From Fimbriimonadia bacterium (GTDB taxonomy: Bacteria; Armatimonadota; Fimbriimonadia; Fimbriimonadales; JABRVX01), in NCBI GenBank assembly GCA_041483895.1, contig JBGPGO010000025.1, forward strand, positions 1 through 42,755: a DNA stretch of 42,755 nucleotides. The letters run 5' to 3'. Positions 1 through 42,755 of the stretch are shown here, piece after piece (the stretch's first letter is position 1; each line of letters opens with the position of its first letter). A program made the translations under genes and the position numbers. Below the pieces are notes generated by a model. That model was given only the letters and a program-made list of their open reading frames with translations, made no database searches and had not been told where the DNA came from.

Positions 1-2
1 GA

Positions 3-548
3 CGGAACACGAACTTTGATACGGGCCTGAAAAAGGCCACGATCTCGGATCTCGATCGTTCGATTTGCGAGCTCGCGTTCCAGCTTCCGGCCGATGCCGA
101 TCGGTGTCTCGGAGACCGGTGCCTGCTGTTCTCGCCGCCCTGCACCACCTATTGTCTCGAGGTCGTTTACCTGTACCTTAACTCCAACGGCGGCACGGGT
201 CCGCCGCAAACGGCCAGCATCAAGTGGACGGTGAAGGTACCGACACGGGACGATATCCGATGCAATATCGAATACTTCTCGACGGTCGCGGTCGGCGTGA
301 CGCAAAAGTGTAAGATCACCGACGATGTGGCGGCCGCGCTGAACCAGGCATTGGACAATACAGACGACCTCGAAGCGCTGCTGGAGTTCGAAACGATCGT
401 CGCCAACTCGACTATCAGCTTCACGAACCTCGTTGGTGTGGATGGCAAAAAGGATGCCCGGTATCGCACCGGCTACATGATAGATACCATCGAGGAGCCA
501 ATTGGCTGTCTGCTGATTGAGATGGCAAACGCGCTCTTGTTCCATTAG
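3..548 (+). CDS. C-terminal part (5'-truncated by window) of an uncharacterised protein, paralog of 9353-10306
   Basis: Frame is open from base 3 (RNTNFDTGLKK...CLGDRCLLFSPPCTTYCLEV...) to TAG at 548. It aligns by eye with the 9353-10306 product, and both end EEPIGCLLIEMAN[A/S]LLFH. Confidence 0.85.
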   Translation, partial: RNTNFDTGLKKATISDLDRSICELAFQLPADADRCLGDRCLLFSPPCTTYCLEVVYLYLNSNGGTGPPQTASIKWTVKVPTRDDIRCNIEYFSTVAVGVTQKCKITDDVAAALNQALDNTDDLEALLEFETIVANSTISFTNLVGVDGKKDARYRTGYMIDTIEEPIGCLLIEMANALLFH

Positions 549-566
549 AACGCTTGAAGAATGATC

Positions 567-596
567 CGTGGCCTGCCGCGAAAGCTGCAGGCCACG
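567..596 (+). terminator. GC-rich hairpin after the first gene (terminator or transcript-stabilising stem)
   Basis: CGTGGCCTGC...GCAGGCCACG 10-bp inverted repeat just after the stop. No strong U-tract. Confidence 0.5.
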
Positions 597-648
597 TCCG
601 CTTAACGATGTACAATAGAGACAACGCAACGAATGACGGGGTGATGGG

Positions 649-2649
649 ATGAACGGTCTTTTAGCATTGCTATTGGGTTTGGTTGGTGGGCCGCCGAAGG
701 ATGTCCTGGTGGATCTGCCACCAATCTTTACAGAGGAAAGCCATACATTGGCGGCGCCCAATCGAGTCATGGCAAAGTTCACGAACTCGCCTGCGAAACT
801 GGCCGCGCGCATCGCGGGGTTTCCCATCCTGCGGGAAATTCCTCAGATCGGATACACCGTTCTCCTCGTCCCTTACGGCAAGGTCGATTCGTCAATTCGG
901 TGGCTGATACAGGCCGGAATAGTGCAGGAAGCGGAGCCGGATCACGTCTATTTCCCGGCTTACACCCCGAATGATCCCCTGTTCCCGAACCAATGGAATT
1001 TGTTCGATCAAAAGATTCCGCAGGCTTGGGACGTCATCAAGGGCGACAGCAGCACAATCATCGGCGTCTTGGACACTGGGGTTGACTACAATCATTCTGA
1101 GCTGTCGGCCAACATGTGGAGCAATCCGGGAGAGATTGCGGATGGGTTGGATAACGACGGGGATGGCTTGATCGACGATATCCTGGGCTGGGACTTTGCA
1201 TATAACGACAACAACCCGATGGACGACTACGGCCACGGCACGTCTTGCGCCGGCATCAATGCCGCCATTCAGGACAATAACTTTGAGATATCGGGCGTTG
1301 CGCCAAAATGCAAGATCATGAATGTAAAAATCGGGCTGTCGAGCGGATACAGCTACGATTCAATGTTCGCTCCCGGGATCATCTATGCAGCCGACAAAGG
1401 CGCTAAGGTACTCAGCATCAGCTTTTTCTCCGATGACCTGACTCCAGCGCTCCGGGCGGCGACAGATTATGCCTACAGCAAAGGGACGATTATGTGTGTC
1501 GCCGCCGGGAATTTCGACGACTGCATCCCCCTATATCCCGCGGCCTACGATGCCGCCATCGCTGTGGCTGCGCACGCTGAAGGGGACCGGAAGGCGTATT
1601 TTTCCAACTTCGGAACCTGGGTCGATGTCAGTGCGCCGGGCGTCGATATTACCACGGTTACGATGGGTGGCGGTTATACCACCGGTTTCGCCGGAACCTC
1701 CGCGGCGGCTCCCAACGCGGCCGGAATTGTCGCCCTATTGCGCTCGAAATATCCGTCGGAGAATCTGGAGCAAATTCGCCGCAGGCTCGAGTATTCAGCG
1801 CGTCCGATGGCACAGATAGAGGAGGGAGAGGTTGTAAACTACGGCATCCTCGATGCGTGGAACGCGCTGAATTTTTCCCAACCGGGCTCGCAATCGATCG
1901 GCACACTGAACCTACTGGCAAGACCGGAAATCCGAGCGATGGAGCCGATGACGCTCCCCGCGGAAGGCGGGAAGATTGTGCTCGCCGGCCGACGATTCAA
2001 GCCAGGCATGAATCCGATTTCCGTTCTTCTTGGCACAACTCAATTGGCGATAACGAAATGGACGGACAGCAGGATTGAGGCTGTCGTGCCGCCGGGGGCA
2101 ACCGGCGGACCTGTCGTGGTGCGAACGAAGGTGGCGTCCGATCCGGTGAATTTGACGATAGGACTCGCCGGAGCCTCAAAAGAGAACGTGATGACAGACA
2201 TTAGCGATGATAGCCTCGTTCTCGGCGGCACGCTGCCGATCACGGGTGCGGTGCCAGACACATGGTATGCGGACGGGAGCCCATTGCACTTGACCGTAAA
2301 CATCCTAGACGGCAAGCGCGATCTGAAATGGTTGGTGAGGGGATTGGACAAGTCCACCATATCACAACTCACGATCAACATGACGCGGACGGTTCCATCG
2401 GTCTCGGCGAATGCCCAGATTGGAATCTCCATTTACGACTTTTCAACCGGCAGCTATCCGTACGGTAGCTGGACGAGTGCCATCACGGATAAGCCGCTCG
2501 TTGGCACAGCAACCGTCTCAAAGTCCCTCACCGGCGATGTCTCGCGATTTGTGTCCTACGAAGGGGACGTGTATTTTAAGGTTTTTGTATACCTGGTCGA
2601 CAAGAACGCTTGGGTTGACGTGGATCGTTTCTGGCTCGCATGGAAGTGA
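649..2649 (+). CDS. Secreted S8 (subtilisin-like) serine protease with IPT/TIG-like and C-terminal beta domains
   Basis: Hydrophobic N-terminus. Catalytic triad motifs [14 protein letters not shown] and GTSAAAP, oxyanion AAGN, Ca-binding [10 protein letters not shown] loop. Confidence 0.92.
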
Positions 2650-2650
2650 G

Positions 2651-4342
2651 ATGAACACGTTGCGCGAGATTCTGGCCAGCCCGGCGCCGATCACCGTTCG
2701 TGCGCCGCGCGGAACGGCCCTCAACACAAAAGGTTGGGTCCAAGAGGCTGCGCTGCGAATGCTTCTGAACAACCTCGATCCCGAGGTCGCGGAACGCCCG
2801 CTTGATCTCGTCGTCTACGGCGGAATCGGCAAGGCGGCCCGCAATTGGGACTGTTTTCGCCACATCGTTCGCTGCCTCTTGGACCTATCGTCCGATGAGA
2901 CGCTGCTGGTCCAGTCAGGGAAACCCGTCGGGGTGCTTCCCAGCCATCCGGACGCGCCGCGGGTGCTCATCGCCAACTCGATGCTGGTGCCGGCCTGGGC
3001 CAACTGGGAGGTGTTTCGCGAGCTGGACAAGAAAGGCCTGATCATGTTTGGGCAGATGACCGCAGGCTCTTGGATCTATATCGGCAGCCAAGGGATTTTG
3101 CAAGGCACCTACGAGACATTTGCCGCCTTGGCGAAACGGTATTTTTCCGGATCGTTGGCAGGCCGATTGGTTCTTACAGCGGGTCTTGGAGGAATGGGCG
3201 GCGCGCAGCCACTGGCGGTCACGATGAACGGTGGCGTTGCCCTCTGCGTGGAGGTTGATGCGTCTCGCATTGCGCGACGTTTGGAGTCAAACTATTGCGA
3301 TGTTTCCGTAACGACATTAGATGAGGCTGTTCGATTGGCACAAGATGCCGTTTCCGCGAAGCGGCCGCTTTCTATTGGATTGCTGGGAAATGCATCTGAA
3401 TTGCTGCCGGCTTTGTTGGATCGTGGCATTATCCCGGATGTCGTTACGGATCAAACATCGGCGCACGATCCTATGAATGGATACATTCCCGCGGGATTAA
3501 CGGTGGAGCGCGCGGCTACGGAGCGGGTCTCCGATCCGGATCGTTATCTCGATTCTGTCTATACCTCGATCGCGACGCACGTTCGCGCGATGCTCGAGTT
3601 TCAGACGCGCGGCGCCGTTGTGTTCGACTATGGAAACAACATCCGTCAAGTTGCGAAGGACCACGGCGTGGCCAACGCCTTCGATTTCCCGGGGTTCGTT
3701 CCGGCATTTGTCCGGCCTCTATTTTGCGAGGGCAAGGGACCTTTCCGATGGGTCGCCCTATCTGGCGATCCGGCTGATATCGCGGCCATTGATGCTGCCA
3801 TTCTCGAAAACTTTTCGGACGATGAAGCCCTCTGCCGGTGGATTCGGATGGCGGCTGAACGCGTGAAGTTTCAGGGCCTTCCGGCCCGAATCTGCTGGCT
3901 GGGATATGGCGATCGCAAGAAGCTGGGCCTGATCATCAATGATCTGGTTGCCTCCGGTCGAGTCGCCGCGCCAATCGTCATCGGCCGAGATCACCTCGAC
4001 GCGGGCAGTGTTGCCTCGCCGAACCGGGAAACCGAGGCGATGAAGGACGGTTCGGACGCGATTGCGGATTGGGTGGCCCTCAACGCCCTGATCAACGCTG
4101 TCGGAGGCGCGAGTTGGGTTTCCATGCACCACGGCGGCGGCGTTGGGATGGGCTATTCGCTCCACGCCGGCATGGTGATCGTGGCGGACGGAACGCCGGA
4201 AGCGGCCGTTCGGCTCTCGCGTGTCTTGGATACCGACCCTGGATTGGGTGTTTTGCGGCATGCCGACGCCGGGTATGAACTGGCGATCGAGACGGCCGAA
4301 CGGACAGGACTCAGAATTCCGATGCATGAACTGCTGCAATGA
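2651..4342 (+). CDS. hutU: Urocanate hydratase
   Basis: [41 protein letters not shown] and [18 protein letters not shown] motifs. ATG at 2651, one base after the protease stop; the ORF-track start at 2411 overlaps the protease. Confidence 0.97.
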
Positions 4343-5646
4343 AGGACCTGCTTATCACCAATATCGGTGAGCTTTGGACCTGCAGATGCGATCCGCCTTT
4401 ACGTCAAGGAATCTCCGATCTGAAACCTTCCCACGACGACGCAGTGTCAATCGTTAACGGTTTGATAGCTGAAACGGGACCTTCGGATCTGCTCCGATCA
4501 AAGTATCAAGGAAGCCTTGAAATCAATGCAGGAGGATGGCTTGTAACCCCGGGACTCGTTGATTCACACACCCATCCCATATTCGCCGGCGATCGAAGTG
4601 ATGAATTTGCTAGGTGCTGTGCCGGAGAATCTTACCAACAGATCGCCGCTTCTGGCGGCGGAATTGCTAAGACTGTGACGGCGACAAGGAGTGAGAACGC
4701 GAAAAAATTGGCTTCACGGGGAATGCTAAATCTGTCCACCATGTTAAGATATGGCACGACAACAGCAGAAGCGAAGACAGGATATGGACTCGATAGCGCC
4801 GCAGAACTGGCTTCACTCAAAGCCATTCGCCTCCTGCAGCGATCTCAACCCATTGACCTTGTCCCAACTTATCTTGGCGGGCACTTGCCACCACCAGGCG
4901 AAGATGTCGAATCATACGTTGGACAATTGTGCGATACGATGATCAAGTCTGCGTCAGAAAGCCCCTGGCCGCCAAAGTTCAATGATGTATTTTGCGAAGT
5001 TGGCGCATTTGACTTGGGTCAGTCGCGGCGAATCTTGGAAGCGGGCCTTAGCGTGGGCCTGAAGCCAAAAATCCATGCGGAGGAATTCTCATGGATGGGA
5101 GGTGCGAGATTGGCTGTTGAACTAGGAGCTGCTTCCGCCGACCACTTGCTGCACATAACCGAGGAAGATATCGAAATCCTGGCGGCATCCGACACTGTGG
5201 CAACGCTCCTGCCAGGAACGGCGTTCTATTTGGATCTACCGGATCGCCCGCCCGCAAGACGTATGATTTCTAAAGGGTGTATTTTGGCGTTAGCCACAGA
5301 CTTTAATCCTGGCTCCTGCCTTATCGGGTCGCTCCCATTCATCATGGGGCTTGCCTGCCTGCGTCTGCACCTACAGCCATGTGAGGCACTAGCGGCGGTA
5401 ACAGTAAATGGCGCGGCGGCGATTGATCTTCATAGGAGCCACGGACAAATTTCCGCCGGATATGTTGGTGATGTCTTGTTATGGCCCGTACGAACTTTGC
5501 CGGAATTGGTTGCCAAGTTCGTGCATGTTTGTCCGATGGGGATCATTAAAGGCGGCAAAATGGTGTCTCCGATGCAGATTCGCAAGGCTGACGGCAAAGT
5601 TTACAGCTTCAGCCCATCTGTCCCGGACCTCGTCGATTCTGAATAA
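4339..5646 (+). CDS. hutI: Imidazolonepropionase
   Basis: Amidohydrolase motifs [43 protein letters not shown] overlap with hutU. Confidence 0.95.
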
Positions 5647-5675
5647 CTTTCTAAGTGGCAGATTTGAGCATTTCA

Positions 5676-6644
5676 TTAGACTTCGGCTATGCCCAACATA
5701 AACCCATAGGACATCAGCGCTGCGGTCCGAATTGCGCTCCCGTTGTCCAGCGGCGGGGATGTCTCATAGATGCCAAGGGTGCGGACCAATGGATGGGCTC
5801 CCGCGGACCGGCAAATATCGACGGCCTCTTTTGCGGAAACACCTATCGGCGACGGCGCGCTGACTCCCAACGCGTCCGCCATCCGTATCGCGTCCATGTC
5901 AAAGCTCACACCGATGGACGAAACCCTCTCGACGATATCTGAGAGTGCGTCGTTGAATGCTTCCACCATGTCGCCGTACATGATTTCGTCGAAAGGAATA
6001 ATCTTTGCTCCGAGATCAATAAGATACTGTCGATGGGCCGGAGAATTGGCCTGCGGCTGAGTGCCGACGGCAACAAAATCGGTGGCCGAGAAACGCGCAT
6101 CTCCCTTGTCCAGCAGCCTGCGGAAAGGGGTGCCGCTCGTGATCGCATCCCGCACCGGTCGGACGTCGAAATGAGCATCGACGTTTATGATGCCGACGGT
6201 GGCATCGGCCGGCGCCGCTTCGATGAATGCGGCGAGGTGCGGGTATGCGATATCGTGTCCTCCGCCGAGCAGCAGCAGACTGCCGGAACAGGTGCGAAAG
6301 GCGGTTTGGACGATTTCCATCACCCGATCGTGCGTGCCGTCAACGGTAGCCTCCGGACTGATATCGCCGATGTCCGCGCACCGGAAGCGGGACAATTGGT
6401 CCTCATCTCCGACGGTCAACCGGTACAAAGCGCGGCGGATCTCGGTTGGACCTTGGGCCGCGCCAGACCTGCCACCGCCCACGACAATTCCCCGGTCATC
6501 CGGCACGCCCACAATGAGCAGGTCGCACTCCAAGCCGATGATCTGTTCGAGAGTCGCCGGCTTGACAATCTCGCCTAACCGCCGATCTTCGGGATCCCCT
6601 TTCCCAAAAAACAGATCGGCAGAGGCTGGTACAAGGAGGCTCAA
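5676..6644 (-). CDS. hutG: Formimidoylglutamase (arginase/ureohydrolase family)
   Basis: GGGHD, NVDAHFD, TSGTPF and SFDMDA motifs. Overlaps the hutH stop; hut context. Confidence 0.9.
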   Translation of the reverse strand: MSLLVPASADLFFGKGDPEDRRLGEIVKPATLEQIIGLECDLLIVGVPDDRGIVVGGGRSGAAQGPTEIRRALYRLTVGDEDQLSRFRCADIGDISPEATVDGTHDRVMEIVQTAFRTCSGSLLLLGGGHDIAYPHLAAFIEAAPADATVGIINVDAHFDVRPVRDAITSGTPFRRLLDKGDARFSATDFVAVGTQPQANSPAHRQYLIDLGAKIIPFDEIMYGDMVEAFNDALSDIVERVSSIGVSFDMDAIRMADALGVSAPSPIGVSAKEAVDICRSAGAHPLVRTLGIYETSPPLDNGSAIRTAALMSYGFMLGIAEV

Positions 6645-8167
6645 ATAAGATCACCGATCGCCGCCGAGACACTTTGGATCAGCTGGCCCGATTCAATGAG
6701 TTTTGCTACGGCCTGTATGTCCGGCGACGGCGGTCTGTCAGTTAGGTCCGCCGAGACGATCCCTCGAACACTGGCCAGTGCGGCTTCCGTTCCTGCAGCG
6801 CCCCCCTTCCCTGTCTGCGCTTTCCGAATTTGCATGGCGCGGGCGGCGCAGAGCAGCTCGATGGCGAGAATATTCTGCAAATTTGCGCAGATGCGATCGA
6901 GACGGCGGGCGCTTGTCATGCCCATGGACACATGGTCCTCCTGGTTGGCGCCTGTCGGGATTGTGTCGGCGCTGGGAGGGAACGCCAGCGTTTTGTTCTC
7001 CGACGCCAGAGCCGCCGCCGCATAGTGCGCCAGCATCACCCCCGACTCCAAGCCGGGATGCCCAGCGAGAAAGGCCGGAAGCCCTCGGGAAAGAGTGGGA
7101 TTGACCAGCCGTTCCGTCCTTCGCTCCGAAATATTGCCCAGCTCTATCAGGCCGAGAGAAAGGTAATCCATGGCAAGAGCGCACGGCTCGCCGTGAAAAT
7201 TGCCCGCGGAGACGAATTGACCGCCGACGAACAGGGGATTGTCCGTCACGCTTCGCATCTCGGTCTCAAGGACTGATCTGGCATGCCGCTGAGCATCGCG
7301 GACGGCGCCATGAACCTGCGGCGTACAGCGAACGCTATAGGCATCCTGCACCTCGTGGCAGTCCGCATGATGCTCCATCAGGGCGCTGCCGGCAAGTAAG
7401 GATCGCAAATTTGCGGCGCTCTCGGCCTGACCGGCGTGCGGCCGCAACGCCATGATCGCCTCGCCGAACGGTTTTGCCGAAGACAGCGAGGCCTCCACGT
7501 GAATCGCCGCCGCGACGTCGGCGACCAGGAGAAGTTGGCGGGACTTGTGCGTCGACAAGGCGCCGATCGCGGTGAGAAAATGTGTGCCGTTGATGAGCGC
7601 GAGGCCGCATTTTGGACCGAGCGACGCCGGTTCCAGGCCGTGTTTGGTCATAGCAGAAAGGGCATTGCCGCCCTCAACTGGGCCCTCCCCAATCAGCGCC
7701 AGCGCCACGTGAGCCAATGGCGCGAGGTCCCCGCTCGCCCCGAGCGATCCTTGAGACGGAACGACCGGATGAATTGATTTGTTTAAGAATTCGACTAAAA
7801 GTTGGACAATCCTGGGATCAATTCCGGAGGCGCCGATGCTCAGGCAGCTTGCCAGAAGCAGCATGGCCCCACGAACAGCCGGCGTCGGAAGCAAATCTCC
7901 TACCCCGGAGGCATGGCTGCGAATGAGATTGATCTGGAGTTGGCTGGTCTGCTCCGGCTCGATGCGCCTGTCTTTGAGCGGACCAAACCCCGTGTTGATT
8001 CCATACACAGGAATGTCTCCGCTCGCCACCCGGAGGGCGGCCTCGTAGGAGACCTTCATCCGTGTGATTGCGGCGGGAGAGATTTCGACCTCCCGGTGGC
8101 CGACCGCAACTTCCACCATCTGTTCGACGGTGATCCCATCGCCGGTGATGGTGAAGCGATTGGCCAT
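6641..8167 (-). CDS. hutH: Histidine ammonia-lyase
   Basis: VYGINTGFG, MIO-forming GASGDLAPL, QDAYSVRC and NQEDHVSMG motifs. Specificity residues SH (LIRSHASG) are HAL-type. Start MANRF at 8167. Confidence 0.95.
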   Translation of the reverse strand: MANRFTITGDGITVEQMVEVAVGHREVEISPAAITRMKVSYEAALRVASGDIPVYGINTGFGPLKDRRIEPEQTSQLQINLIRSHASGVGDLLPTPAVRGAMLLLASCLSIGASGIDPRIVQLLVEFLNKSIHPVVPSQGSLGASGDLAPLAHVALALIGEGPVEGGNALSAMTKHGLEPASLGPKCGLALINGTHFLTAIGALSTHKSRQLLLVADVAAAIHVEASLSSAKPFGEAIMALRPHAGQAESAANLRSLLAGSALMEHHADCHEVQDAYSVRCTPQVHGAVRDAQRHARSVLETEMRSVTDNPLFVGGQFVSAGNFHGEPCALAMDYLSLGLIELGNISERRTERLVNPTLSRGLPAFLAGHPGLESGVMLAHYAAAALASENKTLAFPPSADTIPTGANQEDHVSMGMTSARRLDRICANLQNILAIELLCAARAMQIRKAQTGKGGAAGTEAALASVRGIVSADLTDRPPSPDIQAVAKLIESGQLIQSVSAAIGDLI

Positions 8168-8172
8168 CGAGC

Positions 8173-9264
8173 TTATAGGTTTCCGCGGACCATCTGTTCG
8201 CGCTCGATTGCTTCGAACAGCGCCTTGAAGTTGCCCTTCCCAAAGCTCTGGCTGCCCTTGCGCTGAATGATCTCGAAGAACAGCGTCGGCCGATCCGTGA
8301 CGGGCTTGGAAAAGAGCTGCAGGAGATATCCCTCTTCGTCCCTGTCCACCAAAATCCCAAGCTCGGCCAGATCGTGGAGCGATTCTTCGATGTTCCCAAC
8401 TCGTTCCGGCAACTGGTCGTAATACGACTTCGGCACGCGCAGGAAGTTGAGTCCATGGCGTTCGCGGATGGACCGAACGGTCCGACAAATGTCCGAGGTC
8501 TCGAGCGCGATGTGCTGGACTCCAGGGCAGCCATAGAAGTCGAGATATTCTTCAATCTGCGACTTCCGCTTGCCCTCCGCCGGCTCGTTGATAGGAAATT
8601 TGACCGTGCCGCCCTCGGACTGCATCACTTTGGACATCAATGCGCTGTACTCAGTGGAAATGTCTTTGTCATCAAAATGCTTGAGTTGGGAGAAGCCGAG
8701 GACCCGTCCATAGAATTCGGCCCAATCGTTCATCTCGCCCCAGCCGACGTTTCCGACGACATGGTCCACGCGCAGCAACCCGACGCCGTCAGTGGACTCG
8801 GCCCGCTTTTCGTATCCGGGCGCGAAGAATCCCTTGTAATTGTCCCGATTCAGGAAGGTGTGGATCGTGTCTCCGTAGGTCTTGATTCCGGCAATATGCA
8901 GTTCGCCGGTGTCATCCGTGAGGGTTTTCGGTTCAAAGGCTATTTGAGCGCCTCGGCCGGTTGTCTCGGCGAACGCCCGCTCAACGTCTTCCACCTCAAA
9001 GCAGATGTCCTGGACCGCGTCCCCATGATCGGCGATGAATTGCGCCATCGGATGGCCTGGTTTCAGCGGCGATGTGAAGACCAATCGGATGTCGCCCTGC
9101 TGAATAATATGGCTGGATTCGTGGCGAACGCCGGTCTCCAGTCCCGCGTAGCCGACATCCTCGAAGCCCATGGCATGGCAATAAAAGTACGCAGCCTGTC
9201 GAGCATTGCTCACATAGAACCGAATGTGGTCGATCCTTCGAATCGGCAGTGTTTCTTGGCTCAT
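8173..9264 (-). CDS. hppD: 4-hydroxyphenylpyruvate dioxygenase
   Basis: DHVVGNV, KFPINEP, SQIEEYL, GVQHIAL, FFEIIQRKG and FGKGNFKALFEAIEREQ motifs. Start MSQETLP at 9264. Confidence 0.96.
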   Translation of the reverse strand: MSQETLPIRRIDHIRFYVSNARQAAYFYCHAMGFEDVGYAGLETGVRHESSHIIQQGDIRLVFTSPLKPGHPMAQFIADHGDAVQDICFEVEDVERAFAETTGRGAQIAFEPKTLTDDTGELHIAGIKTYGDTIHTFLNRDNYKGFFAPGYEKRAESTDGVGLLRVDHVVGNVGWGEMNDWAEFYGRVLGFSQLKHFDDKDISTEYSALMSKVMQSEGGTVKFPINEPAEGKRKSQIEEYLDFYGCPGVQHIALETSDICRTVRSIRERHGLNFLRVPKSYYDQLPERVGNIEESLHDLAELGILVDRDEEGYLLQLFSKPVTDRPTLFFEIIQRKGSQSFGKGNFKALFEAIEREQMVRGNL

Positions 9265-9303
9265 TCGAATCCCTCCAGCAATCCGATTATACCGACAAAG
9301 CTC

Positions 9304-9331
9304 AAGGCCTCGCGCCGAGACGCGAGGCCTT
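9304..9331 (-). terminator. Hairpin downstream of the 9353-10306 gene
   Basis: AAGGCCTCGCG-ccgaga-CGCGAGGCCTT, a perfect 11-bp stem. Confidence 0.6.
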
Positions 9332-9352
9332 TGGGAGGACAGAGCCGAGTAT

Positions 9353-10306
9353 CTAGTGGAACAACAAGGAGTTGGCCATCTCGATAAGGAGGCATCCAAT
9401 CGGCTCTTCATCCGAGTCGATGAGATAGGTGAACAAAAATCGAGCATCCTCGGCGTCGGCAAGGAACCCGAAGTCGACGGCTGAGAACGCGATGGCGGTC
9501 TCAAACTCCAGCAATCTGGTCAAGTCGTCTTCCGGGGAGTCGAGGATGCTGTATAGGAGCTCTTGAACGTCCGAAGTTATCTTCGGCTTCTGGGTAACTC
9601 CGGCCGCAACCGGCACAAAAAACTCGATGATGTTTTTGATGTCATCTATCGTTGGCGTCTTCATTGTCCAAGACATGCCGCGAGTCTCAGGCGCTGAGAT
9701 ACGGCCGTCAGGGAGTCGGATCACATACTGGACCTGGAGGCAGTAGATGGTGCCTGGATTTGAGTAGAGCAACGCCCGATCGCCGAGGCAATACGTTCCA
9801 AGCGGATCCAATTTGAATACGAGCGCGCAGATGCCATCGTCCAGGTGGGTCACATTTGTGGCTGTGCGCTTGTCGAAATTATTGTTGATGCCCTTCAGCC
9901 CCGCGCCCCGGCCTATCAAAGACTTGTTGCACTTGATGAACGGTGTGATTTTGTATATTCGCACCGTCTGGACGATGAGATTTGGATTGTGCGTATCTAC
10001 GCCGTTGGCTTCCAAAAGATCGCGCATCGTGACCGAATCGAGGTTGAGCGTCATCGGCCGAAAGGCATGGAGCGTTTTTCCGGTAAGAGGATCGATCACA
10101 TCACACGGACCGAGCAGGTTCTGAAGCTGAAATTCGGTTTGCCCGGGCGGTGGCGGCGGTGCGGAATTTGAGTTATTTCCGCCGATCTTCCACGAGTCCG
10201 TTGTGTTATTGCCGCCGCCGCCATTGACTGGCGGAAGTTGACCATAGGTTAGAGTGATGGCAGAGAGCAACAAAAGCGCGCTAGAAGTGCGCAAAAATGC
10301 GTTCAC
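9353..10306 (-). CDS. Uncharacterised secreted protein (signal peptide, G/N/P-rich linker, several Cys), paralog of 3-548
   Basis: GTG at 10306 preceded by GGAGGG. Signal-like LRTSSALLLLSAITLTYG-Q. C-terminal half aligns with the window-start ORF. Confidence 0.85.
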   Translation of the reverse strand: MNAFLRTSSALLLLSAITLTYGQLPPVNGGGGNNTTDSWKIGGNNSNSAPPPPPGQTEFQLQNLLGPCDVIDPLTGKTLHAFRPMTLNLDSVTMRDLLEANGVDTHNPNLIVQTVRIYKITPFIKCNKSLIGRGAGLKGINNNFDKRTATNVTHLDDGICALVFKLDPLGTYCLGDRALLYSNPGTIYCLQVQYVIRLPDGRISAPETRGMSWTMKTPTIDDIKNIIEFFVPVAAGVTQKPKITSDVQELLYSILDSPEDDLTRLLEFETAIAFSAVDFGFLADAEDARFLFTYLIDSDEEPIGCLLIEMANSLLFH

Positions 10307-10433
10307 GAGTAATTTCCCTCCCAGTTCAGTAAGTAATACAAACATCTTCGCAGCTGGTGCCACGCGTTGTCCGACAGAGCAATCCTACCAAAGGGTTTGA
10401 CACGTAGCAAGCTATTCGAGGGCAGTTATAGTA

Positions 10434-10613
10434 CTAATGCTTTACTGGTTTGCGATGCGAAAAGATGGTTAATCCAATTGCTCCAACGAATAGTACGTGG
10501 AAACCATATCGATACAGTAAAAACCACCAGGGCTGGCACAATAGTACTAAACCTAAGACGATCATTGACAGGCTAAACGCCTCCATGCCTTGTGCGAATC
10601 TACCAGTTAGCAT
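10434..10613 (-). CDS. Small two-TM membrane protein at the end of the sugar ABC operon
   Basis: ATG directly after the ATPase stop. MLTGRFAQGMEAFSLSMIVLGLVLLCQPWWFLLYRYGFHVLFVGAIGLTIFSHRKPVKH has two hydrophobic segments. Confidence 0.65.
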   Translation of the reverse strand: MLTGRFAQGMEAFSLSMIVLGLVLLCQPWWFLLYRYGFHVLFVGAIGLTIFSHRKPVKH

Positions 10614-10614
10614 A

Positions 10615-11688
10615 CTATCGAATCGCCTCTTCCGTGTTGACATCGAATAGGTGGGACCGGCTGAGATCCAACCGGACATGCAGCTGTTTTCCGACCTCCG
10701 GCAAGAAAGTGGGCGCCGTCCGGCACTTAAGCATTTTGCCGGCAACATGCACGTCGATAATATTCTCCGATCCAAGGGGCTCTACCACATATACATCACA
10801 GGGTACCGAGCCGTCAGTGGGTCCCACACTCAGGAGCGCATCCTCCGGCCTGATGCCGAGCACATACTTCTCTCCCGCCACTCCATTCTTGTACTGAAAC
10901 CCGTTCAGCACGATCTTCACATCATTGCCGATATCAATTTCGGATTCCGTAAGAATGCAGGGCAGAAAATTCATCGCGGGACTGCCGATAAATCCCGCCA
11001 CAAACATGTTCGCCGGTTGGTTGTACACATCTCCCGGAGTCCCGTATTGCAGAATCTTTCCCAAGTTCATCACGGCCACGCGATCGCCCATCGACATGGC
11101 CTCGATCTGGTCGTGCGTCACGTAGATCGTCGTCGCGCCAAGATCAGATTGGAGGCGCTTCAACTCCGCCCGCATCTCCGTTCGCAGCTTGGCATCCAGG
11201 TTCGTTAACGGCTCATCCATCAGGAACAATTTGGGCCGCCGAACCATTGCCCTGCCAATCGCGACTCGCTGCATTTCCCCCCCCGAAAGCAGGCCGGGCC
11301 GCCGCTTCATCAGGTGTTCGATATGAAGAATCTTCGACACTTCGCCAACTCGCTCCGCAATCATTTCCTTGGACGTCTTCGTCGCCTTTAGGGGAAAAGC
11401 CAGGTTTTCGAACACCGTCATGTGAGGGTAGAGGGCATATTGCTGAAACACGAACGCGATGTCTCTTTGCGAGGGCGGCAGTTTCGTGACCACTTCACTG
11501 CCGATCGATATCTCGCCGCCGTTCGGAATCTCCAAGCCCGCGATGCAGCGCAGTGTCGTGGTCTTTCCGCAGCCGGACGGTCCAACGAACACGACAAATT
11601 CCCCATCCGCAACAGTGATACACAGATCCCGGACGGCCACCAGATCGTCATACACTTTTAGCAGATCGGTTACGCGAACTTCAGCCAT
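10615..11688 (-). CDS. Sugar ABC transporter ATP-binding protein (MalK/UgpC type)
   Basis: Walker A GPSGCGKT, VFQQYALYPH, LSGGEMQR, MDEP, VTHDQ, GFIGSPAMN and a TOBE-like C-terminus. Confidence 0.95.
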   Translation of the reverse strand: MAEVRVTDLLKVYDDLVAVRDLCITVADGEFVVFVGPSGCGKTTTLRCIAGLEIPNGGEISIGSEVVTKLPPSQRDIAFVFQQYALYPHMTVFENLAFPLKATKTSKEMIAERVGEVSKILHIEHLMKRRPGLLSGGEMQRVAIGRAMVRRPKLFLMDEPLTNLDAKLRTEMRAELKRLQSDLGATTIYVTHDQIEAMSMGDRVAVMNLGKILQYGTPGDVYNQPANMFVAGFIGSPAMNFLPCILTESEIDIGNDVKIVLNGFQYKNGVAGEKYVLGIRPEDALLSVGPTDGSVPCDVYVVEPLGSENIIDVHVAGKMLKCRTAPTFLPEVGKQLHVRLDLSRSHLFDVNTEEAIR

Positions 11689-11690
11689 AG

Positions 11691-13610
11691 TTACCTCTTG
11701 ATAGCCCCAAACGTAACACCTCGCAATAGTTGATTGCGCAGCAGGAATGTGAATATGGCAACAGGTAAGAGGAATAGCAGCGTCCCCGCCGCAATCACAC
11801 CCCATTCAAATCCCTGTGCTCCTATCGCAAGACCTTGCAATCCGACAGGCGCTGTATAAGACTGCTTGCGATCCATCAGTATCAGTGCGAAGGCGAACTC
11901 ATTCCAAGCGGAAATAAAACAGAATATGGTAGTAGCTGCAATGCCTGGCAGCACCTGCGGCAGCGTCACATGCCAAAACGCGCGGAGACGCGAATAGCCA
12001 TCCAACAATGCGGCATCCTCATAGTCGCGCGGCACCTCCTCAAAAAAGCCTTTCAGCAGCCAAACTGCCAGCGATAGATTGAACACCGTGTATAGCAGTG
12101 ATAGGCCTGTATAGGTATTGCGAAGACCGATTGAGGTGAACATGAGAAAGATCGGAATCGCGACAACGACGGGAGGCAGCATTCGGGTGCTGAGAATGAA
12201 GAAGAGCCAGTCGTTTTTCCCCTTGACCCGGAACCGCGCCAACGCATACGCCGCCATTGCGCCCAGAGACACCGCAAGAATCGTGCTGGAAACACCCACA
12301 ATGGCGCTGTTTCCCACCTGGCGCAAATAGGACCCAGCGGTGCCGGAAGATCCTCCGGCGACCAATTTCTTATACTGCTCCATGGTCGGCGCGAAAGTCA
12401 CCTTCGGCGGCAACGCCACAATATCTTCTTGCTTCTTTAGCGAAGTCGCGGTGATCCAATACAGCGGGATCAGAAAGATCGCCAGAATTGCCGCGATCCC
12501 AACATAGGAAAGATAGTGCCGGGCGACGGAGCCTCCCAAAACACAAACGATTACGATGGCAACCAAGCTCAAAGAAACGATCGGCATGGAGGCCGCAACG
12601 GAAAGAAGTCCCAACACCGAGGTCCAATTCCAAATCACCACGATCGCGAAGAATCCAACCGGCCACCAAGATTGAACGAACGACATCCACTTCGTATCCG
12701 GCAGAGAAAAGAGCGGCCGGCTGTCGGCAGGCCCCTCTCCCCGCGCGCGATTGAGCGCCTTGATATAAACGTTTGCCAGCCCGATGATCATCACCAAGAC
12801 GATATAGGCCAGCGCGCAGCTCATTCCGGTGTCCGTACGGGAAAATGCCATACGATAGAGCTGCACCGCGACCGTCTCCGTCGCCGCGCCGGGACCACCA
12901 TCCGTCATCACCTTTACCATATCGAAAAACTTGAAGCAGTCCATGGTGCGAAGCAGCAGCGCAACCAAAAGAAGCGGTGTGATGAACGGAATGGTGATGT
13001 ACCGAAACTTGAACCAATAGCTCGCCCGGTCAACCTCTGCCGCTTCGTACAGATGTTTTGGCACCGAAGACAGACCCGCCAGCGACACGAGCATGATAAA
13101 CGGCGCCCACATCCATGTGTCCGCGATCACCAGCGACCAGAACGCCATGTTCGGGTCCGTCAGCCATCCCGTATACTGCGCGCCGAATACCGAATAGACC
13201 ACCGTCATGAGGCCCCACTGCGGCTCTAACAAGAAACGCCAAAAAACACCGACCAGCACGGGAGAAAGCATCATCGGCAGCAGGAACGCGGTGGTCACCA
13301 GCCCTTTCGCTCGGAATTGCCGATTCAATAACAGCGCAATCCCAAATCCAACGACGAACTGCGCGAAAACGGACAGCCCCACGAGGCGAGCGGTGCGGAC
13401 GAATACCTGCCACTTGTCCGGGTCCGTAAACAGATCCGTGTAGTTCGCGCCGCCGACCCAAACGGGCGCAATCGGAGAACCGGCGTGGTAGTTTGTGAAG
13501 CTGAGATACAGCGACCAGAAGAGAGGAAAGACGTTGAAGGCGATGAGCAATGTGAGCGATGGAATCAAAAACAGATTCGCGACCGCCCGGTCACCCAGCG
13601 CCTTTCGCAC
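11691..13610 (-). CDS. Sugar ABC transporter permease, fused MalF-like + MalG-like domains
   Basis: A single 639-aa frame with two EAA loops (YEAAEVDRAS and YEDAALLDGYS) and two permease halves. Confidence 0.9.
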   Translation of the reverse strand: MRKALGDRAVANLFLIPSLTLLIAFNVFPLFWSLYLSFTNYHAGSPIAPVWVGGANYTDLFTDPDKWQVFVRTARLVGLSVFAQFVVGFGIALLLNRQFRAKGLVTTAFLLPMMLSPVLVGVFWRFLLEPQWGLMTVVYSVFGAQYTGWLTDPNMAFWSLVIADTWMWAPFIMLVSLAGLSSVPKHLYEAAEVDRASYWFKFRYITIPFITPLLLVALLLRTMDCFKFFDMVKVMTDGGPGAATETVAVQLYRMAFSRTDTGMSCALAYIVLVMIIGLANVYIKALNRARGEGPADSRPLFSLPDTKWMSFVQSWWPVGFFAIVVIWNWTSVLGLLSVAASMPIVSLSLVAIVIVCVLGGSVARHYLSYVGIAAILAIFLIPLYWITATSLKKQEDIVALPPKVTFAPTMEQYKKLVAGGSSGTAGSYLRQVGNSAIVGVSSTILAVSLGAMAAYALARFRVKGKNDWLFFILSTRMLPPVVVAIPIFLMFTSIGLRNTYTGLSLLYTVFNLSLAVWLLKGFFEEVPRDYEDAALLDGYSRLRAFWHVTLPQVLPGIAATTIFCFISAWNEFAFALILMDRKQSYTAPVGLQGLAIGAQGFEWGVIAAGTLLFLLPVAIFTFLLRNQLLRGVTFGAIKR

Positions 13611-13611
13611 C

Positions 13612-14931
13612 CTACTTGCTCGTAACCAGGCCGGCCTGTGTCAACGTCTTGAGTTGCGATTGTGCGATGGCGTCCAGCGCTTCTTTGGGCGTAAGCTGGC
13701 CGGTCACCGCCGCGTTGAGCTTCTCTTGCGACACGTCCAAGAGCTGCTGATAGACCTTGTTGTTCGCAAAGTCTTTGAGAAGCGGGACGGTTTCGCTAAA
13801 CACCGCGTTGTATGGAGCTGCATTCTTGAAATCGTCGCTCTTTAGAACGTTGATGTTGGCCGTGTACCCGCCGAGCTTGGCCCATGCGAGTTGTGTCTCC
13901 TGCTTCGCGAACCACTCCATAAATTTCCTTGCCTCACCCTGCTTCTTCGAATAGGATGAGATGGACATACCCTGTCCGCCCAGCGAAACATAGTGCCCTT
14001 TCGGCCCGCCGGGACTTAGGAAATAGCCGGTGTGATCGAAAAACTTATTTGTCTTTGGGTCGTTGATTCCGGGCATAAACGCGAACCACTCCTCCGCCAT
14101 TGCAAGCTGGCCGGTATTGAACGCGTTCTTGGTCTCCTCAAAATAGTAGTTGACGACGCCGGGAGGCGCGAACTTCTTCAAATCGATAAAGAATTCAAGC
14201 GCTCTCACCGCGTCCGGCGAATTGATCACGCCCATCGGATTCTCGTTCTTGTCCACCCAATCGCCGCCGTAGCACCACAGGACTTGCTCAAAACCCATCG
14301 TCACGGAGTCATATTGCTTGGAATAGAACAGCGCGCAGCCGTACAGCTTTTGATCCGGTCGCGTAAAGAACTCGGCGATATCCCGGAACTGGCCCCAGGT
14401 CTTCGGCGGCGCAAGGTCGTATCCGTACTTTGCCCGGAAAGCCGCCATCTCCTTCGGATCCTCGAAAAGGTCTTTACGATAGGCAAATCCGATACCGTCG
14501 GATTCGCACGGCATCGCATAATATTTTCCGGATCCGGCCGGGTATTCGCCATATGCCGCTAGCGCCGCGGGCGTGATGTCATCCATCTTGACCGCGGTCT
14601 TCATCCAGTCGGTCAGGTCCACGTAGTGTTTTTCTTCGGCCCCCTGCCCCAGCCACTGGCTGTCGCCTATGATGATGTCGTATTCGGAACTCTTGCCTGC
14701 CCAAACCGTGTTGCGCTTATCCAGATATTGAGCCCACGGGACCTGCTCGACCCGGACCCTAATGCCGCCGGGATAGGTATCGACCAGCTTTTGGAGCGCG
14801 TCGGCGGGCTGCCACTGGGCCCAGAGGATGACCAACTCATCCTTACCTCCGCCGGCGCCCTTGTCGCCGCCGCATCCAAAGAGCGCCAGCGCGCCGAGTA
14901 CCGCAAAACCAAAGAAAACCCTTCGCATCAT
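13612..14931 (-). CDS. Sugar ABC transporter substrate-binding lipoprotein
   Basis: Lipobox LALFG-C. SBP_bac_1-like motifs (YRKDLF, PPKTW, GGQGMSI). Operon context. Confidence 0.92.
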   Translation of the reverse strand: MMRRVFFGFAVLGALALFGCGGDKGAGGGKDELVILWAQWQPADALQKLVDTYPGGIRVRVEQVPWAQYLDKRNTVWAGKSSEYDIIIGDSQWLGQGAEEKHYVDLTDWMKTAVKMDDITPAALAAYGEYPAGSGKYYAMPCESDGIGFAYRKDLFEDPKEMAAFRAKYGYDLAPPKTWGQFRDIAEFFTRPDQKLYGCALFYSKQYDSVTMGFEQVLWCYGGDWVDKNENPMGVINSPDAVRALEFFIDLKKFAPPGVVNYYFEETKNAFNTGQLAMAEEWFAFMPGINDPKTNKFFDHTGYFLSPGGPKGHYVSLGGQGMSISSYSKKQGEARKFMEWFAKQETQLAWAKLGGYTANINVLKSDDFKNAAPYNAVFSETVPLLKDFANNKVYQQLLDVSQEKLNAAVTGQLTPKEALDAIAQSQLKTLTQAGLVTSK

Positions 14932-14941
14932 GCCCTCCTGC

Positions 14942-15700
14942 TTACGATCGAACCTCGATCTGGAAGTCTATCAAGTCGAGCGACGGTTCCGTACGGTCGC
15001 CATTCCTAACGTCGCCAACTGGCTCAAAGTCTGCTCCGTATTTCTGCAAATCATAGACACCATCCTGCCGAACGTCGATATTGATGTATTTGTTTAGGTT
15101 CCCTTCGGCGTTATTCCCAAACGCCTCCCAGAACCGATCATAGTCCCCTGCGGGATTGTCCGGGATTACGTTTGTCGCAACGACGTTGACCTGTATGAAG
15201 ACCGGATTTTGGTCCTGGGTGAGGTCAATGCCAAGTTGGTGCGTGTCCAACTCAAAGCGGATCACTTTGTCCCCGGTATGCGGGTCGGTCACCGAGACCG
15301 GCTGACCCCGCGGTATCAGTTGGTTTTGATCGACATCAGGATCGTTTAATTTGTAGAGGCCGATGACGCCAGGCCCCTGAAAACTTTTGAACGGTCCAAG
15401 GGCAACCACATGGGTAAAGTGCCCTGCGGCGTAACCATTGCCCCAGGACCCCGCGGGGCTCTTTTGGATCACCGGTATCGGACCCGTCGCGCCCGTAGGA
15501 TCGTTATCATTATCGATCAGGACGAGATAGGAGTATGCCGTCTGATCATCGCCAAGTCCCAAACGCAGATCATTCTGGAAGGTGAGGGTGAAAACAAGCC
15601 GTTTGCCACTCGCCGCACCTGGATTGGCAGGAAACCTGGCACAGCCACCCAGCATAAGGGCGAAACAGGCAACGACCGGCAGTCCCCATCGAGGTTTCAT
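14942..15700 (-). CDS. Uncharacterised lipoprotein
   Basis: MKPRWGLPVVACFALMLGG-C lipobox. Ends 10 nt before the SBP start. Confidence 0.8.
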   Translation of the reverse strand: MKPRWGLPVVACFALMLGGCARFPANPGAASGKRLVFTLTFQNDLRLGLGDDQTAYSYLVLIDNDNDPTGATGPIPVIQKSPAGSWGNGYAAGHFTHVVALGPFKSFQGPGVIGLYKLNDPDVDQNQLIPRGQPVSVTDPHTGDKVIRFELDTHQLGIDLTQDQNPVFIQVNVVATNVIPDNPAGDYDRFWEAFGNNAEGNLNKYINIDVRQDGVYDLQKYGADFEPVGDVRNGDRTEPSLDLIDFQIEVRS

Positions 15701-15774
15701 CTCTTCGATAGTTCGCAGTCCTGCCGTCAACTCCTTTGCCAAACCGCCAATCCGTCCCCGTCAGCCAAACGGCT

Positions 15775-15890
15775 GTCATTCCGAAGCGGAGCGAGGAATC
15801 CCTCTCTGGACGTCCTGCTGTCCACGAACGTTGGCGAACGGCGAGAAGTTCTGAGAGGGATTCCTCAGTCGCAAGCTCCTTCGGAATGAC
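15775..15890. repeat. REP/REPIN-like palindromic element (GTCATTCCG...CGGAATGAC type)
   Basis: Outer arms GTCATTCCGAAG/CTTCGGAATGAC and inner arms GAGGAATCCCTCT/AGAGGGATTCCTC. Intergenic. Confidence 0.75.
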
Positions 15891-15952
15891 ACCGTGGTCG
15901 GTGGGAACCGGACGCGGCCACACCGAGAACCCTGGGAAGAGGCGAAAGCCTC

Positions 15953-18580
15953 TCACCCCAATCGGATTGTGAGGCTCTGCCCCGGAGTAAGCTCAATTGT
16001 CTCCGCCAGGCGGGCCCAAACGTGATCGTCCCGGCGCTCAAACGTCGCCAGGTGGCCGTCGACCGATCCCGTGGCCGGGCCGTCGCTCAGCACTCCGATC
16101 TCCGACAGAGGCAGCCGGCCGGCCGCGACATGGATGGTGACTTCGGGCCCCTTTTGCTCCACAACCCCATAGGCGGTGCCGGCCGCAAAGAAGCCGCTGA
16201 AATCCGACCCCTGCCCGCGAGGACCGACCCGCAATCGCTTCGAATCCGCCTCATAGACAATCCCCGCCAAAAGGTCCAGCATCCCCCAACTGCTCATCGA
16301 CCGCACGTAGTGGTCGCCGCACTCCACCTCGTTCCACGGATTGCGCTCGAACCCATCGTATCGATCCCGAACCGCCTTGCCAATCGCCAGCCCCTCCATC
16401 GTCATCCCTTCATGCAGCATCAGCCCGGCAACCGCATATTCGACCCCCGTCCATACCTCGTCCGAATAGAGAAGCGAAACCTCCGGCCTCTCCCCCACCT
16501 TGTAGCTCGCGTTCAGCAATCCCCGATCATGGCCGGAGGCGAACACGCGCGGCTGCTGGACGAAATGCTCGAAGCCGTCCAAAAAATTGTATTTGAAAAT
16601 GGAGGCCAGCGCCGAGCGGACGTGGTCCTTCGGCAGCACGTAGCCCAATCCCAAAATATGCGCCCACCACTGACCCAGCAGCTGGTCCGAGACGCACCCG
16701 GCCCCGAATTGGTGCTTCGGATGTTCCTTCAGATCGACGACCTGAATGAAGTACTCCCCATTCCAGCAGGTCTTGTCGTAGTTGGCCGACCCCATGGCAA
16801 ACCGCTCGCGAAACGCCTTCGCTCTCTTCGTCTTTCCGGCAGCATCCGCCAACCGGGCGGCGGCGAGCAAGGCGGCGAGATAGAGAGACCCGATGAAGGT
16901 GTTCGGCCCATACAGGTGGATGTCGTAAGTGTTGCCCTGCTCGCCTTTGATGACGCCATCGCCGTCCGTGTCGCAATGGGTCATCGCATATTCCATCGCC
17001 CGATCCACATGGGGCCACATCGCCGAGAGGAACACCGGATCGCCGCAACCCAGGAACTCTCGGCAGGTCTTGAGCACCCCGCCGAACAGACCGTCCAACG
17101 CAGGATTGTCCGGGCCGCCGATCTTCATTCCCCAAAGACGCGGCAGATACTCCGGCAACGTGGTCCGGTGCGGAAGGTAGCCCGTCTCGTGTTGGTTTAC
17201 GACCCAATCCGTTCGCCGCATCGACCGGTCCAGATCCGGCCAGAGGCGCGCGACGGTCATCTCGTAATTCCACACGTGCGTGCAGTTGAGCGCGCAGCAA
17301 CCGCCCACCCCGCCGGCCCAACTGGCGCTCGCCCCGTTCCCGCCCTCGAACCCATAAAATTCGCCACGCTCGTCTTGCAGGCAGATGTTGGTCCGGGCCG
17401 GAACGATATTGGCGGTGACGGCATCCAGAAACCAGTACGGCTGACTGACTCCGTACATGGTGTCTCGGAAGCGATGGGCGGCCGCGACAAGTTCATCCTT
17501 GCGCTCGTAAACGTGCTGCACCACCCGCAACGCCGAGCCGAACCGGTTGTAGTGATTTCCCAGCCAGAACTTCGTCTTTTTATCGTGGGTCACGTCGACG
17601 GGCTGGTCCCAGTTCACGACCCGGTTGGGGAAATACCAAGCGAGAAGGAAGGTGATCTCCCGCGTCTCATCGGGCCCCAAAGGGAACTTGGAGGCAAGCG
17701 AGCCGGCCCATGTACGCCACGGCGCGCTCGGCAGGCTGTCGGCCTCCACCTTGAACTCTCCGTCGCGGCTGAACTCGTACCACATCTGCTCCACATCGTC
17801 CCATTGCGGCAGCGAAGTGACCTCGTCTGCAAATGCGGCCAGCGCCACCTCGCCCCAATGGGTATGGTCGTCCGGCAGGCGCGAGGTGACCATCTCGAGG
17901 GTGTATCGGCCGGGCACTCGATGGAGCCGGTTTTGGTTGCCGCCATAGCCTGGATTTTGGGCCTCCCGGATCAGGGTCGCGCCGTCCCACCCCACGAAAT
18001 TCTGCTGGCTCGCCATCAGAGAGGCCGTAATTCGGTGCTTCGTCTTATTGTGAACTTTGAACGTGAATAGCACGGCGGGGATGCCTGATGTGTCCGAATC
18101 AAATGGCTGGAACGGAGAGAACGCTTCCATTCGGATTTCGACGGGCATGTCCCGCTCGTGGTATGAAATCTCCGCTATCGGATATTCGCCGATAAACCGG
18201 GTCTCCCAAACGCACGGCAGCTTGTCTACCCACCGGATCAGCTCGCGCGGCACAACGTGGTCGTTTACATTTTTTGCCGGTAGAAAGTCGTTCTCCGCGA
18301 AAAAGCGCTTTGTCTGCAGCGCATAGGCAACCGGCTCATGCCCCGGCTGCCGCAGCCAAAGCGCGAAAAACGAATGGGGAACGTACCCGGAGTGATTTAC
18401 CTGGTTGACGAGCTGCCATTGGCGCAGGCTGCCGTCTCCGCAAAGAGCGACGGTACCGGTTCCGATTCCGCCGAGCGGCATTGCGACGCAGCGCAAATCG
18501 TCGCCGATGTACTCGCGGCGGGGGCCGCGTTCCGTGAGGTTCTTCGTCCAGGTATTTTGGTTGAGGCGTCCTTTGGGCAT
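15953..18580 (-). CDS. GH116 family glycoside hydrolase (GBA2-like beta-glucosidase)
   Basis: MPLGGIGTG N-terminus, NCTHVWNYE, NTYD, SDQLLGQWWA, EVWTGVEY and NPWNEVECGDHYVRSMSSW motifs. Start uncertain (18580, 18604 or 18643). Confidence 0.9.
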   Translation of the reverse strand: MPKGRLNQNTWTKNLTERGPRREYIGDDLRCVAMPLGGIGTGTVALCGDGSLRQWQLVNQVNHSGYVPHSFFALWLRQPGHEPVAYALQTKRFFAENDFLPAKNVNDHVVPRELIRWVDKLPCVWETRFIGEYPIAEISYHERDMPVEIRMEAFSPFQPFDSDTSGIPAVLFTFKVHNKTKHRITASLMASQQNFVGWDGATLIREAQNPGYGGNQNRLHRVPGRYTLEMVTSRLPDDHTHWGEVALAAFADEVTSLPQWDDVEQMWYEFSRDGEFKVEADSLPSAPWRTWAGSLASKFPLGPDETREITFLLAWYFPNRVVNWDQPVDVTHDKKTKFWLGNHYNRFGSALRVVQHVYERKDELVAAAHRFRDTMYGVSQPYWFLDAVTANIVPARTNICLQDERGEFYGFEGGNGASASWAGGVGGCCALNCTHVWNYEMTVARLWPDLDRSMRRTDWVVNQHETGYLPHRTTLPEYLPRLWGMKIGGPDNPALDGLFGGVLKTCREFLGCGDPVFLSAMWPHVDRAMEYAMTHCDTDGDGVIKGEQGNTYDIHLYGPNTFIGSLYLAALLAAARLADAAGKTKRAKAFRERFAMGSANYDKTCWNGEYFIQVVDLKEHPKHQFGAGCVSDQLLGQWWAHILGLGYVLPKDHVRSALASIFKYNFLDGFEHFVQQPRVFASGHDRGLLNASYKVGERPEVSLLYSDEVWTGVEYAVAGLMLHEGMTMEGLAIGKAVRDRYDGFERNPWNEVECGDHYVRSMSSWGMLDLLAGIVYEADSKRLRVGPRGQGSDFSGFFAAGTAYGVVEQKGPEVTIHVAAGRLPLSEIGVLSDGPATGSVDGHLATFERRDDHVWARLAETIELTPGQSLTIRLG

Positions 18581-18701
18581 GGCCGTTAGATTCGATACGC
18601 CCATCGGTATCACCTTTGCATGACTGCCAACGGTAGCCCGCAAAGATGTTGGGGGGAAAAATATGTTGTAAAATTGAAGTGCGCGATGGGAAGGGGTCGT
18701 T

Positions 18702-19451
18702 ATGTTTCATGTTTACCAGGAAGCTCAGACTGTAATTGATCGCATACTTCCAGAAAAGCCGGTGTTGTCCGTTCTGGAAGCGGGATGTGGTTCTTATTGC
18801 TACGTCACTTTGCCCAAGGGCTCACATCTAGTCGGCATCGATATTTCCGCGAGACAGCTGGAGCGCAACGAGATCGTCCATGAAAAGATCTGTGGAGACC
18901 TGCAAACCTATGAACTCCCAGAACAGAGCTACGACGTGATCGTTTGTTGGGACGTACTTGAACATCTAAGCACCCCGGAACTGGCGCTGAGCAATTTCGT
19001 TCGCTCGATCCGTCCCGGCGGCCTGATTATTCTCGCGCTTCCGAATGTTCTATCGACCAAAGGGCTTATCGCGAAATTCACTCCCCATCGATTTCATGTC
19101 TGGGTTTACAGGACCTTCATGGGGCGTCCTAATGCCGGCACGGAAGACGTCGGCCCATTCAAAACCTACCTGCGATCGTCAATCGAGCCACACAAGTTAA
19201 CGAAATTTGCCATCCGCAATCGGTTCGAGATTTCGTTTTTCCAGATGTATGAATCCCCGATGCAAAAGAGCATTCGCTCAAAATCAAAGCTGATTAGCTT
19301 TGGACTGAGTTTCATCCGAGCGGCCGGCAGGGTGCTCACTCTGGGAAGAACCGACTTGGACCTCAGCGATACCATCATTGTTTTGCGAAAGCCGGATTCG
19401 GTCCGATTTCGGTCAAAATCCCCAAAAAGCGCGGAGCTCACCGCCGGATGA
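18702..19451 (+). CDS. Class I SAM-dependent methyltransferase
   Basis: VLEAGCG, GIDIS, YDVIVCWDVLEHL and IRPGGLII motifs. Confidence 0.88.
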   Translation: MFHVYQEAQTVIDRILPEKPVLSVLEAGCGSYCYVTLPKGSHLVGIDISARQLERNEIVHEKICGDLQTYELPEQSYDVIVCWDVLEHLSTPELALSNFVRSIRPGGLIILALPNVLSTKGLIAKFTPHRFHVWVYRTFMGRPNAGTEDVGPFKTYLRSSIEPHKLTKFAIRNRFEISFFQMYESPMQKSIRSKSKLISFGLSFIRAAGRVLTLGRTDLDLSDTIIVLRKPDSVRFRSKSPKSAELTAG

Positions 19452-19821
19452 CGTATGCGTCGCGCCGTGGCGAGTGGGTGTTGGTGACGCAAAGCAGATG
19501 CACCGGATCCTCATGCCCGAACCAGACGGGATCGTCGCGGTTCCAATAGCAATAATAGACGACGCTGCCGTCATCCATCTTCCGCCATCCGTCCTCGCCC
19601 AAACCAGTAACTAGAGCGACGTATGCCGACGGGATCAGCTTGGCGTCGGTCTGAAAGGTGAACATGCGATCTCCCCGCAGGCCGGCGTCTCGGGCGTACA
19701 GGCCAAGCTCGTCCGTGAGCAAATATCCCTCCAATGGAATTCGACGCGGCCCCTGGTTCTGCAGCAGGATGAACTCTTTTTCGGGAACGGAGGAGCGTTG
19801 GACGCCGACGATGCGGATCAT
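19438..19821 (-). CDS. Small lamin-tail-domain-like hypothetical protein
   Basis: ATG preceded by GGAGG. EFILLQNQG...LEGYLLTD...YWNRDDPVW resembles the LTD pattern. Confidence 0.65.
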   Translation of the reverse strand: MIRIVGVQRSSVPEKEFILLQNQGPRRIPLEGYLLTDELGLYARDAGLRGDRMFTFQTDAKLIPSAYVALVTGLGEDGWRKMDDGSVVYYCYWNRDDPVWFGHEDPVHLLCVTNTHSPRRDAYVIRR

Positions 19822-19907
19822 GCGCTGCTGCCTCCGAACCACCACCCAACCCTCCCCCTTTTTCCCGAAATCGACATGCGCAGGGGAGTGTCGGACGGGA
19901 AAAATGG

Positions 19908-20044
19908 GGAGGGCATTGGAATGGGGGCGGCGTGGAGCCGTGGGACAGGGGAGCCTGCCTCTCTGGGGAAGCATCCGTGGCGATACAAGTGCCGGCTGTT
20001 CGTTCGTCCCACCCTTCCTGACTCCACGCCTTTCAATGTTCCGA
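19908..20044. ncRNA. Candidate structured RNA (long irregular stem with apical multiloop), identity and strand unresolved
   Basis: Nested complementary pairs CATTGGAA/TTTCAATG, GGCGTGGAG/CTCCACGCC, GTGGGAC/GTCCCAC and AGCC/GGCT in a ~440-bp intergenic region. Confidence 0.4.
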
Positions 20045-20152
20045 GTAGTATGACCCTCCGTCCAAAAATCTCAGGGCGGCGACCCTTCGGCACGCCTATG
20101 GTGCCGCCCGTTTTGCTCTCCTCGATGATAAACCCGTTCCAACGACCGCTCC

Positions 20153-20191
20153 AAAAAACTGCCGGGAGCTCGACCTACAGAGCTCCCGGCA
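20153..20191 (-). terminator. Rho-independent terminator of nrdR-nrdJ
   Basis: 12-bp stem TGCCGGGAGCTC/GAGCTCCCGGCA followed on the minus strand by GTTTTTT. Confidence 0.8.
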
Positions 20192-20266
20192 TAAGCAGGG
20201 AGTGGCTACGAGCAGTCGTTGCGATCCCAATCGGGATCGACGAAACCGTTTCAATTGTCAAGGTTG

Positions 20267-23056
20267 TTAACTGCAGCCGTAACTAAGACCGCAGTTGGTG
20301 CATCGGTAACAGGCCGCGTTTCGGACCATGATCATTCCGCAGTCCGGACACGGCGGCGCGTCGGATTGAACCGCAAATGCGCGGTCTTCCTCAACCATCG
20401 CCGACCCCTTGTGAGCGGCCGAAACGACCTCTTCCAAGGATTTGGTCGGCGGTGGTTCGGTTTTTAGGAACCTCATTCCGATCCAGCGGAACAGATAATC
20501 CATGATGGACTTGGCAAACGGAATGTCCGGATTGCCTGTGTAGCCGCTGGGCTCGAATCGGGTATGGCTGAATTTCTCCACCAAGGTTTTGAGCGGCACG
20601 CCATACTGGAGGGCAAGCGATATGCTTGTCGCGAAGCAGTCCATAAGGCCGGAGATGACCGACCCTTCCTTGGACATCGCAATGAAAATCTCGCCGGGAG
20701 TGCCGTCGTCGTACAGGCCGACCGTGATGTATCCCTCGTGGCCGCCGACGCTGAATTTGTGCGTCACGCTTCTCCGTTCGTCGGGCAAGCGGTGGCGGTG
20801 CGGCTTGGCGGCTTCGACGGTCTGTTCTCCGGGCCTGCTGGTCGAAAGCGGCTGGGTCCGCTTGCAACCGTCCCGATAGATCGCCAATGCCTTGAGGCCA
20901 AGCTTCCAACCCTGCAGGTACAGCTCTTCAATCTGCTCGACCGTCGCGTCGTTCGGAACGTTGACCGTCTTTGAGATTGCGCCCGACAAGAACGGCTGAA
21001 CCGCCGCCATCATCTGGATGTGTCCCATCGGTTCAATCGACCGCATGCCGTTGGCCGGACGGAAGGCGCAGTCGAATACCGGCAGGTCCTCGTCGCGCAA
21101 CCCTGTGGCGCCCTCGATCGTGTCCTCGGTGTCAATGTGCTCCAAAATGCTCTTGGTCGTTCGGTCGTCATAACCGAGCCGCTTCAGCGCTTCCGGCACG
21201 GTGTTGTTGACGATCTTCATCACGCCGCCGCCGACAAGGCTCTTGTATTTGACCAGCGCGATGTCGGGCTCGACTCCCGTCGTGTCACAGTCCATCATGA
21301 AACCGATGGTGCCGGTCGGGGCGAGCACGGTGGCCTGGGCGTTGCGTAGTCCGTGCCGGCTGGAGCGCTCGACGACTCCCTCCCAGATATCGCGGGCCGC
21401 ATCCACCATATACTCTGGGCAGGACTTTTCGATTCGGTCCACAGCCGTTCGGTGCTGACCCATCACGCGAATGCACGGCTCCTCGTTTTTCTTAAATCCG
21501 GGGAATGGGCCGCCGCAGCGCTCGGCGATGACGGAAGACTGGCGGTACGCCTCGCCGGTCATGATGGCGGTGATGGCGGCGGCATAGGACCGGCCACGAG
21601 CGTCATCGTATGGCAGGCCGCGCGCCATGAGCAACGCGCCGAGGTTGGCATAGCCGAGGCCGAGCGGGCGATAGTCGAAGCTGTTCTGTGCGATCTTTTC
21701 TGTCGGGTAGCTGGCGTTGCTGACGATGATCTCCTGCGCCGTCGTCATCGTGCGGACGGCGGACCGGAAGGCCTCGACATCAAATTCGCCCGCCTCATCT
21801 CGAAACTTCATGAGGTTGAGCGACGAGAGGTTGCAGGCGCTGTCGTCCAGGAAGACGTACTCGCTGCACGGGTTGCTCGCGCGGATCTGCGCGGTGTTCG
21901 GGCAGGTGTGCCAGTGGTTCGTGGTGTCGTGATACTGCACGCCGGGATCGCCGCAGATCCAGGCCGACTCCGCCATCTTCTTAAAGAGGTCGCGGGCGCC
22001 CAATTTATCCATCGGCTGGCCTGTCGTGACCGCCTTGGTGTACCAGACCTCATCCCGCTCGACCGCCTCGAAAAAGGCGTCGGTGGCCCGGACGCTGTGG
22101 TTGGCGTTTTGGAACATCACGCTGTCGTACGCCCCGCCCGGCACGTTGAAACCCGGATCATAGCCCGCGTCGATCAGCGCCCAGGCCTTCTTCTCTTCCT
22201 TGGCCTTGGACTCCACGAACTCTGCAATATCCGGATGGTCGGCGTTCAGAATAACCATCTTGGCCGCGCGCCGGGTTTTGCCGCCGCTCTTGATAACCCC
22301 GGCGAAGCTGTCGAACCCTCTCATAAAACTGACCGGACCGCTGGCGGACCCGCCGCCGCTCAGATTTTCCCGGCTGGAGCGAAGCGAAGACAGGTTGCTT
22401 CCGGAACCGGATCCGAACTTGAAAATCATCCCTTCCGTCTTGGCAAGCTCCAAAATGGACTGCATGCGGTCTTCGCAGGAGACGATGAAGCATGCGGAGG
22501 CCTGCGGGCGCGCCTCGATGCCCACGTTGAACCATACCGGGCTGTTGAAGCTGGCATATTGGTTGACGAGGAGGAACTTCAATTCATCGGAGAAGGCTTG
22601 CAGATCGTCTTCGGTCGCGAAGTAGTTGCCGTCCTTGCCCCACTGGGTCATCGTATCCACGACGCGGCCAATGAGCTGCTTTACCGACCGCTCACGCCCG
22701 GGGGCGCCCAACTGGCCGCGGAAATACTTGGAAGACACAACGTTCGTGGCAAGCTGCGACCAGAAGACCGGGACTTCAATATCCGTCTGCTCAAAAACGC
22801 TTTCGCCCTTTTCGTTAGTGATGCGGGCGGAGCGAAAATCCCATTCAATGGCGTCGAACGGGTCCACGCCCTTTTTGGTGAAGAAACGCGGGAAGTCGAG
22901 GCCCGGTCCCTTTTCGAAGTAGGGAATCTTGGCCTTTTCGATAGCCTCCGGCTTGATCAGCGCGGCATCGGCGACTGTATCCTTCTTCATCTCAACAACC
23001 GCATGGGTGGTAACTACACCCTGTTCTATAGTATCAAAAGTGCTATCGGATTCCAA
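20267..23056 (-). CDS. nrdJ: Vitamin B12-dependent (class II) ribonucleotide reductase with C-terminal TSCPD and Zn-ribbon domains
   Basis: FNSPVWFN, QASACF, ASNPCSE, SACNL, APTGTI and SGAISKTVN motifs. C-terminal CPDC...CTNC...GCS. TTG start with AGAGGA RBS. Confidence 0.95.
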   Translation of the reverse strand: MESDSTFDTIEQGVVTTHAVVEMKKDTVADAALIKPEAIEKAKIPYFEKGPGLDFPRFFTKKGVDPFDAIEWDFRSARITNEKGESVFEQTDIEVPVFWSQLATNVVSSKYFRGQLGAPGRERSVKQLIGRVVDTMTQWGKDGNYFATEDDLQAFSDELKFLLVNQYASFNSPVWFNVGIEARPQASACFIVSCEDRMQSILELAKTEGMIFKFGSGSGSNLSSLRSSRENLSGGGSASGPVSFMRGFDSFAGVIKSGGKTRRAAKMVILNADHPDIAEFVESKAKEEKKAWALIDAGYDPGFNVPGGAYDSVMFQNANHSVRATDAFFEAVERDEVWYTKAVTTGQPMDKLGARDLFKKMAESAWICGDPGVQYHDTTNHWHTCPNTAQIRASNPCSEYVFLDDSACNLSSLNLMKFRDEAGEFDVEAFRSAVRTMTTAQEIIVSNASYPTEKIAQNSFDYRPLGLGYANLGALLMARGLPYDDARGRSYAAAITAIMTGEAYRQSSVIAERCGGPFPGFKKNEEPCIRVMGQHRTAVDRIEKSCPEYMVDAARDIWEGVVERSSRHGLRNAQATVLAPTGTIGFMMDCDTTGVEPDIALVKYKSLVGGGVMKIVNNTVPEALKRLGYDDRTTKSILEHIDTEDTIEGATGLRDEDLPVFDCAFRPANGMRSIEPMGHIQMMAAVQPFLSGAISKTVNVPNDATVEQIEELYLQGWKLGLKALAIYRDGCKRTQPLSTSRPGEQTVEAAKPHRHRLPDERRSVTHKFSVGGHEGYITVGLYDDGTPGEIFIAMSKEGSVISGLMDCFATSISLALQYGVPLKTLVEKFSHTRFEPSGYTGNPDIPFAKSIMDYLFRWIGMRFLKTEPPPTKSLEEVVSAAHKGSAMVEEDRAFAVQSDAPPCPDCGMIMVRNAACYRCTNCGLSYGCS

Positions 23057-23074
23057 CGTCCATGTCCTCTCACT

Positions 23075-23545
23075 CTATCCATCCCTTGGTTTCCTGCCCT
23101 TCCGCATTCCTTCGACCAGCTCCCTGAACTGAGCGGCGTCCTCGAACTGCAAATACACCGACGCAAATCGTACATAAGCAACCGGGTCCATGAGCAGCAA
23201 CCGCTCCATCACAAGCCGCCCAATCTCCGTCGCGTTCACTTCCGGTTCCCCGGAGTTGAACAGCTGCCGCTCGATTTCGTCCGCGGCCCGCTCGAGGCTG
23301 GTGGTCGCCACCGGCCTTTTCCTACATGCGTGCTCCAAGCCTCGGTACAGCTTGTCCCTGCGATAGGGTTCGCGACTGCCGTCCTTCTTGATCACCATTA
23401 GGCGCTTCTCTTCGATTTCCTCGAAGGTGGTGTAGCGCCGTTGGCATGCGGTGCACTCTCTTCTCCTACGAATTGCCGCCCCTTCCCTTACGGGCCGGGA
23501 GTCAAGCACATGGTCGTCGTTGTGACCGCAATAAGGACATTTCAA
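23075..23545 (-). CDS. nrdR: Transcriptional repressor NrdR
   Basis: MKCPYC...VLDSR...IRRRREC..C..RYTTFE, an ATP-cone and VAYVRFASVY. Confidence 0.97.
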   Translation of the reverse strand: MKCPYCGHNDDHVLDSRPVREGAAIRRRRECTACQRRYTTFEEIEEKRLMVIKKDGSREPYRRDKLYRGLEHACRKRPVATTSLERAADEIERQLFNSGEPEVNATEIGRLVMERLLLMDPVAYVRFASVYLQFEDAAQFRELVEGMRKGRKPRDG

Positions 23546-23575
23546 TCAATCACCCTAAGCTTTGGGACATCCTTG

Positions 23576-23591
23576 TCGCCATATCTTGGTG
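23576..23591 (-). promoter_or_regulatory. Putative NrdR box
   Basis: Minus strand CACCAAGATATGGCGA resembles the consensus acaCwAtATaTwGtgt, ~30 nt upstream of nrdR. Confidence 0.6.
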
Positions 23592-23606
23592 CTCGGACAG
23601 CATATC

Positions 23607-23622
23607 ATACTACGGATAGTCT
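23607..23622 (-). promoter_or_regulatory. Putative second NrdR box
   Basis: ATACTACGGATAGTCT keeps the CtA...TaG palindromic core and lies 31 bp from the first box, the spacing typical of tandem NrdR boxes. Confidence 0.5.
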
Positions 23623-23724
23623 GTCAAGACCTATGGAGGTATTTTTTGCAGAAAGTTAGCTTTAGGTAAGAGAATGATTTACCGACGGATGGCGTTTGGG
23701 CCTAACTCCGGCCACAACCAGTGC

Positions 23725-23853
23725 TGTAGTCGTGGGTCGGATTGCGAATCACCTCGGCATGCTCGCGCTTGTAGTCGTGGGTCGGATTGCGAATCACCTC
23801 GGCATGCTCGCGCTTGTAGTCGTGGGTCGGATTGCGAATCACCTCGGCATGCT
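23725..23853. repeat. Tandem repeat, 45-bp unit, ~2.9 copies
   Basis: TGTAGTCGTGGGTCGGATTGCGAATCACCTCGGCATGCTCGCGCT at 23725 and 23770, plus a 39-bp third copy at 23815. The copies are identical. Confidence 0.95.
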
Positions 23854-23878
23854 AATCACCAAGACCCACGTTGCAACG

Positions 23879-24322
23879 CTACGCTGCCTTCGGGTAGATC
23901 CCCGCATACGGCCGCTTGTCAAACATCGCTTGCAGACCCGCAACGAGCACCGGCCAACCCGCTGAGACATCCCGATAGGTTCCGTTGTAATCAGGAAAGC
24001 CGGAGTGGCGGATCAGGAGACGGCAGGAGCTCCCCGCCGGCTCCAAGCAAAAGGCGACCTCGCTCACCGGATCACGCGGCTCATGGGTAAATTGAAATGT
24101 GTGGGAAAACAGGCGGTATGGCGCCCAAGCGACAACCCGCCCGGTGATTACCGGTGACAGTCCGGCCGAATATTCAATCTTGCCGCCGATGCGCCCCTCC
24201 ATCACCGTGATTTTGCAGAGATGCCATTCGGCGATCTTCCTCGGATCCGTAAGCGCGGCCCAGACGGCCTCGACGGACGCCTTTAATAGAAATGTTTCTT
24301 CGTAATGCGGGTCACTTATCAT
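23879..24322 (-). CDS. SRPBCC/AHSA1 (START-like) domain protein
   Basis: ASVEAVWAALTDPRKIAEW, RIGG, LLIRHSGF and GW motifs. Confidence 0.85.
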   Translation of the reverse strand: MISDPHYEETFLLKASVEAVWAALTDPRKIAEWHLCKITVMEGRIGGKIEYSAGLSPVITGRVVAWAPYRLFSHTFQFTHEPRDPVSEVAFCLEPAGSSCRLLIRHSGFPDYNGTYRDVSAGWPVLVAGLQAMFDKRPYAGIYPKAA

Positions 24323-24394
24323 GCTGGTTTCGCTCTTCGTCTCTCTTGGATTGTCGGTATGGGACCGGCTCCCTCTTACGGTAGACTCCGTACG

Positions 24395-25300
24395 ATGAGA
24401 CAGCCCAATCGGCCCAAGGCCGGTCCCTTCCGCGTCGCCGTAGCGCAAATCCATCCCAAGAAGGCCGATTATCCCGCCAACCTGGCGCAAATCGGCGAAG
24501 TGATCGCGCAGGCGGCCAAACTGGATCCTCCCGCGGATATCGTGGTCTTCCCGGAAACGGTGGCGACGGGCTACTTTTTGGAGGGCGGCGTCTACGAACA
24601 GGCCGTACCCGCGGAGCAGTTCTTCAAGGACTTACAGGAGCAAACCGTGCAGCGGGGCCTGACCCGGGCGGTGGATGTGGTCGCCGGATTTTATGAGCTG
24701 GCGGACGGCATCGCCTACAACGCGGCCCTCTACGCCCAGCTCGATCCGGATGGCGGCCGGATCGTCCATCGGCATCGGAAGTTCTTTTTGCCCACGTATG
24801 GGGTGTTCGACGAGGGGCGTTTCGTTCGCCGGGGAAGCCGATTCGAGGCGTTTCAGACCCGATTTCTCCCCTCCGCCGTTCTCATTTGCGAAGACATTTG
24901 GCACAGCATCAGCGCCACCCTTGTTGCTTTGCATGGCGCTCAGGCGATCTTTTGCATCGCGGCCTCCCCTGGTCGGGGTTTTGCCGGGGACCAGATCGGC
25001 AACCAGGCGCGATATCGCCAACTGCTCGTTTCGGTGGCGGAAGAACATTCGGTTTTCATATTCCAGTCCAGCCTGGTGGGGTTCGAGGGCGGCAAGGGTC
25101 TGATCGGCGGAAGCATGATCGTCAGTCCGTTTGGGGAAGTGATCGCGGAAGCGCCCACCGCCCAGGATGCGATTTTGGTGTGCGACTGCCATCCGGACGA
25201 CGTGGAGGTGGCCCGCGCCAACTCCCCACTGCTGGCGGACCTTCGCGGCGCGCTGGGAGACGTGGTGGAAGAGATGGACCGGCTCAAGGAGGAAGAGTGA
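24395..25300 (+). CDS. Nitrilase/carbon-nitrogen hydrolase, probable stand-alone glutaminase subunit of NAD synthetase
   Basis: E-K-C triad (VFPE, HRKFFLPTYGVFDEGRF, LICEDIWH). GTGA overlap with nadE. Confidence 0.88.
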   Translation: MRQPNRPKAGPFRVAVAQIHPKKADYPANLAQIGEVIAQAAKLDPPADIVVFPETVATGYFLEGGVYEQAVPAEQFFKDLQEQTVQRGLTRAVDVVAGFYELADGIAYNAALYAQLDPDGGRIVHRHRKFFLPTYGVFDEGRFVRRGSRFEAFQTRFLPSAVLICEDIWHSISATLVALHGAQAIFCIAASPGRGFAGDQIGNQARYRQLLVSVAEEHSVFIFQSSLVGFEGGKGLIGGSMIVSPFGEVIAEAPTAQDAILVCDCHPDDVEVARANSPLLADLRGALGDVVEEMDRLKEEE

Positions 25301-26157
25301 GCGTCCCGGTCTACTTCGCCGAGCGCCCCTCGCCGGAAGCGCCGCTGGCGATCAATCCGGAGCTGGTCGCGGACTGGCTGGTGGCATTTCTCAAGTCGGA
25401 GGTGATCGGGCGCCGGGGGTTCCAGAACGCGGTGGTCGGGGTCTCGGGCGGGGTGGATTCGGCTGTTACCGCCTATCTGTGCGCCCGCGCATTTGGGCCG
25501 GAGCACACGTACGCGTTCAAGATGCCGTACAAGAAAGTCAGCAGCCCGGAGAGCGTCGCGCATGCGGATATGGTGATTCGGGAGTTGGGCTGCCACGGGC
25601 GCGAGGTGGATATCACGGCGGCGGTGGATGGATATGTTATGAGCAACGAGCCGGAAATCTCGCCGTCGCGGCTGGGCAATGTGTGCGCCCGGACAAGAAT
25701 GATCGTGTTATTTGATCAAGCGATGAAGATCGGCGGGCTGCCCATCGGGACCGGGAATAAATCGGAGCGATTGATGGGATATTTCACGTGGCACGCGGAC
25801 GATTCGCCGCCGATCAATCCGATTGGCGATCTGTTCAAGACGCAGGTGTGGGCGCTCGCTCGGTACTTGGGTGTGCCGCCGGTCATCGTGGATAAACCGG
25901 CCAGCGCGGACCTAATCAAGGGCCAGACGGATGAAGACGATTTCGGCATCAGCTACCACAGGCTGGACATGATCCTGCATCATCTGATCTTGGGCTATCG
26001 ATCAGAACGCCTCTCCCAAATGGGCTTCACACCCGACGAGGTCGCGCGCGTCCGCTCCCGCCTAGACGCGACCCACTGGAAACGCCACCTCGCCACGTCC
26101 TGCGTCCTCTCCGACAGCGCGATTGGGGAGTATTACTTGAGACCGGTGGATTATTGA
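25297..26157 (+). CDS. nadE: NAD+ synthetase (synthetase domain only)
   Basis: GVSGGVDS, GNVCARTRM, GTGNKSE, PIGDLFKTQV and KPASADLIKGQTDEDDFG motifs. Confidence 0.95.
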   Translation: MSVPVYFAERPSPEAPLAINPELVADWLVAFLKSEVIGRRGFQNAVVGVSGGVDSAVTAYLCARAFGPEHTYAFKMPYKKVSSPESVAHADMVIRELGCHGREVDITAAVDGYVMSNEPEISPSRLGNVCARTRMIVLFDQAMKIGGLPIGTGNKSERLMGYFTWHADDSPPINPIGDLFKTQVWALARYLGVPPVIVDKPASADLIKGQTDEDDFGISYHRLDMILHHLILGYRSERLSQMGFTPDEVARVRSRLDATHWKRHLATSCVLSDSAIGEYYLRPVDY

Positions 26158-26222
26158 TTGGCGGTGCTTATCTGAATTCCTCAGCGAGAGTATCCGCGGA
26201 GATACTAGGATCTCGCGTCAAG

Positions 26223-26795
26223 TCAATCTGGATTTCGGTCAGCAGACTGACTTTGGATCACTGCTTCCGTCCTCAGTTCGCGCATTTTCAATTCTCGCCT
26301 ACCTGCAGCTATTACCGATTGGATTGTGCCATTTGTAGCGCCGAGGATCGTCAACATCGTATCGGGGAATAGTGCGTCCCCCGCATCATTTGCATCAAGC
26401 TTAGCCCATATATCCTTTGTGTCCTTGTCAATGCAACAATGCAGCTGCCGTAAATGTGTGATTGCTGGTTGCTCGATAATTAAGCTGGCTATAGCAATAG
26501 CACTGTCAAGTGAACCCTCCGCCGCGACAAGCTCATCCACCAAGTTTGAGACTTCCTTTGGAGATAGGTCCGGCCCCCCTGTGTAGTGGGATACCAACTT
26601 GGGGATTATCCGGACAAAGGTAGCGAGAGCGTCCAATATATTCTTGTACGTTTGGTATTTTAATTCCCAAAGCTTTTGATATCTGAACTGGCGTACGGAT
26701 AGCCAGACGGTGATACTGGCGGTAACAACTGCGATGACCGCCCCGGGAATAAGTGCTTTGAGAATGGCAACGTAGATGTCATCGGCAGGTGTCAA
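26223..26795 (-). CDS. Hypothetical protein with N-terminal TM helix (cassette gene 5)
   Basis: Open frame of ~190 aa, AT-richer than core genes. TTG 7 nt after a GGAGGG located in repeat copy E. Confidence 0.7.
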   Translation of the reverse strand: MTPADDIYVAILKALIPGAVIAVVTASITVWLSVRQFRYQKLWELKYQTYKNILDALATFVRIIPKLVSHYTGGPDLSPKEVSNLVDELVAAEGSLDSAIAIASLIIEQPAITHLRQLHCCIDKDTKDIWAKLDANDAGDALFPDTMLTILGATNGTIQSVIAAGRRELKMRELRTEAVIQSQSADRNPD

Positions 26796-26797
26796 AA

Positions 26798-26952
26798 CTA
26801 ATCCCTCCACGGACCTTACGCGGAGGGTACCCGGTTATATGGCTTCTTGGCATTTTGGTGGTGTATAGGATTGCGATCTCCTGCCCGATTGCCAACTTCG
26901 GTGGGAACCGGCATCCCGGACAACCTTCCGAAAGGCGTTTAAGTCGGGATGC
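26798..26952. repeat. ~155-bp array repeat, copy E (most diverged)
   Basis: ATCCCTCCAC...GGAGGGTACCCGGTT...TCGGTGGGAACCG...AACCTTCC...GGGATGC, colinear with copies A and B. Confidence 0.75.
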
Positions 26953-27009
26953 ACAATTCGAGATTCTAACTATCACCGCTCCACGGCCCCACATGTGGGG
27001 GTCGGCCGG

Positions 27010-27873
27010 CTAGGAATTTTGCCCGGTAAGTTTTTTAGCAGCCAGTGGCAGAAGCTCCTTTGCCGGAGAGCGATCGAGGGCAGCAGTCAGGAGTGGCCCG
27101 ATGTTCTTGACATAATCATCAATCGGTTCCTCCGCGCTCTTGCGATTTCGGGCGCACAGCAGGGCAAGTACCAATAGTTGCGGTCGCTTGGCACCCGGCA
27201 ATGCGGAATAGCCTTGAGCAATCGCGAGATTCACAGCATTAACAGTATGCACCGGGTCAAGATCGAGGTACCCCGACCCATTCATATGATCGATCATTAT
27301 GATGATCTCCTCGCTAGCAGTTGGGACGGGCAGGTCATCGTCATCGCGGGCCGCCTCAAGCACGCCTGCGAGACACCTTATAGGCCCCATGAACGATTTG
27401 CGAATGGTTTCTGTTGGCACCTTCATCCTAGTAACTGGATCGATGCCAAGTACAGATGCCAACTCGTAGTCACCCGCAAGCTCATCAGTCAGTATCCACC
27501 ACGGATCCTCCGTGTAAGCGTGCCGCCTGGCGCCTATCAGGCAGATTTCACCCCAGAAAATGCCGATCCACACTAGCGGCAGGCCTAAGCTCCAAATTCC
27601 GCGGCGACCGACAGATTCAAAGACGACAGTCTTGAGAGACACGTGGGCCACCAACGCGGACGCAAGCGGCGCTATCCAGAGTACGTGAAGTCTGAGGGTT
27701 GGGACAAGCAGGGTGATGAAAAGTATGAGAATCCAAACACCTACGACGGACCTCATTGGAATCATGAGTTCACCCGCACGCTGATAAATCCGGCGAAACT
27801 CAGCGCTAAAACCGAGCGACAACAGTGCAAGAAATCCCCAAACTATCCAACCGAGCACTTCAGTTACCGGCAT
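27010..27873 (-). CDS. Hypothetical membrane protein, ~4 N-terminal TM helices (cassette gene 4)
   Basis: 287-aa ORF whose ATG abuts repeat copy D, which provides GGAGG. Confidence 0.75.
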   Translation of the reverse strand: MPVTEVLGWIVWGFLALLSLGFSAEFRRIYQRAGELMIPMRSVVGVWILILFITLLVPTLRLHVLWIAPLASALVAHVSLKTVVFESVGRRGIWSLGLPLVWIGIFWGEICLIGARRHAYTEDPWWILTDELAGDYELASVLGIDPVTRMKVPTETIRKSFMGPIRCLAGVLEAARDDDDLPVPTASEEIIIMIDHMNGSGYLDLDPVHTVNAVNLAIAQGYSALPGAKRPQLLVLALLCARNRKSAEEPIDDYVKNIGPLLTAALDRSPAKELLPLAAKKLTGQNS

Positions 27874-28020
27874 GCAACCCCTCCAAGAACAATGCGAGGA
27901 GGGTACCCGCTTGGGGGATAGCTTGGTACGTGGAGTTCAGATCGTGTTGCAGACGCCTGCCCATCCGCCACCATCGGCAGGATCCGAAAACCCCAACATC
28001 CCTCCACGAAAGGCATGGGG
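27874..28020. repeat. Array repeat, copy D (diverged, right palindrome truncated by the adjacent stop codon)
   Basis: CCCTCC...GGAGGGTACCC...GGAGTTCAGATCG...CGCCACCATCGGCAGGATCCGAAAACCCCAA. Confidence 0.85.
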
Positions 28021-28467
28021 CTACTCCTTTTTGAGTCCGGCCTCCATCTTTTCCAGCCGCTCTAGGATCGCGTTGATGGCATCGTCCTGCTCCTTCAGAT
28101 GGTCCTGAATCTGCCGAGCCTCATGGAACGTGGCCTCCGCATCCTTGTACGTCAGTTCTGCGCGTTTGTCCCCGGCCTTTCCCAGGATGTTCTGTCCAAC
28201 CATGATTACGGAGAGCATAACCAATTGAATGAACGTCTGACTGACCCACTGGATGAACGTAAGAAGGCCGCCGTGCACCGCATCGGGAAGCACCGTCAAG
28301 GCCAGAAGAGCGAAAACATACGCGCACCACATGGTTCCGACGGCCGACGTCAAGACCAGGGCAATCTTTCCGTTCAATCCCAAGCTTGCATCGCGGACCT
28401 TTGGCGGCCCGGACTTCTTGCGCTCCTCGATATGAGGATGACTGTGATGTTCAAAGCTAAGTCTCAT
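28021..28467 (-). CDS. Small membrane protein, DUF1003-like (cassette gene 3)
   Basis: TSAVGTMW...two TM...SVIMVGQN followed by a coiled-coil tail, resembling the DUF1003 pattern. Confidence 0.75.
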   Translation of the reverse strand: MRLSFEHHSHPHIEERKKSGPPKVRDASLGLNGKIALVLTSAVGTMWCAYVFALLALTVLPDAVHGGLLTFIQWVSQTFIQLVMLSVIMVGQNILGKAGDKRAELTYKDAEATFHEARQIQDHLKEQDDAINAILERLEKMEAGLKKE

Positions 28468-28477
28468 GATGGGTATT

Positions 28478-28623
28478 TGACATCCTTCCGCGAACAGTTT
28501 GTGGAGGGTACCTGGTTTGGCGTTTGGAGTTCAGATTGGGCTGCAAATGCCCGGCCCGTTCGCCACCATCGGTGGGATCCGAAAACCCCAATAACCCTGC
28601 ACAAATTGTTTGTGGACGGATGC
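28478..28623. repeat. Array repeat, copy C (~10-bp internal deletion)
   Basis: TGACATCCTTCC...TTTGTGGAGGGTACC...CCATCGGTGGGATCCGAAAACCCCAATAACC...CACAAATTGTTTGTGG..GGATGC. Confidence 0.92.
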
Positions 28624-28628
28624 AAACA

Positions 28629-29699
28629 TTACGTCTCGGTGACATTGATCTCCACCGGGATCGAATGGTCAATCACGTATGAGCCGTAGTTCCAATCGCG
28701 CTCGGTAGCCTGGACCCGTCCATGCGAATCGCGCGCACGCGACAAGATCGTTCTGACTCCACACGGCCCTTTCACCAGCCACTCGAAAGACCAGAGACGC
28801 CACGATCCGGCGACACTTGGACTGGACATTTCTGCCTTTCCCCAGTTGAGCCCATCGTCGACGCTCACCTCTACCGCTGTGACTTCGCCAGTGCCGGTCC
28901 ATGCGGCTCCGCAGATCTCGATGCGCTCGCCGGCTTGCACGTAAGTTCCCCGTGTCGGGCGAGCGATGAGCGACTTGACCGGCATCGCGCCGATCGGTCT
29001 GAGCTCGGGCAAGCCATCGTTGACCTGCCAATACGAATAGTCGCTGGTCTGATAGTAGCCCCCGAACGCATGATCGAGTGCGACGATCCGAATCACCCAC
29101 TTTACGCTAGCGGCGCCATACCATCCTGGAACAATCAGGCGGACTGGAAAGCCATGAGCAGGGCTCAAGGGCTCGCCGTTCATCTCGTACACCAGGATCG
29201 GCCAGCCCGAGAGGGCTAAGTCTCTGGGAATGCTTCTCGCGTAAGCGACATCCCCACAGGGCGCAGCCGGATTCTTGACCTTCCCTCTGTCGGCCCCTTC
29301 AAAAACCACATCCACCGCCCGGTCGGTGACTCCAGCCAACTCCAGGAGTGTGCGCACTGAAACGCCGGACCAGATCGCGTTCCCAACAGCCCCACAGTCC
29401 CATTGCAATCCGGGCACAGGAGTTTCCAGAGCAGCCCGGCCGTTGCCAGCGCACTCAAGAACCGACTCAACTGAAACCTTCGGCATGGACATGAGATCGT
29501 CCAAGCTGAATTGGATTGGTTGATCGACGCAACCGTCTACCTTTAGTCGCCAAGAGGCGGCTTTGATCATCGGGGTGTCGTAGTGGCTGCGAACAAAGAA
29601 CAGTTCGTTCGGGGTGATCGGACCATCGAGCGCGTGCAGCGGAAACTCTAACGCCTCTGGCGCCACGCTGCGACGGATCAGTTCAATCTTGTCGTTCAA
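28629..29699 (-). CDS. Sulfite oxidase-family molybdopterin enzyme (cassette gene 2)
   Basis: TPNELFFVRSH, Mo-ligand LECAGNGR, GNAIWSGV, HGFPVRLIVPGWYGAASVKW and a C-terminal dimerisation domain. No Tat signal visible. Confidence 0.92.
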   Translation of the reverse strand: MNDKIELIRRSVAPEALEFPLHALDGPITPNELFFVRSHYDTPMIKAASWRLKVDGCVDQPIQFSLDDLMSMPKVSVESVLECAGNGRAALETPVPGLQWDCGAVGNAIWSGVSVRTLLELAGVTDRAVDVVFEGADRGKVKNPAAPCGDVAYARSIPRDLALSGWPILVYEMNGEPLSPAHGFPVRLIVPGWYGAASVKWVIRIVALDHAFGGYYQTSDYSYWQVNDGLPELRPIGAMPVKSLIARPTRGTYVQAGERIEICGAAWTGTGEVTAVEVSVDDGLNWGKAEMSSPSVAGSWRLWSFEWLVKGPCGVRTILSRARDSHGRVQATERDWNYGSYVIDHSIPVEINVTET

Positions 29700-29719
29700 G
29701 GTCCACGGAGTCTACCATC

Positions 29720-29875
29720 TGACATCCCTCCACAAACACTTTGTGGAGGGTACCCGGTTGGCGGTCTGCTTGGCATCTGGAGTTCAAATCGGTTTGCAAA
29801 TGCCTGTCCGTTCGCCGCCATCGGTGGGATCCGAAATCCCCAATAACCTTCCACAAATTGTTTGTGGAGGGATGC
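29720..29875. repeat. Array repeat, copy A (156 bp, best preserved)
   Basis: Perfect 16-bp terminal inverted repeat CATCCCTCCACAAACA/TGTTTGTGGAGGGATG, with a palindrome at each end. Confidence 0.95.
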
Positions 29876-29877
29876 AC

Positions 29878-30261
29878 TCATTTTCTTGCGTGTCCAAGTC
29901 TCAATAGGCAAGTTGCGATGATCAATAAAGCAGGAGGCGCCAACGCAAAGGAAATTGGGCTAATCGTTCCTTGCAACAGATCCTGTATCATCCCTAGCAA
30001 TAAAATTGCTGCACTTGGTAAATATCCCACGGCAGCGCCGACATACCCCCAGCGCTTGTTCGCCAATACTCCTGGGATGCAACAAACCGCGAAAATTAAT
30101 GGTATTGCCCACGGTATTACGATAGCATCAATGCTAAAGTCCTGCTTTTGAATCTCGCTTGCTGATTGATAGTTTTCAACAAGCACAGACTTGATCAAAA
30201 GAACCTGTACGACGGCAACGATAACGATCGCAACTGACAACGCATAGTCCCAGCGTTTCAT
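29878..30261 (-). CDS. Hypothetical 4-TM membrane protein (cassette gene 1)
   Basis: Very hydrophobic, AT-rich ORF filling the space between repeats A and B. ATG 9 nt after GGAGGG in copy B; alternative ATG at 30270. Confidence 0.75.
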   Translation of the reverse strand: MKRWDYALSVAIVIVAVVQVLLIKSVLVENYQSASEIQKQDFSIDAIVIPWAIPLIFAVCCIPGVLANKRWGYVGAAVGYLPSAAILLLGMIQDLLQGTISPISFALAPPALLIIATCLLRLGHARK

Positions 30262-30264
30262 GTC

Positions 30265-30420
30265 TGACATCCCTCCACAAACACTTTGTGGAGGGTACCC
30301 GGTTGGCGGTCTGCTTGGCTTCTAGAGCTCCGATCGGGTTGCAAATGCCTGTCCGTTCGCCGCCATCGGTGGGATCCGAACACCCCGATAACTCACCACA
30401 AATTGTTTGTCGAGCGATGC
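30265..30420. repeat. Array repeat, copy B (156 bp)
   Basis: First 55 nt identical to copy A; about 14 substitutions overall by manual count. Confidence 0.95.
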
Positions 30421-30500
30421 CAAGTGGCCAGCACGATACGCGGACCTTGGTGGGTGGTGAATCGAGGGCATTCGGTAAGACGGTCCGCGTCTACGGAGAG

Positions 30501-31538
30501 TTACGGTTGAACGCCGTGGCCGGATGTGATGGTGGAGAGATCGAGGGTGGGGCCGGTCTGGGCGTAGCCGCCACGCAATGGATGCTCCGCCATGAACAGC
30601 GGTGTGTCCAGGTCGACAAAATCGAAACCGCCGAGGCCGGCAGCGAAACAGGCGGAGGTGGACATGGCAAGTTCCGTCTCCAACATCCCGCCAATCATCA
30701 GACCCAGACCGAGGCGGCGGCACAGCGCGGCCACGTCCAGCGCTTCCACAATCCCCATCTTCATCAACTTGATATTGACGACATCGGCGGCCTTGCCGGC
30801 AAAGAGCCGCAACACATCCGCGCAATCGCAGGCGCTCTCATCCGCAGCGATCGGGATACCCGTCTTTTCGCGTATCTCGCGCAGTCCATCCAGATCATCA
30901 CGCGGGACCGGCTGCTCGAACAGGATGATGCCCGAGCGGTGGTCGGCGAAGAGATCGATGGCGGCGTTGACGGTTAGGCCGGCGTTTCCATCGAGCATCA
31001 GTTCGGCGGTCGGCGCGGCCTCGCAAACCGCATGAAGACAAACGGCATCCCGTGGCGAACCGACCTTCAGCTTGATGCGCGAAAAGCCCATCGCAACCGC
31101 ACGCGTCGCCGCCTCTCCCGCTGACTGTGGATCACAGATCGGAATCGTGATGTCCGACTCCAACGAGGTGAGCATGCCGCCGAAAAACGACCACATGGGA
31201 AGACCGATGCTGCGGCACAGCGCGTCCAGCATCGCCGTCTCAGCGGCGCACAATGCCGACTTCATCGACGACGGCAAATCGGAAGAAACTCGACGCCACT
31301 GCCGCACATCCGCGCCGATCAAGCCCGCCCGCATTTCATTCAACGCCATGCGCGCATCCGACAATGTTTCGCCATTGAAAACCGGAAGCGGCGCGGCCTC
31401 GCCATATCCGCGTGTGCCGTCTTTCAAAACTATGGTGACGAGCAGATTGTCCATCGAGTCATTTGAGCCGCGCGAAATACCAAACGGCTGCGTCAGCGGG
31501 ACATACAATGGTTCGATGAGCAGATCGACAATCTTCAT
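30501..31538 (-). CDS. Dipeptide epimerase (L-Ala-D/L-Glu epimerase-like, enolase superfamily)
   Basis: GYGEAAP, IKLKVG, LDGNAG, FEQP, AADES, NIKLMK and VDLD motifs. ATGA overlap with the ALDH stop. Confidence 0.9.
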   Translation of the reverse strand: MKIVDLLIEPLYVPLTQPFGISRGSNDSMDNLLVTIVLKDGTRGYGEAAPLPVFNGETLSDARMALNEMRAGLIGADVRQWRRVSSDLPSSMKSALCAAETAMLDALCRSIGLPMWSFFGGMLTSLESDITIPICDPQSAGEAATRAVAMGFSRIKLKVGSPRDAVCLHAVCEAAPTAELMLDGNAGLTVNAAIDLFADHRSGIILFEQPVPRDDLDGLREIREKTGIPIAADESACDCADVLRLFAGKAADVVNIKLMKMGIVEALDVAALCRRLGLGLMIGGMLETELAMSTSACFAAGLGGFDFVDLDTPLFMAEHPLRGGYAQTGPTLDLSTITSGHGVQP

Positions 31539-32953
31539 CCGCGCAGCACGATCAGCTTCTCTTGCGTCATGTCGTGCACGCTGGACGGCACGCCGCCCAT
31601 GCCCAACCCGGACGGACCTCGACCGCCAAACGGCATCCAATCCACGCGGAATGCGGTGTGGTCATTAATCATGACGGCGGAGGCATTCAACCCTCGCGCC
31701 GCGACCATCGCCCGCTCCACGTCCCGCGTCATGATCGAAGACTGGAAACCACCCTCGACGGAGTTGCAAAGGCCAATCGCCTCGTCCAACGTCTCATACC
31801 CGCAAACGCAGACCGCAGGCCCAAAAAGCTCTTGCGTCATCATCTTGGAATCGAGCGGAGGGTCCACAATCACGGTCGGTTCATAGCAGTGGTTGTCCAG
31901 CATTCGCCCCCCGCAAGCCACATGAGCAGCCACCTCGGTAATCCAGTCATGAATTCGCTGCCGCGCCGTGTCGTCAATGATGGGACCGACCTCGGTGTCC
32001 AGCAAGGACGGATCGCCGACCCGCAGCGCCTTGGCTCCCGCCACCAGCCGGGAAACCAGATCATCCTTGATGGAGCGTTGGGCGAAGATCCGCTGCACGC
32101 TCACGCAGACCTGGCCGGCGTGATAAAAACCGCCCTTCAAGACCTGCGGAACGGCCTTTTCCAAATCCGCCGTCTCGTCCACAATCACCGGCGCCGCCCC
32201 GCCATGCTCTAACGCGCACCGCACGCCGGGCGCCAGCATGGACCGCAGATACCAACCCACCTTGGCGCTGCCGATAAACGAAAGGAATCCGATGTCGGCG
32301 CTGGTCGCCAGCTGCTCCGCAACGTCATGCCTGCACGGAACCGCCATTGCCCATTCTCGTGGCGCGCCCGCCTCATGCAGCATCGAAACAAACTCGGCGC
32401 ATGAGAGCGGGGTGCGGGTATCCGGCTTGACAAGCACCGGGCATCCCGCGGCAAATGCCGGACCCGCTTGGTGGGCGATCAGATTCAATGGATGGTTGAA
32501 GGCGCTGATCGCCGCAACGCCCCCAATCGGCTCACGGGTCGTAAACGCCAAACGGCCCTCCGCCGCTTTGGAGCCGGCCATCGGGATCTCCTCGCCATGA
32601 ATGCGGGTCGCCTCCTCGGCGCACAATCGTACTGTGTTGGCGGCGCGGACCACCTCGGCTCTGGCGTACGTCAACGGCTTGCCTCCTTCAAGCGCGATCA
32701 GCGCGGCAAGCTCATCCGTGCGGGCGGCAATCCGATCGGCGAGGCGAATCAGAATGGCAGCTCGTTCGTATCCCGGCAGCCAGGCATTGCGATCGCGAAA
32801 CGCCCCCGACGCGACGGAAATCGCCCGCGCCATGCCGGCCCCGCCTGCCAGTTGAACGCGGCCCACCGGTTCACCGCTGTAGGGTGACCGAACATCGCTC
32901 CATTCCGCGCCCGTAGCGTCGCCGCCCGGGACATCGAGGGAATACTCTCTCAT
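31535..32953 (-). CDS. Aldehyde dehydrogenase family protein
   Basis: ISAFNHP, SFIGS, LEHGG, catalytic AGQVCVS, ELFGP and MPFGG motifs. Confidence 0.93.
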   Translation of the reverse strand: MREYSLDVPGGDATGAEWSDVRSPYSGEPVGRVQLAGGAGMARAISVASGAFRDRNAWLPGYERAAILIRLADRIAARTDELAALIALEGGKPLTYARAEVVRAANTVRLCAEEATRIHGEEIPMAGSKAAEGRLAFTTREPIGGVAAISAFNHPLNLIAHQAGPAFAAGCPVLVKPDTRTPLSCAEFVSMLHEAGAPREWAMAVPCRHDVAEQLATSADIGFLSFIGSAKVGWYLRSMLAPGVRCALEHGGAAPVIVDETADLEKAVPQVLKGGFYHAGQVCVSVQRIFAQRSIKDDLVSRLVAGAKALRVGDPSLLDTEVGPIIDDTARQRIHDWITEVAAHVACGGRMLDNHCYEPTVIVDPPLDSKMMTQELFGPAVCVCGYETLDEAIGLCNSVEGGFQSSIMTRDVERAMVAARGLNASAVMINDHTAFRVDWMPFGGRGPSGLGMGGVPSSVHDMTQEKLIVLRG

Positions 32954-33031
32954 CGATCCTTCGATTCTACAAATCTCGCCCGAAACCTCTCGCCCGGAGC
33001 GCCTCCGTTGCGCCATACTCTACCGGAACCT

Positions 33032-34417
33032 ATGAAGATCAAATTCGGCACCGAGGGATGGCGCGGGGTAATCGCCGATGACTTCACCGTCGCCAACGTT
33101 GAGATCGTGACCGCGGCGACGGCGCGCTATCTGCTGCAGTCCAAGCCGCCGGGAAAAGCGGTCGTCGTCGGCCACGACTGCCGGATGATGTCCGAGCTGT
33201 TTGCCGACACCTGCGCCCGCGTGCTCAACAGTTTTGGCTTCGATGTCCTCATCAACGATCTGCCGACCTCGACCCCGGCCCTGTCGTGCGGCGTGATCGC
33301 ACATGAGGCGCAAGGCGGCTGTGTCTTTACGGCAAGCCATAACCCAGGCATCTTCCACGGGATCAAATACAAGCCCTATTACGGCGGCGCGGCCCTCACC
33401 GAGATCACCAACGCCATCGAAAAGTTTCTCTATGAAGGCGATCCGACCGGGAGCGGTTCGGGGAAAAAGACCGTCATCGATTTCGTCCCCGGCTACTTCG
33501 ACCGGCTGGCGGAAACGGTCGATCTTGCGGAACTTCAGTCGTCCGGCATCCGGCTGGCAACGGATGCGATGCACGGGTCGGGCGCGGGCTATTTCCGCCG
33601 ACTGCTCAATCGGATGGAGGTCACTTCCATTCGGGAGGAACGCAATCCGATCTTCCCCGGCATGAACCCGGAGCCGATTGCGGACAACATCGGACCGCTT
33701 TTTGAGGCCACGAAAGGCAATAACCTCGGCATCGCGCTGGACGGCGACGCGGACCGGTTGGGTGCGGTGGATGAGAACGGCAATTTCGTTGACAGCCACC
33801 GTATTTTCGCCGTTACATTCAAGCACCTCGTCGAGCGGAGGCACTTGCCGGGCGACGTGGTGAAGACATTGACAACAACGCGGATGATCGATAAGCTGGC
33901 GGCGGGCTATGGCCGCAAGTGCTACGTCACTCCCGTCGGCTTCAAGTTCATCGTGGAGAAGATGCTCGCGGGCGGGATTTTGATGGGCGGCGAAGAATCG
34001 GGCGGCATCGGAGTGACGCAAAACATGCCGGAACGCGATGCGATTCTGATGGGGCTGTTGCTGCTCGAAGCCGTGGTGATGAGCGGCAAGACCCTCGGCG
34101 GTCTGGTGCAAGAGGTTTTTGACGACGTTGGCCCGCACTGCTATCATCGCATAGACGCTCATTTCCGCCGGGATCAAATGACCAAGCTCACGGACGTCGT
34201 AGCCGGGCTGGCCCCATCCGACGTGCACGGTTTCGGCGTCACGGAGACAAACCGAACCGATGGTGTTCTGTTCGAATTGGAAGGCGGACGTTTCCTGATG
34301 CTGCGGGGATCCGGCACCGAACCGGTCGTACGAATCTACGCGGAGGCCGAATCGATGGATGCCGCGGAGAAGATCGCGTCGGTGGGCGAAATGATGCTCC
34401 GCGACGCCATCGACTGA
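33032..34417 (+). CDS. Phosphoglucomutase/phosphomannomutase family protein
   Basis: IKFGTEGWRG, TASHNP, DGDADR, GGEESGG and RGSGTEP motifs. Confidence 0.95.
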   Translation: MKIKFGTEGWRGVIADDFTVANVEIVTAATARYLLQSKPPGKAVVVGHDCRMMSELFADTCARVLNSFGFDVLINDLPTSTPALSCGVIAHEAQGGCVFTASHNPGIFHGIKYKPYYGGAALTEITNAIEKFLYEGDPTGSGSGKKTVIDFVPGYFDRLAETVDLAELQSSGIRLATDAMHGSGAGYFRRLLNRMEVTSIREERNPIFPGMNPEPIADNIGPLFEATKGNNLGIALDGDADRLGAVDENGNFVDSHRIFAVTFKHLVERRHLPGDVVKTLTTTRMIDKLAAGYGRKCYVTPVGFKFIVEKMLAGGILMGGEESGGIGVTQNMPERDAILMGLLLLEAVVMSGKTLGGLVQEVFDDVGPHCYHRIDAHFRRDQMTKLTDVVAGLAPSDVHGFGVTETNRTDGVLFELEGGRFLMLRGSGTEPVVRIYAEAESMDAAEKIASVGEMMLRDAID

Positions 34418-34418
34418 G

Positions 34419-35429
34419 GTGGAGGTCGTTGCCCTTTCCCGCAAGCATGTCCCCGATCTGGCTACCGAGTGGGCGGCACACCACGCCAACCTTTGCCGCA
34501 GGGATCCCAGACTTGCCACTCCTCCAAGACAGTTCTTCGCCGACGCCATAAGCCATGCCATCGAATCGGCCGGCCTTGCCTTTGGCGTCCGCGATGCGAT
34601 GGGATGGCGCGTGCTGGCGACCGGGACCCACTATCTGCTCCGTGAAGAAGAGCCGGCGCAAGAGATCATTTTTCGCAACAATGTCACGTGGTGCATACAG
34701 TTGCTGAGGTCTTGGGACGGGCTGGATGCGCCTTCGCTTATGGATGCTTTGCACAGAGTGGCACATGATCTGAAGATTGAGATGATGTATGCATCCGTTC
34801 CATCGGTGGACGCCGAATCGATCGCATTGCTTGCGCGCAATGGATTCGATCCGGCCTACTGCCACTGCGTCCTTGCGGCAACGTTTCCGGAGCCACCTAG
34901 TCCCCCTGCGGGAGTCTCCCTCCACATCGCTTATACAGGCGAGGGACAAAAAGTTATCGACGGACACATGGAGGAACTGGACTATCATGCTATGTGCGCG
35001 CCGTCGCAACGGACCGACTATACGGGCAGGTACGAGCGGCAGCTGGCTGGTTGCGAGGATGTGATTGCCGACCCGGACGGAATCTCCATGTATGCCTCGG
35101 TCGGGGGCGAGGTCGTGGCGGTGGCAGATGGCAGAGTCGGACCCTCGTTCCAACGACCCTCGCATCTGCTGCCCGAAGCAACGATCGGCTTTATCCGTTC
35201 GGTGGGAACGAGGTCTGATTGGCAACGGCGCGGCGTCGGCAAATCCCTCTCTCTCGCCCTTGCATACCATCTTCAGAATATGGGAGCGCGGCGGCTGGAG
35301 TTGGTCTACTGTCCGTGGAACCCGCTTTCTTCCCGCTTCTGGCCTTCGCTGGGCTTTCAACCGGCCGTGCATGGATTTTGCATGCGGCCAAATAAGGGGA
35401 TCCCCGAAGAGACCGGGGATCCCCGATAG
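34419..35429 (+). CDS. GNAT family acetyltransferase (probably tandem GNAT domains)
   Basis: Acetyl-CoA motif VGTRSDWQRRGVGK and C-terminal N..SSRFWPSLGF. Degenerate N-terminal GNAT ending in ARNGF. Confidence 0.8.
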   Translation: MEVVALSRKHVPDLATEWAAHHANLCRRDPRLATPPRQFFADAISHAIESAGLAFGVRDAMGWRVLATGTHYLLREEEPAQEIIFRNNVTWCIQLLRSWDGLDAPSLMDALHRVAHDLKIEMMYASVPSVDAESIALLARNGFDPAYCHCVLAATFPEPPSPPAGVSLHIAYTGEGQKVIDGHMEELDYHAMCAPSQRTDYTGRYERQLAGCEDVIADPDGISMYASVGGEVVAVADGRVGPSFQRPSHLLPEATIGFIRSVGTRSDWQRRGVGKSLSLALAYHLQNMGARRLELVYCPWNPLSSRFWPSLGFQPAVHGFCMRPNKGIPEETGDPR

Positions 35430-35446
35430 AGGTCATTGACGGTACG

Positions 35447-36892
35447 CTATTTTTTGATTGGGCTGGTTTTGATTTGCCCAGTCATCGGGTTGCCGGGCCG
35501 ACTGCCCTGCATGTAGATCGACGTGGATTTCCCAGACACAACGATCAACTGTCCATCATCGTTGAAGCTGCATGGTGAGTGAATCGATCCGCCCACAAAG
35601 ATAGGGTAGTTCGCGCGGACGTTCAGATTCGAATCCAGCGAATACAGGAAGCCCTGCTCGTTTCCGATATACAGGTTGCCGCTTTTGTCGATGATCGGCG
35701 TCGTGCGAAGCTGGCCAAGATCGGATCGGGACGCTTGGATCGCGAGCGTCGTCGAATTGATCTTGTATAAGGTACTGCCGCTAACGCCGAGAGTTACGAC
35801 ATAACAGCTGCTAACGGTCGTGTTAACCGCGGGACCGCCAACGATGGACCCGTTCAGCGCGACGTTGACAACGTTCGCCGAGTTGCCGTTCTTCGGGACC
35901 TTGTACAGCTTGTTCCCAATCCTGCCGGTCGTGGCATTTTGGGATGTGCCGATCAAGAGATCTCCGGTGCCATTCAGGGCGATAGGACCGTCGAACGATT
36001 CCTCGAACCCGAGCTGCCACGTGATAGCGCCGCTCGCGATGGTAAAGTCCGTCACGACGCCATAGTGACCGGCGAGAAATAGCTCCGTACCGGACGTACT
36101 AATAGCCGGGGTGGCCGATGTGTACATCGTCGTAAACGTCGGCATCGTCGGCAGAGTGCCGCCGCCCCAATAGCTTCGGAAGCTGGACTTCAACGTCGTT
36201 CCGTCCCAGTTCATATGGATGTATTGCAAGGAGACGTCGCCAAAAATGTCGACAAACAGGAATCCCGTCACCTTTACCGGCTTGGGGGTCGTGCAATTCG
36301 GATCGGCAATGGCGTTGATGCTGTTTATGGGTATTGCGATAGGAGCAATCGATCTCCAGCCGCCACCCGCGAAAACCAAAGTGATCCGAAAAAACGGGAC
36401 GCTGATATAGAACTTGCCGTAGCCGGCCCACCCCTGAGCGCCGATGTAAAAACCGTTCGGATCAGTACCAAGTGGAGGGGGGACAGGCGGGTAGGAGCAA
36501 GTTCCGCAATTCACCATTGGATCGCAGATCAGCCCGGTAGTGTCCTTCAGTTCGACGAGAATTTTGTCAAAATTCGTCAGCGTCGAAACATTGCCCGGAG
36601 TTGTGTTGATCAGGAGTGACGCAAAGCCGGCCGGCGAATAGTCTATCAAGAGCGGACCTTGGGGAACATAGAAGTCGCCTCCGTCCGTCGTCGGCGCGTC
36701 GGTGCCGCCGATCCCTATCCATCGGACCAACAACGACGGATTCGCCGGTCCGTCCACATTGGACTTATGCTGGTTTTGCCAATTGTTGCCGGATTTTGGC
36801 CACGCCGTGGTGGGAAGGACCGCTGCTTGGCAAAAGCCAAAGCCGCATGCGGTCAGCAATGCAAGAATTGAGATAAGAGAACGTACGATCAT
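35447..36892 (-). CDS. Secreted PQQ-like beta-propeller repeat protein
   Basis: Signal peptide, WPKSG.N.QN motif, and repeats such as TTPIIDKSGNLYIGNEQGFLYSLD. Confidence 0.75.
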   Translation of the reverse strand: MIVRSLISILALLTACGFGFCQAAVLPTTAWPKSGNNWQNQHKSNVDGPANPSLLVRWIGIGGTDAPTTDGGDFYVPQGPLLIDYSPAGFASLLINTTPGNVSTLTNFDKILVELKDTTGLICDPMVNCGTCSYPPVPPPLGTDPNGFYIGAQGWAGYGKFYISVPFFRITLVFAGGGWRSIAPIAIPINSINAIADPNCTTPKPVKVTGFLFVDIFGDVSLQYIHMNWDGTTLKSSFRSYWGGGTLPTMPTFTTMYTSATPAISTSGTELFLAGHYGVVTDFTIASGAITWQLGFEESFDGPIALNGTGDLLIGTSQNATTGRIGNKLYKVPKNGNSANVVNVALNGSIVGGPAVNTTVSSCYVVTLGVSGSTLYKINSTTLAIQASRSDLGQLRTTPIIDKSGNLYIGNEQGFLYSLDSNLNVRANYPIFVGGSIHSPCSFNDDGQLIVVSGKSTSIYMQGSRPGNPMTGQIKTSPIKK

Positions 36893-37002
36893 AGCTTTTG
36901 ACCTCCGAACGCAATTATAACCTGATAAAGAGACATTTGTGGCCTTCGAACGTTAGAAGATTGGCGGAACGTTTGGTTTCGACGAACCTGCGAGCCTTGA
37001 AA

Positions 37003-37599
37003 TCACTCTTTCTTTGGAATAGGCGGTCGAAGCGCACCTTTCGCCACATGGACGATGTCCCCTTCGGACAGCAGGAAGTTCACCGGCGCATCCACCCCCT
37101 GGATCAACGTATCCGAGGAAAAATCGTAGGTATCGGACAGATTCGGCCCGAATGGAGTGGGCCGCTCGACCCGAATTGGCTCCTTGTCCGATTTCGGAGC
37201 CCATCCGGCGGCTCGAAGAGCCTCTCCAAGAGTGAGGCCCACCTCGAAATGCAGCGGCACGACGTTCGTACCCGACTGAACCGTAATGAACCGGTTTGGA
37301 TAGGGTGGAATGGTAAGAACGTCGCCGTCCTTCAGAGCATAATTTTGCTCCAGCTTGCCCTTGAAGTACATCCGCGCCAGGTCGATGGGGACCGTCTCCG
37401 CGGAGGATTTCCTCCGAAGGGTTGTCATCCGCAACGACGCGGTGTCCAGTTTCGGACCGCCCGCCATCGATACAGCCTTGAGCACGGTCGATCCCGCCGG
37501 CAGGATATAGTTGCGAGGATTTGACACCTCCCCCAACACGGAAACCGTTATTGTGGACGAAGCCTGGATGGCAGCCGCACAAAGAATCGCGGTCAGCAT
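37003..37599 (-). CDS. Exported SLBB-domain protein (polysaccharide-export/Wza-like domain)
   Basis: VSVLGEVSNP...VLKAVSMAGG...LKDGDVLTIP, with a second degenerate SLBB ending LSEGDIVHV. Confidence 0.8.
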   Translation of the reverse strand: MLTAILCAAAIQASSTITVSVLGEVSNPRNYILPAGSTVLKAVSMAGGPKLDTASLRMTTLRRKSSAETVPIDLARMYFKGKLEQNYALKDGDVLTIPPYPNRFITVQSGTNVVPLHFEVGLTLGEALRAAGWAPKSDKEPIRVERPTPFGPNLSDTYDFSSDTLIQGVDAPVNFLLSEGDIVHVAKGALRPPIPKKE

Positions 37600-37635
37600 A
37601 GTGCCAGATTACCCGGTTTGGCAGGTACGAATACG

Positions 37636-38514
37636 CTATTTAGAGAGCATATCGCGAAGCTGCCGCCTGCGGGCAAGATGCCGCAGCTTCTTGAGCGCCT
37701 GCATCTCAATCTGACGGACGCGTTCTCGGGAAAGCTGCAACTCGCGCCCAATCTCCTGAAGAACGTGGGCCTCGCCCTGCTCTTCGAGCCCCAATCGCCG
37801 TCGCATCACTTCCAGCTCCCGGTCGGTCAGCTCTTTCATGATGTCGCTCAGCTCCCGCAGCAGCTCAGCGGTCAGAAGGGCCTGCTCCGGATTGGCGGAC
37901 TGCGTATCGTGGATCATAGCCCCCAATGTCGTGTTGTCGTCATCGCCGACCATCATGTCCAACGACAACGGCTCCTGGGACGACTGAAGGAGGTGAATAA
38001 TCTTCTTGGCGCTGATTCCGAGCAGCTCGGCCAATTGCTGGACGGTTGGTTCCGAACCGGCCTCTCTTCGAATTCGTATCCGTTCCTTGTCTAGGCGGCG
38101 AAGCGTCTCAGACACGTGGGCCGGCAGCCGGATCGCCTTGGCCTTGTTGTCGATAGCCCGCCCGATGGCCTGGCGAATCCAGTGTGTAGCATAGGTGCTA
38201 AATCGATATCCCTTCGCCGGCTCGAAGCGCGCGATGGCGTTCATGAGGCCAATCGCGCCCTCCTGTACCAGGTCCTCGAAAGGAACCATACGGTTTCGGT
38301 AATGCTTGGCGATGTTGACAACGAGGCGCATGTTGGCCTCTACCAATTTCCGGCGAGACTCTTCGCAGCCTTGGCTGGCTTTCAGCGTTAGCTCCTGTTC
38401 TTCAGCCGGAGTAAGCAGATCCGTCTGCGTCAATCGGTTCAGATAAGACGGTAACGAGTCATCATTTACCTCATGCGCTACGGTCTGCTTGTTCGCCCAT
38501 CGATCTTGTGCCAT
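37636..38514 (-). CDS. Sigma-70 family RNA polymerase sigma factor (RpoD/RpoS-like, lacking region 1.1)
   Basis: ANMRLVVNIAK, DLVQEGAIGL, RFSTYATHWIRQAI, IRLPAH and LSRERVRQIE motifs. Confidence 0.95.
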   Translation of the reverse strand: MAQDRWANKQTVAHEVNDDSLPSYLNRLTQTDLLTPAEEQELTLKASQGCEESRRKLVEANMRLVVNIAKHYRNRMVPFEDLVQEGAIGLMNAIARFEPAKGYRFSTYATHWIRQAIGRAIDNKAKAIRLPAHVSETLRRLDKERIRIRREAGSEPTVQQLAELLGISAKKIIHLLQSSQEPLSLDMMVGDDDNTTLGAMIHDTQSANPEQALLTAELLRELSDIMKELTDRELEVMRRRLGLEEQGEAHVLQEIGRELQLSRERVRQIEMQALKKLRHLARRRQLRDMLSK

Positions 38515-38907
38515 GGTCGAACCCTTTCCCCTTTACCAACGAGTGTGCGGTTGCAATCCGCTTCAGCAAAAAATTCGTGTGCAAAAACAATATGAGTGCT
38601 TGCTACATTCGGGGCGACGACGACGAATCCTGCGGAATCGTCCCAATTGGGGGCGACTTTCCCGAAAGTGCAACCCACTATACACAGCCTGATTCACCAA
38701 AGACACGGATGAACCACCTGATCTAACGCACAAACCAGGCCATTTGATACAAATCTCGAACAATTACGGGGCATTCTCCACCAATTATGTCAATGCCCTG
38801 CGGATGTTGAGCGTTCGAGGATAAGACCTTCTCTCGCGTTCTCGGTAACCAGAATGCCTTCCGATGCTGTATAATATGTGTGCTGTACGTCAACAGGAGG
38901 TCAAGGC

Positions 38908-39906
38908 ATGATTATAAGCGTTCTGCTGAATGTTGCCATGATCTCGTCGCTGACCATGACCGGACCGGACAAGAAGGCCGAGGCGCTTGTGCAAAAGCAC
39001 ATCGCCGCCGTAGGCACCGCTCAGTCCCTAACGGTGGAGATTGAAACCATAGTCGGGAGCGCAAGCCCGGTCCGATCGTCTATGACGCTCGCCCGCCCGG
39101 ACTTCGCTAAGTTCGAGACGCCCGGAAACATTCGTATTGTGGACGGGAAAAAGTACTCGGACTATTTCAAGGGGGAGAAGAAATTCTTCACCCGAGAGGC
39201 CCGGCCGAATGAGATTTCAGAGCTCCTTAGCGACGATACCTTCATGGCTTGGTCGCAGTTCTTCTCGAAGGACGCGTCCAAATTGCTGAAGACGGCTACC
39301 TATGACGGGACAGGGATAATCGACAAGAAGTCGTTCGAGTGTGTAAAGGTCACAATTGACCCGAGCGTGAACAAGACCGCGCGGATCTACTTCGATCCCA
39401 CTGACGGACTCGCCAAGCATGTCGAGTTCACCGTGGCAACCGCCGCTAAGGCCGTGAAGACGCTGGTCCTGAGCGACCGAGTTGACATCAACTTGGTTCA
39501 GGACGCCAAAGTCGCCTTCGCGATGCCGGCCGGGGCCGTCGAAGTCCCCGAAGCGGATCTTGTCGGGGTCAAGTGGTTCTACAGCTTGGATGAAGGTCTG
39601 AGGGTTGCTCAGGCGAGCGGCAAAAAGATCCTTCTCGACTTCTACGCAGATTGGTGACACTGGTGCCATGAATTAGACCGGACCGTGTACTCTACCAAGG
39701 AGTTTGCCCAGGCAGCGAAAGATTTCGTCCTGGTCAAAATGAACGGGGAAAAGGGGCAAGGTCCTGATCTAATGACCCGATACGGTGTATCTGGGTTTCC
39801 GACAATCAAATTCTTGAATAAGGACGGCGAAGTGGTTCACGAAATGGTCGGTTATCGCCCTGTTGAGGGCTTTATCGCGGAGATGCGAAAAGCCTTACAA
39901 AAGTAG
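38908..39906 (+). CDS. Exported LolA-like + thioredoxin-fold fusion with in-frame TGA in the redox motif (UxxC); probable selenoprotein
   Basis: AGGAGG RBS at 38895-38900. ...GKKILLDFYADW-TGA(39655-39657)-HWCHELDRTVY continues in frame to the thioredoxin C-terminus (GVSGFPTIKFL, cis-Pro motif) and TAG at 39906. Confidence 0.8.
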
Positions 39907-39932
39907 CCGTCCGCGACGAGACGAAAGAAATG

Positions 39933-39958
39933 ACCCTCCACAGCCCGCTGTGGAGGGT
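39933..39958. terminator. Palindrome between convergent genes (probable bidirectional terminator), same core as the array repeat
   Basis: ACCCTCCACAGC-cc-GCTGTGGAGGGT, flanked by GAAAGAAATG and TTCATTCTT. Confidence 0.7.
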
Positions 39959-39976
39959 TTCATTCTTGGAAGTCGG

Positions 39977-40507
39977 TCAGCTTGCTTTGGCTTCGTTGGC
40001 CGCTTGAAAGGCCCGGCGCTCGATCTCGGCGAAAGCCTTCTCCGCTACGGGGAGGTTTCGCCGAAGGCACTCCAATAGAACCTCAAGCCGATTAACCTCC
40101 TCGGTTAGCCGCAGGGAAATCGCGCTCACTCGATCCTCTTGGTCGGCGTCAGGGCCGGATTCGAATTTTTCCGCCATGCCGCGCCTTACGAGCTCATTAA
40201 CAATCACTTTCTTTACCGGAGTGTTGTAGATGTCCGTGTCTTTCATCACCGTCTCGCCCAATCGAAGCATGAACAGAGGATCCTGCAGGCGAGCGGGACC
40301 TTCTGTAAGAGTGAGCATCATCTGGGCCGCGGGATGGTCCATCCATCCAAAGGAGTGCTTCCGCTGAGCATCGGGGCGAACACCCAGCAGGTCCAGAACC
40401 CGTTCCTCTTCGGCGCCCTCCAGCATCCTCCCGTCTACGAAGAAGCGGATCTGATTGCCGAGCACTTCGGCCACGAATGGGATGGGGGCATCAACCTTCA
40501 AGCGCAT
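39977..40507 (-). CDS. Hypothetical protein
   Basis: 176-aa ORF co-oriented with and just downstream of the 40535-42580 gene. No motif recognised. Confidence 0.7.
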   Translation of the reverse strand: MRLKVDAPIPFVAEVLGNQIRFFVDGRMLEGAEEERVLDLLGVRPDAQRKHSFGWMDHPAAQMMLTLTEGPARLQDPLFMLRLGETVMKDTDIYNTPVKKVIVNELVRRGMAEKFESGPDADQEDRVSAISLRLTEEVNRLEVLLECLRRNLPVAEKAFAEIERRAFQAANEAKAS

Positions 40508-40534
40508 GCTCAGATTATCGGAAGAAACGGGAAC

Positions 40535-42580
40535 CTAAGAATAGAGCGGTTCCAAGTACATTTGGGTGGTTTCCGCCAGCCGTTTGAACCAGGCGCCGTC
40601 CGGCGACAGCATCGGCAACCACCAGGCGGTCGGACGAAAATCGGTTCGGACCAGCCCTTCGGATGTTAGGATGGCATCCCGGACCCAATTGAGCCGTTCG
40701 AGCTCGGCCCGGCGGGCAATCTTTCGGCGCGCTTCGTGCTTCGCAAGAACTTCCGGCGACCGGACTCGATCGAGCCGCCGCCGGCGGAGGTCCGCGATGC
40801 CGCTCCGAGCAGCCCGGATTTCGCTTCGGAGATCGTTCAGCATCGCATCGAACTCACTCGTTCGGCGCTCGATTTGCGTCTGAATATCGGCCTCCAGGAA
40901 GCTTTCTCCCAACGCCATCCGATCTTGCAAGGGCCTAACGGTGGCCCGGAAGTCCTCACCCTTTGCCCCCTCCAGCCGACTGTACTCGACCCGCGCCGCC
41001 CGCCACCGGCCGAACTGCTCCCGGATTTGCTCGGCGATCTGCGTCAGCTCCGTCTCGAATTCTCGAAGTTGAACCTCTAATTGGCTATATTCGTGCGCCA
41101 GTTGGGCCCAGCACTCGCTGCATCGATTCGACAACGCATCAATGAGGGCGCGCTGGCCACGGAGCTCCTTGAACTCCACAAGCAGGACCTTCCGATCCTC
41201 GACAATAGATTTCCACCGCTGCGCGAATTCGGGTGCGGAAACCTGATCCGTCACGAATGCCGCGGCCAAATGGTCAGGAAGCCGCAGCGGGATAGGGACG
41301 GCGGCGAGGGAACCCCAGGTGTCGTATTGCACCCGCAGTATCGGGTGCTGCGCGAAATCGATGCCGGACGCCTTGAGCGAATCGTTCATTTGCCGAGTTC
41401 GGAAGACGTAGTTCGAGCCGTGTTCGTGGAACAGGAACATGAATTCATGGGCCAGCATCGACACCAAGGTAATGGCCTTGCCCGTCACCACCACGCGATT
41501 GCCGAGAGCGGATTCGATCCAGGCTGCCAGGTGGGCGACAGACCGGATCGGTTCGCGAAGAGAAAAAAACATCGGCCGCGGGGTCATCACCACAACGTAT
41601 TTTTCCGTGACCCGCAGCGTGCCGCGACCGCGGCCGGGGACTACCAAATCGAACGGCAGCGCGCCGGGTCCAAATCGTGCCAATTCGTACATTGCTCCGC
41701 CTTCGAGCGACTCGTTATAGGCGCGTTCGCAGATCGGCCGTGACTCCGGCTGGAGGAACAGGTCGAGGAGCTTGAATCGGGGCAGGCTTGCTGTATCGGA
41801 CGTCAGATTGAGCAGGTTCACCGTGCTGGTTGGAAAAACGTTTTCTGGCGGATAGCCCAAGAGCATCTCATACAGTTTCGGCAGGGCGTCTTGGTAGAAA
41901 TCGGAAAGGGTCCAGTCCGGATGCTCGGCTGTGCTTGCCGCGACCATCCCGATCAGATTCTCCGCGACGGCAGCCGCCTCCAAGCGCCGTGCCGGGTCGC
42001 CGATGGAATGAGCCGTGCCGGTCGTGGCCCAACGCAACAGTTCTTGCAACGGCCCGGCCAGTTCGGCAAGGGGCAGTTCCGCGGTCACTCGTGGATCGTT
42101 CTTGTGAGGCGATACGAGACCACGCCATCCCCACGCCTCCGACATCTTCTCCAAAAGAGCCTCTTTGCCACCGGGAAAGTCTTTGGCGGCCCGATCGAAG
42201 TTGACGCGGTGTTGAGCGAACTGCTCCCGTGTGATCACCGTTTCGCTTCCAAAGAGCTGCGAAATCTCGCCGGCGGAGGTCCAAAGGTCTCTTGTGCTGC
42301 CGTCGTTATGCGGAAGGATCTGGTAGTCGTCCGACCGGGGGCTGTTTTTGGGGAGCTTGGAAAAGTAATCGGTGTCGTGGATGCCAAGGAGCATGGTTAC
42401 GGGCAGTTCGAGATCGTCCAACGCCCGGCGGACAGTGGCCTTCACGGGTTCGTCCCAGAAGACGGTCTGCCCCAAAGCGAGCAGTTTGACATTCGGGTAC
42501 TCCGCCGCTACCTGTTTCAGCGTCTGCGTTGCGCTGGAATCAAAACAAAAGGGCTCCCCCGCCCGGCTTGACCTTCCCAT
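40535..42580 (-). CDS. Large hypothetical protein with long C-terminal coiled coil
   Basis: ~680-aa open frame with a globular N-terminus (LGQTVFWDEP, GIHDTDYF) and a heptad-rich C-terminal third. Start uncertain. Confidence 0.8.
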   Translation of the reverse strand: MGRSSRAGEPFCFDSSATQTLKQVAAEYPNVKLLALGQTVFWDEPVKATVRRALDDLELPVTMLLGIHDTDYFSKLPKNSPRSDDYQILPHNDGSTRDLWTSAGEISQLFGSETVITREQFAQHRVNFDRAAKDFPGGKEALLEKMSEAWGWRGLVSPHKNDPRVTAELPLAELAGPLQELLRWATTGTAHSIGDPARRLEAAAVAENLIGMVAASTAEHPDWTLSDFYQDALPKLYEMLLGYPPENVFPTSTVNLLNLTSDTASLPRFKLLDLFLQPESRPICERAYNESLEGGAMYELARFGPGALPFDLVVPGRGRGTLRVTEKYVVVMTPRPMFFSLREPIRSVAHLAAWIESALGNRVVVTGKAITLVSMLAHEFMFLFHEHGSNYVFRTRQMNDSLKASGIDFAQHPILRVQYDTWGSLAAVPIPLRLPDHLAAAFVTDQVSAPEFAQRWKSIVEDRKVLLVEFKELRGQRALIDALSNRCSECWAQLAHEYSQLEVQLREFETELTQIAEQIREQFGRWRAARVEYSRLEGAKGEDFRATVRPLQDRMALGESFLEADIQTQIERRTSEFDAMLNDLRSEIRAARSGIADLRRRRLDRVRSPEVLAKHEARRKIARRAELERLNWVRDAILTSEGLVRTDFRPTAWWLPMLSPDGAWFKRLAETTQMYLEPLYS

Positions 42581-42755
42581 GCTTCCTCGTACTACGCAGT
42601 GTACCGTCAAACATCGCAAGCTAAAGCGTGCGGCTTGTATCTTATGGGGTATCAGATCCAGTAAAGAAAAATACATGGGTCTGGATTGGCTCAGTAAGGC
42701 AAGGCGGGGGGAGAGTCTGTCCCGCGGCTAAGCCCCTTTTGGAGGCTGCTCTGTA

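Follow-up and report, generated by a model that had tools for sequence, protein, structure and literature searches.

The closest described relatives of the repeats discussed here belong to the REPIN-RAYT, or REP-BIME-TnpA(REP), systems. The parts of the published accounts drawn on here depict a doublet that lies outside genes, its two palindromes inverted relative to each other and foldable as one hairpin (PMC3116915, PMC3333891, PMC8266576). The family flanks genes for REP-associated tyrosine transposases, and a genome can hold multiple subtypes and multiple RAYTs, with copies in local clusters. In vitro, TnpA-REP carries out strand exchange, an activity from which it has been proposed that REP units sequester genes (PMC3333891). 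The host role of domesticated RAYT transposases is still regarded as an open question (PMC5581495). The REPs of Pseudomonas are a mark of old core DNA and stay clear of regions that were acquired (PMC3390384).

Two further systems need mention. RAYT-like genes with non-GTAG, partly self-complementary inverted repeats, which also occur as singles and dimers, are known as TIRtrons/TIRYT and as TnpA(Y1) subclasses with atypical palindromes; gene-punctuating arrays do not figure in the portions of those accounts used here (PMC3733652, PMC6006769). For the prochlorosin genes, diversification of a gene array by a RAYT-type nuclease, here TnpA(REP), was proposed, but the genes are paralogs amid transposase fragments, and the excerpted account has the authors later without strong evidence for causation (bioRxiv 10.1101/2020.03.09.984088). 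In the literature, supplements aside, we found no gene-cassette array built by REP/RAYT sequestration; Supplementary Figure S7 of PMC3333891, on REP-sequestered genes, may bear on this.

Here we describe a row of genes, each preceded by a doublet, in a window of 42,755 nucleotides from a Fimbriimonadia bacterium (GCA_041483895.1, contig JBGPGO010000025.1). The row resembles integron arrays in that every repeat goes with a single promoterless ORF, all in one direction and with little space at the borders, in that many of the genes are orphans, and in that older units lie distally. It differs from them in the absence of IntI, of attC core motifs and of evidence of excision, and in that the repeat precedes the gene and supplies a ribosome-binding site. 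The class of REP doublets is already known and the one-gene-per-doublet row is a variant of it.

Five doublets and five genes

The row is bounded on the left by nadE (25297..26157, plus strand) and on the right by the gene of an enolase-superfamily epimerase (30501..31538, minus strand), which is co-oriented with the array. Its five repeats, each about 155 bp long, all lie in one orientation, on the minus strand. That their similarity is beyond chance follows from the match of each to a model built from the five themselves (nhmmer, E <= 2e-41) and from pairwise comparison (BLASTN, E 4e-59 to 3e-4). The head repeat, R1 (30265..30422), has an intact gene-proximal palindrome and a decayed outer one. 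R2 (29720..29876) is the best preserved, and can be folded as one long hairpin. R3 (28478..28624) has lost 11 nt from its spacer. R4 (27873..28020) is decayed and about 8 nt short at its right end: the outer palindrome is truncated at the stop codon of g3, and the opposite end is overlapped by the start of g4. R5 (26797..26953) is the most decayed. A sixth, decayed half-repeat behind g5 was dropped, its score being attained also by 12-19% of random windows.

Downstream of each repeat stands a single minus-strand ORF, a trait of integrons. The distances from repeat end to start codon are 3, 20, 10, -1 (an overlap) and 1 nt, and those from stop codon to the next repeat 1, 4, 0 and 56 nt. Starts thus abut all five array repeats and stops three of four, as against 9/119 and 8/119, respectively, at sites of type A, the commonest type of the family described below. 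An initial annotation, made from the sequence alone, had reported five repeats in one orientation, one minus-strand gene per repeat and three of four stops within 0-5 nt of a repeat, and it was right on each count.

The genes are of mixed origin. The first, g1 (29878..30261, minus strand), encodes a hydrophobic protein of 127 aa for which no homolog was found (GC3 0.47). The second, g2 (28629..29699, minus strand), encodes a 356-aa molybdoenzyme of the sulfite-oxidase family, above the Pfam cut-off as the initial annotation would have it, and under the cut-offs of SorA/SoxC/SorT; its codon use is native-like. The product of g3 (28021..28467, minus strand) is a 148-aa membrane protein that had been likened to DUF1003; the similarity exists but stays below the Pfam cut-off (21.3 vs 27.4 bits). 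Relatives of g3, at 63-79% identity, are spread through the class, in neighbourhoods unlike that of the array. The 287-aa product of g4 (27010..27873, minus strand; GC3 0.57) has no homolog that we could find, an atlas search returning nothing that scored 0.8 or more. The 190-aa product of g5 (26223..26795, minus strand; GC3 0.51) belongs to a distant unnamed family with 196 representatives at E<=0.001, mostly at 25-45% identity; a Pfam search with 12 of 150 relatives gave no domain. No Pfam family was assigned to g1, g4 or g5 themselves. The GC contents of g1 to g5 are 0.46, 0.59, 0.55, 0.54 and 0.49, compared with 0.61 for both nadE and the epimerase gene and 0.58 for the genome; GC3 ranges from 0.47 to 0.70. 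Three of the five genes are atypical in GC, in keeping with the claim that several are AT-richer than the boundary genes; the other two are not atypical.

A palindrome family tied to RAYT genes

The repeat consists of two inverted 25-bp palindromes with a spacer of about 95 bp between them. Each end of the repeat is in its own right a palindrome, and belongs to a family found across the genome, which had escaped the initial annotation. The family has 182 sites in the genome (types A 119, B 34, C 22 and D 7). The array subtype accounts for just 7 sites in the same scan, 6 of them full doublets, and it is this rarity and its one-to-one alternation with whole genes that set the array apart from REPIN-RAYT repeats as described in the sources excerpted here. 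The earlier description of the repeat as belonging to an undescribed platform was thus overstated. Scatter of the repeat over the genome had been named as a finding that would speak against such a platform; the family is scattered and the exact doublet is not.

The family flanks four of the six Y1 genes in the genome, these four being RAYT (HUH) genes, which supports the earlier suggestion of a HUH nuclease as the trans-acting enzyme and answers in part its call for a RAYT gene beside other copies: none flanked by the exact array subtype was found in the assembly (95% complete). The protein encoded on contig C27 scores 96.4 bits against NCBIfam REP_Tyr_transpos (NF047646), above the cut-off of 80. 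Four B-type doublets retain the promoter, the start codon and/or the 3′ end of a RAYT gene. These sister doublets are demonstrably RAYT elements minus the transposase gene, another point in which this genome differs from the REPIN-RAYT systems as outlined in those sources. The array repeats are, very probably, likewise non-autonomous REP doublets of REPIN type, that is, RAYT-element ends devoid of the transposase gene.

In contrast to REPIN-RAYT repeats in the same accounts, the tag at the 5′ side of the hairpin foot is NCAT/NNAT (ACAT, GCAT or NNAT, in the source genome and in relatives); the canonical tetranucleotide GTAG/GTGG is absent from the foot. By eye, no direct repeat indicating target-site duplication, as looked for in MITEs of DDE transposases, flanks R1-R3 or R5. 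The repeat had no match in Rfam. A scan for promoter consensus found one site in the region, fewer than in shuffles, and none within the repeats. We had considered the spacer as a remnant of the 3′ coding end of a RAYT gene, suggested by a resembling plus-strand frame, and dropped the idea. Against four family RAYT loci and one other (L029) the spacer gave no DNA alignment above shuffles, among seven RAYT loci tried it gave two weak matches only, both at unrelated RAYT loci, and against 30 RAYT loci of relatives it gave no alignment.

The hairpins of R2 and R3 are well supported (z-scores -5.3 and -5.7); those of R4 and R5 do not surpass shuffled sequence. The structure conserved among the copies is the gene-proximal hairpin, not the long one, which in R2 leaves one base unpaired near the outer end. 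On the coding strand, the gene-proximal palindrome carries the ribosome-binding motif GGAGG/GGAAGG. Differences from R2 climb along the row (18/162, 21/151, 43/154 and 57/162). This head-to-tail gradient of decay is real yet imperfect, the outer arm of R1 itself differing from R2 at 10 of 39 positions. The first 57 nt of R1, with 2 flanking, are identical to R2; tracts of identity as long as those seen, 57 and 42 nt, were reached in 1/20000 shuffles, which points to a recent exchange between R1 and R2.

Perfect palindromes of this kind are found at 13 of 30 RAYT loci of relatives. The nearest RAYT found, in genome G002, has a palindrome whose 9-bp arms and 2-nt flanks are identical to those of the array. 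A near-identical palindrome is packed in dense clusters at four loci of that genome; other genomes have few copies, mostly around the RAYT gene. Repeat DNA gave two matches, short and weak, among 60 relatives, and the arm pattern one stray match outside the source genome among 401 genomes of the phylum (a sample without G001 and G002). The exact arm and two-part patterns had no match in metagenome contigs, a set that may leave out near-identical genomes.

How the row may have formed

We put at about even the chance that the row was built up in steps, each adding one gene and one doublet at the head, next to the epimerase gene. A RAYT encoded elsewhere would nick single-stranded DNA at or near the hairpin, and the nicked strand would be joined to DNA arriving from outside or to a gene that had a doublet beforehand. 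The product would be a gene trimmed near its coding ends and sitting behind a doublet. As the gene-proximal palindrome would provide a ribosome-binding site, promoterless genes could be expressed through read-through, probably from the epimerase gene, and hence be kept; older units would decay. The sequences directly show the anatomy of the repeats, their place in the family, the geometry of the junctions, the gradient of decay and the mixed origins of the genes; we infer the order of events, the identity of the enzyme and the expression of the genes.

Stepwise gain is favored by the strict one-to-one layout, the decay outward from the head, the ribosome-binding motif contributed by the repeat, the mixed origins of the genes, the absence of the array from two genomes of the same family, and a second, decayed row on contig C6 with the polarity of the array. 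In those two genomes the position of nadE beside the nitrilase gene is conserved, and in neither case does the array lie behind it. Comparison of relatives' loci agrees with the earlier view that vertical descent has not kept the genes together as one block.

Several observations count against it. The comparison genomes offer neither a congeneric genome nor an empty site, the two relatives having another gene behind nadE and no ortholog of the epimerase gene. The arrangement is identical in the four sequencing runs compared, out of 23, with no unit skipped, so that the variation in content between nadE and the epimerase gene that the initial annotation had asked for across strains was not seen; of its trans-acting enzyme inserting single ORFs at the repeat, the type of enzyme is likely, and insertion itself may be supposed at most. 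There is no reliable circle. A 575-nt contig of one run (X1), consisting of g1 and a hybrid R1/R2 repeat (545 + 30 overlap), has the form expected of an excised circle, but it is explained by bubble-popping in assembly, because neither the middle proper to R2 nor the outer flank of R1 is present in X1, and R2 is spanned unchanged in X2; it is not counted as evidence. The missing RAYT with the exact subtype also weighs against gain, as do the subtype copies on C20 and C27, which have the reverse polarity toward the adjacent gene, the normality of local clustering for these repeats, and the relatives of g2 and g3, with palindromes of this kind beside 0/12 loci (one poor match discounted). Five repeats share one orientation by chance with a probability of 1 in 16. 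It is nonetheless plausible that the repeats brought the genes in.

A possible but less probable course is that the repeats came second: accessory genes gathered behind the epimerase gene in some other way, after which a single subtype spread by local hops into every gap, surviving only where its orientation gave a ribosome-binding site. Piling-up is typical of the family, as in G002, and REPIN clusters are described, in the part of the account used, as arising through insertion beside existing REPINs (PMC3116915). GAGG lies at the outer end of every palindrome, which makes abutting starts selectable. B and C types adjoin low-GC DNA more often than A (15/42 vs 10/85, p=0.004) and have formed no arrays there; in lying beside low-GC DNA, types B, C and D differ from the Pseudomonas REPs of the account excerpted above (PMC3390384). 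This course, however, requires five unrelated genes already packed almost without UTRs, each gap struck exactly once, and decay that tracks position by chance, and R4 is no whole insertion, since it ends short at the stop codon of g3.

More doubtful is the view that the doublets are only portable homology, RecA-type recombination between incoming doublets and the resident head copy adding or removing genes, with the RAYT spreading repeats and moving no genes. The patchy identity of R1 and R2 is compatible with gene conversion, and the failure to find a RAYT of the array subtype fits as well. What first brought each gene to a few bases from a doublet is then unexplained, and the array subtype turned up in none of the other genomes searched, so that homologous donors would seem to be scarce.

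An integron-like system, with a tyrosine or serine recombinase and the repeat as attC analogue, has one gene per repeat, the long hairpin of R2 with its unpaired base and 10 tyrosine-recombinase-domain matches in the genome to recommend it, but is very improbable: the best two matches look XerC/XerD-like by inspection, the IntI profile TIGR02249 reaches 79.7 bits in the whole assembly (cut-off 265), a scan for RYYYAAC...GTTRRRY with one mismatch per end gave only poor pairs in the array, inside g2, and strict matches number two genome-wide, both isolated, the repeat arms are RAYT-end palindromes, and the long hairpin differs from the fold that is conserved. The initial annotation, which had seen neither attC ends on the repeats nor IntI in the window, was right that the row is not an integron.

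Implications

As a test case the locus is exceptionally clean: genes and doublets alternate strictly, decay follows a gradient, and the genome encodes four candidate enzymes. We entertain, as a rather unlikely reading, that a RAYT clade of the class runs an integrase-free, integron-like cassette system: emptied RAYT ends would act as recombination sites, a HUH nuclease would excise single-stranded circles of gene plus doublet and insert them at the row's head, and the palindrome would serve in addition as ribosome-binding site. If the doublets merely followed the genes, the row would be a local REP cluster of the ordinary sort whose tag is not GTAG. If such a cassette system does operate, RAYTs would gain a long-sought function beneficial to the host.

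A row of single genes behind repeats

The array is real. Five repeats of about 155 bp, R1 to R5, lie in a single orientation where the initial annotation had placed them (30265-30422, 29720-29876, 28478-28624, 27873-28020 and 26797-26953), with a single minus-strand ORF behind each, as it also proposed (g1 to g5). R1, the head of the row, is on the side of an enolase-superfamily epimerase gene. The gaps from repeat end to start codon are 3, 20, 10, -1 and 1 nt for g1 to g5, and those from stop codon to the next repeat 1, 4, 0 and 56 nt. Because contigs of four public runs, which possibly include the source sample, bridge junctions in the row without a skipped unit, the row is not an assembly error; no one piece spans it. 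An ATG at the very end of R2 begins a frame of just 11 codons that overlaps the TTG start of g2 (29683-29719), a possible leader or frameshift scar. Elsewhere in the window, three tandem 45-nt units (two identical) separate an nrdR-like gene from the next gene (23725-23859).

A family profile bears out g2 as a sulfite-oxidase-family enzyme; g3 does match DUF1003, but below the cut-off, and no Pfam or NCBIfam family matched g1, g4 or g5 (E<=0.01-0.1). GC3 is 0.47, 0.68, 0.70, 0.57 and 0.51 for g1 to g5 (genome reference 0.70 +/- 0.06), and against a codon reference of long ORFs filtered to GC3 > 0.55, g1, g4 and g5 fall within the lowest 0.2% of codon adaptation, while g2 and g3 look native. 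No homolog of g1, g4 or g5 was found among 5.8 billion proteins of similar length, nor of g5 in a further 130 genomes from the class; full HMMER gives 196 distant representatives of g5. Relatives of g2 (44-47% identity) occur in 3 of the 130 genomes and matches to g3 in 23, nine at 63-79%; none of 12 such loci fetched adjoins another array gene or an array-type palindrome. In two genomes of the same family, G001 and G002, an unrelated gene comes within ~30 nt behind the nitrilase-nadE pair and no repeat is present, and the best epimerase matches reach only 25%; there is therefore no true empty site.

The palindrome family and RAYT genes

Every copy is a doublet, two inverted 25-bp palindromes around a ~95-bp spacer. 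In 150-nt windows R2 (z -5.3) and R3 (z -5.7) each form a single long hairpin; R4 and R5 are without such a fold. The repeat, initially read as the site of an undescribed gene-capture platform, is built of palindromes (AT-CCCT...AGGG) from a RAYT-linked family, RAYT being the REP-associated tyrosine (Y1, HUH) transposase. A fuzzy scan of the genome gives 182 sites, which fall into four subtypes (A 119, B 34, C 22 and D, that of the array, 7), with 76 sites for an unrelated control type. Genome-wide scatter, held beforehand to argue against gene capture, is thus seen for the palindromes but not for full D doublets, five of six of which lie inside the 4.2-kb row. The array doublet is devoid of the GTAG tag, and no Rfam family matches the repeat. 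Earlier work already describes REP doublets, RAYTs and inverted repeats that are non-GTAG (PMC3116915, PMC5581495, PMC6006769 and PMC3733652); no one-gene-per-doublet array was found in a literature search that fell short of most subscription papers and of supplements.

The genome has six Y1 genes, four of them flanked by A- or B-type palindromes, and the RAYT on contig C27 exceeds the NCBIfam cut-off for REP-associated tyrosine transposases. Three paralogs (C6:19328, C21:32184 and C27:26305) are 81-91% identical, with frames ending inside the 3′ palindrome; compared with RAYTs of the ordinary single-copy kind they are more IS-like. To judge by the best RAYT hit, the host probably belongs to the Fimbriimonadia (Armatimonadota). 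Of 131 genomes of the class, 31 (this one included) carry relatives, and palindromes of the array family adjoin the RAYT gene at 13 of 30 relative loci examined, a count of perfect palindromes that misses imperfect ones. In G002 the palindrome that flanks the RAYT shares its 9-bp arms and 2-nt flanks with that of the array; it lies in dense clusters at four loci and gave no hit in G001. Loci L022 (G002:C33:11153-12739) and L040 are dense gene-free clusters of this near-identical palindrome in G002, with a ~50-nt period.

Several B-type doublets retain the RAYT promoter, first codons or start codon, and/or 3′ end (C13:26294-26507, C19:58475-58669, C21:29620-29815 and C1:244595-244772, the last joining a B-type to a C-type end). 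They are RAYT elements minus their middle, and these remnants are direct evidence that doublets originate by internal deletion of RAYT elements. Aligned by eye with B-type RAYT ends, the array doublet runs from the 5′ end through the spacer to the 3′ end and then the gene. No match to its spacer came from any RAYT locus tried; its own parent element was therefore not found.

Copies elsewhere in the genome

The sixth full D doublet (C6:208978-209114) belongs to a second, older, decayed row (C6:206718-209200, partly covered by L007) of the same polarity, adjoining a nusA-like gene. The doublet lies directly behind a RAYT 5′ remnant, and three co-oriented ORFs (GC 0.45-0.52) come after it, separated by a B palindrome and by a D half-arm that has decayed. 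The start of the first ORF is ~290 nt away from the repeat, and the middle one passes through the decayed arm. Further D remnants lie at C6:207233 and on C20 and C27, the last two oriented to the neighboring gene opposite to the array's. At C27:24805-26901 an intact RAYT is followed, ~10 nt past its stop, by a co-oriented gene for a secreted-looking protein and then by the decayed, reversed doublet.

All six BLAST hits of another insertion element's end, starting TGTA, fall inside palindrome loops of the B, C or D type (C20:20162, C21:32137, C1:403821, C2:178880, C2:156773 and C6:42978). The element reads as a palindrome-targeting IS or a miniature of one, with ends that presumably resemble those of the IS481 family; no paper on such a pairing was found. 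B and C elements lie beside low-GC DNA more often than A elements (15/42 vs. 10/85, p = 0.004, counts back-calculated from fractions), whereas Pseudomonas REPs avoid acquired DNA (PMC3390384).

Proposed growth of the row

Down the row, the copies differ more and more from R2 (18/162, 21/151, 43/154 and 57/162). Despite 18 differences, R1 and R2 are identical over tracts of 57 and 42 nt (1 in 20000 shuffles), which points to recent copying or conversion. Every copy keeps the gene-proximal hairpin with its GGAGG/GGAAGG; the outer arms have decayed. Type-A palindromes rarely abut starts (9/119) or stops (8/119). The main rival to growth by addition is that doublets hopped locally into a pre-existing gene row and were retained where they supplied a ribosome-binding site, which we consider possible, if on the unlikely side. 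A dedicated HUH-driven cassette system is more doubtful. The contigs of the four runs gave no sign of unit movement, and a circle-like contig, considered as an excised unit, is explained by the assembly. Nor were circles observed in vivo from the REP regions of E. coli (bioRxiv 10.1101/2024.07.17.603846). RecA exchange between doublets seems improbable. An integrase-driven system is hardly credible: as the initial annotation also had it, the row is not an integron, with no IntI over cut-off in the genome and no attC-like pair at any array junction in a motif scan.

Stepwise growth at the head, our reading of the gradient, the shared tracts and the tight junctions, has an about even chance; it would add one gene and one doublet per step, most likely through the action of a RAYT. 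In vitro, the TnpA-REP of E. coli cuts away from its hairpin, at some distance, and carries out strand exchange (PMC3333891; a cleavage and strand-transfer assay is given in PMC8266576). These activities, its authors proposed, would enable a REP unit to sequester whole genes (PMC3333891).
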